DNA of 64,000 bases from Heterodontus francisci (Eukaryota), in NCBI RefSeq assembly GCF_036365525.1, contig NC_090405.1, positions 55,530,308-55,594,307 of the forward strand. Reading direction: 5' to 3'. The position numbers and the translations under genes were made by a program. Shown here piece after piece: positions 1 to 64,000 of this stretch; within the stretch, counting starts at the first letter, position 1; each line of letters begins with the position of its first letter. The notes under the pieces are model-generated. The model had not been told where the DNA came from and made no database searches. It saw only the letters and a program-made list of their open reading frames with translations.

Positions 1-1105
1 AGCGCTCCCTCAGTACTCACCCTCCGACAGTGCAGCACTCCCTCAGTACTGACCTTCCGACGATGCGGCACTCCCTCAGTACTGACCCTCCGACAGTGCA
101 GCACTCCCTCAGTACTGATCCTCCTACAATGCAGCGCTCCCAAAGTACTCACCCTCCGACAGTGCAGCACTCCCTCAGTACTGACCTTCTGACGATGCGG
201 CACTCCCTCAGTACTGCCCCTCCGACAGTGCAGCACTCCCTCAGTACTGACCCTCTGATAGTGCAGCACTCCCTCAGTACTGACCCTCCGACAGTGCAGC
301 ACTCCCTCAGTACTGACCTTCCGACGATGCAGCGCTCCCTCAGTTCTGACCCTCCGACAGAGCAGCACTCCCTCAGTATGACCCTCTGACAGTGCAGCAC
401 TCCCTCAGTATGACCTTCTGACAGTGCAGCACTCCCTGAGTACTGACCCTCCGACAGTGCAGCACTCCCTCAGTACTGACCCTCCGACAATGCAGCACTC
501 CCTCAGTACTGACCCTCTGACAGAGCAGCACTCCCTCAGTACTGCCCCTCCGACAGTGCAGCACTCCCTCAGTACTGCCCCTCCGACAGTGCAGCACTCC
601 CTCAGTACTGCCCCTCCGACAGTGCAGCACTCCCTCAGTACTGCCCCTCCGACAGTGCAGCACTGCCTCAGTACTGCCCCTCCGACAGTGCGGCACTCCC
701 TCAGTACTGACCCTCAGACAGTGCAGCACTCCCTCAGTACTGCCCCTCCGACAGTGCGGCACTCCCTCAGTACTGACCCTCAGACAGTGCAGCACTCCCT
801 CAGTACTGCCCCTCCGACAGTGCAGCACTCCCTCAGTACTGCCCCTCCGACAGTGCAGCACTGCCTCAGTACTGCCCCTCCGACAGTGCGGCACTCCCTC
901 AGTACTGACCCTCAGACAGTGCGGCGCGCCCTTAGTACTGACCCTCTGACAGTGCAGAACTCCCTCAGTACTGATTCTCCGACAGTGCGGTGATCCCTCA
1001 GTACTGACCCTCCGACAGTGCGGCACTCCCTCAGTAAGAACCTCTGACAGTGCGGCACTCTGTTAGTACTGACCCTCCGACAGTGCAGCACTCCCTCAGT
1101 ACTGA
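1..1105 (+). repeat. 33-bp minisatellite (CTCCCTCAGTACTGACCCTCCGACAGTGCAGCA)n, runs off the window start
   Basis: About 33 tandem units; reverse complement of the array at 30842-32400. Confidence 0.95.
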
Positions 1106-1427
1106 ACTTCCGAGAGCAAAAGAACCTGTGCACAGATTGTGCCTGTTTCAGCCAAACAGAATAAGTGACAGCCATTCGCTGGTTCATTCCTCAGGGCAAT
1201 GCCTTGACCAATCAGAGTCAAGCTGCCTGGTTTAAATTTCAAACAAAGCTTGGCAGTTAACTGTCAGTAACCGTAAACTGGTACATTCTCCATGGCAACG
1301 CCTCTACCAATCAGATCAGCATTCTGTTCTGATACAGTATAAATTTGTTGCTTCCCCTGACATTGGTATTCTTGCGAAATGTCCTGATGAGTGCAAGCTT
1401 AGACAAAATGTCTCTATTCCAGCAATA
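1106..1427 (+). mobile_element. Probable Penelope-like retroelement 3' end with a degenerate hammerhead core
   Basis: CCAAT boxes and TATAAAT, then GTC-CTGATGA-GTGCAAG at ~1381-1397 with no following GAAA; family assignment is from memory of shark repeats. Confidence 0.45.
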
Positions 1428-2975
1428 AACAGCATCCCCTTTCTGTATGAGGTTAGATCCTGTGGAAAATGCAGTCTCCTGCTCCAGACAGAAGAGACAT
1501 TGTAATATCTGTTATTACTGATGGGACAATGTCATAAAATATCAGCAAAGACCCCTCCATGTGTTAAAGTCACAGTCCTTGAAATAACACCCTGTGATAT
1601 TACAGCACCAACGCTTAACCTGCTGAATTTATCACGTCTTTATCTGTTTTAATTTTTTATGTATTGACACAGTTTGCTGGTGATGACACACTTCCAGCCA
1701 ATCAAACACAATTTCTTTAGAAAGGTTCCAGATTCCCCAGTGAGAAAATGCCCGGGCACACGAAACGCTCAGACACACAGATCACAGGTTCCAGTTGTGC
1801 TAGGACTGTGCTGCATTTGCTAATCTCAGCTGCGGTAGTTAGGTGGCCGATGGCTTGGAGGGGGGGGGGGGGGGGGAGGTGGCAGTGCAGTGGGCAGGGG
1901 AATTTATTAACTTCAGTTCCATTAAGCCAGGCAGAGGCTTGGGGGAAAAAATCTCAGACACAATTCCTGTTCCTTGTGACTGCAGCCGAAAAGTGCATTT
2001 CCCCGTGGAGATTGAGGACAGGTTGGACTTCCTGTGAACTGTCGACACTCACTGTCCTTGGCTCACACTGAATAGTGGCCCGTGTATGATGTACCACAGG
2101 GCAGTTGGCGTCTATGAAACTGAGGCCCAGCAAGGGCAGCACCTTGGGAGAGGACAGGAATTTTGGGGGAAGAAACACTCAAGTTTACTTTTCTCGCCTT
2201 GCAAGTCTGTGTTTGAGTGTTTTTTTTTGTGTGGCTTGGTCATAATGAAGGTTAAAACATTTCCCTGAAGTGCAGGCTTCAGGGTGGACACAGGATGAAA
2301 CTGTTCAAAGTAAACCCTGCTGAAGAGCAACATCCAAGTCACACATCCCAAAGATAAATCTTTAAAAAATGGCAAAGTGAAACAGTGGAACGAGGACAAA
2401 ATGCTTTATCTTGTGTTCAAACTGAAGCGAAGCTCGGGTAGCAGCACCCTATCCACACATCAACCAGTCACAAGTATCTTCAGCAAGTGCCCTCAATTTC
2501 CAGGCGCGTGTCAGCAGAACCCCTTCAAGAATCTGGCTGTGATGCTGCTGGTTACAAACTGCAACTGACCATTTAATGTGAAGAGTTGTAGTCCAAGCCG
2601 TGGTAAATGGTGAATATACTGCAAGGTGCTGATGTGAAATCTACATGCAGTGGGCTGAGAAGGCAGCAGTCAGTGCTGTAACATCTACTGCCTTTGTGCC
2701 TTAACAACAACCTTGGTCTCAAAGCAGGTCAAAGTGCTCGAAAGAACTGTCAACTGAGTACCAAGTGGCACCTACTCACCAAGAATCTGCTCACCTGATG
2801 CTCAGCTTGGGATTCATCAGGATCACTCAATTCCAGACATCCATACAGCCTTGATTCAAAAAATGTACACAAAAGCTGAATTGCAGACGTGAGGTGAGAA
2901 TGACTGCCCCAACAAGGCAGCATTTGACCAAGTGTGGCATCAAGTTAATGGAGATTAAGTGGGAAACTCTACAGT

Positions 2976-3461
2976 GCCTGGAGATCCTGAGGGGTCTTAA
3001 CAGGGTGGATGTGGAAAGGATGTTTCCTCTTGTGAGAGAATCTAGAACCAGGGGACACTGTTTAAAAATAAGGGGTCGCCCATTTAAGACAGAGATGAGG
3101 AGAGCTTTTTTCTCTCAGAGGGTTGTGAGTCTTTGGAATTCTCTTCCTCAAAAGGCAGTGGAAACAGAGTCTTTGAATATTTTTAAGGCAGAGGTAGATA
3201 GATTCTTCATAAGCAAGGGGGTGAAAGGTTATAAATAAAAACAAGAAATACTGGAAATATTCAGCAGGTCTGGCAGCATCTGTGGAGAGAGAAGCAGAGT
3301 TAACGTTTCAGGTCAGTGACCCTTCTTCAGAAGGGGTGGAAGATCATTGGGGGTAACCGGGAATGTGGAGTTGAGGTCACAATCAGATCAGCCATGATCT
3401 TATTGAATGGTGGAGCAGGCTCAAGGAGCCGACTCCTGCTCCTAATTCATATGTTCGTATG
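2976..3461 (+). mobile_element. CR1 LINE 3' fragment, itself interrupted at ~3233-3332
   Basis: MFPLVRESRTRGHCLKIRGRPFKTEMRRAFFSQRVVSLWNSLP plus CR1 3'UTR (GATCAGCCATGATC...CTCCTGCTCCT). Confidence 0.9.
3298..3332 (-). ncRNA. Minimal hammerhead ribozyme motif in a Penelope-type repeat fragment (3233-3332)
   Basis: Minus strand UU-CUGAAGA-AGG(GUCACUGA)CCU-GAAA-CG-UU-AACU: intact core boxes, palindromic ACGU stem III, stem I only 2 bp. Confidence 0.6.
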
Positions 3462-5224
3462 TCCATACCTAGGACAAAGGAAGATGGTTGTGGTTGTTGG
3501 AGGTCAATCTTCTGAGCCCCAAGACATCACTTCAGGAGTTCCTCAGGACAATAACCTGGGCCCAACCATCTTCAGCTGCTCCATCAACGACCTTCACTCC
3601 ATCATAAGGCCAGAACATTGCAAAGTGTTCAACCCCATTTGCAATTCCTCAGATAAAGAAACTGTCCAGACCCGCAACATTCAGACTTGGGCTGACAAGT
3701 GGCAAGTAACTTCCATATCACACAAGTGACCAACTCCAACAAGAGAGAATCTAATCACCTCCCCTTGACACTCAATGGCATGACCATCGCTGAATCCCCC
3801 ACCATCAGCATCCTGGGTCACCATTGGCCAGAAACTCAATTGGAGCAGCCACATAAATACTGTGGTTACCAGAGTAGGTCAGAGGCTGGGAATTCTGTGG
3901 TGAGAGGTTCATCCCCTGACTCCCAAAAGCCTCTCCTCAACCTGCAAGGCTCAAGTCAGGAGTGTGATGGAATACTCTCCACCTTCCTGGATGAGTGCAG
4001 CTCCAACAACACTCAAGAAACTCAACACTATCCAGGACAAAGCAACCTGCTTCATCGGCACCCTATCCACCACCTTCAACATTCACTCCCTCCACCATAG
4101 GCACACCATGGCCACAAGATGCACTGCAGCAACTTGGCAAGTCTCCATCAACATCACCTACCAAATCCGTGACCTCTAGCACCTAGATAGACAAGGGCAG
4201 CAAGTGCATCTGCAAGGGTGCACCTGCAAGTTCCCCTCCAAGTCACACACCAACTGACTTGGAACTATATCACCGTTCCTTCATCGCTGCTGTGTCAAAA
4301 TTCTAGAAGTTCCTACCTAACAGCACTGTGGGAATCATTTCACCAAACGGACTGCAGCAATTCAAGAAGAAAGCCCAATATCATCTTTTCAAGTGCACCT
4401 AGGGATGGGCAGTAAATACCAACCTTGCCATCGACATCCATATACTGAGAGTGAATTTTAAAAAAGGAAGTGTGACACTAACTCATCCTCTCCTGGCAGG
4501 TAAGTCCCCAACAATGTAAGATGAACACATCAGTTGCAATTTAATTCAGTGCAGCTGATGGAAGAGGTGCTGGTTCCATTCAGAAACAATTACAGTCTGG
4601 ATACGGCACTGCTGTCATTCTACAATCATTGTACAAAGCAGAAGATAGTGTAATTATCCTTAGTTCTTAGGACGAACACAGCTCTATTTGTCCCTTCTTT
4701 TATTCAGATGTGTTCAGGGTTGAGTGCGGGTGAAAGGGTGTAAACTGCTCCTAGATACCAGTGCAGGTGACTGTGGGCAAAGTGCTTTAAATCCTTGTCA
4801 GAGCCCCTCTGACCAGGCAGCTGGAGTGTCCGGGAAAGCAGCCCAGTGACAAGTTCTTGAACCTTCATTGTGCTGTTCAACCCTTGTTAAATGGGGAGCT
4901 GTTGGTATAGCTCAAGTGAGGATGAAGACACTTCATATGCAAAGTGAAAAATTAAATGTTCTCTCCCCCTATAAAAAAGATAAATAAATCTGATCGTCTT
5001 TCCGTTTTATCTTCTCTAGGGATGTGTTGGGAAGAGCTGGGACTCCGTCCCCATCTTGCATGGCTGGCGGCAGCTGTGCAACCATTTCTTTGTTATGTCA
5101 CACTCAACTGACCAATGGCTCACTGGGGTGTGACTGAGCCATAAAATGCAGACAGGTGCCAATTTCAAGTTTGCTGCCCTCTGCTGGAACCTCCTCTTCC
5201 TGATCACCATCCTGGGACTGCAAA

Positions 5225-5402
5225 GTCAGAAACAAAATACTGTGATGCTGGAAATCTAAAATACAAACAGAAAATGCTGGAAATACTCAGCAGGTCTGGC
5301 AGCATCTGGTGGAGAGAGAAACAGTTTAAGGTTTCAGGACAATGACCTCCCATTGTTCCATCAGACCGATGTTCTGCTGAAAGGTCATCTACCTAAAATA
5401 TT
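5225..5402. mobile_element. Penelope-type repeat fragment with head-to-head degenerate hammerhead halves
   Basis: Minus copy of the 3233/8093 family followed by plus-strand GTT-CTGCTGA-AAGGTCATCTACCT-AAAA. Confidence 0.55.
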
Positions 5403-5760
5403 GGGCTGAATTTTCCAGTGGGCGTCAGGACCCTGACCTCGGGACCACACGGGGATCCTGAGCCCACGCAAGCTGTCAGGGCAGCCGCTGGTGCAACCTT
5501 CCAGGAGGCAGCCTCCTAACTGGCTGCCTCAGTGTTCGCCATTCTATTACCGATGGCAGGTGGGTTCGTGAGGCGGGAGGCCCAATGAAAGGGCCTACAG
5601 AAGAGTATAGCCAGTAGCTCCATTGTGAGAGGTAGGTACTGCCGAGGCAGAAAGTGATCGCAAGGGCATCTCAACATGCAGGTGCTCTCAGAAACCTTCT
5701 ACAAATTTGAGAATGAAGAGGCCCACATCTGGTGGTGCCATTTGTGTAGAGGGCAAACCC
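5403..5760. mobile_element. MITE-like element, left part (right end unclear)
   Basis: Starts GGGCTGAATTT, the exact reverse complement of the AAATTCAGCCC end at 54020-54030. Confidence 0.45.
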
Positions 5761-6403
5761 CTCCACAGGATTGGTTTTGGCTCACTTTGGTTGACCCTCA
5801 CTGGCTAGGTCCACAGGTTGTCAATTGGGTGAGGTAATGGCAGGCATCTGGTGTTCATGGACCTGTATCCTAGCCAGGAGTCCACACTTTGAGAAGGGAA
5901 GGGCAGGAATTTGCAAAGAATATGCCTTCAAAGAATATAGACAACACATTTTGAATAAACTTTGTGTGCATTTATTCATTGCAGATATAAGCAGCTCTTG
6001 GTTAAGTAGGAGCTGCTAGTATAGCTTAAGTGGGGATGAAGACACTTCACATGCAAAGTGAAAAATTAAAGTTCTATCCTCCTCCATTTTGTCTTTTCTA
6101 GGAATGTGTCGAGTTATTCATCCTTTGAGTTTTCTCCTCTTCCCTCTGGGGAAGTGGTTTCACTTTGACCGGTACACTGTGTTGGCTCAGTTGTACTCAG
6201 GACCACGTAGGTAGCTGCAGAGAGAGAGACAAGTGATGCCATGGGGAATTAAATTTGGAACCACTGACCTGACTCGCAAAACTGATACTAACTGAAGGCC
6301 CAAAGAGATCAAAGGGTTAAATGGCAGGAAACAGCAAATGATGAGCAAGTGATAAACTACCAACAAGCACAGAACCAGAATGAACAAGGCTGAGTGCAGT
6401 TAC

Positions 6404-6436
6404 CTTGGTCATTCGCCATTTTGTCTGATGACTCAG
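6404..6436 (-). CDS. NEO1: NEO1 exon ~21, 33-nt symmetric mini-exon
   Basis: ctgttag|CT GAG TCA TCA GAC AAA ATG GCG AAT GAC CAA G|gtaact = AESSDKMANDQ (human ADSSDKMPNDQ). Confidence 0.92.
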
Positions 6437-7234
6437 CTAACAGATCAGGGATACAAGAGAGAACATCAAAAGCAGTTCAATCCAACAAGAGAAAGATGAG
6501 GTTAATCAAAAGTTGCACCAGTCACAAACACATCAAAGCAGCAAAACACATGGACGGTCATTGGCTGAGCCACAGGGAAGTTCGGCCACATGCACAGCTG
6601 CAGGCACTGGTGGGCAGTTTCAATTCCATTTCAAAATGACAACACACACACAAACACACACACACACACAGACACACACAGTGATGATCACTAAAGCTCT
6701 CGCCCAGCTCCTCTCTGTATAAATGAAAGGTGGAGTAAGTGATTACCACCGACCCTCTAACCCACCTCAACCCAGTGAAATTTAGTCACAACAAAAATGA
6801 TAGAGATTTGATCGAGACAAGTATTAAACATTGCGAGGCAACTCATTATTTGCAGCCACCCACCCCACTGGAAACTGCAAGCTACAGAATTCTTGTGGAC
6901 ACATAACAGAAGCTGCTGGAGTATTTATAACACAGATTGCACTGTTCCATTTTCAAGGTGGAATATAAATTTAAAAGCCTTTTCCATAAATAACACAGTG
7001 GGTCTCTAATCTCACGCCACTTTGATACACAAAGTTTTGATGACTAAACACCTTGACATGGTCGACATAGTTTAGGGAAAAAAGATGTTCTACTGATAAG
7101 CATTTGTGCTTTTAACAAATTATTTCTCTCCATCCTGGGATATCTACATTTCCCCCGTGCTCTCAAGCCCCTTTACAACACTGCCCTACTCCTCCAATGT
7201 TAAATGTGCACCATAGGCAGTAGCCTGAGGACAC

Positions 7235-7435
7235 TGGCCACACTGGAGGCATAGCTGCACTGGGCACTGGCTGTGCTGGATGCTGGCCACACTGGAGGCA
7301 TGGCCACACTGGAGGCATGGCCACACTGGAGGCATGGCCACACAGGGGGCATGGCCACACAGGGGGCATGGCCACACTGGAGGCATGGCCACACTGGAGG
7401 CATGGCCACACTGGGGGCATGGCCACACTGGAGGC
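7235..7435 (+). repeat. 17-bp minisatellite (GGCCACACTGGAGGCAT)n
   Basis: About 10 units. Confidence 0.92.
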
Positions 7436-7840
7436 TGGCTGCAGGCCGCACTGTTCACAAACGCACTGCACTTCCCACACTCCTGTTCTAATTCTAGTAG
7501 TGGTGAGGAGAGCTGGCTATGAAGTCAGTACAGAAGCAGGAATAATGTAATAATAATATGCCACCTTTAAAGAGTCTGGGTTGGGAGGGGCATGGGTTGA
7601 AGGAATTCATCTCCTGCTTCTCAGGGTCCAGCTGTTTAGGCAGTGCAGAGTAGGTAAGGGGGAAATGGCAGGAATCAGAGTTACAGCAAACCTAAAACTC
7701 TTCCAGAATTTTACAGAGATAGGTTCTCCTTGAAGTTACTGAATCACTTTGTATCTCTAGGAGAATGCAGCCTCTCTTACTCACTGCAGGATGAACAGTG
7801 GAACCTCACTCCTGATATAAAAACTCAGATAAAAACTTAC

Positions 7841-8035
7841 CTTTGGGTGTGCGAAACTGGACAAACTCAGACAACGGTCCCATGCCTTTGGAATTACGGG
7901 CCTGGATTTTGAAGTAGTAAGTGGTGTCAAGCGTGAGATCTTGGATCTGGTGGGTCAGTCTGTCTCCAACCACTGGCTCAATCACCCAGTCATGGATCTC
8001 TGCATTGATGTCTGTGCTGTAATATATGATGTATC
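7841..8035 (-). CDS. NEO1: NEO1 exon ~20 (195 nt), FN6
   Basis: atccag|GA TAC ATC...CCC AAA G|gtaagt; [65 protein letters not shown]. Confidence 0.96.
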
Positions 8036-8092
8036 CTGGATCCAGAAAGGGAGGGGGAAAACACACAGAGACATGAAATAAACTTTATAAGC

Positions 8093-8227
8093 TTCTGAAG
8101 AAGGGTCACTGATCTAAAACGTTAACTCTGCTTCTCTCTCCACAGATGCTGCCAGACCTGCTCAGTATTTCCAGCATTTCTTGTTTTTATTTCAGATTTT
8201 CAGCATCTGCAGTATTTTGCTTTTACT
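8093..8227 (+). mobile_element. Penelope-type repeat fragment with a mutated hammerhead (GAAA to AAAA)
   Basis: TT-CTGAAGA-AGGGTCACTGATCT-AAAA-CGTTAACTCTG...CACAGATGCTGCCAGACCTG; further degenerate copies at ~17210-17280, ~24435-24520 and ~32810-32860. Confidence 0.65.
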
Positions 8228-8609
8228 TATAAACTTCATTCTCTCTGCCAACAAACTGTCTCCCTCATACACCCAAGGGATAATCCATAATACTGATGGA
8301 TATGGCCTATTCCTGCTCATATCCTATGTTTCTATGAGCTGAACACCAAGCACCTTCTTCACTCATATCTATTACTTTGCACTCCACCTATTTAACCTTG
8401 TTCTCCTGCTGTAGATTCTTTCCTGTTTATATTGTGGAGCAGATGCAATGACAAACAGTCAATAAAAGTACAAGTATGAGACTGACATCCAGTCTTGGAC
8501 GAGCTGTGACTTCCTTAGCTAAACATGGAGCCATCACCTTCTGTCTCCTCCATACACTCCATTCCCTCACCACCCATTCCATCACATTCCTTGACCACTG
8601 TTGCAGGCT

Positions 8610-9270
8610 GAATCAAACTACTTGCAGTTCTATATGATCCTGCACTGTGCTTCCAACCCCAGATCCCCTCTGTCATAAAGACCATCTACCTCCACCTCCT
8701 TAATGTCATCTGGCTTCACCCCTACCTCAGTCCATCAGCTGCTAAAACCTCATCAATGTCACCTCCAGACTTGACTATTCCAATGCTCTCCTGGCCAGCC
8801 TCCCATCTTCCACACTGCATAAACCAGTGTATCTAAAGCTCTGCTGGCTGTATGCTAACCTGTACCACTGTTCACCGCCCCTGTATTTGCTGCCCTACAT
8901 TGGCTCACAGTCCAGCAATGCTTCAAAATCAAAAATTCTCATTCTTGTATTTAAATCATTTCATAGTCTCGCATCTCCCCCAGCCCTATAAACCTCCCTG
9001 AACTCTCCAAGCATCAACTCTAGCCTCCTGTACACGGTGGCCTCTTCCACTCCCATCTCTCCACCATTGGCACAGGTACTTTCAGCTGCCTAGGCCCCAC
9101 ACTCTGGAATTCCCAACCTAAACTCTTCCATCTCCCTCTTCTTCTTAAAATCCACCACTTGAACCCAGCTTTTGGTTGCCTCTCCTTTGGCACAGCATTC
9201 ATTTCTTTGCCAATGTGAAACGCCGGCAATGTTTTATTTCTACGTAAAAGGCAATATATAAATGCAGCTG
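8610..9270 (+). mobile_element. Old L2 LINE 3' fragment
   Basis: ACCTCCAGACTTGACTATTCCAATGCTCTCCTGG (TSRLDYSNALL-like), CTACATTGGCTC, tail TATATAAATGCA. Confidence 0.7.
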
Positions 9271-9658
9271 ACATTTCAAAATGGAAATAGGAGAGTGTGC
9301 AGCATTGTTAACACAGAGTCAGATCTGTGACATTACCAGTTGGGAAGACTTATCAGAATCAAGGCTCTACAAGCCAGTGATAAGAGAGGTGCTGTCGGGG
9401 AAAGGCTGAGGCCTCAAACTGCCTGACTCAGCCTACAAACTCCCAATAGCCACAATTTCACAGTAATCGGAGACAATGGGTGTCTCAACCTGCCACTACT
9501 TTCTTTTTAATTGGTCCCTGCGGACAAGTGTTTGCCATTAGGGGCACCTCTATGAGGTAAGACTAAGCATCAGATTAGCCCCTCCCCATGGTGCCTCTGC
9601 CCCCAGTGCTCACACAGGCTCCCTGGTCTAGGGTGGGGGGTGATGCAAGCCTCTATAC

Positions 9659-9766
9659 CTGTTATTTTTCCATTAGCCTCTGATGGCGGTTGCCAGTTCA
9701 CAATAATGGTCCTTGGTTTTCCTTCCTTGCTCACCACTGTTAGATCCTTGGGAGGAGACGTCGGCA
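9659..9766 (-). CDS. NEO1: NEO1 exon ~19 (108 nt), FN6 start
   Basis: ttgcag|TG CCG...ATA ACA G|gtatag; [36 protein letters not shown]. Confidence 0.96.
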
Positions 9767-9803
9767 CTGCAAGTAAGCCAGAGAAATTCAAATTAGTATC
9801 TGA

Positions 9804-10120
9804 GGGGTGCGTTAGCATAGTGGTTATGTTACTGGAGTAATAATTCAGAGAACAAGAATTCAAATCCCATCTTAATAGTGTGAGAATTTGAAATCAGTTT
9901 TAGAAAACCTGGTAAAAGTCGCTATGAATCTGTCAGATTGGCACTTGGATCACTAATGGAAACTTGCTGTCCTTACCCATCTGGTCCTATATGTGACTCT
10001 AACCCCACACCAATGTGGCTGACTCGTCACTGCCTTCTTAACAAGCCATCCAGTTGCATCCAGGGACAGGCAATAAATGCCAGCAAAACCCACAGCCCCA
10101 CAATTAATTTTGAAAAAGAA
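9804..10120 (+). mobile_element. SINE: tRNA-derived head plus tail of the 25864 LINE family
   Basis: TAGCATAGTGG A-box, TTCAAATCCC B-box, GCTGTCCTTACC...ATGTGACTC body, GGCAATAAATGCCAGC tail. Confidence 0.7.
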
Positions 10121-10649
10121 ACCTGGAGATTTACTGGTTCTGTTATATTGACTGAGGCTAAGAGAGCCTCTGTCATTCAATATGTGGTCACTCCTGCCTG
10201 GACACATCACTAATCATAAGGCATCTTTTATTCGATGTGATACATAACAAAATGTGATACAACAAGCCAGCATCTTCAAGGGTCTTTCTTCATCTGTGAG
10301 CCTGGAGATGGAGCCTCTGCAGATTATTCGATTGTGGGAGTCGTCACACTTTCCAGCAGGGGTCACCGGTTACTAATCAGGAGCAGGAACACCGGCCGAA
10401 TAACGTAGGGGTGCTGAGGCCAACTATGGTGGCTGTGATTGAGATCAGGTGGCTCAGCATAAATCCAGGATTCAGCCTGGCCCTAACATGCTCTGCCTAG
10501 CACAGCACAACACTGTCCTTACACACTGAGGCATGGCAGCATATTCACAAACTGCCCCATGGCCCAGCTGGGGAAGGTAATAAAGAATTGGAATTTTATT
10601 CCTTGATTCATTCATTTCGTTTTTAATCTTAGAACCTACAAAGCCGTAC

Positions 10650-10788
10650 CTGTTTCAAATGTAGTTCCGTGTGCGGTCATGCTCCAGGTACTTGACCTCC
10701 GACCTTTTGTCACCTTCACAGAAAACTCGTAGAGTGTGTTTGGTTTCAACCCTGAGACGATATAACTCAATGTGGTGGTGTCTGCAGT
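10650..10788 (-). CDS. NEO1: NEO1 exon ~18 (139 nt), FN5 end
   Basis: ctctcag|ACT GCA GAC...GAA ACA G|gtacgg; [46 protein letters not shown]. Confidence 0.95.
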
Positions 10789-10912
10789 CTGAGAGAGAAT
10801 CAAATTTACATCACATCAGTGTCAGCCATTGACAGCACATAGAGTTACAGTCATCCATCATTCACTGACCCCACCATACACCAGGGCAACACCTCTCCCC
10901 TGTCCAATAAGT

Positions 10913-13900
10913 CAGGGAATTAACCCTCCATAACACAGGGAATAAACCCCCATCCCATAACGCAGGGAATTAATCCCCCTAAAATGCAGGGAATTAATCC
11001 CCCAAAACGCAGGGAATTAATTCCCCCCCAAAACGCAGGGAATTAATCCCCCTAAAATGCAGGGAATTAATCCCCCAAAATGCAGGGAATTAATCCCCCC
11101 ATAATGCAGGGAATTAAACCCCCCCCCATAACGCAGGGAATGAAACCCCCCCAAAATGCAGGGAATTAATCACCCCCCCAACACAGGGAATTAACCCCCC
11201 CAAAACGCAGGGAATTAATTCCCCCCAAAACGCAGGGAATTAATTCCCCCCATAACGCAGGGAATTAACCCCCCCCATACACAGGGAATTAAACCCCCCC
11301 ATAACCCAGGGAATTAACCCCCCCATAACCCAGGGAATTAACCCCCCCATACAAAGGGAATTAAACCCTCCCATAACCCAGGGAATTAACCCCCTCCCAT
11401 AACGCAGGGAATTAACCCCCTCCCCCAATAACGAAGGGAATTAACCGCCTCCATAAAGCAGGGAATTAACCCCCCCCTCCATAAAGCAGGGAATTAACCC
11501 CCCCCCCCATAACCCAGGGAATTAACCTCCCCATAACGCAGGGAATTAACCCCCTCCCAATAACGCAGGGAATTAACCCCCCCTCCCAATAACCCAGGGA
11601 ATTAACCCCCTCCATAACGCAGGGAATTAACCCCCTCCCATAACGCAGGGAATTAACCCCCTCCCCCAATAACGAAGGGAATTAACCGCCTCCATAAAGC
11701 AGGGAATTAACCCCCCCTCCATAAAGCAGGGAATTAAACCCCCCCCCCCATAACGCAGGGAATTAACCCTCCCACAACGCAGGGAATTAGCTCCCCCATA
11801 AAGCAGGGAATTAACCCCCCCCCCCTCCCTCCCATAACGCAGGGATTTAACTCCCCCATAACGCAGGGAATTAGCTCCCCCATAATGCAGGGAATTAACC
11901 CCCCCCTATAACACAGGGAATTAACCCCCTCCCATAACACAGGGAATTAACCCCCCCCCATAACGCAGGGAATTAACCCCCCCCCATAACGCAGGGAATT
12001 AACACCCCCCATAACGCAGGGAATTAACCCCCCCCATAACACAGGGAATTAACCACCCCCCCCCCCATAACGCAGAGAATTAACCCCCCATAACGCAGAG
12101 AATTAACCACCCCCATAACGCAGGGAATTAACCACCTCCATAACGCAGGGAATTAACCACCCCCCCCCCCCCCATAACGCAGGGAATTAACCACCCTCCA
12201 TAACGCAGGGAATTAACACCCTCCATAACGCAGGGAATTAACCACCCTCCATAATGCAGGGAATTAACCACCCTCCATAACGCAGGGAATTAACCATCCC
12301 CCCCCCCCATAACGCAGGGAATTAACCACCCTCCATAATGCAGGGAATTAACACCCTCCATAACGCAGGGAATTAACCACCCTCCATAATGCAGGGAATT
12401 AACCACCCTCCATAATGCAGGGAATTAACCACCCTCCATAATGCAGGGAATTAACCCCCCCCTATAACACAGGGAATTAACCCCCTCCCATAACACAGGG
12501 AATTAACCCCCCCCCATAACGCAGGGAATTAACACCCCCCATAACGCAGGGAATTAACACCCCCCATAACGCAGGGAATTAACCCCCCCCATAACACAGG
12601 GAATTAACCACCCCCCCCCCCCATAACGCAGAGAATTAACCCCCCCCCATAACGCAGGGAATTAACACCCCCCATAACGCAGGGAATTAACCCCCCCCAT
12701 AACACAGGGAATTAACCACCCCCCCCCCCATAACGCAGAGAATTAACCCCCCATAACGCAGAGAATTAACCACCCCCATAACGCAGGGAATTAACCCCCC
12801 CCCATAACGCAGGGAATTAACCACCTCCATAACGCAGGGAATTAACCACCCCCCCCCCATAACGCAGGGAATTAACCACCCTCCATAACGCAGGGAATTA
12901 ACCACCCCCCCCCCATAACGCAGGGAATTAACACCCCCATAACGCAGGGAATTAACCCCCCCATAACACAGGGAATTAACCCCCCCCCATAACGCAGGGA
13001 ATTAACCACCTCCATAACGCAGGGAATTAACCACCCCCCCCCCATAACGCAGGGAATTAACCCCCTCCCATAACACAGGGAATTAACCCCCCCCCATAAC
13101 GCAGGGAATTAACCACCTCCATAACGCAGGGAATTAACCACCCCCCCCCCCCCATAACGCAGGGAATTAACCACCCTCCATAACGCAGGGAATTAACCCC
13201 CCCCCATAACGCAGGGAATTAACCACCTCCATAACGCAGGGAATTAACCACCCCCCCCCCCCCATAACGCAGGGAATTAACCACCCTCCATAACGCAGGG
13301 AATTAACACCCCCATAACGCAGGGAATTAACCACCCCCCCCCCATAACGCAGGGAATTAACCCCCTCCCATAACACAGGGAATTAACCCCCCCCCATAAC
13401 GCAGGGAATTAACACCCCCCATAACGCAGGGAATTAACACCCCCCATAACGCAGGGAATTAACCCCCCCCATAACACAGGGAATTAACCACCCCCCCCCC
13501 CATAACGCAGAGAATTAACCCCCCCCCATAACGCAGGGAATTAACACCCCCCATAACGCAGGGAATTAACACCCCCCATAACGCAGGGAATTAACCCCCC
13601 CCATAACACAGGGAATTAACCACCCCCCCCCCCATAACGCAGAGAATTAACCCCCCATAACGCAGAGAATTAACCACCCCCATAACGCAGGGAATTAACC
13701 CCCCCCCATAACGCAGGGAATTAACCACCTCCATAACGCAGGGAATTAACCACCCCCCCCCCCATAACGCAGGGAATTAACCACCCTCCATAACGCAGGG
13801 AATTAACACCCCCATAACGCAGGGAATTAACCCCCCCATAACACAGGGAATTAACCACCCCCCCCCCATAACGCAGGGAATTGACCCCCCCATAACACAG

Positions 13901-14545
13901 GGAATTAACCACCCCCCCCCCCATAACGCAGGGAATTAACCCCCCCATAACACAGGGAATTAACCACCCCCCCCCCATAACGCAGAGAATTAACCCCCCA
14001 TAATGCAGGGAATTAACCCCCCCCCATAACGCAGAGAATTAACCCCCCATAATGCAGGGAATTAACCCCCCCCCATAACGCAGGGAATTAACCCCCCCCC
14101 ATAACGCAGGGAATTAACCCCCCCCCCATAACGCAGAGAATTAACCCCCCATAACGCAGGGAATTAACCCCCCCCCCATAACGCAGGGAATTAACCCCCC
14201 CCCCATAACGCAGAGAATTAACCCCCCCCCCATAACGCAGGGAATTAACCCCCCCCCCATAACGCAGGGAATTAACCCCCCCCCATAACGCAGGGAATTA
14301 ACCCCCCCCCCCCATAACGCAGAGAATTAACCCCCCATAACGCAGGGAATTAACCCCCCCCATAACGCAGGGAATTAACCCCCCCCCCCATAACGCAGAG
14401 AATTAACCCCCCCCCCATAACGCAGGGAATTAACCCCCCCCCCCCATAACGCAGAGAATTAACCCCCCCCCCATAACGCAGGGAATTAACCCCCCCCATA
14501 ACGCAGGGAATTAACCACCCCCCATAACGCAGGGAATTAACCCCT
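10913..14545 (+). repeat. Minisatellite (CATAACGCAGGGAATTAA + variable C-run)n, ~24-32-bp unit
   Basis: More than 100 units filling most of the intron between exons 17 and 18. Confidence 0.96.
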
Positions 14546-14685
14546 CCCCTACCCCCATTGTCCAATAACCAGTCAGCATTTGGTGTTGTGATGCAGAAAC
14601 ATGTCCCTAACTACAGCACTGTTCAGTACAGACCTGTAAAAAAAGAGACTCAGCCTGTAACCAGACTGGCAGACATAGGACTCAC

Positions 14686-14921
14686 CTTGTACTTAGTGTT
14701 GGCAGGGTAGTTGGTCTTCCAGCGTACCGTGTAGAACCGTGCATCAGTGATCTTTTGGTTCTTAGGCAGTGAGCTATCAGCCCAGGTGACCCGGATGGTG
14801 TCGTGGGTAAGGACAGTAGCCTGGACTCCGACCGGGGGCAGCATGGGACTGGGGTCTGGTACTGGAGTGTATGGATTATTGACAAGATCAAATATATAAA
14901 CTTTGGAAGGGTCAAAAGGGT
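14686..14921 (-). CDS. NEO1: NEO1 exon ~17, long form 236 nt (short form starts at 14861, 176 nt); FN4-FN5 linker and FN5
   Basis: ccctcag|AC CCT TTT GAC... encodes [20 protein letters not shown]; internal ccag|TA CCA GAC... encodes [59 protein letters not shown]; donor gtgagt. Confidence 0.93.
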
Positions 14922-15704
14922 CTGAGGGATAAATTAAATAAGAGTAATGTTTGCAAAAAAGGTAAATAATAAATCATGCAAGGAAAAAGGGAAAGTAGCC
15001 ACAGATAGTGATCCCCGTGAGATCCAGGCAGCAGGAAAGAATGAAATGGAGGAGAAAGAAACAGAGAAACCAAGATTACCGATTAGAGCAAGCATTCAAC
15101 ATATTAACTATTTAACATGAGTTAATTTGTGAAACTAGCAGGACAGCCCTTTCTTAATTTACCAGGCACACGTGCAGATATAAATTGGACAATCACTCAC
15201 AACACAATAGCCAGGCAGTTGCACACTGAACATGAGGTAGTTGGTGTCTGTGGCCATTCACCTAGATGTGTCGCTCCCTTCAGGAGAGGAAGGGGGAGCC
15301 TCGATCATAGCTGAGATTCAGCTGTTGCTTGCAGCTTGAAGTTAAAGCTACAATGATCCCCTTTTCTTGACACTTTGGTGACTCTCTTGCCTTCCCTTCA
15401 CTGATTCTCCCATTCCCCCACTCCCTTTTCTTTCCACATCCTCCTTCCCCAACGCCTGTAATTTCTCCAACTTCCAGTCGCAACTGGGAGGAGAATATTA
15501 ACTGAGCCACCAACAGACACAAAGATTAGCCCAACAGTCTTTATAATTCAGGTTACGTATGTTCAGAGTATGTTTGTTGTAGAGGTAACTAACTACAGCA
15601 AAACACTGGATTCAATACGAGCTTATAACACACCCTTCCTCAAACAGCATCCAACCCATCGTTTACTGAGGATAGAACAGTCCTCAATTGGCCATGGCTA
15701 AACA

Positions 15705-16282
15705 GAAGGGATTGATACAACTGTACAGGGCATTGATGAGACCACACCTAGAGTATTGTGTACAGTTTTGGTCTTACTTAAGGAGGGATATTCTTGCATT
15801 GGAAGCAGTTCAGAGAAGGTTCACTTGGCTGATTCCTGGGATGAAGGGGTTATCTTATGAGGAAAGGTTGAGCAGGTTGGGCTTATACTCATTGGAGTTT
15901 CAAACAATGAGGTGATCTTATTGAAACATTTAAGATTCTGAGGGGGCTTGACAGGGTAGATGGCGAGAGGATGTTTCCCCTCGTGGCGGAATCTAGAACT
16001 CGGGGTCACATTTTCAGAATAAGGGGTCTCCTTAAGATGGAGATCGGGAGAAATTCCTTCTCTCAGAGGACCGTTAATTTTTGGAATTCTCTTCCCCAGA
16101 TAGCAGTGGAGGCTGGGTCATTGAATATATTCAAGGCTGAGTGAGACAGATTTTGATCTACAAAGGAGTCAAGGGTTATCAGAGTTGAGGCCACGATCAG
16201 ATCAGCCATGATTTTACTGAATGGCGGAGCAGGCTCGAGGGGCTGAATGGCCTCCTCCTGCTCCTCCTTCTTATGTTCTTAT
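15705..16282 (+). mobile_element. CR1 LINE 3' fragment
   Basis: LYRALMRPHLEYCVQFWS...VQRRFT, CR1 3'UTR. Confidence 0.92.
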
Positions 16283-16672
16283 GATCTTCTGATAGCCTGT
16301 GACAGCTAGGAGTCTCTCCCACTAGGAAATCCATGGATGGCAAAACACAAGGAGCAATTCTCCAAAGCATACCCACGTGGGCAAGGCTCTCTACTTGGAG
16401 CACACATTCAGAAAATCAACCCTGGAGTTCTAAATTTCAGGAAAGGACGTTTCCCTGAGTAAGGAGGTACTAATTTTGGCAGATAATTATCGGGATATCA
16501 GCAGGAGTCACAGAGATACCCGCTACCAGAATATCACACTTTTCCACCTAGAATCAGGTAGCAAGGCAAGGATTAGATCGTTATTTGTGAAGGTGCAGAC
16601 AGTCCAAGTAACACAGCAGCTTCTCGGTAAGTCAGAGAGTGAAAGCAGAAACTTGTAATCTTTTCCTGTTAC

Positions 16673-16768
16673 CGGTTAGAGGCCTGGTGGCTGTGCTCTC
16701 ATAGAGAGGAATTCCTTCTCCAATCTTGTTATAAGCTTTAAGTGTGATCACGTAGTGTGAGTTGGGCT
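16673..16768 (-). CDS. NEO1: NEO1 exon ~16 (96 nt), FN4 end
   Basis: ttccag|AG CCC AAC...CTA ACC G|gtaaca; [32 protein letters not shown]. Confidence 0.95.
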
Positions 16769-17679
16769 CTGGAACAAGAGAACGGAGAAATTACTGATCA
16801 TCTGTGGAGATCCATTCTCTTCACACTGTTACATATAGAGCGCTGCTTTGTACTAAGCTCTAGAGACACACCCAAAGATTCAATCCCACTCTATGCTGCG
16901 TGAGCTAATCTCAATGGTGGGATGAATGTTAAGATCACCATCAATTCAGGAAGGTTGCAGATAGGAATTTCAGGCCTCCAGCTCCTGATTGCTGCCCAGC
17001 AACTGCTCCTAGAAAGTGGAGGTGAGGACATGATCAGGCCAAGTGTGGTGGATTTTGTGATAGAAGAGCCTCCTGACACCTTCTTGGCTCAGACATGAAG
17101 AATGGTCACTTGGGGTAATCACCCATGGGATCCCTACCCTATGGATTTATTGATAAGAACACCAATAATTATTCAATGGTCTGCAACTGCATAGAGCAGA
17201 AAAATCAAATCTCCACAGATGCTGAAAGACCTGTTGAGTATTTCCAGCACTTTCTTGTTTGTATATCAAAAGGAAGGCATTCCTCACGCTGATACTATCA
17301 TCCAGCATTTCAGCTCCTAAACAAGAGTCAGTGGCTGGGGTCACTGCTTATATTAAGCATCACCAATGTCCTTGAACACACTTTCATTACCTCAGAGATA
17401 AACTCCTCCTTAAATAAACTCCGACTGGTCCAAAACCCTCCACCTGCATCCTGTGTCACACTGCATCTTGCTTATCAATTACCCCTGTCCTCATCACCCT
17501 TCACTAGCTCTCCCTGCATACCAATTTCGAAATTCAGATTGCTGTCTACAAACCTTTCCATAAGTGGGCCCATACTCACTCTGCAACCTCCTGCAGCCTG
17601 ACATCCAGCCCTCCAGTGGTCCCCCTTCTCTTTGGCACTCCTCACATAGCAGCAAGGTTTTCAGTATTGACATTGAATC

Positions 17680-19765
17680 CGATCGCCCTCACACCGTCCC
17701 TTATCCCTCACCCCGTCCCTTATCCCTCACCCTGTCCCATCGCCCTCAGCCCCGCCTCTTCCCCCTCAGCCCCGTCCCTTCCCCCTCACCATCGCCCTCG
17801 CCCCGTCCCATCACCCTCAGCCCCGTTCCATCGCCCTCAGCCCCGTCCCATCGCCCTCGCCCCGTCACATCACCCTCGCCCCGTCCCTTCGCCCTCGCCC
17901 CGTCCCTTCGCCCTCACCATCGCCCTCACCCCGTCCCATCGCCCTCACCCCGTCCCATCGCCCTCACCCCGTCCCATCGCCCTCACCCCGTCCCATCGCC
18001 CTCACCGCTTCCCTTTGCCCTCACCGCTTCCCTTTGCCCTCATCCCGTCCCTTCACCCTCACCCCGTGCCATCCCCCTCAGCCCCGTCCCATCGCCCTCA
18101 GCCCCGTCCCATCGCCCTCAACCCGTCCCTTCCCCCTCATCCTGTCCTTTCCCCCTCACCCCGTCCCTTCCCCCTCACCCCGTCCTTTCCCCCTCACCCC
18201 GTCCCATCCCCCTCACCCCGTCCCATCCCCCTCACCCCGTCCCATCGCTCTTACCCCGTCCCATCGCCCTCACCCCGTCCCTTCCCCCTCACCCCGTCCC
18301 TTGTCCCTCACCCCGACCCTTCCCCCTCACCCCGTCCCTTCCCCCTCACCCCGCCCCATCGCCCTCACCGCGTCCCATCCGTCTCACCCCGTCCCATCGT
18401 CCTCATCCCGTTCCTTCCCCCTCATCCCGTCCTTTCCCCCTCACCCCGTCCCTTCCCCCTCACCCCGTCCCATCCCCCTCACCCCGTCCCATCGCCCTCA
18501 ACCCGTCCCATCCCCCTCACCCCGTCCCTTCCCCTCACCCCGTCCCATCCCCCTCACCCCGTCCCATCCCCCTCACCCCGTCCCATCCCCCTCACCCCGT
18601 CCCATCGCCTTCACCGCCTCCCTTCGCCCTCACCCCGTCCCATCGCCCTCACCGCCTCCCTTCGCCCTCACCCCGTCCCTTCGCCCTCACCGCCTCCCTT
18701 CGCCCTCACCCCGTCCCTTCGCCCTCACAGCCTCCCTTCGCCCTCACTGCCTCCCTTCGCCCTCACCGCCTCCCTTCGCCCTCACCCCGTCCCTTCGCCC
18801 TCACCCCGTCCCTTCGCCCTCACCCCGTGCCATCCCCCTCAGCCCCGTCCCATCGCCCTCAGCCCCGTCCCATCGCCCTCAGCCCCGTCCCATCGCCCTC
18901 AGCCCGTCCTTTCCCCCTCACCCCGTCCCTTCCCCCTCACCCCGTCCCTTCCCCCTCACCCCGTCCCTTCCCCCTCACCCCGTCCCTTGTCCCTCACCCC
19001 GTCCCTTCCCCCTCACCCCGTCCCTTCCCCCTCACCCCGTCCCTTCCCCCTCCGTCCCATCGCCCTCACCCCGTCCCATCGCCCTCACCCCGTCCCTTGT
19101 CCCTCACCCCGTCACTTCCCCTTCACCCCGTCCCTTGGCCCTCACCCCGTCCCATCGCCCTCATCCCGTCCCTTCGCCCTCACCCCGTGCCATCGCCCTC
19201 ACCCCGTCCCTTCCCCCTCACCCCGTCCCTTCCCCCTCACCCCGTCCCATCGCCCTCACCCCGTCCCTTCGCCCTCACCCCGTCCCTTCGCCCTCACCCC
19301 TGTCCCATCGCCCTCACCCCGTCCCTTCCCCCTCACCCCGTCCTTTCCCCCTCACCCAGTTCCTTCCCCCTCACCCCGTCCCATGTCCCTCACCCCATCC
19401 CTTCCCCCTCACCCCGTCCTTTCCCCCTCACCCCGTCCCTTCCCCCTCACCCCGTCCCATCGCTCTCACCCAGTCCCTTGTCCCTCACCCCCTCCCTTCG
19501 CCCTCACCCCGTCCCTTGTCCCTCACCCCCTCCCTTGTCCCTCACCCCCTCCCTTGTCCCTCACCCCGTGCCATCGCCCTCACCCCGTCCCTTCGCCCTC
19601 ACCCCGTCCCTTCGCCCACACCGCCTCCCTTCGCCCTCACCCCGTCCCATCGCCCTCACCCAGTCCCATCGCCCTCACCCCGTTCCATCACCCTCACCCC
19701 GTCCCATCGCCCTCACCCCGTCCCATCGCCCTCACCCCGTCCCATCGCCCTCACCCCGTCCAATC
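17680..19765 (+). repeat. 19-bp C-rich minisatellite (CCCTCACCCCGTCCCATCG and variants)n
   Basis: About 110 units; source of the three Pro-rich ORFs. Confidence 0.95.
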
Positions 19766-19889
19766 GTGACCAAACAATCACTGACTTCGTGGCTCCAATC
19801 TTCATCTTTTTAAACAACCTTTCAAGTCCAATTACATTTTTTGTTGTTTATCTGCATAAACTGAAAAAGTGAAAAACGGATTTGGAATC

Positions 19890-20011
19890 GGAAGGTAGGT
19901 AAAGTGAACATTCCGGTGGTCGGGTCGGGCTCAGGTCAGGTCGGGCACGGGAAAAAATGGAAGGACTCGGTCAGGGTCGGGTTTTTTTTCCCTGACCTGA
20001 GCAGGCCTTTA
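19890..20011. mobile_element. Possible DNA transposon end (hAT-like subterminal CGGGT repeats)
   Basis: CGGGTCGGGCTCAGGTCAGGTCGGG...CCTGACCTGAGCAGGCCTTTA; partner end not found. Confidence 0.35.
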
Positions 20012-20048
20012 CCACATGCAATGCCTCAGGAGCAGCCCTGTCACTCAC

Positions 20049-20243
20049 CCAGGTTCTCAATGGTGTAATAGCGTTGCTTATAGTCGACACGAATGGTTTC
20101 TGCATGAGGGCTGCCAATGCCATAGCCAATGGCATAACCTCTCACAACAATGTTCTGGTTTTCGGGGGGTGTCCAGCTCACAACAATGTTGTTAATCAAA
20201 GGTCGGACATGGAGAGAGCTGGGCTTGTCTGGGACCCGGGATT
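20049..20243 (-). CDS. NEO1: NEO1 exon ~15 (195 nt), FN4
   Basis: ttacag|AA TCC...AAC CTG G|gtgagt; [65 protein letters not shown]. Confidence 0.96.
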
Positions 20244-20966
20244 CTGTAAAATATACAACAATTATCACAACCCAACATAACAAAACACAGTAATCAGACA
20301 GGAGAGAACTACCCATCTAGTGCTATAAGTATATGTGTGAGAGAGAGGGAAACAGAAAATGCTGGACGTGCAGAGATAGATAGGTGTATATAGATAGAAA
20401 TACACAGAGAAACGATCATACAGACATATGGTAAGACACAGAATGTGAGGCAGAAATGTAAGGAAGAGCAAGAAATGATGTCACTGACTAATGGAGATTG
20501 TCTACAAGTGTGTGTGAGCAGAGGAACACAGACAGCACTGTGGTCCTGCCCAGTGTATAAATCTAGGTCTCTGTGCACAAAACTCAAGTCTGACCAGAGA
20601 CCAAAGGTAGCATGAGTCTAGATGGCAATCTAACATGCTCTAATCACCCTTACTGAACTACCTTTTTCAAAAATTGGAGTATTTGATGAGGGCAGTGTAG
20701 AGGGAGCTTTACTCTGTATCTAACCCGTGCTATACCTGTGCAGGGAGCGTTTGATCCAGACACTAGGTGCCTGAAATGGCAAGAGGTTCCATCCCCCAGC
20801 ACCAATATCCCTCTCAGAAGTTTAGCTTTCTGGATAACACAATGAATCTGGGGGTAGTAGCAGATTTAAGTGTTTTAAGATTACATTAGACACAGACATG
20901 AAGACTTACATCTGAAAAGATATGGTAACCATTTTCATTCCATTCTATTTTAATTATGATCCTTAC

Positions 20967-21077
20967 CATCTAGATCACTTTCAAAGGTTTCAGCAGATAC
21001 CCAGTCAGAGGATGGCCCTGTGCCATTTACTGTAATGGCAGAGACTCTGAAGCTGTACTCAGTGTTCCGCTCCAGTC
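20967..21077 (-). CDS. NEO1: NEO1 exon ~14 (111 nt), FN3 end
   Basis: ttgcag|GA CTG GAG...CTA GAT G|gtaagg; [37 protein letters not shown]. Confidence 0.95.
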
Positions 21078-21479
21078 CTGCAACACAACACAGAGGTAAA
21101 ACTGGGTATATTCGAGTTCCCCTCAGGCTGTTTCAATGTGACCCACAAACAGCCTCCCCAGAGTCCCAGACACAGACAGCAGAGGGCATCAGGAGCTTTA
21201 TAATTAGAGAAATCAATCCAAGCTCGAACAATGTGGTTTGACTCTTTGACAACTCAGTTTTTCTGCGCGAGTTGGGAAATCATTAGATCAGTCCCTGCAT
21301 GCTGTGTGGATGCTTAAGCTCACAACTAATAATGCTGATCACAGACTGACCAACATGACAGTGTCCCTCAGACTGAACAAAGTAGGGGAAGGAGGGAAGG
21401 AGGCTCAATCTAAAACCAAATCATATCAAAGCCGCAGCAAATATGGCCCATTACAGAATGTCTGCAGCAAATAAAACCC

Positions 21480-22480
21480 AAAAACACTCCACATCCCATC
21501 CCCTAAACCCACCCCAAACATCCTGAATCCATCCCATCCCCTAAACCCACCCTAGCCCCTAAAAACACCCCATGCCCTAAAAACACCCCATCCCCCCTAA
21601 ACCCACCCCAAACATCCTGAACCCATCCCATCCCCTAAACCCACCCTATCCCCTAAAAACACCCCATGCCCTAAAAACATCCCATCCCCCCTAAACCCAC
21701 CCCAAACATCCTGAACCCATCCCATCCCCTAAACCCACCCTATCCCCAGAAACACCCCATGCCCTAAAAACACCCCATCCCCTAAAAACACCCACCCCCC
21801 TAAAACCACCCCAAACATCCTGAACTCACCCCATCCCCTAAACCCACCCCATCCCCTAAAAACACCCCATGTCCCCTAAACCCACCCCAAACATCCTAAA
21901 CCCACCTCGTAACCCAAACCCACTCCGCACCCCACCGCTAAACCCACTCCAAACACCCCACATCCATTGCACAACCCAAACTCCACCCCACAAACACACC
22001 CCAAATACCAAAAACCCAGCCACATCGCACCCCACCTCCTAAACAAACCCCAAACCCATCCAAAACCCTAAACTCACTCCAAACCCATTCCAAACATCTC
22101 AAACCCACCCTGCACCAAACCCTAAACCCAGCCTAAACACCCCACATCTATGCCATACCTGCCCCGCAACACAAACCCACCCCACACCCTGAACTCACCC
22201 CAAAACCCATCTCAAACACACCAAACCCACCCCACACCCCAATCCCTAAATACCTCACATCCACCCTGCAGCCTAAATCCACCCCACACCCCAAGTCCAC
22301 CCCACACCACAAACCCACCCCTTACTCACCCTACACCTGGTAACCAAAATCAATACAAACGCACCCTATACCCCTAACCCACAACCTAAACCCACCCCAA
22401 ACCCCACACCCACTCAAAACCCACTGCACACTCAAAACACAACCCCAAATCACTCCAAACCTCATCACCAGCCCACACTT
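21480..22480 (+). repeat. C/A-rich low-complexity tract with a ~92-bp higher-order repeat (3-4 copies, ~21495-21900)
   Basis: Recurring CCCTAAACCCACCCCAAACATCCTGAA. Confidence 0.85.
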
Positions 22481-23064
22481 CAAACGGATTTGGGGTTTAT
22501 ATGGAAATATGTATTTCATGAGGGCACATTAGTTGAAGGACTGTAGCATCACATTGTTGCCACTGGAGGCCCTCAATGAACTAAAGAAATACCTGCTCTC
22601 TTGTCTGGTGTTATTCAATTTACTCTGCACAAACCCCAGCCCAGAGCCAGATACATGCGAGCTTTGACAGCCAGTATCAACCATGAGAACACCACAGTTC
22701 AGCCTGATCCAACCCTGTCTTATCCATACTTTCCAGCTGGATAGTCATCAGAACTGGGAACTCAAATCTTTCCTCACCTAGGCCAAGATACTGAGGACAA
22801 TTGTAGCAACCCTATCACTTCCCCGAGTTGAGTGGATGGTAATGGTGGTTGGGGGAGGGGAAAAGGATGGGCGCAGAGGTAAGGAAAGAGGCCTTTACTG
22901 GTGCACATGAGTCAATCCATTCTCTAGATTAAACCACTGAGTGATTGGGAAAGGTAGGCTTACCAGGACACATTAAAGACAACACACCTGAGAATCACCA
23001 TTCTTTCACCTGTGCAAAGTAACCTCAGGAAGTTTGTTATGTTTGAAGAGCTAGACTGACTCAC

Positions 23065-23206
23065 CATCTATTATCTGAGAAAGCTGATTCCCTCCAGTTG
23101 TGTCCGTCTCCCCACGGCGACCTCCTTTCTTGTATCGAATATTGTAACCGGTGATCACACCATTGTGGGTCCCTGGAGGAGGTGGCTGCCAGTGTACCAC
23201 AATGCT
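23065..23206 (-). CDS. NEO1: NEO1 exon ~13 (142 nt), FN3
   Basis: tcccag|AGC ATT...ATA GAT G|gtgagt; [47 protein letters not shown]. Confidence 0.94.
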
Positions 23207-23299
23207 CTGGGAAAAGGAAACACAGAAGACATACAGCACCACCACACGTACCAAACACAACAATCACACCACCTCAGCTATCAAACGCAACAATGATGG

Positions 23300-23760
23300 C
23301 ACTCAGAGGGTTAAATTATGAGGACAGGTTGCATAGCTTAGATTTATATTCCAATTAGGCTTACATTCCCTCAAGTTTAGAAGATTAAGGAGTGATCTAA
23401 TTGAGATATCTCAGATGCTTAATGGATTTGAAAGAGTAAATAAAAACTATTTCTTCTGGTGGGAGAATCTAGAACAAGGGGATAACATTAAAATTAGCGC
23501 CAGGCCGTTCAGGGGTGATGTCAGGAAGCACTTCTTGACACAAAAGGTCTTGGAAATCTGGAACTGTCTCGCTCCAAAAGGATGCAGAGGCGAGGGGTCA
23601 AATGAAAATTTCAAAACTGACATTGATAGACTTTTATTGGGTAAGGGTATTAACGGTTATGGATCCAAGGCAGACAGACGGAGTTAAGGTACAGATCAGT
23701 CATGATCTAACTGAATGGCAAAACAGTCTTGAGCTGAACAGCCTCCTCCTGTTCCTGTGG
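23300..23760 (+). mobile_element. CR1 LINE 3' fragment
   Basis: RPFRGDVRKHFLTQKVLEIWNCL, GATCAGTCATGATC, CCTCCTCCTGTTCCT. Confidence 0.85.
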
Positions 23761-23774
23761 CTAAAAGCACTGAC

Positions 23775-23824
23775 CTTGGAATTGCGAACTTCCAGCGTGA
23801 CATTCTGTGGAGGTGCACTGGGGA
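23775..23824 (-). CDS. NEO1: NEO1 exon ~12 (50 nt), FN3 start
   Basis: tttcag|TC CCC AGT...TCC AAG|gtcagt; VPSAPPQNVTLEVRNSK. Confidence 0.94.
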
Positions 23825-23958
23825 CTGAAACACACAACAGGGACATTAGTCACAGGGTAAGAGCAGATTTTATACACAACTTGTCACACATTCAACAGCA
23901 AGGGGAAAACATGTCAGAAACTCAAACCTGCAGATGCCACCAGCATGTTTTTACTCAC

Positions 23959-24097
23959 CACCAGAATAGGTTGTAGCTACCACCTCCTCGGTGGAGACAC
24001 CAGGCCCATGCTTATTGTATGCCACAACCCTGAAGCTGTACTCGGTGAACTTCTTCAGTCCGTTCATGGTGTAGGAAAGACTCCCAACATCCACATC
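23959..24097 (-). CDS. NEO1: NEO1 exon ~11 (139 nt), FN2
   Basis: ctgcag|GAT GTG...TCT GGT G|gtgagt; [46 protein letters not shown]. Confidence 0.95.
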
Positions 24098-25413
24098 CTG
24101 CAGGGAAAATCAGGAGGGGATTCAGAAACTGGTCCAAGTTTCTATTAAGTACTTGTGATAAACTCTCCCCAGCAGCCCAAGAGGTTAAAGCACTGCCCAG
24201 AGCAGTCTGGTCTGAAAGACTCTTTATTACATTAAAAGGTTCTCTGTAGGTACAGATAGTTGTCATTCTGGAGACCAGCAAGGCTCAGCACCTTTCAATG
24301 ATGAAGCGAGGAAATAGAAGAGGTAAGATCAACGAAGACAACCCAGGCCCAGGATTGATGCTGGGGGCTTCCTACTCAATGCATGATTCAAGAGCCACTG
24401 ATGGTGAAAACAGCTGTAAAAAACTGGCATAAGAAAAGAAAATACTGGAAATATTCAGCAGGTCTGGCAGCATCTGTGGAGAGTGAAACAGAGTTAACAT
24501 TTCAGATCGATCACCTTTGAATAAAAAACTGGTGCCACTTTGTAACCAAATCCACTTTTTGACATGTGCTGCTCCTCTCACACAACCTTCCCATTCTCAA
24601 TGACCTGTGGGCCACAAGAACAGTACAGAACAGAAATGCAGAGGAGGGAAGGTCATTGGGTCCAACAGAGCTCAACCTTCCAGCTCCTTAACTTCCCCAT
24701 CTCACATCCACTGTTCCCAACCATTAGCATTCTGAGTATTAGTATTCTTCATATTAGCAGCAGCACTTGTGCCATTCTGCACAAGTACCTGTGTAAACTC
24801 ACTGCATGCCATTAATCACTGGTCAGTAAAGGGCTGCACGGAGCAGGGACACTTCACATCAGTATTACAGGGTAGAGTGACTGTTGCAGGTTAGTGTCAT
24901 GTTTCTGTAGTTAGACAAATGGGTATAAAGATCATGAGTTCTTAAACAGTTACAGAACCAGAGACAGACATCATCCTGTGCAGGGGTGTATCCGAAACAC
25001 GGCTTTTAGTAGAATGGGTGAAAATGCCTGGATTCAATTATTCTAACACAAGCCTCCGTGTACTAACCTTAACTCCCCTGAAGGAAAACAATTCCAGCAG
25101 TTCAGTCACACACACCTAGGTTTTCATTGGCATCTCCAAGCACCAGCCCCTCAGTCTCCCCTTCCTCATAGGCTCCAAATCTCTCACCTACATACTCGTT
25201 CTCCTCCCTGCATCCTCTTGGTCATGAAACCAAGACTCACTGCTCCATCTCCTACCGTAACTCACTCTTTGCCATAACCTACAGAAACTTACCCCTCTTT
25301 CACCCAATCTTGGTGCCACCTAACCACTACTATCTAAATTTCCTGGTCTTCCCGACGCTGATGGTCCCACCCGAGTTCTCAATCACAGCAAATATTCTGG
25401 ATGCCTTCCTCAC

Positions 25414-25562
25414 CTGTTCACTTCCTGCCCCATTCTCCATGTAATAGAGTTTGTAGTTTGCAATCGGCCCATTGTCTGAGTGAGGCTCCTGCCACATGAC
25501 TGTGATCGAGGTCGGCGAGTTTGCTTGTGCAACCAGATTTTGAGCTGGTCCTGGCACTTGCA
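25414..25562 (-). CDS. NEO1: NEO1 exon ~10 (149 nt), FN2
   Basis: ttttcag|TG CAA...GAA CAG|gtgagg; [50 protein letters not shown]. Confidence 0.95.
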
Positions 25563-25863
25563 CTGAAAAACAAAGAGAACGCTTGTTTGCAGATTTCAAC
25601 AACTGTGAATTCATGTGGGGTGAAGTCAGACTGCACACAAAACCAAACCACTCTTCAGTACCGCTTCCATTCCTTTCAAAGAGAGCTTTGGCAATTGTGA
25701 AATATTCCAAAATTTTACATATTTGCAATTGGCAGGTGCACTAACCATGCACTAAACGCTCAGGTAAGATCTAGCAGTACCTCATTATACAGTCACTACT
25801 GTCTTAGTGCGAGTGAGTGAGCGAGTGAAAGAATGAACAAGCAAGCGACTATGCATTCACTCA

Positions 25864-27710
25864 GGAGAGGCGGTGGCGTAGTGGTATTGTCATTGGACTA
25901 GTAACCCAGAGATCCAGGGTATTCCTCTGGGGACATGGGTTCAAATCCCACCACAGCAGAAGGTGAAATTTGAATTCAATTAATAAATCTGGAATTAAAA
26001 GCTAGTCCAATGATGGCCATGAAACCATTGTCAATTGTTGTAAAAATCCATCTGGTTCACTAATGTCCTTTAGGGAAGGAAATCTGCTGTCCTTACCTGG
26101 TCTGGCCTACATGTGACTCCAGACCCACAGCAATGTGGTTGACTCTTGCATGCCCTTTGAAATGGCCTAGCAAGCCACTCAGTTGTATCTAACCGCTACA
26201 AAGTCAATAAAAAAGAATGAAACCGGATGGACCACCCAGCATCGACCTAGCCAAGCTGTTCCAGTACAACTACAACACTGGCATCTCCCCAGCAATGTGG
26301 AAAATTGCCCAGGTATGTCTGTATACAAAAAGCAGAACAAGTCCAACCCGGCCAACTACCGCCCCATCAGCCTACTCTCAATCATCAGTAAAGTGATGGA
26401 AGATGTCATCAACAGTGCCATCAAGCGGCAGTTGCTTAGCAATAACCTGCTCAGTGACGCTCAGTTTGGGTTCTGCCAGGGCCACTCAGCTCCTGACCTC
26501 ATTACAGCCTTGGTTCAAACATGGACAAAAGAGCTGAACTCAAGAGGTGAAGTGAGAGTGAGTGCCCTTGACATCAAGGCAGCATTTGACCGAGTATGGC
26601 ATCAAGGAGCCCTAGCAAAACTGAGGTCAATGGGAATCAGGGGAAAAGCCTCCGCTGGCTGGAGTCATACCTAGCGCAAAGGAAGATGGTTGTGGTTGTT
26701 GGAGGTCAATCATCTGAGCCCCAGGACATCACTGCAGGTGATCCTCAGGGTAGTGTCCTAGGCCCAACCATCTTCAGCTGCTTCATCAATGACCTTCCTT
26801 CAATCATAAGATCAGAAGTGGGGATGTTCGCTGATGATTGCACAATGTTCAGCACCATTCGTGACTCCTCAGATACCGAAGCAGTCAGTGTAGAAATGCA
26901 GCAAGACCTGGACAATATCCAGGCTTGGGCTGATAAGTGGCAAGTAACATTCGCGCCACACATGTGCCAGGCAATGACCATCTCCAACAAGAGAGAATCT
27001 AACCATCTCCCCATGACATTCAACGGCATTACCATCGCTGAATCCCCCACTATCAACATTCCAGGGGCTACCATTGACCAGAAACTGAACTGGAGTAGCC
27101 ATATAAATACCGTGGCTACAACAGCAGGTCAGAGGCTGGGAATCCTGAGGCAAGTAGCTCACCTCCTGACTCCCCAAAGCCTGCCCACCATCTACAAGGC
27201 AGGGGTGCGATGGAATACTCTCCACTTGCCTGGATGGGTGCAGCTCCAACAACACTCAAGAAGCTCAACACCATCCAGGACAAAGCAGCCGGCTTGATTG
27301 GCACCCCATCTACAAACATTCACTCCCTCCACCACCGACGCACAGTGGCAGCAGTGTGTACCATCTACAAGATGCACTGCAGCAACTCACCAAGGCTCCT
27401 TAGACAGCACCTTCCAAACCCGCGACCTCTACCAACTAGAAGGACAAGGGCAGCAAATACATGGGAACATCACCACCTGCAAGTTCCCCTCCAAGTCACA
27501 CACCATCCTGACTTGGAACTATATTACCGTTCCTTCACTGTCGCTGGGTCAAAATCCTGGAACTCCCTTCCTAACAGCACTGTGGGTGTACCTACCCCAC
27601 ATGGACTGCAGCGGTTCAAGAAGGCATTTCACCACCACCTTCTCAAGGGCAATTAGGGATGGGCAATAAATGCCAGCAACGTCCACATCCCATGAATGAA
27701 TTAAAAAAAA
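25864..27710 (+). mobile_element. tRNA-headed L2/CR1-group LINE with an internal deletion of the endonuclease
   Basis: A-box TGGCGTAGTGG, B-box GGTTCAAATCC; RT motifs NYRPISLLS, LDIKAAFD, PQGSVLGP, FADD; A-tail at ~27703-27711; frameshifted. Confidence 0.9.
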
Positions 27711-29114
27711 ATCAAGTGATTCAAGTAGGCTGTATCGGTATTTTACAAGCAGCCAGTGCATGTGAGCAATCAGCTCTTGTTCATGTCAAGTGCTGGGTGC
27801 CAGTGAAGTGAAGCAGGAAGAACAGTGAAACAATACTGCAGGGGAGGGAAGATAGTTAAAAGGGAGTGATAATTAGAAGATACTTCTGATCAAGGATTCT
27901 AAGCCTTAGTGATTTCACAGGATCAATGTGGAAGGGATGGTAAAACAGGGAATCCCATGCCTGAAAAATGAAACATTAACTATAAAAACTTGTCACATTG
28001 TAATTACATTCTACTGCCACTGTTGGCAGAGGCTGTGACTACGGTGTGACAAGTTTACATAGACAGTTCCCAATATAAATGTGGACGCAGGAATTTATTA
28101 TGAAAAATAGATGAAAGGAACTGTAAGATTTTTATAACATAAATATAAATATACTGGAGCTGCATGTAATAGAAGAACAGTAATGTAATCTCACAGAGCA
28201 CTAATGGATTGTGTAACAAGTGTACAGCAAAATGTTGAAGAATCCAGTCTCACAACAGATGTGCAGGATAATGAAGCCAGTGTTATCCAAACTCCCCTGA
28301 TGGTCCTTGAGCTTCACAGGTAAGCCACAGAAAGTCCTGCTTTGATAGCAAGCCTGTGTTGCGAAGGCGGTTAGCGCATCACAATTGGCCTCAGTGCCCC
28401 TGCCATGAGGAGGGGGAAAGATTCAGTAATGTATCCTGTCCTTGATCACTATACCAAAGCAGGGGAAGCAATAATCAGTGGGCCTATGGCTGGGAAGTGC
28501 ACTGGTGGACATTGTGAGGACAGAATTGGTACCTGAGCTAGCGTCGCCCTGCCCCCACCTACGCTCACAATTCAGCTCACATCTGAAAAATGGCCAATCG
28601 AGTGAGGCGCAGGGGACAGCTGACCATGTGAACATGGTCATCATTGAGGCAGTGCCTTGAGAGAAAGGAAGGAAGCTCAGGGAGAAAACTTTCGTTGGTA
28701 ATATTGAGAACTTGTCAAAAAAAAATTGCATAACCTATAAAAATGTAGATCACCTTCATTACCACCTTGCAGAAAGATTTATAGAACTGGTGAACATTCG
28801 TCATATGGAGCGACACTAGTACTGGAGCCAACCATTGAAAATGTTGATCAGGAACTTAGACAGCAAGTGTAACAGCTGCTGAATTATCAATTGACTTGTG
28901 GAGAAATGATGCCCCTGCAATGTTAAACCAGTATGTATCACCATACGACCATAGGAATTAGGAACAGAAGTAGGCCAATCAACCATTCAAGCCTACTCTG
29001 CCATTTAATAAGATCATGGCTGATCTGTTTCTGTCTTGAATTGCACACTCCCATCTACCAGATATCTTGCTCTGTAATGGATCAAAAGAAAATCTCTGCA
29101 TCCCAATTATTTCT

Positions 29115-29300
29115 AAGCAACAACTTGTATTTATCTATAACCTTTAACGTTGCAAAATATTCCATGGCATTTCACAGAAGCATTATCAGACAAAATTTGA
29201 CACCAAGCTACATGAGGAGATGTACAGGTGGTCAAAACCTTGGTCAGAGGTAGGTTTTGAGGAACATCTTAAAGGAGAGAGAGGTAGAGAGGTGGAGGTT
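29115..29300 (-). mobile_element. L2/SINE tail fragment
   Basis: CAACAACTTGTATTTATCTATAACCTTTAACGT...GGTCAAAACCTTGGTCAGAGGTAGGTTTTGAGG. Confidence 0.55.
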
Positions 29301-30749
29301 AGGGCCCAGACAGTTGGTAGGGTGAAGGCAGGTAAGGTGAAGAGGTGGGTACTGGGATGTGGGGAATGATGGAAGTTGGGTCAGTGAGATTGAGGAATAT
29401 GATGAGAAGGTGGGTAGGTGTATCTAGATCTGTCCAAAAGGGACAGGCTTTTTGGGGCTAAAGACATGTTTCTGATCCTTGCTCTTTGCCTGGGCATTAG
29501 GTGTTATTCTTGATCTTTTCAGGTATGTCTACAGAACATCACTGGGTTAGTGTGTAAACCCAACGGCCCCATCTAGGCTATCACAAGATCGCAATTGTCA
29601 GAAACAACAGAATATTTTCCAAAGCAGTTTTATTGCTTTTTTTTAAGGCTCAATGAGATATGGCTCCCTGCCAATCAAAAAGATCATCAGTGCCTCTGAG
29701 CCAGCCTGACAGAGCCTCGACCTCAGTGAAGCTGCAACATGCACTTCAGTATACCCTGTGCACAAAGGAACGTTACCAAATCCAACCACTCAAAATGGAT
29801 TGTCTGCAGTGAACACAACTGCGAAAATGTTTAATTAACGATGCTTACTGGTGCAAGAAAAAAATTAAACCAACTTTAACAAGCCTGACAGTTGTTTGCT
29901 TTATTCGGTCATGATCCATTTCTTTCAATTAGTTCTGCAACACCAATCCACATCCCACCCAGCTGCTGCATGCCAACACAGGTGGTAAACACACCTGCAG
30001 GCTTGTCACAGCTCTCAACAAGACCGAGCATGCCTACACGCACCTTCACATTCTAAACAGGGAAACAGATAACTGCTACACCCCTGGCATGCTGGTAATG
30101 GAAGCTGTCACCCTGTCCAACCCAGCGCAGCTACTGTGAACAATAAAGCTAATCCTATGCACTCTGGAATTCTCTCTCTCTCCTCCCCAAGACACTCACG
30201 AGCGCTGGCTATCCCTAGCATCTCACTAACACAGCTATTCTTAATATTAAAGGTCAAACAGAGTGCTAGCGGGGGTCGGGGTGGGGGGCATGGTAGCTGA
30301 GACCACCTTGTGCTTATCCAACGTAAACACAGGTACGTTCCAGCAGGGCTCGTTGAACAGCAGTCAAAAGGAGCCTTGGTTGGCTTTCTCCTTCACTAGC
30401 CCAAGCTTATCGCGGTCAATCTGGTGCTTCGAAGGCTACCCAAGACAACGCTGGCGATTTCAATTCAGGCCAGGGGTATTCTGATCAGTCTGGGTCAGTG
30501 CTACAACACACAGTGCATTTACTCAGTGGGTTGTTTACTGAGGGAGCCCAGATTTGTTATTTTTCTTCTTTCATCGTCTGGTTGTTTTCATTCAGGTTAT
30601 CTCAGTATTTAATGCTCCATCTGACTGTGCTCAGTTCTTCTTTTCAATAGCACAAAATCTTTACAAGTGCTTCCTGTTTATAAGTCATGCCATAGAATCA
30701 GAATTATGTTTCACTGATTTATTCTTATTATAACTTTGCATTGTTCCAT

Positions 30750-32480
30750 AGGTGTCAGCTTGGCTCCATGGTTGCACTCTCACTTTTGAGCCAGAAAGGG
30801 GGGGGTACGAGCCTTGCATAATTTAGGTTGACACTCGAGGCCAGTGCTGCACTGTCAGAGGGACAGTACTGAGGGAGTGCTGCACTGTCGGAGGGTCAGT
30901 ACTGAGGGGGAGCTGCACTGTCAGAGGGTCAGTACTGAGGGAGCGCTGCACTGTCAGAGGGTCAGTACTGAGGGAGTGCTGCACTGTCGGAGGGTCAGTA
31001 CTGAGGGAGAGTTGCACTGTCAGAGGGTCAGTACTGAGGAAGCGCTGCACTGTCAGAGGGTCAGTACTGAGGGAGTGCTGCACTGTCACAGGGTCAGTAC
31101 TGAGGGAGTGCTGCACTGTCACAGGGTCAGTACTGTGGGAGTTCTGCACTGTCAGAGGGTCAGTACTGAGGGAGAGCTGCACTGTCAGAGGGTCAGTACT
31201 GAGGGAGAGCTGCACTGTCACAGGGTCAGTACTGAGGGAGCGCTGCACTGTCGGAGGGTCAGTACTGAGGGAGTGCCGCACTGTCGGAGGGTCAGTATTG
31301 AGGGAGAGCTGCACTGTCAGAGGGTCAGTACTGAGGAAGCGCTGCACTGTCAGAGGGTCAGTACTGAGGGAGTGCTGCACTGTCACAGGGTTAGTACTGT
31401 GGGAGTTCTGCACTGTCAGAGGGTCAGTACTGAGGGAGAGCTGCACTGTCAGAGGGTCAGTACTGAGGGAGAGCTGCACTGTCACAGGGTCAGTACTGAG
31501 GGAGCGCTGCACTGTCGGAGGGTCAGTACTGATAGAGTGCCGCACTGTCGGAGGGTCAGTACTGAGGGAGCGCTGCACTGTCGGAGGGTCAGTACTGAGG
31601 GAGAGCTGCACTGTCAGAGGGTCAGTACTGAGGGAGCGCTGCACTGTCAGAGGGTCAGTACTGAGGGAGTGCTGCACTGTCACAGGGTCAGTACTGAGGG
31701 AGTGCTGCACTGTCACAGGGTCAGTACTGAGGGAGTTCTGCACTGTCAGAGGGTCAGTACTGAGGGAGAGCTGCACTGTCACAGGGTCAGTACTGAGGGA
31801 GCGCTGCACTGTCACAGGGTCAGTACTGAGGGAGCGCTGCACTGTCGGAGGGTCAGTACTGAGGGAGTGCTGCACTGTCGGAGGGTCAGTATTGAGGGAG
31901 CGCTGCACTGTCGGAGGGTCAGTACTGAGGGAGAGCTGCACTGTCAGAGGGTCAGTACTGAGGGAGCGCTGCACTGTCGGAGGGTCAGTACTGAGGGAGC
32001 GCTGCACTGTCGGAGGGTCAGTACTGAGGGAGTGCCGCACTGTCGGAGGGTCAGTACTGAGGGAGTGCTGCACTGTCAGAGGGTCAGTACTGAGGGAGAG
32101 CTGCACTGTCAGAGGGTCAGTACTGAGGGAGAGCTGCACTGTCAGAGGGTCAGTACTGAGGGAGTGCTGCACTGTCAGAGTCAGTACTGAGGGAGAGCTG
32201 CACTGTCAGAGGGTCAGTACTGAGGGAGTGCTGCACTGTCGGAGGGTCAGTACTGAGGGAGTGCTGCACTGTCGGAGGGTCAGTACTGACGGAGCGCTGC
32301 ACTGTCGGAGGGTCAGTACTGAGGGAGCGCTGCACTGTCGGAGGGTCAGTACTGAGGGAGTGCTGCACTGTCAGAGGGTCAGTACTGAGGGAGTGCTGCC
32401 TACATAACAATACTGATAAGTAATTCATTAGGAGTGAAGTCCTTTGAAACATCTTGAATGTGTGAAGGGCCTTTTTAATC
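30750..32480 (+). mobile_element. Deu-domain-type SINE remnant (SacSINE1/AmnSINE1-like) containing the expanded 33-bp array
   Basis: Head GTCAGCTTGGCTCCATGGTTGCACTCTCAC...GAGCCAGAA...AGGTTGACACTC before the array; tail CCTACATAACAA...TTCATT...TGTGAAGGGC after it; family name from memory. Confidence 0.6.
30842..32400 (-). repeat. 33-bp minisatellite, inverted relative to 1-1105
   Basis: (GTGCTGCACTGTCAGAGGGTCAGTACTGAGGGA)n, about 47 units. Confidence 0.96.
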
Positions 32481-33247
32481 AATGGGGTTTCCTTCTATTT
32501 AGGAGCAAACCTTTGTGGGCCTGAGGTGTGCACCATGGAACTTCAGGGACCACTAAATTGAAAGAAGCCAACAAAGAAGAATATAAGTCCAGATAAAACA
32601 GACTTTGTAAGTCAGAATGGGCTGAAGGCTGGATATCTCTGTTCTGTGCTCAATTGCCTGCCTTCAGATAATTCCAAAAATGTAAAATTATAAAAGAATC
32701 ATTTCTGAGAACTGAAAGCAAGTCTTGCGCTCCTTCAGCTAAAGATCCTTTATTAAAACTCAGGTGATTTTTAACAAAACCTTTCACCCCAAAACCTTGG
32801 CTTTTCTTTTTCAGATGCTGACTGCACTGCAGTGATTCCAGCATTTTCTGTTTTTAAGCAATGGAATCCAGAATTAAATGAATTGCTATGAATTTAACCA
32901 TGGAATACAGAATTGTTTAATCTTTCTTTGAAGGTGACAGCAAACAGTTTGTTTCCAGGGAACTCATATCCTGAAGGCGGAACGGGGAGGGTGTGTTCAA
33001 CCCGAGTCTGCAGCCACTTAGCCCTGATCCTAATCTCTGTGATATACAGCTGGTGGGGCTCTCATGGAAAAGCTGCCCTGTTTCCTGGCACTCATCTTCA
33101 GCCTGTCAGACTCAAGTGATTGCCTAGAACACCAAAATGACTGGCTCTAAAAACCATACAAATAAATGTTGATGCTGTTTCTTGTTGGAGAACAAAAATA
33201 ACCATTTCCTTGCTGTGTGTGTGGGTACAACAGACAGTGTGAGCACA

Positions 33248-34212
33248 GGGCAAGATTCTTCCAAAACAGTGCAGGTCCCATCGTCGATGTAGTTTCTGGC
33301 TCGAAGGTCTACATGCCCGTGAGGTGGGACTTCCACTGCGATATTGCCAGGAGTAGGTAATTAAGAACCAGCAGGTGGGAGAGGTGGCTAATTAAAGAGA
33401 ACAGCAGGTCTTCCATGCGGCCGGTCCAATCAGAGGGCCGGCAGCTCTGCAGCACCACCGAGAGAGGAGCCAGGGGTACGTAATCAGAGGTGTTGGGCAT
33501 AACTTTATTTTTTTGATGGGCCAAGCAGGCAGAACTGGTGAGCGGAGGAGAAACCCCTCCAGTGGCAGCACTGGCAAGCGGAGGAGAAACCCCTCCGGTG
33601 GCAGCACTGGCGAGCGGAGGAGAAACCCCTCCAGTGGCAGCACTGGCGAGCGGAGGAGAAACCCCTCCAGTGGCAGCACTGGCGAGCGGAGGAGAAACCC
33701 CTCCAGTGGCAGCATTGGCAAGCGGAGGAGAAACCCCTCCAGTGGCAGCACTGGCGAGCAGCGAGGAAACCCCTCCAGTGGCAGCACTGGCAAGCGGAGG
33801 AGAAACCCCTCCAGTGGCAGCACTGGCGAGCGGAGGGGAAACCCCTCCAGTGGCAGCAATGGGGCCGCAGAGGCAGCCTTTGCTGCTGGTAGCCCTGCCC
33901 TTGGGCCATGGAACCTCCAGTAACTATAGCACCCCCCTCCCCTGGGAAGCCACAGGGAGGCTGCCTCCATACAGCTAGCGGCATCCCCAAATCCACTGCT
34001 GTCAAAAGCTGGTGGCCTGGGAAAATCACCTTTAATTATTCAAATCGGCTGCTCACCTCCATTCGGTGGACAACTGAGCTGCAGCCAGCCCTTCCGCTGG
34101 GAAACTTTCCTAGCAGCAGGACAAAGTCGGGGAGCATTCTGGCGTGTTTCCTCATTATTTTCTCGGTATCCCACCTCCCAACCTGTCGCCGCAGGGCAAG
34201 TAACATTTCCCC
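33248..34212. mobile_element. MITE-like element (GGG...CCC termini) carrying a 36-bp minisatellite
   Basis: GGGCAAGATT...ACATTTCCCC termini; CCAATCAGAGGGCC motif shared (inverted) with 53313-54030. Confidence 0.5.
33535..33860 (+). repeat. 36-bp minisatellite (GGCGAGCGGAGGAGAAACCCCTCCAGTGGCAGCACT)n
   Basis: 9 units. Confidence 0.95.
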
Positions 34213-34619
34213 AAAGCATCCCAAGGGTCAAGTTAAGGTTAGGATGAAAGCAGGCAGTGCCAAGGGTGGTACTGAGTCACACAACTCATAATGGAGGCAT
34301 TTTCGATCCCCAGACCTTGGCAGTTAGCAGGTCTGAGCCAGGAAACCGGTTGGATTCTGTCTTCAGCCTCAGTTACCCAGAGCTACCGCTGGATGAAATA
34401 AATTAGTTGAGATTTCCTGCTTCTGTGCTAAGAGGAACATCAGGTCAAGACATCAGTGTTAGTCATTCTTATTTCCACACCAGCCTGATGCCACATAGGG
34501 CAGAATGTAATGACAGCTGACGGAGCAGGAAGAGAGGCGGGACTGGGGGAGTAGAATGGCCCAGGAGGCACAATTTTGGAAGACCAATGCCAGGAGGTCT
34601 GGGCCACATTATGCTGGCA

Positions 34620-34906
34620 GTGGGGAGGCAGCGCGGTGGCAGTGCTGCAGGGAGGTGGTGGGGTGGCAGTGCTGCAGGGAGGTGGTGGGATGGCAGTGCT
34701 GCAGGGAGGCGGTGGGATGGCAGTGCTGCAGGGATGCGGTGGGATGGCAGTGCTGCAGGGAGGTGGTGGGATGGCAGTGCTGCAGGAAGGTGGTGGGATG
34801 GCAGTGCTGCAGGGAGGCGGTGGGGAGGCAGTGCCGCAGGGAGGCGGTGGGGAGGCAGTGCTGCAGGGAGGTGGTGGGGAGGCAGTGCTGCAGGGAGGTG
34901 GTGGGA
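34620..34906 (+). repeat. 27-bp minisatellite (GGGAGGTGGTGGGATGGCAGTGCTGCA)n
   Basis: About 10 units. Confidence 0.94.
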
Positions 34907-35337
34907 AGCCAATTGTGATCGTCAAACAGATACTTAAGTCTCATTTACATGCAACTGAATGAAATTTAATGCTACCTTGTGAATTAAATGTACAATGCAA
35001 GGGGATCACGGGCCATCAGATCCCCAACCACTGGGGTGGCACCTCAGGTTCCAGATGGAAGGACAGCCATTGTGGAGCTGCCACACGACTGGAAACTTTT
35101 GCAGAAAGGGGAGAAGAGGCCATCGCAATCACTCCGAGGAGCTGAGGGGCAGTCACTCAGTGTGGCCTCCGAGGAGCTGAGGGGCAGTCACTCAGTGAGG
35201 CAGCATAGAGTTGGACAGCTCTTCAGTGGCCACGTCTGGATCTCTCAGCTGCTCCCATGGCTATCTGGGAGGGTCACAGACTCTACAGACATCTGGCTGC
35301 TGTTTAAAAATGGCGCCAGCACCTGCCCTCACATCAG

Positions 35338-35680
35338 GTTTAGTTTAGAGATACAGCACTGAAACAGGCCCTTCGGCCCACCGAGTCTGTGCCGACCATC
35401 AACCACCCATTTATACTAATCCTGCACTAATTCCATATTCCTACCACATCCCCACCTGTCCCTATATTTCCCTACCACCGACCTACACTAGGGGCAATTT
35501 ATAATGGCCAATGTACCTATCAACCTGCAAGTCTTTGGCATGTGGGAGGAAACCGGAGCACCCAGAGGAAACCCACGCAGACACAGGGAGAACTTGCAAA
35601 CTCCACATAGGCAGTACCCAGAATTGAACCCGGGTCACTGGAGCTGTGAGGCTGCAGTGCTAACCACTGCGCCACTGTGC
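35338..35680 (-). mobile_element. V-SINE (HE1-like)
   Basis: Minus strand GCACAGTGGCGCAGTGGTTAGCACTG, GGTTCAATTC B-box, V-domain TGTGGAGTTTGCAAGTTCTCCCTGTGTCTGCGTGGGTTTCC, CR1-like tail GGGCCGAAGGGCCTGTTTCAGTGCTGTATCTCT. Confidence 0.88.
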
Positions 35681-36119
35681 TGATGGCTGTATCAGCGCGC
35701 TACTGCCTGCCCCTGGCACGACTGACCAGGCCCTATGCCCTCATCTTGCTAACTGGCCGGCCACCACATAATGGCACTCAGCTGGCCGCTTCCGCCCCAA
35801 ACGGCATTGCTGTCCGTTTCCAGGTCCATGCTGAGACCCACAGCACTGACATTAAACTCTGCCCATGCTGACTCGGTTCACATGGGAAGAAATGGTTACT
35901 TGGATAAGTACCAGAGGACGATCAGCTCATGTGGAATTGTAGCCTCTGCTCAAGGCAAGAGAGAAAATGTAATACCAAAGTCGTCTGGATTGGACCCAGG
36001 TGCTCATGTTGTTTGCTTGGTAAAATGCAAGTTACAGTACATAGGAAACATAAATACGCAGATGATCAGAGTGCAGGGATAGACACGTAGATAGGTCAGG
36101 CTGGAAGACAAGGACTAAC

Positions 36120-36274
36120 CTTCAGGTTGGGTGTCCACTTTGAAAGGAGCAGAGCTCTGTCCTGCTCCATGTTTATTGTGAGCAACCACTCGGAACACAT
36201 ATTTCACATCTGGCATCAGCTCACCAATTGTCACTTCCAGGTCACCAGGTCGACTTGTATTTTCCACACGTTCC
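36120..36274 (-). CDS. NEO1: NEO1 exon ~9 (155 nt), FN1
   Basis: taatag|G GAA CGT...CCT GAA G|gttagt; [51 protein letters not shown]. Confidence 0.95.
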
Positions 36275-36778
36275 CTATTAAAGATGCAACAGCAGTCTGT
36301 CAGTACAACTCACCCAATCCAATTGTAGCTGGTAACCTACCTCTACATTACCCGCTGCTCCCCACATTTTCGGGATCAGAGGACAAGGCCAACTCTGCTG
36401 TCTTTACTATGTTTAGGACAATGACAAGTGCACCAAGATCACTTCTGAGTAGCTCCCTCAATGGCCGAATGGGAAAGGTGACTGAGTGGTGAGGCACTGT
36501 CCCATTCAGGTTCCATTCCTGGTCAGTCAGTAACTGATCTTAGCCGGTGTGGGACTGAGTCTTACAGGATCAGAGGTATTACAATCAATCAGTCTCAAAG
36601 TCCCTAGGCTAGGGATGATAAAATCAGTCAGGATTTCCTATTTAGTGATTCCCGCAGGGGAATGTGGTGTGTGAACGTGAGATAAGGATAGGGTCAGGCT
36701 GTGGTGCCCTCCATGGCCAAATATTCTCCCACATACTGGGTGAGAAAATTAATGTTGAGTTTGGTTGGGTACAAATCG

Positions 36779-37575
36779 GGGAGGCGGTGGCGTAGTGGTA
36801 TTGTCACTAGACTAGTAACTCAGAGACCCAGGGTATTTCTCTGGGGACATGGGTTCGAATCCCACCACAGCAGAAGGTGGAATTTGAATTTAATTAATAA
36901 ATCTGGAATTAAAAGCTAGTCCAATGATGGCCATGAAACCATTGTCGATTGTTGTAAAAACCCATCTGGTTCACTATAGTCCTTTAGGGAAGGAAATCTG
37001 CTGTCCTTACCTGGTCTGGCCTACATGTGACTCCAGATCCACAACAATGTGGTTGACTCTGAAATGGCCTCTGAAATGACCTAGCAAGCCACTCAGTTGT
37101 AAATAACTGCTACAAAGTCAATAAAAAAGAATGAAACCGGACGGACCACCCAGCATCGACCTAGGCATCGGAAACAACAACGGCAAACCCAGCCCTGTCG
37201 ACCCTACAAAGTCCTCCTTACTAACATCTGGGAGCTTGTGCCAAAGTCAGGAGAGCTGTCACACAGACTAGTCAAGCAACAGCCTGACATAGTCATACTC
37301 ACAGAATCATACCTTACAGACAATGTCCCAGACACTGCCATCACCATCCCCGGGTATGTCCTGTCCCACTGGCAGGACAGACCCAGCAGAGGTGGTGGCA
37401 CAGTGGTATACAGTCGGGAGGGAGTTGCTTTGGGAGTCCTCAACATCGACTCTGGACCCCATGAAGTCTCATGGCATCAGGTCAAACATGGGCAAGGAAA
37501 CCTCCTGCTGATTACCTCCCACTGCCCTCCCTCAGCTGATGAGTCAGTACTCCTCCATGTTGAACACCACTTGGA
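36779..37575 (+). mobile_element. 5' part of the tRNA-headed LINE, including the start of the APE endonuclease
   Basis: Same head as 25864 (B-box GGTTCGAATCC), then KVLLTNIWELVPKSGELSHRLVKQQPDIVILTESYL...DRPSRGGGTVVY. Confidence 0.9.
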
Positions 37576-37955
37576 TGTAGCAACAGCCTGCCACGTAAAA
37601 CAGGCATTAAATTAAAAGAAAATCTTACCCCTACCTCCCCTGAAGGCACGTGCTCCAATCGGCACTCAGTGTTTGGGTTCAGCATTTGGTACCAAAGGTT
37701 GATTGGTGCCCATGGAAACCGTGTCGCAGCAAAAGTCAGGAGAGGTGGGGAAGAAAATTGGGGAGGGCCGTGATTAAAATCAAATAAAGGCATATTAAAT
37801 TGATGTGTTAATCTTTTAAACTGAGAATCACTTGAGCCAGTAAACAACAATCAAACTCCAAACTCTCAGTCTTTAATATTCCTTAAACCTGTTATAACCA
37901 ATATTAATGCACAGATACTCTCAAGGTAGGAGTTGTCGATTTGTGCGACTCTTAC

Positions 37956-38172
37956 CTGTTTACGCCATCCCTGGCGTAATATACGGAGTATGCAAGGATC
38001 TCTGCGTTAGGCTCTGCGGGCGGACGCCATGTCAGCTTGATGAAGCGGGTGGAGACGAGGAGTGCCATCACATCCCGAGGGGCAGAGGGCAGGAGTCCAG
38101 CTGTGGCGGCTGCTAGATGGTCAGCAGTGGCACTTGTCAGTGAGGGAGGGGGAAATGTGGGGATGGGAACAT
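37956..38172 (-). CDS. NEO1: NEO1 exon ~8, long form 217 nt (short form starts at 38112, 157 nt); Ig4-FN1 linker and FN1 start
   Basis: cctaag|AT GTT CCC... encodes [20 protein letters not shown]; internal ctag|CA GCC... encodes [53 protein letters not shown]; donor gtaaga. Confidence 0.93.
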
Positions 38173-38794
38173 CTTAGGTACAGGCAGGGATGGGTGCAGG
38201 ACGGCAGACACAACAATAAACAAAACAAAAATAAAAATAAAAAAAAGGAGAAAAAGAAAAGAAAATAAACCAAACCAAAGCACAACGGGAACATAACAAA
38301 ATGAACAAACACAGATAGGGCAAACGAGTAACTCGCTGCAGAACTAAAAGGGAGGTGTACACACGTTACAGTAACAGCACCATCAAAAGGCAGGCAAACA
38401 GCAACACATTACACCAACGTACTTGCACAGTTCAACAAGTAGCACAACACCATGTCACTGCAGCTGTTGCTTAGAGTACAGAACCTTCCGAATCCCACCC
38501 ATCCTGAAATATTCCAATTAAAGAAAGATAAAATTCGGAATTCATGATTATGTCCAATATTCAGCACTACAGGAGAACTGAATCTCTTTGTAGGCTTTCC
38601 TGTGCTTTTCCTTTTTAAACAAGAAGTTTTGCAAGAAACTACCCTTTTTGGAAAGCCCCCAGTGTTTCAAAGCTTGTACTCCAAGAGTTATCAGATGCAA
38701 ATGGAACAAGGAACCACAGGACTATTCTGGATAAACACTGTATTTCCGCACTTGCATCACATATCAAGATAAAATGCAGAAACTGTGGTACAGA

Positions 38795-40072
38795 TCCCAG
38801 GTTTACTGGCCCAATCCTATCCCAGGTTCACCGGCCCAGTCCTATCCCAGGTTTACTGGCCCAATCCTATCCCAGGTTCACCGGCCCAGTCCTATTCCAG
38901 GTTTACTGGTCCTGTCTTATCCCAGGTTTACTGGTCCTGTCCTATCTCAGATTTACTGGTCCTGTCCTATCCCAGGTTTACTGGTCCAGTCCTATCCCAG
39001 GTTTACTGGTCCTGTCCTATCCCAGGTTTACTGATCCTGTCCTATCTCAGGTTTACTGGCCCAGTCTTATAAAAGTTTACTGGCCCCATCCTATCCCAGG
39101 TTTACTGGCCCAGTCTTATCCCAGATTTACTGGCCCATCTTATCCCAGGTTTACTGGTCCTGTCCTATCTCAGGTTTACTGGCCCAGTCTTATTCCAGAT
39201 TTACTGGCTCAGTCTTATCCCAGATTTACTGGTCCTGTCCTATCCCAGGTTTACTGGCCCAGTCTTATCCCAGAATTACTGGTCCTGTCCTATCCCAGGT
39301 TTACTGGCCCAGTCTTATCCCAGATTTACTGGCCCAGTCTTATCCCAGATTTACTGGCCCAGTCTTATCCCAGGTTTACTGGTCCTGTCTTATCCCAGGT
39401 TTACTGATCCTGTCCTATCTCAGGTTTACTGGTCCTGTCCTATCCCAGGTTTACTGGTCCAGTCCTATCCCAGGTTTACTGGTCCTGTCCTATCCCAGGT
39501 TTACTGGTCCTGTCCTATCCCAGGTTTACTGGTCCTGTCCTATCCCAGGTTTACTGGCCCAGTCTTATCCCAGAATTACTGGTCCTGTCCTATCCCAGGT
39601 TTACTGGCCCAGTCTTATCCCAGATTTACTGGCCCAGTCTTATCCCAGGTTTACTGGTCCTGTCTTATCCCAGGTTTACTGATCCTGTCCTATCTCAGGT
39701 TTACTGGTCCTGTCCTATCCCAGGTTTACTGGTCCAGTCCTATCCCAGGTTTACTGGTCCTGTCCTATCCCAGGTTTACTGGTCCTGTCCTATCCCAGGT
39801 TTACTGGTCCTGTCCTATCCCAGGTTTACTGGTCCTGTCCTATTCCAGGTTTACTGGTCCTGTCCTATCTCAGGTTTACTGGTCCTGTCCTATCCCAGAA
39901 TTACTGGTCCTGTCTTATCCCAGGTTTACTGGTCCTGTCCTATCCCAGGTTTACTGGTCCTGTCCTATCCCAGGTTTACTGGTCCTGTCCTATCCCAGGT
40001 TTACTGGTCCTGTCCTATCTCAGGTTTACTGGTCCTGTCCTATCCCAGGTTTACTGATCCTGTCCAATCTCA
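38795..40072 (+). repeat. 25-bp minisatellite (CCCAGGTTTACTGGTCCTGTCCTAT)n
   Basis: About 50 units. Confidence 0.96.
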
Positions 40073-42069
40073 GGGTGCCTTTGTTTGGTAATCTAAAAGC
40101 AAGCAACTTAGCCTATCGCTGTATAACCATCATTAATCTATCAAGGACCAGTCTATCAGAGGGTCCTGCTAATTGTGCAGTCTAAGACTTCCATCATCTG
40201 GATACAGTTGGGAGGAGGGGGAAGAGTTTGAGTCTGCGCTTAGCACTGGGCACAGCTGATGCCAGATGGATTCACATCAAGCCTCTAGGGCACGACTCCC
40301 TGACGCTGCCCTAACAAAACAACATGTTCTGAAATCACAATATAAACACTGTAAGCACTCTGGGTTGATTTGATGATATCTGATATGACATTGAGCCTAT
40401 TGCGTTAGTTACGAGAAACCCACCTCACTCCCCCAAGGATAGACAGTGTTTAATTGCAACGTAAGATTGGAGATGAAGTCGGAGCTCAGCTGCAACTCTG
40501 GAATCAAACAGATATCTGAACAAACAGAGTCAGTCTCTAACAGAGCTGGGCATTTCAGCTCTGGTGCAGTTCACGTTAAGCAGCTTTTAATCAACTGGAC
40601 CAGTTCTGGGACACGGTGCTTAATCAACAGCCTACTGGTCACTAAAGATTGAGAGAGGAGTTTAAATATATAAACTGCACTGTGCAAAAAAGTTCAAGTG
40701 AATTTTGATGTCAGAAACTAACAAATAAACTTTAAATATTTCTGTATTATGCATGGAAATATGATTGTTCCCTTCATCACTGAGAACTCACCAAGCCAAT
40801 AGTAATAATGGAAAGGGAAAACACTGCTGAGATCGAGCTTATACTGTCACAATTATTATTCTCTCCTGTTCAGGCTCAACGCAGGTTCCACACTGACCCC
40901 CTTTCTCTTCCCCTTCTCCATGAGTTGGTGCAATTCACTGCCTGATGTTGCCATCCAAGTTCTCTTAACATCTTTCAGTTGGGCAACTCATAGTGCAATG
41001 CAAATTAGTAAAAGTAGTTTTAAAAAAAAATATTGGAGATTTTCTGTAAGCAAAATAATTTTGTCATGTTAAATTATATTGTTTTACCAAATGGATGTGT
41101 GAATGTTTGTGAGCAGAATATAGCAGTAAAATATTGCTGCTAATTCAGTATCTCTGGTCATTATTTTACCTTTGTCTGTGTCCTGTATCTGCATGCAAAG
41201 AATGGGACCCACATTTCAGTGCCCTGCTTTTGTAGCCTAGTTCCTGGTCTCACGGATAGCACCAAGATCACAACCATACTTTCAACGTAGGAGATGCAAA
41301 CTTAATGGGGACCACAAGAGAAAGAAATCATAAACATCTTCAGCAGGAGACAGGGAGAACACGTGTCCATATGTTAGGATGCAAAGAGGCCTCATTACTG
41401 TGTAATATTGACTTCTTGTGAACATGTCTTCAATCAGCCCTGCACACAACAGTAAATAAAACCTCCCTCTGTACCGTGCTGGGACTGGAGACCAAGACCC
41501 ATGCTCCTCGCTCACTGGACTGTCAGCCTAGAGCAACACTTGGTTCCTGGGACTGGAAACTCCTATCCCAGGGGTTACAGGGTTGGGTGGAGGGGGGGAG
41601 GTTGGGGGTGTGGGCTCTGCTTCCTGTTGCACTTGCTCTCTGCAATGAGTTTCAACAATAATTTCTCAGTGGGCAGGAAGCTCACTGCTGATATAGACAA
41701 CAACAGGATAGCAGATCAGGGAATGGATATTAAAACAACCAATCAATACACGGAGATTTATAATGGAAATTTAACAGTAAATCAATACACTGAGTGATTA
41801 TAGGAGTGGAGTTAGATTCATCTCCAGTCACAATGTCCTATTCCCTCTGACAACACTAAGGGTAGTATTTGACAGTTACTGTTTTTAGTAATAAAATGAA
41901 AGACAAGTACACAATAGTGCTTACTGTTGTACAGTCTCAGCCATGGTTTTTGCTAAAAATAGTAACGAAAGGAAACCCCAATCAGTGTAAATCCACTGAG
42001 AGATCCATCGAGTGGCCTGTGTGGCTCTCACATTGCATAATTGGATAAAATGAAACACAAGTTGTCCTC

Positions 42070-42530
42070 TCAAGGCTCAGCTGGTTTATCCAGTGAAATG
42101 CTGAGCTGTATGGGTTAGGAAAATTTCACATTTAATTCCCAGTCCATGTTAAGTGATGTCAGTCAGGGCTGCAGTTAGGGTGCTACATTGGCCTCAGCAC
42201 CCCTGACCAAGGAGCAAGGTGGAATTGGCTAGGGGTTCCTTGACTGATCACTATTCAGAGTCACCACCTTAAATGACCCTTTTTTTTAAGGAAGGTTATT
42301 ACTTCTTCCCTGTAGTTCTTTCCTACTGCGACCATTTGCTGTCCCAGAGAGGTTGCACAAATTCCTTTTCCCTGTGCTCCCGTCAGTGTGTGAGGATAGC
42401 ATCAGGCTCAGTTGTGATATCGCTGCAGTCAAATAGGCCACAAGCATTGACTGGGCTCACAAGTGAAGCTGTTCACTTGGGTGACAGACAAAAGGCACAT
42501 CTGTGGAGCCACACCCTAGGAAGTCAGCAA
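42070..42530 (+). repeat. Old unclassified interspersed repeat; related copies at ~10290-10530, ~16890-17130, ~22610-22830, ~28330-28660, ~36490-36730, ~54900-55070
   Basis: Shared motifs ATTGGCCTCAG(C/T)(A/G)CCCCT, TGATCACTAT and GTGAGGA(T/C)AG in both orientations. Confidence 0.5.
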
Positions 42531-42659
42531 GAAAGGAGAAAAAGAACTGAATACGAACAGCCAATACCAGCTCTTAGATCACAGCTGCTCATCGCTGCCT
42601 GACCTGACATACCGTTTGTTGCTAGAAAAATTAATCTTACTGAGGTGAATGGATTTATC

Positions 42660-43400
42660 TTGAATCTCTCCCTACAGGGGCGTACACACACTGGACTATA
42701 TTGAATCTCTCCCTACAGGGGCGTACACACACTGGACTATATTGAATCTCTCCCTACAGGGGCGTACACACACTGGACTATATTGAATCTCTCCCGACAG
42801 GGGCGTACACACACTGGACTATATTGAATCTCTCCCGACAGGGGCGTACACACACTGGACTATATTGAATCTCTCCCGACAGGGGCGTACACACACTGGA
42901 CTATATTGAATCTTTCCCGACAGGGGCGTACACACACTGGACTATATTGAATCTCTCCCGACAGGGGCGTACACACACTGGACTATATTGAATCTCTCCC
43001 GACAGGGGCGTACACACACTGGACTATATCGAATCTCTCCCTACAGGGGCGTACACACACTGGACTATATTGAATCTCTCCCTACAGGGGCGTACACACA
43101 CTGGACTATATTGAATCACTCCCTACAGGGGCGTACACACACTGGACTATATCGAATCTCTCCCTACAGGGGCGTACACACACTGGACTATATTGAATCT
43201 CTCCCTACAGGGGCGTACACACACTGGACTATATTGAATTTCTCCCTACAGGGGCGTACACACACTGGACTATATTGAATTTCTCCCTACAGGGGCGTAC
43301 ACACACTGGACTATATCGAATCTCTCCCTACAGGGGCGTACACACACTGGACTATATTGAATTTCTCCCGACAGGGGCGTACACACACTGCACTATATTG
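42660..43400 (+). repeat. 41-bp minisatellite (TTGAATCTCTCCCTACAGGGGCGTACACACACTGGACTATA)n
   Basis: About 18 highly homogeneous units. Confidence 0.96.
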
Positions 43401-43727
43401 CCCTCCAATGGGCAAAAAAGTAGATCTTCATCCAGCTGGGTTGCCTCCTACCCTACCATCAAGAAATGTTGTCACAACTTGAGCAGCCAGCTTCCATGAG
43501 AAGGTCCTCTAACTAGAGCAGCCAAGAATGCAGTACATAAAGGATCAGATCGTCAACTAATGATTATCCCTCCATCCAGACGTAGCCAAATAGAGATTGG
43601 GCATTGGCTTATGGAGGAGGAAGGAAGTTGAGGTATTCACCACCTGCCAGGCACTTGCAAGTACCTTTTGGTATAAGTTGAAGGGGGCACTGGCAGGAAC
43701 AGGGGGGAAAAGGAATTTGCGCAAACT

Positions 43728-44792
43728 ATCATTAAGGGAGGATCTAAGGCATTAGAGAGGGTGCAGAAAAGATTAACGAGAATGGTTCCAGGGATGAGGA
43801 ACTTCAGTTACATGGATAGATTGGAGAACAAAGAACAGTACAGCACAGGAACAGGCCATTCGGCCCTCCAAGCCTGCGCCGATCTTGATGCCTGTCTAAA
43901 CTAAAACCTTCTGCACTTCCGGGGTCCGTATCCCTCTATTCCCATCCTATTCATGCATTTGTCAAGATGCCTCTTAAACGTCTCTATCGTATCTGCTTCC
44001 ACCACCTCCCCCGGCAGCAAGTTGCAGGCACTCCCCACCCTCTGTGTAAAGAACTTGCCTCGCACATCCCCTCTAAACTTTGCCCCTCTCACCTTAAACC
44101 TATGTCCCCTAGTAACTGACTCTTCCATCCTGGGAAAAAGCTTCTGACTATCCACTCTGTCCATGCCGCTCATAACTTTGTAAACCTCTATCATGTCACC
44201 CCCTCCACCTCCGTCGTTCCAGTGAAAACAATCTGAGTTTATCCAACCTCTCCTCATAGCTAATGCCCTCCAGACCAGGCAATATCCTGGTAAACCTCTT
44301 CTGTACCCTCTCCAAAGCCTCCACGTCCTTCTGGTAGTGTGGCGACCAGAATTGCATGCAATATTGCACGCAAGAAGCTGGGGCTGTTTGCCTTGGAGAA
44401 GAGAAGATTAAGAGGAGATTTGATAGAGGTGTTCAAAATCATGAGGGATCTGGACAGAGTAGATAGGGAGAAACTGTCCCCATTGACAGAAGGATCAAGA
44501 ACCAGAAGACACTGATTTAAGGTAATTGGCAAAAGAAGCAAAAGCGACATGAGGAAAAACTTTTGAATGTACCTAGTGGTTAGGTTCTGAAATGCAGAGC
44601 CTTGAGAGCATGGTGGAGGCAGATTCAATCATGGCTTTCATAGGGGAATTGTATAATTATCTGAAGAGAAAAAAAGTGTAGAGCTACCGAGGAAAGACAG
44701 GTGAGTGGGACTGGGTGAGATGCCCTTGCAGAGGGCCGGCACAACAGGATGGGCTGAATGGCCTCCTTCTATGCTGTAACCATTCTATGATG
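43728..44792 (+). mobile_element. CR1 3' fragment (+) with a nested antisense CR1 at ~43829-44372
   Basis: Outer copy GATAGATTGGAGAA|GCTGGGGCTG split by a minus-strand CR1 (TRGHRFKVRGAKFRGDVRGKFFTQRV); AGAA occurs at both junctions. Confidence 0.88.
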
Positions 44793-45106
44793 CTAAGCAA
44801 AAATAACCTTCTTTCAAAAATGGGTCATTTAAGAAAAGATAGTCCTTGTCGATACGGTATCAGTTCGAAGTGCTGCATCGTCAGTAGCCTCGCCACATGC
44901 TGCATACTGGAAACATGTACAAGCTGTTCTTAGCCCAGAGCAAGCAGAGCTGTTGCTGATAGCAGTATTATACCATCTGCCTCACTGCCTCTGCCACCTG
45001 TTTCCTATTCACTCTGACTGCCAAGTCCTGAGATCTGACAGTGTCCTGTGGGCTCCCCCTTCCTTGGCAGCACCTGGCATGCACGGCTGTGCTGCTTCTC
45101 ACTTAC

Positions 45107-45227
45107 CATGCTCCAGGATGATGAGCTGGGCACTGGCTCGTTCATTCCCTACATCGTTCTCCGCCACACACTGATACAGACCTTCGTCAGATTTCACCAG
45201 ACCAAGAACCTGCAGGTTCCGCTCATT
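45107..45227 (-). CDS. NEO1: NEO1 exon ~7 (121 nt), Ig4 C-terminal half
   Basis: tttcag|AAT GAG CGG...GAG CAT G|gtaagt; [40 protein letters not shown]; not present in the ORF track. Confidence 0.95.
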
Positions 45228-45811
45228 CTGAAAGATACAGCAAAGAGCAATGCTGAAACATTACCTGCCACACAATTACCAAGCTGGGCAAATCCTAAAC
45301 TTTAACATTTAATACTCTTCTGAGACGAAGAATAAGGCACATTGTTGGGGCAGAAAGAAGAAAGCTTATTAATTTGTGCAATGTATGTGGCTTGTTCATG
45401 TTTGATACCAACAATGGGGACAAACAGTGGGAAATATTTCGTGTTCCCAACAGATTATGTGCTGCATGAACATAATAGAGAAAGCAGCCCTGCCAATTAA
45501 CACCTTAATACTCGTAACACTTAATGATCACAGAACAGAGAGAAAACTGTCACTGTTACCAGGAATTCAAGAGATTCAACTCCATTGAAAGCAGATATCG
45601 GGTCAGTCAGAAACCCAAAGATTCTACCCAAGCACACACAGCAAACACCAGGTTTTGCACAAATGGAGCGAAGCAAAGGTTTCCCACTGGCCTGGTTGGT
45701 TATCAAGTTATACAGGCCAGAACTTCACAAACTTGTTACCCAGGTTGTGTTTAGTTAGATGGTCAGCTAGGAAAAAGTTGGTGTACTACAAATGGGTTCA
45801 GTGTGTGCAGA

Positions 45812-45950
45812 ACTACATGTGACTCCAGGCACACAGCAATGTGGTTGACTCTTAACTCTGAATTCAGTTGACAAGGGCAATTAGGGATGGGCAACAAATG
45901 TTGTCCTTACCAGCAATGTCCACATCCTATGAAACAAATTTTGTAAAAAA
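45812..45950 (+). mobile_element. 5'-truncated SINE of the head+tail type seen at 9804
   Basis: CTACATGTGACTCCAG...CAGCAATGTGGTTGACTCTT joined within ~20 nt to AAGGGCAATTAGGGATGGGCAA. Confidence 0.75.
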
Positions 45951-45967
45951 TTGAATGGGTAGTGCCA

Positions 45968-48190
45968 TCCGAATCCAAAACTAGGGTCCTGAATCTAAAT
46001 AAAGGAAACTACGAAGGTATGAAGCGTGAGTTGGCCATGGTAGATTGGGGAACTTTACTAAAAGGGTTGACGGTGGATAGGCAATGGATAATATTTAAAG
46101 AACGTGTGCATGAATTACAACAATTATTCATTCCTGTCTGGCGCAAAAATAAAACCGGAAAGGTGGCTCAATCGTGGTTTACAAAAGAAATTAGGGTTAG
46201 TATCAGATCCAATGAGAAGGCATACAAAATTGCCAGAAAAAGCAGCAAGGACTGGGAGCAGTTTAGAATTCAGCAAAGGAGGACAAAGAGGTTGATTAAG
46301 CAGGGGAAAAGAGAGTATGAGAGTAAACTTGCGGGGAACATAAAAACTGACTGTAAAATCTTCTATAAATAGGTGAAGAGGAAAAGATTAGTGAAGACAA
46401 ATGTAGGTCCCTTACAGTCAGAAACGGAGGAAATTATAATGGGCAACAAAGAAATAGCAGAACAATTAAATACATACTTTGGTTCTGTCTTCACAAAGGA
46501 GGAAGCAAATAACTTCCCAGAAATGTTAGGGAACCAAGGGTCTAATGAGAGGGAGGAACTGAAGGAAATCAGTATTCGTAAAAAAAATAGTGCGAGGGAA
46601 ATTAATGGGGTTAAAGGCTGACAAATCCCAAGGGCCTGATAATCTACATCCCAGAGTACTAAAGGAAGTGGCCCTGGAAATAGTGGATGCATTGGTGGTC
46701 ATCTTCCAAAATTCTATAGACTCTGGAACAGTTCCTACAGATTGGAGGGTGGCAAATGTAACCCCACTATTTAAAAAAGGAGGGAGAGAAAAAACAGGGA
46801 ACTATAGACCAGTTAGTCTTACATCAGTAGTGGGGAAAATGCTAGAATCTATTATAAAGGATGTGACAGCAGAACACTTAGAAAGCATAAACAGGATTGG
46901 ACAAAATCAGCATGGGTTTGTGAAAAGGAAATCATGTTTAACAAATTTACTGGAGTTTTTTGAGGATGTAACTAGTAGCATAGATAAGGGAGAAGCAGTG
47001 GATGTGGTGTATTTGGATTTTCAGAAGGCTTTTGATAAGGTCCCACATAAGAGGTTAAGTGTGCAAAATTAAAGCACATGGGATTGGGGGTAATATACTG
47101 GCATGGTTGACAGACAGGAAAGAGAGCATAGGAATAAACAGGTCTTTTTCCGGGTGGCAGGCAGTGACTAGTGGGGTACCGCAGGGATTAGTGCTTGGGC
47201 CCCAGCTATTCACAATATATATTAATGACTTAGGTGAGGGAACTAAATGTAGCATTTCCAAGTTTGCAGACGACACAAAGCTGGGGGGCGGGGGCGGGGG
47301 CGGGGGGGGGGGAATGTGAACTGTGAGAAGGACGCAATGAGGCTCCAATGTGATTTGGACAAGTTGGATGAGTGGGCAAATGCATGGCAGATGCAGTATA
47401 ATGTGGATAAATGTGAGGTTATCCAATTTGGTTGTAAAAGCAGAAAGGCAGATTATTATCTGAATGGTGATAGATTGGGAAAGGGGGAGATGCAACGAGA
47501 TCTGGGTATCCTTGTACACCAGTTGCTGAAAGCAAGCATTCAGTGCAGCAAGCAATTAGGAAGGCAAATGGTATGTTGGCCTTCATTGCAAGAGGATTTG
47601 AGCACAGGAGCAAGGATGTCTTACTGCAGTTATACAGGGCCTTGGTGAGACCACATCTAGAGTATTGTGTGCAGTTTTGGTCGCCTTATCTGAGGAAGGA
47701 TGTTCTTGCCTTGGAGGGAGTGCAAAGAAGATTTACTAGGCTGATTCCTGGGATGGCAGGATTAATGTATGAGGAGAGATTGGGTCGACTGGGCCTATAT
47801 TCACTAGAGTTTAGAAGAATGAGAGGGGATCTCATTGAAACCTATAAAATTCTAACAGGACTAGACAGGCTAGATGCAGGGAGGATGTTCCCGATGGCTG
47901 GAGAGTCCAGAACCAGGGGTCACAGTCTCAGGATACAGGGTATGTCCTTTAGAACCGAGATGAGGAGAAATTTCTTCACTCAGAGGGTGGTGAACCTGTG
48001 GAATTCTCTACCACAGAAGACAGTGGAGGCCAAGTCATTAAATATATTCAAGAAGGAGATAGATATATTTCTTAATGCCAAAGGGATCAAGGGATCTGGG
48101 GAGAAAGTGGGAACAGGGTACTGAATTAGACGATTAGCCATGATCTTTTCTGAAGGGCCGTATGGCCTACTCCTGCTCCTATTTTCTATG
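45968..48190 (+). mobile_element. CR1 LINE, 5'-truncated, frameshifted ORF2
   Basis: [56 protein letters not shown]; 3'UTR. Confidence 0.95.
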
Positions 48191-49422
48191 TGCTGTCAGG
48201 AGAGGAGATGAGAATATTCGAAATAACACACAAATCCAAAGATAATAACTCAAGTTATTTGGGTTTTTACAGGATGAACACAGAAGGCATAAAGTGATTG
48301 GGACAAATAGGTTAGCAGGTGCAAAACTGATCCAGAATATTGAGCAAGCTGAAGAACAGGTGTTAGGACTGGTCCTGTGCACTAAGTGCAGGATCAATGC
48401 AAATTCCAACTGCTGCTGCACACACTGAACCCAAGAACTGTACACCAAGGAATCAGCCTTAATCATAGAGGCTTAGCCCAGCCAGCCAGACTCAATCCCC
48501 CAGCAGATCATGTCCCCTTTCTCACCTACTTACTAAGAATCCGAGGGAGATATCACATTATTGCTCTCAAGAAAGGCACCAAGTGTGGCTGTCCAGCACA
48601 ACAGTCTATGGACACTGATATAAATCACTATAAATACAGCCCGTATATCATCACAGTTAGAAACATACGCTACCCTCCCTTCCACCAATATTAACATGGT
48701 TAATGCCTGTAAGAGTCCATACGAAATACAGGGAAAAGCTATAAATATTGTCAACTGGGAAGTTTTTATTTATAGCTTATTTTGTGGATGTTGTGCTTGT
48801 CCTTTTGTTGCAGAAGTTAAACCATCACAAGCATCTGTCACATTTTATAGCAGACATCAGCAGAAGGTCGGGCAGGAAATTAAAGCCATGTGAATTTTTT
48901 GTTGTTGGTTTGCTCACTGTGGTGAATATGTAACTTACTGTGCTTCACATGTGATGCTAAGAGGCCAGATCTCCACCAGCCTTTCCGTGAACAGCACAGG
49001 ATGTACACAATAAACCGGAGTGTGGACAGAAATTATTAGTGCTATCAGCAAGGTTATTATTGGGAATTCAATGTAGGGTGAGGTATGCACCGTGTCCACA
49101 GGAGAGGCGAGTAGGAGTGGGAGGGGGAGTGAGAATGGGAGGGGGAGAAGGAGGGCGGAGGGAGACGGGAAGGGGGAGGGCGGAGGGGGAGGGGCAGGGG
49201 CAGAGGGAGGGCAGAGTGGGAGAGGGAGTAGGATGGGAAGGGGGAGTGAGAGTGAGTGTGGGGGGAAGGGGGAGGGCGGAGGGGGAGTGGGAGTAGGATG
49301 GGAAGGGGGAGTGAGAATGAGAGTGAGAGCGGGAGTGGGAGAGTGTGTGTGTGTGTGAGGGAGGGAGGGGGAGGGGAAGGGCTAGTACGAGGGGGAGGAG
49401 CACAATCCAAACATTTACTTAC

Positions 49423-49577
49423 GACAATCTTAAAATAATCGCTCGGGATCACCATGTCTCCATTCTTTATCCATTTCACAGTTGGCATTGGGTTCCCTGT
49501 CACTTCGCATTCAAAGACAATGTCCATGGACTCGTGAGCGTAAATGTTGACCGGACGCTTCAGGAAGCGAGGGGGAG
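49423..49577 (-). CDS. NEO1: NEO1 exon ~6 (155 nt), Ig4 N-terminal half
   Basis: ttttacag|CT CCC...ATT GTC|gtaagt; [51 protein letters not shown]. Confidence 0.96.
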
Positions 49578-49684
49578 CTGTAAAAAAAAATGGGAATGGT
49601 AAACACACGAACTGCAGACGCTGCCCCCACCACAAACACTTCACTCTATTGAGGCAGGGGATGAGCTGTGCGATCATTGGGATT

Positions 49685-50195
49685 TCGGGAAAGTGTAACA
49701 GTAAAGTGTGCGAAATTTTCAATTTACTCCCACTCGAACTCAGCAGTACAATTGCAAGTTCCGTCCTCCCAAACGGGGATTGTGTTTGATGAGCACTCTG
49801 AGCTGTGTGACACTGAGGTGAAATACTGAAGGTTACTTTATCACTGCTGCTAGAAGTGGGAGCAATTTAAGGTGATGAATTAAGTCAATCACTCACAGAA
49901 TGTGTCACACGTTACAGTGTGTCAACTTCAGGCTGATATTTTTTCTCACAGAGTATTGGTACTCGACTAAATAACCTGGGGAGGACTACACTTACAACTG
50001 GCACAAAGCCTGGTCACCAGAGATTGGAAACTGGCACTTCCCAAAAAAAAAATCAGAGCAAGAATGAAGCAAGTCTTTTGAAAAACAAGTCTTTCACAGA
50101 AACCATCTCTAGGACTCTAAGATCAGTTTGGGGATTATAATTTAAACAAACATTTTTACAGACAGTAAGGTGAGACTGTGTTCCTGGAACATACA
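49685..50195 (+). repeat. Intron-5 repeat copy A (inverted partner B ~53230-54830; partial direct copy C ~57480-57790)
   Basis: Alignable by eye; core 49738-49875 matches reverse complement of 54295-54433 with 2 mismatches. Confidence 0.9.
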
Positions 50196-50943
50196 AGACT
50201 GGCGGACAGAGAGCACTGGAGACAAGCAGCAAGAAACGGGCTGTAATCAACACTGCCCTGAGTTCCATTTGTTTAACAATCAGAATGAGCCTCCAGATTG
50301 ACGAGAGGAGACAAAAATCCTGGAATCATTTAAGGAATGAACAAATTCTGAAATGGGGGAGGGATTAATAGGGTTTTTTCTGCACATATGAATGAAGATG
50401 GACCAAATGGCTTTCCTCATCCATAATTATCTTGTAATCTTGTTACTCACACTGAACATTTTCATTTTATTATAATGTACAATACAGGATTTGTTTATCG
50501 ACACCTGTTGAATCAGTCTAAGGTCAAGTCACCATTAGATCAATCTCTAACAGTTAAAGGGAAATATAAGTGGGACCAGACTGTGGTTTAATCCTTTACC
50601 AAACCTTCATCAGACTCAGTTGCACGGCTGTTGCTATAGCTACTAATTATTCATCATTTATATAAAATCATTAGTGTCTGAGACAGCTGCAATAGGCAAA
50701 TTGCAAATCTTGTCAAATATATTTGTGCAGGGGGAGCTCCTTTGGAGATGGTCCAAAGCATCTGGCCTGAAAGCACAATGGGATTGTTAGCTGCTTGATG
50801 GAATGAGTCACCCTGGACCAGGTTTGTCCAACATAGGGCCCGCGGACCAGCATCCAGCCCACATGTGTAAACTCTACCGGGTTGTTCCTCATCCTCGCCA
50901 GGGGTCCATGACTGGAGAGAAGAAATTTCCCTTTGTTTTCTTC

Positions 50944-51180
50944 CTGCAGACCGGCTTTTAAAAAACATCGCAAGTCAGTTTCACAGTTGACAGCTGCTGC
51001 ATGACAGTGGGAACAGCCGTTTCCCAACTTTGGATAGTTTCGGGGTTTTCCGGCGGGCTTTTAAACAAAAGTCAGAACCCGCCAGAAAACCGCGAATCTG
51101 TCCAAAGTTGGGAAACAGCTGTTTCCGATGTCAGCAGCTCTCAGCTGTGAAACTCGGCGCGATTTTTGAAACCATCTGCT
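50944..51180. repeat. ~235-bp imperfect inverted repeat (long hairpin)
   Basis: GTTTCACAGTTGACAGCTGCTG...GTTTCCCAACTTTGGA...GGCGGG pairs with CCCGCC...TCCAAAGTTGGGAAAC...CAGCAGCTCTCAGCTGTGAAAC. Confidence 0.85.
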
Positions 51181-51207
51181 GAGCATTCCCACTCTCTGCA
51201 ACTGTCA

Positions 51208-51640
51208 AAGAGAGAGAGAGAGAGAGAGAGAGAAAGGGGGGCAGAAAGAAAAAGGGGGACAGAAAAAAAACGGAGGACAAAGAGAAAAAGGGGGACAGAG
51301 AGACAAAAAGGGAGACAGAGAGGGGGCAGAGAGAATGAGGGGGGACAGAGTGAGTGAGGGGAGACAGAGACAGTGAGGGGAGACAGAGAGAGTGAGGGGA
51401 GACAGAGAGAGTGAGGGGAGACAGAGCTAGTGAGGGAAGATAGAGAGAGGGGAGACAGAGAGAGTGAGGGGAGACAGAGAGAGTGAGGGGGCACAGTCAG
51501 TGAGAGGGAGCACAGAGAGTGAGAGAGGGCACAGGGGGCGAGGACGACATGGGGGGACAACACAGAGGGGGGAACAACACAGAGAGGGAGGAACTACACA
51601 GAGAGAGGGGAACACTGGGAGACAGAGAGGGAGAGAGAGC
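51208..51640 (+). repeat. GA-rich low-complexity tract
   Basis: (GA)n and GAGGGGAGACAGAGAGAGT-like repeats. Confidence 0.85.
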
Positions 51641-52529
51641 GATGAAGATCACTTCTGACAGAATGACACCTGTCCAGAATACTCCACATCGCTACAAGTG
51701 TGTGGGCAAACACTGACTACTTGTGCAAGCAACAAAAATGCCAGGTATCTCACTAAATCAGTGTCCAACATAGTGAAGAGAAAGTAAGTCAATAAAATAG
51801 TCTTCTCATTTAAAACTTTTTCACAAAAATGTACATTTGCTGTTTTGATTAATAGCAAGATAAATTTTTAATGTCTTTATCTTTCCGAAATTCTCACTGG
51901 CTCCTTGTGTAAGACAAAAATTGTAATGTGGCCACCATACACCCCCCACACAAAAAGATTGGACACCCCTGCTCGAGACAATACAGTGATCATTTATTTG
52001 AACAATTCATCAAGAAGCTCAGATCATTTGTTGGTCTTTACCCAATGGGGCCCGGGGTGGGGAGGCAGCAAGGACTGCCTGTGGCTCTGTGCCCACGTTA
52101 GGGAGCAGGCACACAGAAGCTGCAGATTCACACAGAGTCGTGTTCAAGTCCCTGGTCAATGCACTGATTCAAAGATTACGTTATCGCAAACATTCATTTT
52201 TAAAATGGACAATACCCTCCCCGGTAGAGCTTCCTTCTCTTTTACACATATAATGGCATCTCAGGAAAGCTGCTAATAACTAGACTGTGAATTACATTCC
52301 AAACTGCTGACAAATTGATGAAGTGTCACCAGGTGATTACACATCAGAAATGTTGAGCACTTCAGTGATCAAAAGGCCAGGTCATCAAATTGCAGGCAAT
52401 TCAGCTAAGCGAGCTGCAGACGTAACATAATTACTCCAGATGAATTCAATCATCCTCCATGTCACCCGCAGTGGAAAATACACACGCCACTGAAATATGA
52501 GAATCCAGCTTTTGAAATAGGGAGGAAAA

Positions 52530-53136
52530 GAGGTCGAGTACAAGAGCAGTGAAGTCTTGTTTCAATTGTATAGAACCTTAGTTAGACTGCACCTAGAGTA
52601 CTGTGTACAGTTTTGGTCCCCTTACCTTAGGAAGGATATTATTGCCATAGAGGGAGTGCAACGAAGGTTCACCAGATTTGTTCCCGGGATGGCAGGACTG
52701 TCCTATGAAGAGAGATTGGAGAAACTGGGCCTGTATTGACTACTGTTTCAAAGAATGAGAGGTGATCTCATTGAAACCTACAAAATACTTAAAGGGATAA
52801 ACAGGGTAGATGCAGGTAAGATGTTTCCCCTGGTTGGGGAGTCTAGAACCAGGAGACACAATTTCAAAATTGTGAGGCCACTTAGGACAGAGATGAGGAG
52901 AAATTTCTTTACTCAGAGGGTTGTGAATCTTTGGAATTCTTTACCCCAGAGGGCTGTGGAAGCTCAGTCCATTGAGTATGTTTAAAGCAGAGATTGAGAG
53001 ATTTCTAACTACCAATGATATAAAGGCATATGGGGATAATGTGGGAAAAAAGGCATTGAAGTGGATGATCAGCCATGATCATATTGAATGGCAGAGCAGG
53101 CCCGAAGGGCTGAATGGCCTACTCCTGTTCCTATAT
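52530..53136 (+). mobile_element. CR1 LINE 3' fragment
   Basis: LYRTLVRLHLEYCVQFWSPYLRKD, 3'UTR. Confidence 0.92.
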
Positions 53137-53312
53137 TCATATGAATGAACAAAAGGTGGGAACGTGACTAAAGTTACCACAGTTCCAAAAGACTGAACAC
53201 TGCACTTCACTCTTATACAAAGTCACGACAAAGAACCAGGAACAAATCATGTTGTTTGCTGATTTGCTCCCCTCTTGTTCTGAGGGTACTGCTGGTGCGC
53301 TCCAGAAACACA

Positions 53313-54030
53313 GGGCAGGATGTTTGGGCCCTGCCGAGGTCAGGAATGGAGGTGGATGAGGCCCGAAAATACCAGCACTAGCCGGCATGCCAGTTTCCCG
53401 ACCCTGTTGCTAGTGTCGACCTATTTGGCCAAGGTAGGTTTGGGGCGCAGCATGGCTGCCACCTCTACAAGCGGGAAGCTAATTAGGCTCATTAAGAGCC
53501 TTGTTAAAGGGATTTTCCAGTTGGCCTCCAGTTTCCCAATGGATGAGGGGGCTGTTTAACTGCCTGAAGGTGGGCACCCAGTGGCAGGACAGGGTGCCAG
53601 TAATCCATGTGGGCCTATAGGCCCTCCCTGTCTGCCTAGGTGGGGGTGCAGCCAAAGGTACCCCTGTAGAGGGATCTTTCTCCCCACCCCACCACCAACC
53701 CCACATTGGTGGCCTGGCTGCTTTCTCTGTTTTTTAATTGATTTGTTAAATAAGTTGGCGAGAGGATGCTTCCATGTTGAAACACCCTCTCGGTTATTTA
53801 CCCTTTACTGCAATGGTTTCTCCTCTCAAGCTGGAAGGCCTCTGATTGGCCCTGCAGACTCAAGAGCCTGCCCACCACCCTAATTGTACAGGGAACCTGT
53901 CTCCATGTCAATCAGGGGGATACCCCCACTAAAATTCCAGGGCACTGTCTGCTTACCCCCAAGGGGCAGGTACAGGACCCGGAAACAGTCCCAGCTCCCG
54001 TTTCCTGCCCCCAAACTGCAAATTCAGCCC
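53313..54030. mobile_element. MITE-like insertion inside repeat copy B
   Basis: GGGCAGGATGTTT...AAATTCAGCCC; the flanks CCAGAAACACA and GTCTCAC are contiguous in copy A. Confidence 0.7.
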
Positions 54031-54433
54031 ACTGTCTCACATTAGTGTCTGTAAAAGTGTTGGTTTAAATTTTATTCCTGTGATTAATCTAGGGTCCTAG
54101 AGGGAGTTTCTGTGAACGCCTTCTTGTTTAATTCTTGCTCTGATTGTTTTTTGTGCAGTGTCAGTTTCCAGTCTCTGGTGACCAAGCCAGCTTGCTACAC
54201 GTGAGTGTAGCCCTCCCCCCAGTTTATATCGCCGATTACCATACTCAATAAGCAAAAATAACCCAAAGTGTGACATATTTTGTGTGTGATCGTCTCACCT
54301 TAAATTGCTCCCACTGCTAGCAGCAGTGATAAAGTAACCTTCAGTATTTCACCTCAGTGTCACACAGCTCAGAGTGCTCATCAAACACAATCCACGTTTG
54401 GGAGGACGGAACTTGCAATTGTACTGCTGAGTT

Positions 54434-54772
54434 ATAAAGACGTCTGCAAACGCGACATGAAATCGTGTGACATTGATCACAAGTCGTGGGAGTCAGTTGC
54501 CAGCATTCGCCAGAGCTGGCGGGCAGCCATAAAGACAGGGCTAAATTGTGGCGAGTCGAAGAGACTTAGTAGTTGGCAGGAAAAAAGACAGAGGCGCAAG
54601 GGGAGAGCCAACTGTGCAACAGCCCCAACAAACAAATTTCTCTGCAGCACCTGTGGAAGAGCCTGTCACTCCAGAATTGGCCTTTATAGCCACTCCAGGC
54701 GCTGCTTCACAAACCACTGACCACCTCCAGGCGCGTATCCATTGTCTCTCGAGATAAGGAGGCCCAAAAGAA
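54434..54772 (+). mobile_element. RTE LINE 3' end with an 11-bp target-site duplication
   Basis: C2H2-like FLCSTCGRACHSRIGLYSHSRRC; ACTGCTGAGTT at 54423-54433 and 54773-54783. Confidence 0.92.
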
Positions 54773-55068
54773 ACTGCTGAGTTCAAGTGGGAGTAGATTG
54801 GAGATTTGACAAACTTTAGTGCTACACTCTCAGGGTAATTCTCCAGTATTTTCCTAAATGACCATTCCCTAGTGAGTCCCTGGACATGGTAACTGCAGGT
54901 TAACCAATCATGGTAGGCATCAGAGTTGTGCTGCTTCCTGCCCATAGCTGATGCACATTTTCTAGTTGGGAGTAGGGCATTGATTAGCGATCAGGACACA
55001 GAACTCTGGCTGATTTTCCCTACCCAGCCTGTGGGACACAAAGGCTCAAAGCATTGCCCCAACTGAGA

Positions 55069-57352
55069 TTAACAATCTTGTTGTGCGGGGTGCCTTGGGG
55101 AGGAGCGACCATAACATGATAGAATTCTTCATTAAGATGGAGAATGAAATAGTTGAATCTGAAACTAGGGTCCTGAATCTAAATAAAGGAAACTATGAAG
55201 GTATGAGGCACGAGTTGGTCATGGTAGATTGGGGAACTTTACTAAAAGGGTTGACGGTGGATAGGAAATGGATAATATTTAAAGAGCGTGTGCATGAATT
55301 ACAACAATTATTCATTCTTGTCTGGCGCAAAAATAAAACCGGAAAGGTGGCTCAATCGTGGCTTACAAAAGAAATTAGGGGTAGCTGTAGATCCAAAGAG
55401 GAGGCAGATAAAATTGCCAGAAAAAGCAGCAAGTCTGAGGATTGGGAGCAGTTTAGAATTCAGCAAAGGAGGACAAAGAGGTTGATTAAGCGGGGGAAAA
55501 TAGAGCATGAGAGTAAACTTGCGGGGAACATAAAAACTGACTGTACAAGCTTCTATAAATATGTGAAGAGAAAATGTAGGTCCCTTACAGTCATAAACGG
55601 GGGAAATTATAATGGGGAACAAAGAAATGGCAGAACAATTAAATATATACTTTGGTTCTGTCATTACAAAGGAGGAAGCAAATAACCTCCCAGAAATGTT
55701 TGGGAACTAAGGGTCTAATGAGAGGGAGGGACTGAAGGAAATCAGTATTGGTAAAAAAATAGTGCGAGGGAAATTAATGGGGTTAAAGGCTGACAAATCC
55801 CCAGGGCCTGATAATCTACATCCCAGAGTACTAAAGGAAGTGGCCCTGGAAATAGTGGATGCATTGGTGGTCATCTTCCAAAATTCTATAGATTCTGGAG
55901 CAGTTTCTACAGATTGGAAGGTGGCAAATGTAACCCCACAATTTAAAAAAGGACAGAGAGAAAACACAGGGAACTACAGACCAGTTAGCCTTACATCAGT
56001 AGTGGGGAAAATGCTAGAATCTATTATAAAGGATGTGACAGCAGAAACGCGATTGGACAAAGTCAGCATGGGTTTACGAAAGGGAAATCATGCTTAACAA
56101 ATTTACTGGAGTTTTTTGAGGATGTAACTAGTAGAATAGCTAAGGCAGAACCAGTGGATGTGGTGTATTTAGATTTTCAGAAGGCTTTTGATAAGGTCCC
56201 ACATAAGAGGTTAGTGTGCAAAATTAAAGCACATGGGATTGGGGGTAATATACTGGCATGGATTGAGAATTGGTTGACAGACAGGAAACAGAGAGTAGGA
56301 ACAAATGGGTCTTTTTCCGGGTGACAGGCAGTGACTAGTGGGGTACCACAGGGATTAGTGCTTGGGCCCCAGCTATTCACAATATATATTAATGACTTAG
56401 GTGAGTGAACTAGATGTTACATTTCCAAGTTTGCAGATGACACAAAGCTGGTGGATTGTGAGCTGTGAGGAGGACGCAAAGAGGCTCCAATGTGATTTGG
56501 ACAAGTTGGGTGAGTGGGCAAATGCATGGCAGATGCAGTATAACGTGGATAAATGTGAGGTTATCCACTTTGGTTGTAAAAACAAAAAGGCAGACTATTA
56601 TCTGAACGGTGATAGTTTGGGAAAGGAGGAGGTCCAGCGAGACCTGCGTGTCCTTGTACACCAGTTGCTGAAAGCAAGCCTTCAGGTATAGCAAGCAATT
56701 AGGAAGGTGAATGGTATGTTGGCCTTCATTGCAAGAGGATTTGAGTATAGGAGCAAGGATGTCGCTGCAATTATACAAGGCCTTGGTGAGACCACATCTG
56801 GAGTACTGTGTGTAGTTTTGGTCTCCTTATCTGAGGAAGGATGTTCTTGCCATGGAGGGAGTGCAAAGAGGATTTACTAGGTTGATTCCTGGGATGGCAG
56901 CATTGACGTATGAGGAGCGATTGGGTCAACTAGGCCTACATCCGCTAGAGTTTAGAAGAATGAGAGGGGATCTCATAGCAACCTACAAAATTCGAACAGG
57001 TTTAGACAGGCTAGATGCAGGAAGGATGTTCCCGATGGCTGGGGGGTCCAGAACCAGGGGTCACAGTCTCAGGAAACGGGTATGCCATTGAGAACTGAGA
57101 TGAGGAGAAAATTCTTCACTCAGAGGGTGCTGAACCTGTGGAATCCTCTACCGCAGAAGGCAATGGAGGCCAAGTCATTAAATATATTCAAGAAGGAGAT
57201 AGATAAATTTCTTATATCCAAAGGGATCAAGGGATATGAGGAAAAAGTGGGAACAGGGTACTGAATTAGATGATCAGCCATGATCTTTTTTGAATGGCGG
57301 AACAGGCCTGAAGGGCCGAATGGCCTACTCCTGCTCCTTTTTTCTATGTTTC
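55069..57352 (+). mobile_element. CR1 LINE, same subfamily as 45968-48190
   Basis: LGRSDHNMIEF (endonuclease end) through RT to 3'UTR; stops and frameshifts. Confidence 0.95.
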
Positions 57353-58157
57353 TATTAAGCACAGTTCAGGGATGGAACCTGATGGGGGAGGCAAGAAATG
57401 GGACTACTACAGACAAACCAGCACAGTAACGCCTCCGAGACGCAGAAAGAGCTGTGTACATTCAACAGCTGTGAAAACCCAGAATCAGCTAAATAAGCTG
57501 GTGGAGGCTACACTCACAACTGTTGTGAGCAGGCCCAGTCACCGAAGACTGGAAACTGGCAGTGTACAAAAAAAAAATGAGAGCAAGAATTGAATGACAT
57601 GTCTTTCACAGAAACTCCCTCTAGGACTCTAGATTAGTTTTAGGATTTAAATGTAAACAAATACTTTTGCAGACACTAAAGTGGCACTGTGCTTCTGGAA
57701 GGCATTATACTTGTCCCACCAGCAACACCCTCAAAATAGGAGGGGAGCAAATCAGCACATAACACATTGCTGTTACTGGTTCTGTTTCTGAAGAGTCTTA
57801 CCAAATGAGGGAGAAAGGAATAGCAGGCTATGTTTACAGGATGATGTGAATTAAGGTGGGAGGATGCCTGTGTGGAGCATAAATCCCAACTGTTGGGCTG
57901 AATGACCTGTTTCTGTGTAATCCCCTCCAAACGTACACTGATAAACAGACAAAGCTTCCACTCAGAGCATCCATCCCACAGACCTTAACTACACACATCA
58001 CACCCTCCGCTGCCCGAAGCACTGTTATATTAGGAAATGGGCTGTGGCCTGATCCTATAGAAAGGTTCTGTACCAACCAAACTAAGAGCGATCAGAAAAG
58101 ACGCTGAGAGTGGCTCCAGCACACACACAGTCTCAATTACAAGTTCAGTTATCATAC

Positions 58158-58294
58158 CTTGAACACTCAGCTCTGCCTGAGCTTGTAAGGTCTCATTCCC
58201 AGTCTCTGCAAAACATTCGTAAATCCCAGCATCTTCTTCTGTGACGTCACCGATCTGTAGACTACCACCTCCGACCAAAGTAATCCTCTGGGAG
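58158..58294 (-). CDS. NEO1: NEO1 exon ~5 (137 nt), Ig3 C-terminal half
   Basis: tgtag|C TCC CAG...GTT CAA G|gtatga; [45 protein letters not shown]. Confidence 0.95.
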
Positions 58295-58409
58295 CTACAG
58301 CATTTAGACAGTCATTAGTATGAACACAACATCATCAAAAATAAACTGAAAACAGCAGGAACAAAAAACAATAATCCTGTCAACTGGTGAATATCCTCCC
58401 CTATCCCCC

Positions 58410-58585
58410 CCTCGCTGGGTCAAGTTCCTGGAACTCCCTCCCTTACAGCACTGTGGGTGTACCTATACCACATGGACTGTAGCGGTTCAAGAAGGCGCCT
58501 CACCACCACCTTGTCCAGGGCAATTAGGGATGTGAAATAGCCAGCCTGGCCAGATTGCTCATATCCCAAAACTTAATTTTTAAAA
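58410..58585 (+). mobile_element. 3' end of the tRNA-headed LINE family
   Basis: TCGCTGGGTCAA...CCTGGAACTCCCT...GGGCAATTAGGGATG. Confidence 0.8.
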
Positions 58586-58619
58586 ATACAGACTTTCCCA
58601 TTCATTCTCTGAATTCTCC

Positions 58620-58845
58620 GCACCAACCACCACCAGCCCCACCCTCCCACCCCGACCACCACCCCACCGCCCACCCCCCTTGTCCCACCCCCCTTCCCCC
58701 CACCAACCCCCTTCCCCCCACCACCACCACCCCCCCTCCCACACCCACAACCACCACCAACCCCCTCCCACCCCCACCCACCCCGCCACACCCCCCCTCC
58801 CACCCCCACTTCCCCACCACCACCCTACCTCCCCACCACCACCCT
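58620..58845 (+). repeat. C-rich low-complexity tract
   Basis: CCCA/CCAC runs. Confidence 0.8.
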
Positions 58846-59539
58846 TAATTACTCGCTTTTGATTTCAATATTTGTATGATTTTCACCTTAGGGTCAATTC
58901 ATCTTGAAGTGAAAGTTGGTCAATGTGTTTGTGTCTCCACAGCTTGAACTTCTCAATAACAAAAGAAAACCACTCCACAATAACAACTTCTCCTCATTTC
59001 AGTCATGGTTTTTCATTAACACACAAAAGTTCAATAAATGAGGAATAACTGAAAGATTTTCCTCGCTTCAAATTAATTAACTGGAACACTTTGACACGTC
59101 TCCCTGTGACACTCCTGGAATAGGATTTATATTAAACTCTGGTCTCCAAAGTCCCATACCTCGTCACCTTATTCTATAGGACTCACACAGTCAGTAGTTC
59201 TGCCCCACCATCCACCCTCCCTGACCCCACCCACAATCATTGCAATGATCAATTCAGCACAGAGACAGGGGTAAAGGAACTTCTCGCTTTCATACTGAGG
59301 CACGCAAACCAGATGACCCCAGGTTACACTCTTAGTGAGTTCACTGATCTCAGTCGGATCAGTGGTTCAAACGCTACAATTAGCTCCAGCACTTCAGGGA
59401 GATGGAAGGAAAAAAGTCATGGTTCTCATGTGTGACCACTGTCCAGTGATTCCAATGGGCATGAGTGAATGTTGGGTGAGGACAGATTTGCACTGTGATG
59501 CCTCCACAGTAGAGTAGCTGGCCACTGGGGATACTGGAT

Positions 59540-60570
59540 AAATTGAAACTTCCAAGGCTGAAATTGATAAACTTATATTCCATAAGAGCATCAAGGATCA
59601 GCATTTGGGGAGGTCAAACAAGGCAAAGGAATACACGATTAATGGGAGAATACAGAGAGGTGTAGAGGAAGTGAGGGACCTTGGAGTGCATGTCCACAGA
59701 TCTCTGAAAGTAGCAGGACAGGTCAATAAGGTGGTTAAGAAAGCATATGGAATCCTTCCCTTTATTAGCTGAGGTATAGAATATAAGAGCAGGGAGGTTA
59801 TGCTGAAACTGTATCACTCATTGATTAGGCCACAACTTGAGTTCTGTGTGCAGTTCTGGTCACCTCATTACAGAAAGGATGTAATTGCACTAGAGAGAGT
59901 ACAGAGGAGATTTATGAGGATGTTGCCAGGACTGGAAAAATGCAGCTGTGAGGAAAGATTGGATAGACTGGGGTTGTTCTCCTTGGAACAGAGAAGGCTG
60001 AGGGGAGATCTGATTGAAATGTACAATATTTTGAGGGGCCTGGATAGAGTGGAGGTGAAGGGTCTATTCATCTTAGCAGAGAGGTCAGTGACAAGGGGAC
60101 ATAGATTTAAAGTGATTGGTAGAAAAATTAGAGGGGAGATGAGGAAAGACATTTTTTACCCAGAGGGTGGTGCAGGTCTGGAACTTGCTGCCTGAAAGGG
60201 TAGTTGGGGCAGAAAACCACAACTCATTCAAAAGGAATCTGGATATGCACCTCAAGTGCTGTAATCTGTAGGACTACGGACCAAATGCTGAAAGGTGGGA
60301 TTAGAATAGGTGGATCGATTTTCGGCCGGCACAGACACGATGGGCCAAGTGGCCTCTTTCTGTGCCTTAAACATTCTATGATTCTAAGAGCAAAGGTCAG
60401 TAAATGGAGCTGAGGTACTGATCAACATGAAGTATCCTTTGGTTAGGCGAGGGTATTCAGGGTCACAGAAGCCAAGGCAGGTAGATGGAATTAAGATACA
60501 GAGCAGCCACAACCTAACGAATGGCAGAAGAGGCTCAAGGGGCTGAATGGCCTCCTCCTGTTCCTATGTC
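59540..60570 (+). mobile_element. CR1 3' fragments (nested or adjacent)
   Basis: LYHSLIRPQLEFCVQFWSPHYRKDVIALERVQRRF; two 3'UTR ends. Confidence 0.88.
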
Positions 60571-61584
60571 AGAAGGAACGGCACCTTGGGCCACCAATCA
60601 GAGGGCATTCATTTAACAGTCAGCCCCTCTAAGAGAGAAAAGGAAAGAAAATCAGCCAAAAGTTGAAATCTGTCCAAGTTGCTTTGCCAATGCAGTTCTC
60701 CCTCCCCGAATGAACTAAATTCTGGTGTAAAATCTTGGATATATAAATGACTCTCAGCTCAAAGCAAGATATGCTGGATAGTGGGGAGATTTTTTTTCTT
60801 AAAGAAAAGAACACATAAATGAGGTTGAAGCACATTATTGGGCAACATTCCAACACCTAAATGTTAAGTGGTTGGCAAGGAACAAACCCCTGGGTTTAAG
60901 GTGAATTAAAATAAAACAAAATACTATTTAACCACAGTTTTATAGGCCTGACAAGATGCATTTCAGAAGAGAATCTGTAATTAAATATTACGCAAATAGT
61001 ATCCAGATTCAGAGAGGTAGCATCACATTAAAGACTGTTGGAGTTAAGCACTAATTAATAAAATGTGGGTCCAGTTTTTGAATCCTGGTCCTGTGGTTTG
61101 TGTTTGAATTCGATTCTCTCTAGGGCCACCTTGTTTAAGGCCTCTTCAGCACAGAGACTGACCGGACCCAACAGGAGATGAAATAGTCACATACTTGGCA
61201 GTTTTTGGTCCCATTATGTAAATACCTCAATATCACTACACTGCGGGAAATGTTATGTAAAGACAGCACACAGCTTGCCTTAAGTTGAAGCATGGATTAG
61301 TTAGCCGGCTACATCAGCCATCAAGAAACAGGGAAGGCGAGTGTGGGATGCCAGAAAGCTGGGAATCATTATCTGTATGAGACAAGCAAGGATGTTATTG
61401 GGACTTCTGAAGAGGTTGAGAGCAGCAAATTAAAATATTGAAAGAGAGAATGATGCTGCCTGCTGGGCTACAGCTTGGAAACAGAGAATCTCTCTCACAT
61501 GCATACATGCTCACACATGCTCTTATGATCAATCACATACTCATTGAGCCCGATTGTAACTCTGTGCAAGTGGGTGGGTTTTGA

Positions 61585-63087
61585 ATGAGTTCATGGGATG
61601 TGGGCGTCACTGGCTAGAACAGCATTTATTGTCCATCTCTAATTGCCCTTGAGAAGGTGTTGGTGAGCGGCCTTCTTGAACTGCTGTAGTCCTTGGAGTG
61701 TAGATACACCCACAGTGCTTTTAGGAAGGGAGTTCCAGGATTTTGAACCAGTGAAGGAATGGCGATATAGTTCCATGTCAGGATGGTGTGTGGCTTGGAA
61801 GGGAACTTGCAGGTGGAGGTGTTCCCACGCATCTGCTGCCCTTGGCCTTCTAGGTGGTAGAGGTCGCGGGTTTGGAAGGTGCTGTCGAAGGAGCCTTGGT
61901 GAGTTGCTGCAGTGCATTTTGTAGATGGTACACACTGCTGCCACTGTGCGCCGATGGTAGAGGGAGTGAACGTTGGAGGTAGTGGATGGGGCGCCAATCA
62001 AGTGGGCTGCTTTGTCCTGGATGGTGTCGAACTTCTTGTGTTGTTGGAGCTGCACCCGTCCAGGCAAGTGGAGAGTATTCCATCACACTCCTGACTTGTG
62101 CCTTGTAGATAGTGGACAGGCTTTGAGGAGACAGGAAGCAAGTTACTTGCTGTAGGATTCCGAGCCTCAGACTTGCTCTTGTAGGCAAGTATTTAAGTTT
62201 CTGGTTAATGTTAACAACCCAGGATGTTGATAGTGGGGGATTCAGTGATCATAATGCCATTGAATGTCATGGGGAGATGGTTAGATTCTCTTTTTTTGGA
62301 AATGGTCATTGCCTGGCACTTGTGCAGCACGAATATTGCTTGCCACGTATGAGCCCAGGCCTGAATGTTGTCCTGGTCTTGCTGCATGTGGACACAGACT
62401 GGTTCAGCTTCTGAGGAGTCGCGAATGATACTGAACACTGTGCAATCATCAGTGGACATCCCCACCTGACCTTATGATTGAAGGAAGGTCATTGATAAAG
62501 AAGTTGAAGATGGTTAGGCCTTGGACGCTACCCTGAGGAACTCCTGCAGTGATGTCCTGGGGTTAAGATGACTGGCCTCCAACAACCACAACCATCTTCC
62601 TTTGTGCTAGGTATGACTCCAACCAGCGGAGAGTTTTCCCCCCGATTCCCATTGACTCCAGTTTTGCTAGGGCTCCTTGATACTTTACTTGGTCAAATGC
62701 TGCCTTGATGTCAAGGGCAGTCACTCTCACCTCACCTCTGGAGTTCAGCTCCTTTGTCCATGTTTGAACCAAGGCTGTAATGAGGTCAGGAGCTGAGTGG
62801 CCCTGGCGGAACCCAAACTGAGTGTCAGTTATTGCTGAGTAAGTGCTGCTTGATAGCACTGTCGACAACACCTTCCATCACTTTGCTGATGATTGAGAAT
62901 AGACTGATGGAGCAGTAATTGTCTGGATTGGATTTGTCCTCCTTTTTGTGGAGGGGACATACCTGAGCAATTTTCCACATTGTCGGGTAGATGCCAGTAT
63001 TGTAGCTGTACTGGAACAGCTTGGCTAGGGGTGCAGCTAGTTCTGGAGCACAGGTCTTCAGTACTACCGCTGGGATGTTGTCAGGGC
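61585..63087 (-). mobile_element. RT and 3' part of the tRNA-headed L2/CR1-group LINE family
   Basis: PDNIPAVVLKTCAPELAAPLAKLFQYSY, LDIKAAFD, MEYSPLAW; tail GGGCAATTAGAGATGGACAATAAATG. Confidence 0.92.
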
Positions 63088-63768
63088 ACATGGATGGACA
63101 CGCAGCAAACAGTCCATTTAGGCGGGGTATCTTCTCTTGGTGCACGGATGCTGATGGCTGTGAAGGCCAATCCTTGAGAGGCGGTTCTGCCACAAGTGCT
63201 GCAAGTGAAGCTGCCAAGTGACACTGTGAGTTGTTGTTTTTGATGTTGGTGCCTGTTGCCAAGCTGCTGTAGCAACTGTGGTAGTGCACACCAGCCCAGA
63301 GGATGTGGTGCCATTTCCCTCTTTCGTCAGCTACTTGACTCCCAGGTGATAGTCGACATTTAGGGCCCTCATGTCACGTATGCAAGGATCTTTGAAGCAG
63401 AGCTTTGGGTGCCCCGGCTACCTCACCATACAGGTAGTCCTTGGATATGTGACCGTCTTCTATCCTGCGGACGTGTCTGATTTACCAAAGCCGCCTCTTT
63501 TTGATTAGTGCCAACACACTTGGGAGCTCTGTCTTTGAGAGGACTGCTGCATTTGTGATTTTGTCCTGCCAGGGTATACCCATAATGCATCGCAGACAGC
63601 GAAGATGGAAATTATTGAGCTTCTTTTCCTGGTAGCTGAAAGTCACCCATGTTTCACAACCATACAGCAAGGTGCTGAGAACACAGGCCTTATAAACCAT
63701 TAGCTTGGTGCTATTCCATGCACGCTTCACAAGTCGGCCAAAGGTGGTAGCTGCTTTCCCTATGCATG
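63088..63768 (-). mobile_element. RTE LINE 3' fragment
   Basis: VYKACVLSTLLYGCETW...FHLRCLRCIMGIPWQDKITN and C-terminal FTCSTCGR. Confidence 0.88.
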
Positions 63769-64000
63769 TTATTATGAAAGTGCTTCCATTTTTTAAAAAT
63801 ATGTTTTGAGGACCCGTGTTTAAAAATTGTGGAAATTGGATTCATTTGAAAGACTGAAGAGATTACACAGATGCTGGACTTTTTTTTTTAAACAGGTCAC
63901 TGGAAGGACTTTGGGACTTTGTTTAAAAACACACTTACTGGAAGTCACATGTCTTAAGCTAAGTAAACAGCAGGAGCCTTCTGACTAGGGGAGTTGTTTA

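Follow-up and report, generated by a model that had tools for sequence, protein, structure and literature searches.

Background

LINEs are held to be transcribed by RNA polymerase II (Pol II), and the processivity of Pol III to limit the length of SINEs, in the available parts of PMC5786205 and PMC10886601, the former adding that SINEs cannot encode a protein. According to this usual split, LINEs are Pol II-transcribed and coding, SINEs Pol III-transcribed and non-coding, and an abundant vertebrate LINE driven by a tRNA-type promoter would break it. The closest described elements are the elasmobranch Zenon LINEs, for which PMC13343379 (2026) provides, in the parts available, seven consensus rows of 2886-3314 nt from five species, as deduced from the row labels (CarCar_Zenon-1, RhiTyp_Zenon-1, ScyCan_Zenon-1, HypSab_Zenon-1 and SquAca_Zenon-1/2/3). 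Elasmobranch Zenons are >84% identical to one another in the five species, which include a ray, and reside in no repeat repository; Zenons lack ORF1 and end with a poly-A tail. The terms "tRNA" and "polymerase III" have no matches in the main text of that paper, nor has "tRNA" in the available text of its supplement, or in the available text of the whale shark preprint 10.1101/443036. A literature search conducted outside Repbase, Dfam and most subscription journals retrieved no paper on a tRNA-derived head of these elements, or on an autonomous LINE driven by Pol III.

Here a stretch of 64,000 nt from the genome of Heterodontus francisci (the window) has been analysed. LINE copies found therein belong to the same family described in PMC13343379, and resemble the published elements in the first 400 nt, in the size of about 3.3 kb, in the lack of ORF1 and in the A-tail; the tRNA-derived head which opens the published rows goes unremarked in the text of that paper, as far as available.

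Family assignment and anatomy of the copies

Copy A (Table 1) is identified by its sequence as a decayed copy of an abundant, already catalogued elasmobranch Zenon LINE, 3.3 kb in length, with a single ORF encoding an APE endonuclease and a reverse transcriptase (RT). Published rows were compared by eye over the first 400 letters of each. Copies A and B match all seven elasmobranch Zenon rows over the 400 nt shown, from the first G's to the start of ORF2, and a 13-mer of the window matches five of them. The suspicion of the first-pass annotation that the family may have been catalogued was thus correct. Both the family and the lack of ORF1, a published trait of all Zenons in the parts of the source available, were already known; the tRNA head is a real, conserved and apparently unremarked feature of a known family. 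The absence of ORF1, also anticipated by the same annotation, was confirmed: about 325 nt separate the 5' end from the ORF2 frame, and the longest upstream ATG frame, 51 codons in copy A, is not kept in copy B.

In an RT tree of 34 rows, built with 32 of 111 candidates and no named Zenon protein, copy B groups with unnamed single-ORF relatives (82/97, not starred), outside the starred group with the CR1 of the window. Identity to the CR1 copies of the window is 23-35%; this, the separate RT branch and the lack of ORF1 led to reject an assignment to canonical CR1, and copies A and B are not L2 elements either. SINE2 was also considered for the whole element. The A/B-box head fits, but a 3.3-kb family carrying APE and RT is neither short nor non-coding, and only the relatives at 9803 and 45813 are both.

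Table 1. Positions of Zenon-related features in the window
Feature	Position	Strand	Remarks
Copy A, decayed tRNA-derived head	36778..36872	+	A box 36788-36798, anticodon-arm-like stem, extra hairpin, B box about 36852-36862
Copy A, conserved leader body, common to the SINE	36873..37100	+	By eye unlike the Meta, Deu and UCON3 domains
Copy A, A-rich linker; LINE-specific sequence begins	37101..37130	+	Length differs among published rows; copy B has the joint of the SINE at the corresponding site
Copy A, frame of 46 codons opened by conserved ATG	37131..37271	+	One base off the endonuclease frame; ATG in 6/7 published rows
Copy A, stop-free ORF2 frame	37103..37582	+	Basic N-terminal extension, then first half of APE endonuclease
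Copy B, head and leader, as in copy A	25864..26249	+
Copy B, frameshifted ORF2: RT and C-terminal part	26250..27650	+	Joined to leader by internal deletion
Copy B, 3' UTR	27651..27710	+	AATAAA at 27665, A-tail; common to the SINE; target duplication <=3 nt
Copy C, 5'-truncated	61579..63094	-	85% identical to B
Copy D, older, 76% identical to B	2730..4445	+	Two pieces, 2730-2944 and 3464-4445, split by other repeats
Copy E, 3' end only	58380..58552	+
Old SINE, related head without extra hairpin, same body, tail of the LINE	9803..10121	+
5'-truncated SINE copy, body end joined to LINE tail	45813..45933	+

Copies A and B have head and leader in common, 390 nt at 93.3% identity, in register from the first bases. 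The claim of a common start with A/B boxes and leader therefore stands, the start of copy A moving one base upstream, from 36779 to 36778, in register with copy B at 25864. The A box (TGGCGTAGTGG) is found 10 nt in, at 36788 and 25874, and the B-box core 65 nt past the start of the A box, at 36853 and 25939. The long spacing is due to an extra hairpin, missing in the older related SINE at 9803. This hairpin (36828-36848 and 25914-25934) resembles a duplicated anticodon arm, and its stem features changes on both sides between the SquAca and the CarCar/ScyCan rows (by eye, in the portion published rows display). A regular-expression search of the 64 kb for A and B box pairs on both strands yielded only copies A and B, and a separate SINE at 35674-35629 (-). 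ARAGORN called no tRNA gene in the window, where Rfam produced chance-level matches only, and the head of copies A and B is thus a decayed tRNA. Run on 43 of the 82 relative loci, ARAGORN called no tRNA; the tool also misses the decayed head of the shark.

The leader had been supposed to run straight into ORF2 in both copies. This is true for copy A, where APE sequences follow (Pfam Exo_endo_phos, E 2.7e-4, below the gathering cut-off), but not for copy B, in which the RT (RVT_1, E 1e-15 and 3e-13) was brought next to the leader by the internal deletion of about 1.4 kb at 26249/26250, with the 5-nt CCTAG microhomology on both sides. The deletion explains why copy B has no endonuclease, and the leader-to-RT join is not the native layout. 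A further effect of the deletion, at 26217-26318 (+), is that the RT side can be read in frame from the conserved ATG, otherwise off-frame, for 59 codons up to a frameshift; this fusion may be a chance event (1 in 3). Copy A stops abruptly at about 37582, and has no 3' tail. The poly-A tail is a run of nine A's at the end of copy B, and is decayed in C and D.

The 5' end of the family

The tRNA head opens all seven published elasmobranch Zenon rows, from five species (by eye, first 400 nt). Hence the head is not a stray SINE, and its separate insertion as such is ruled out. In contrast, one coelacanth (LatCha) and two hagfish (EptBur) Zenon rows have no such head, and carry T4 or longer runs in their first 400 nt. 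The A box is kept in seven of the seven elasmobranch rows and the B-box 10-mer in six, whereas the sequence between the boxes differs. When the six B-box 10-mers were searched in the first 400 letters of more than 900 CR1-group rows, only six elasmobranch Zenon rows were matched.

Logan contigs of four runs, from four organisms, were aligned to copy B, on which about 510,000-750,000 contigs were placed per run in X1, X5 and X7, and 29,545 in X17. Contig depth, which measures neither copy number nor start, strand or cap, behaves alike in all four runs: close to zero on either side of the element, it increases in the bin with the head and persists into the LINE-specific leader. Coverage by X17 is not read as a sign of expression, and the small-share runs X19 and X20 do not enter into these results. 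With the APE piece as query, phmmer retrieved 26 proteins at E <=1e-10, and seven of the ten looked up are whale shark gene predictions. Residues derived from the leader precede the APE, at other loci, in the predicted whale shark peptides P0071 and P0082 (tblastn), and in P0067 by eye. Whether full-length elements begin at the tRNA head was the check proposed in the first-pass annotation, and rows and contig depth agree that they do. At the level of consensus sequence, this shows that the head is the 5' end of the family in five species.

SINE relatives and other repeats

Comparison of the window elements shows that a SINE has head, body and tail in common with the Zenon LINE. All four runs contain joints from the body end (26147-26185) to the tail (27629-27647), which correspond to the SINE form. 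The SINE may be either the LINE with the ORF deleted, or the donor of the 5' module of the LINE. The body was not recognized as a Meta domain, since four motifs of the window have no matches in the available supplements of PMC7245038, and by eye it has no clear match in the Meta, Deu and UCON3 domain alignments of the same supplement.

An older SINE-like repeat, external to the Zenon consensus, lies directly upstream of copy A at 36455-36750 (+), in which TGGCCGAATGG at 36462 resembles an A box, and a stretch near 36509 a B box. A distinct tRNA-headed SINE is located at 35500-35682 (-), its A and B boxes being 45 nt apart, and resembles the shark V-SINE HE1. A repeat found at 3233-3333, 5230-5347, 8092-8222 and 24419-24516 may be of the same kind. 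One 33-nt minisatellite forms two arrays in opposite orientation, at 1-1156 and 30711-32200, and several other minisatellite arrays are scattered across the window.

Reading frame and translation start

No ATG reads into the APE frame of copy A, and nine ATGs are found upstream. An ATG sharing the APE frame occurs at 37076, but its third codon is a stop in both copies and in six of the seven published rows, as far as displayed. It was discarded as ORF2 start because of this stop and of the variable spacing to the ORF (55, 55, 55, 51, 54 and 47 nt by eye); whale shark P0071 does not support it, as the peptide changes frame. The ATG at 37131 is present in six of the seven rows. In copy A it is one base off the APE frame, as it is by eye in the row of the ray, the one published row which is both intact and visible as far as the APE frame. 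The alignment of the relative P0108 begins with its residue 3 at 37133, in the APE frame; the ATG at 37131 is thus correctly placed, but in the wrong frame. A downstream indel may account for the off-frame ATG in the other consensus rows.

At about 40% identity, P0186, P0108 and P0172 are the closest full-length relatives. Each is a single protein, 962-983 aa long, having a Met some 20-30 residues ahead of the first APE motif, and contigs of 3.6-4.0 kb carry two of the three; a Met of this kind is missing in the shark element. The 390-nt leader of copy B folds better than its shuffles (z -3.2), whereas the fold of the head by itself is not significant (z -1.6 and 0.0). The missing in-frame ATG hints at an unusual translation, and we infer either a non-AUG start or a -1 shift for ORF2.

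Additional relatives were sought in other collections. The APE query against longer proteins, three scans of viral contigs, and a metagenome scan with the APE alignment gave no match. A second metagenome scan returned 80 loci, the six closest of which (50-58%) stop short of their own 5' ends, and a scan of genome contigs gave two distant matches. Loci L081 and L082 are LINE-like RT frames (35-37% identical to the query) on contigs of prokaryote metagenome-assembled genomes, and are probably eukaryotic contamination. A Heterodontus FERM-domain protein (P0002) and a Cetorhinus exoribonuclease isoform (P0008) start with Zenon RT-region residues, either by exonisation or as an annotation artefact. 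The distant LINE proteins P0003, P0005, P0012 and P0015 carry an N-terminal xxNPGP/HPGP motif resembling 2A peptides; the shark element is without it.

The lack of an in-frame ATG might suggest that the headed copies are chimeras of SINE and LINE which are not autonomous, and depend in trans on an unseen Zenon whose 5' end is of the ordinary kind. Internally deleted copies are indeed common (copy B, and whale shark P0081, P0084 and P0086), and an intact ORF2 is rare among full-length copies (0/2313, 1/1419, 3/612, 0/59, 1/294 and 0/396 in the published counts available). Broken ORFs are however expected in old copies. Moreover, every elasmobranch Zenon consensus displayed in PMC13343379 is headed and none has another 5' end, and identity of the rows above 84% over five species, ray included, fits a protein under selection. 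Such an origin of the headed copies is very improbable.

Pol III terminator motifs

The first-pass annotation had noticed that TTTT is absent from the sense strand of copies A, B and C, and frequent in CR1. The motif is indeed missing in all three copies, and occurs seven times in each of two long (2.2 kb) CR1 copies. In line with the caution expressed there, the absence is by itself weak evidence: copy by copy it does not exceed chance (dinucleotide shuffle, P 0.51, 0.15 and 0.16 for A, B and C); over the non-redundant 2.25 kb, 3.4 motifs are expected on base content (P 0.03), and 1.3 when protein and third-position bias are kept in a codon-aware null (P 0.23).

TTTT and TVTTT are the shortest working Pol III terminators, according to the available text of PMC8466645. 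Taken together, the two motifs are missing in copy B (5.1 expected, P 0.004), and are found once in copy C (4.6 expected, P 0.049), as TCTTT, and once in copy A (2.7 expected, P 0.22), as TATTT, neither of the two being present in B; none occurs in the A+B ORF, where the codon-aware null predicts 3.4 (P 0.016). These counts cover about 2.3 of the 3.3 kb, copies B and C are homologous, and since several T-run measures were tried, P values are nominal. The CR1 copies contain 12 and 10 motifs versus 9.7 and 9.9 expected, and antisense strands are at expectation as well. None of the 55 control LINE ORFs (4 of 59 were left out for N), which come from other hosts and are mostly richer in T, is devoid of TTTT/TVTTT, the lowest ratio being 0.28. 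T-rich 5-mers occur once versus 5.9 expected, and controls never fall below 0.52 of expectation. A-, C- and G-rich 5-mers are not depleted, the depletion being restricted to T and to the sense strand. Sense-strand depletion of Pol III terminator motifs thus exceeds that of the controls. Codon choice for Phe is not skewed (3 TTT, 10 TTC), and loss of Phe was dismissed as a sign of T avoidance, as it is not shark-specific (2.1% Phe, versus 2.3% in the relative P0108).

Depletion could have causes unrelated to Pol III. The LINE may have taken the 5' module of the SINE, by template switch or by recombination in the common leader, and still rely on Pol II for its RNA, as other LINEs are held to do (PMC5786205, PMC10886601, parts available). 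Pol II could start from an internal promoter in the body, or TFIIIC could merely keep chromatin open, and selection against cryptic splicing or early polyadenylation, among other pressures, may have removed the T-runs. The chance-level absence of TTTT by itself, the AATAAA found 35-40 nt ahead of the A-tail in the 3' tail, and the 5' UTR of lepidopteran Zenon, which has no Pol III promoter in the available text of PMC6740152, are compatible with a head acting as passenger or helper. Yet neither the canonical CR1 of the window nor the 55 control ORFs underwent a comparable loss of terminators, and a capped RNA must pass nine upstream ATGs to reach a frame without ATG. In addition, a start about 10 nt ahead of the A box is expected for Pol III, and this is where the 5' end lies in all published rows, as displayed. 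Pol II transcription beneath a borrowed head is on balance unlikely, though it deserves consideration.

A proposed model for Zenon propagation

The reading favored here, at a probability of roughly 0.55, is that elasmobranch Zenon would be an autonomous LINE driven by a SINE-type internal Pol III promoter, purged of terminators and translated in a non-standard manner. According to this reading, TFIIIC would bind the A and B boxes of the head, and Pol III would start at the first G, cross 3.3 kb, as the purging of terminators would make possible, and stop at flanking T-runs. Translation of the uncapped RNA would be unconventional, the structured leader plausibly serving as entry site, with ORF2 starting either at a non-AUG codon or, after initiation at the conserved ATG at 37131, by a -1 shift. 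As in other LINEs, target-primed reverse transcription would allow the protein to copy the RNA beginning with the 3' tail; the same protein would also move the SINE.

A division of labor could be alternatively imagined, in which Pol III RNAs made from the head are the templates for insertion, and the protein is translated from capped Pol II read-through RNAs started at host promoters. Dual use would account both for the depletion of terminators, necessary to a full-length template, and for the difficulty of translating an uncapped RNA; but LINE proteins show cis preference, acting mainly on the RNA that encoded them, and the missing in-frame ATG is left unexplained. Although 39% of whale shark CR1-Zenon-like LINEs are intronic (10.1101/443036, text available), this division of labor appears improbable.

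Coming back to the Pol III-driven autonomous element, a more detailed history may be tentatively proposed, with the odds somewhat against it: ahead of the divergence of sharks and rays, the Pol II promoter would have been replaced by one of tRNA type, served by Pol III; the 3-kb ORF would have been purged of Pol III terminators, the uncapped RNA would be translated through the structured leader with no AUG in frame, and SINEs would be simple deletion products. If the model is true, elasmobranch Zenon would be a SINE encoding its own enzymes, one deletion would be a direct route from LINE to SINE, and a natural Pol III mRNA of 3.3 kb would become available for the study of cap-independent, possibly non-AUG, translation. 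The promoter is 90 nt long, with two boxes which can be mutated, and the consensus is published, which makes the test a cheap one. Should Pol II drive Zenon, an unremarked exchange of modules between SINE and LINE in a known family would remain.

Comparison with known systems

Several described elements, considered here on the available parts of the respective papers, share traits with the shark LINE and its SINE. In Lepidoptera, a single-ORF Zenon similarly gives rise by internal deletion to Persaeus (PMC6740152), a short element combining the 5' end of Zenon with its 3' end. Persaeus, however, has no homology to tRNA and no Pol III promoter, whereas in the shark both the LINE and the short element are headed. 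Bipartite SINEs (PMC5786205) consist of a tRNA head, a LINE 5' UTR and a LINE 3' UTR, which is the layout of the shark SINE, but are reported in that paper for RTE and Vingi only, and the head is on the SINE, not on the LINE. RTE-1_DAn and relatives are LINEs said to contain a tRNA-like sequence (PMC5786205); they belong to the RTE clade, and the similarity is treated as an accidental match. SacSINE1, paired with L2-2_CM of cartilaginous fishes (PMC5499810), is a tRNA-headed shark SINE with a LINE-derived tail, but combines a Deu body with an L2 tail, whereas the body of the window SINE is by eye unlike Deu, and its partner is Zenon. Finally, Cassandra, Helenus and Ajax (TRIMp3; PMC10886601) are retrotransposons other than SINEs endowed with a Pol III promoter; in contrast to the 3.3-kb coding Zenon, they are short non-coding LTR elements of 0.3-1.3 kb.
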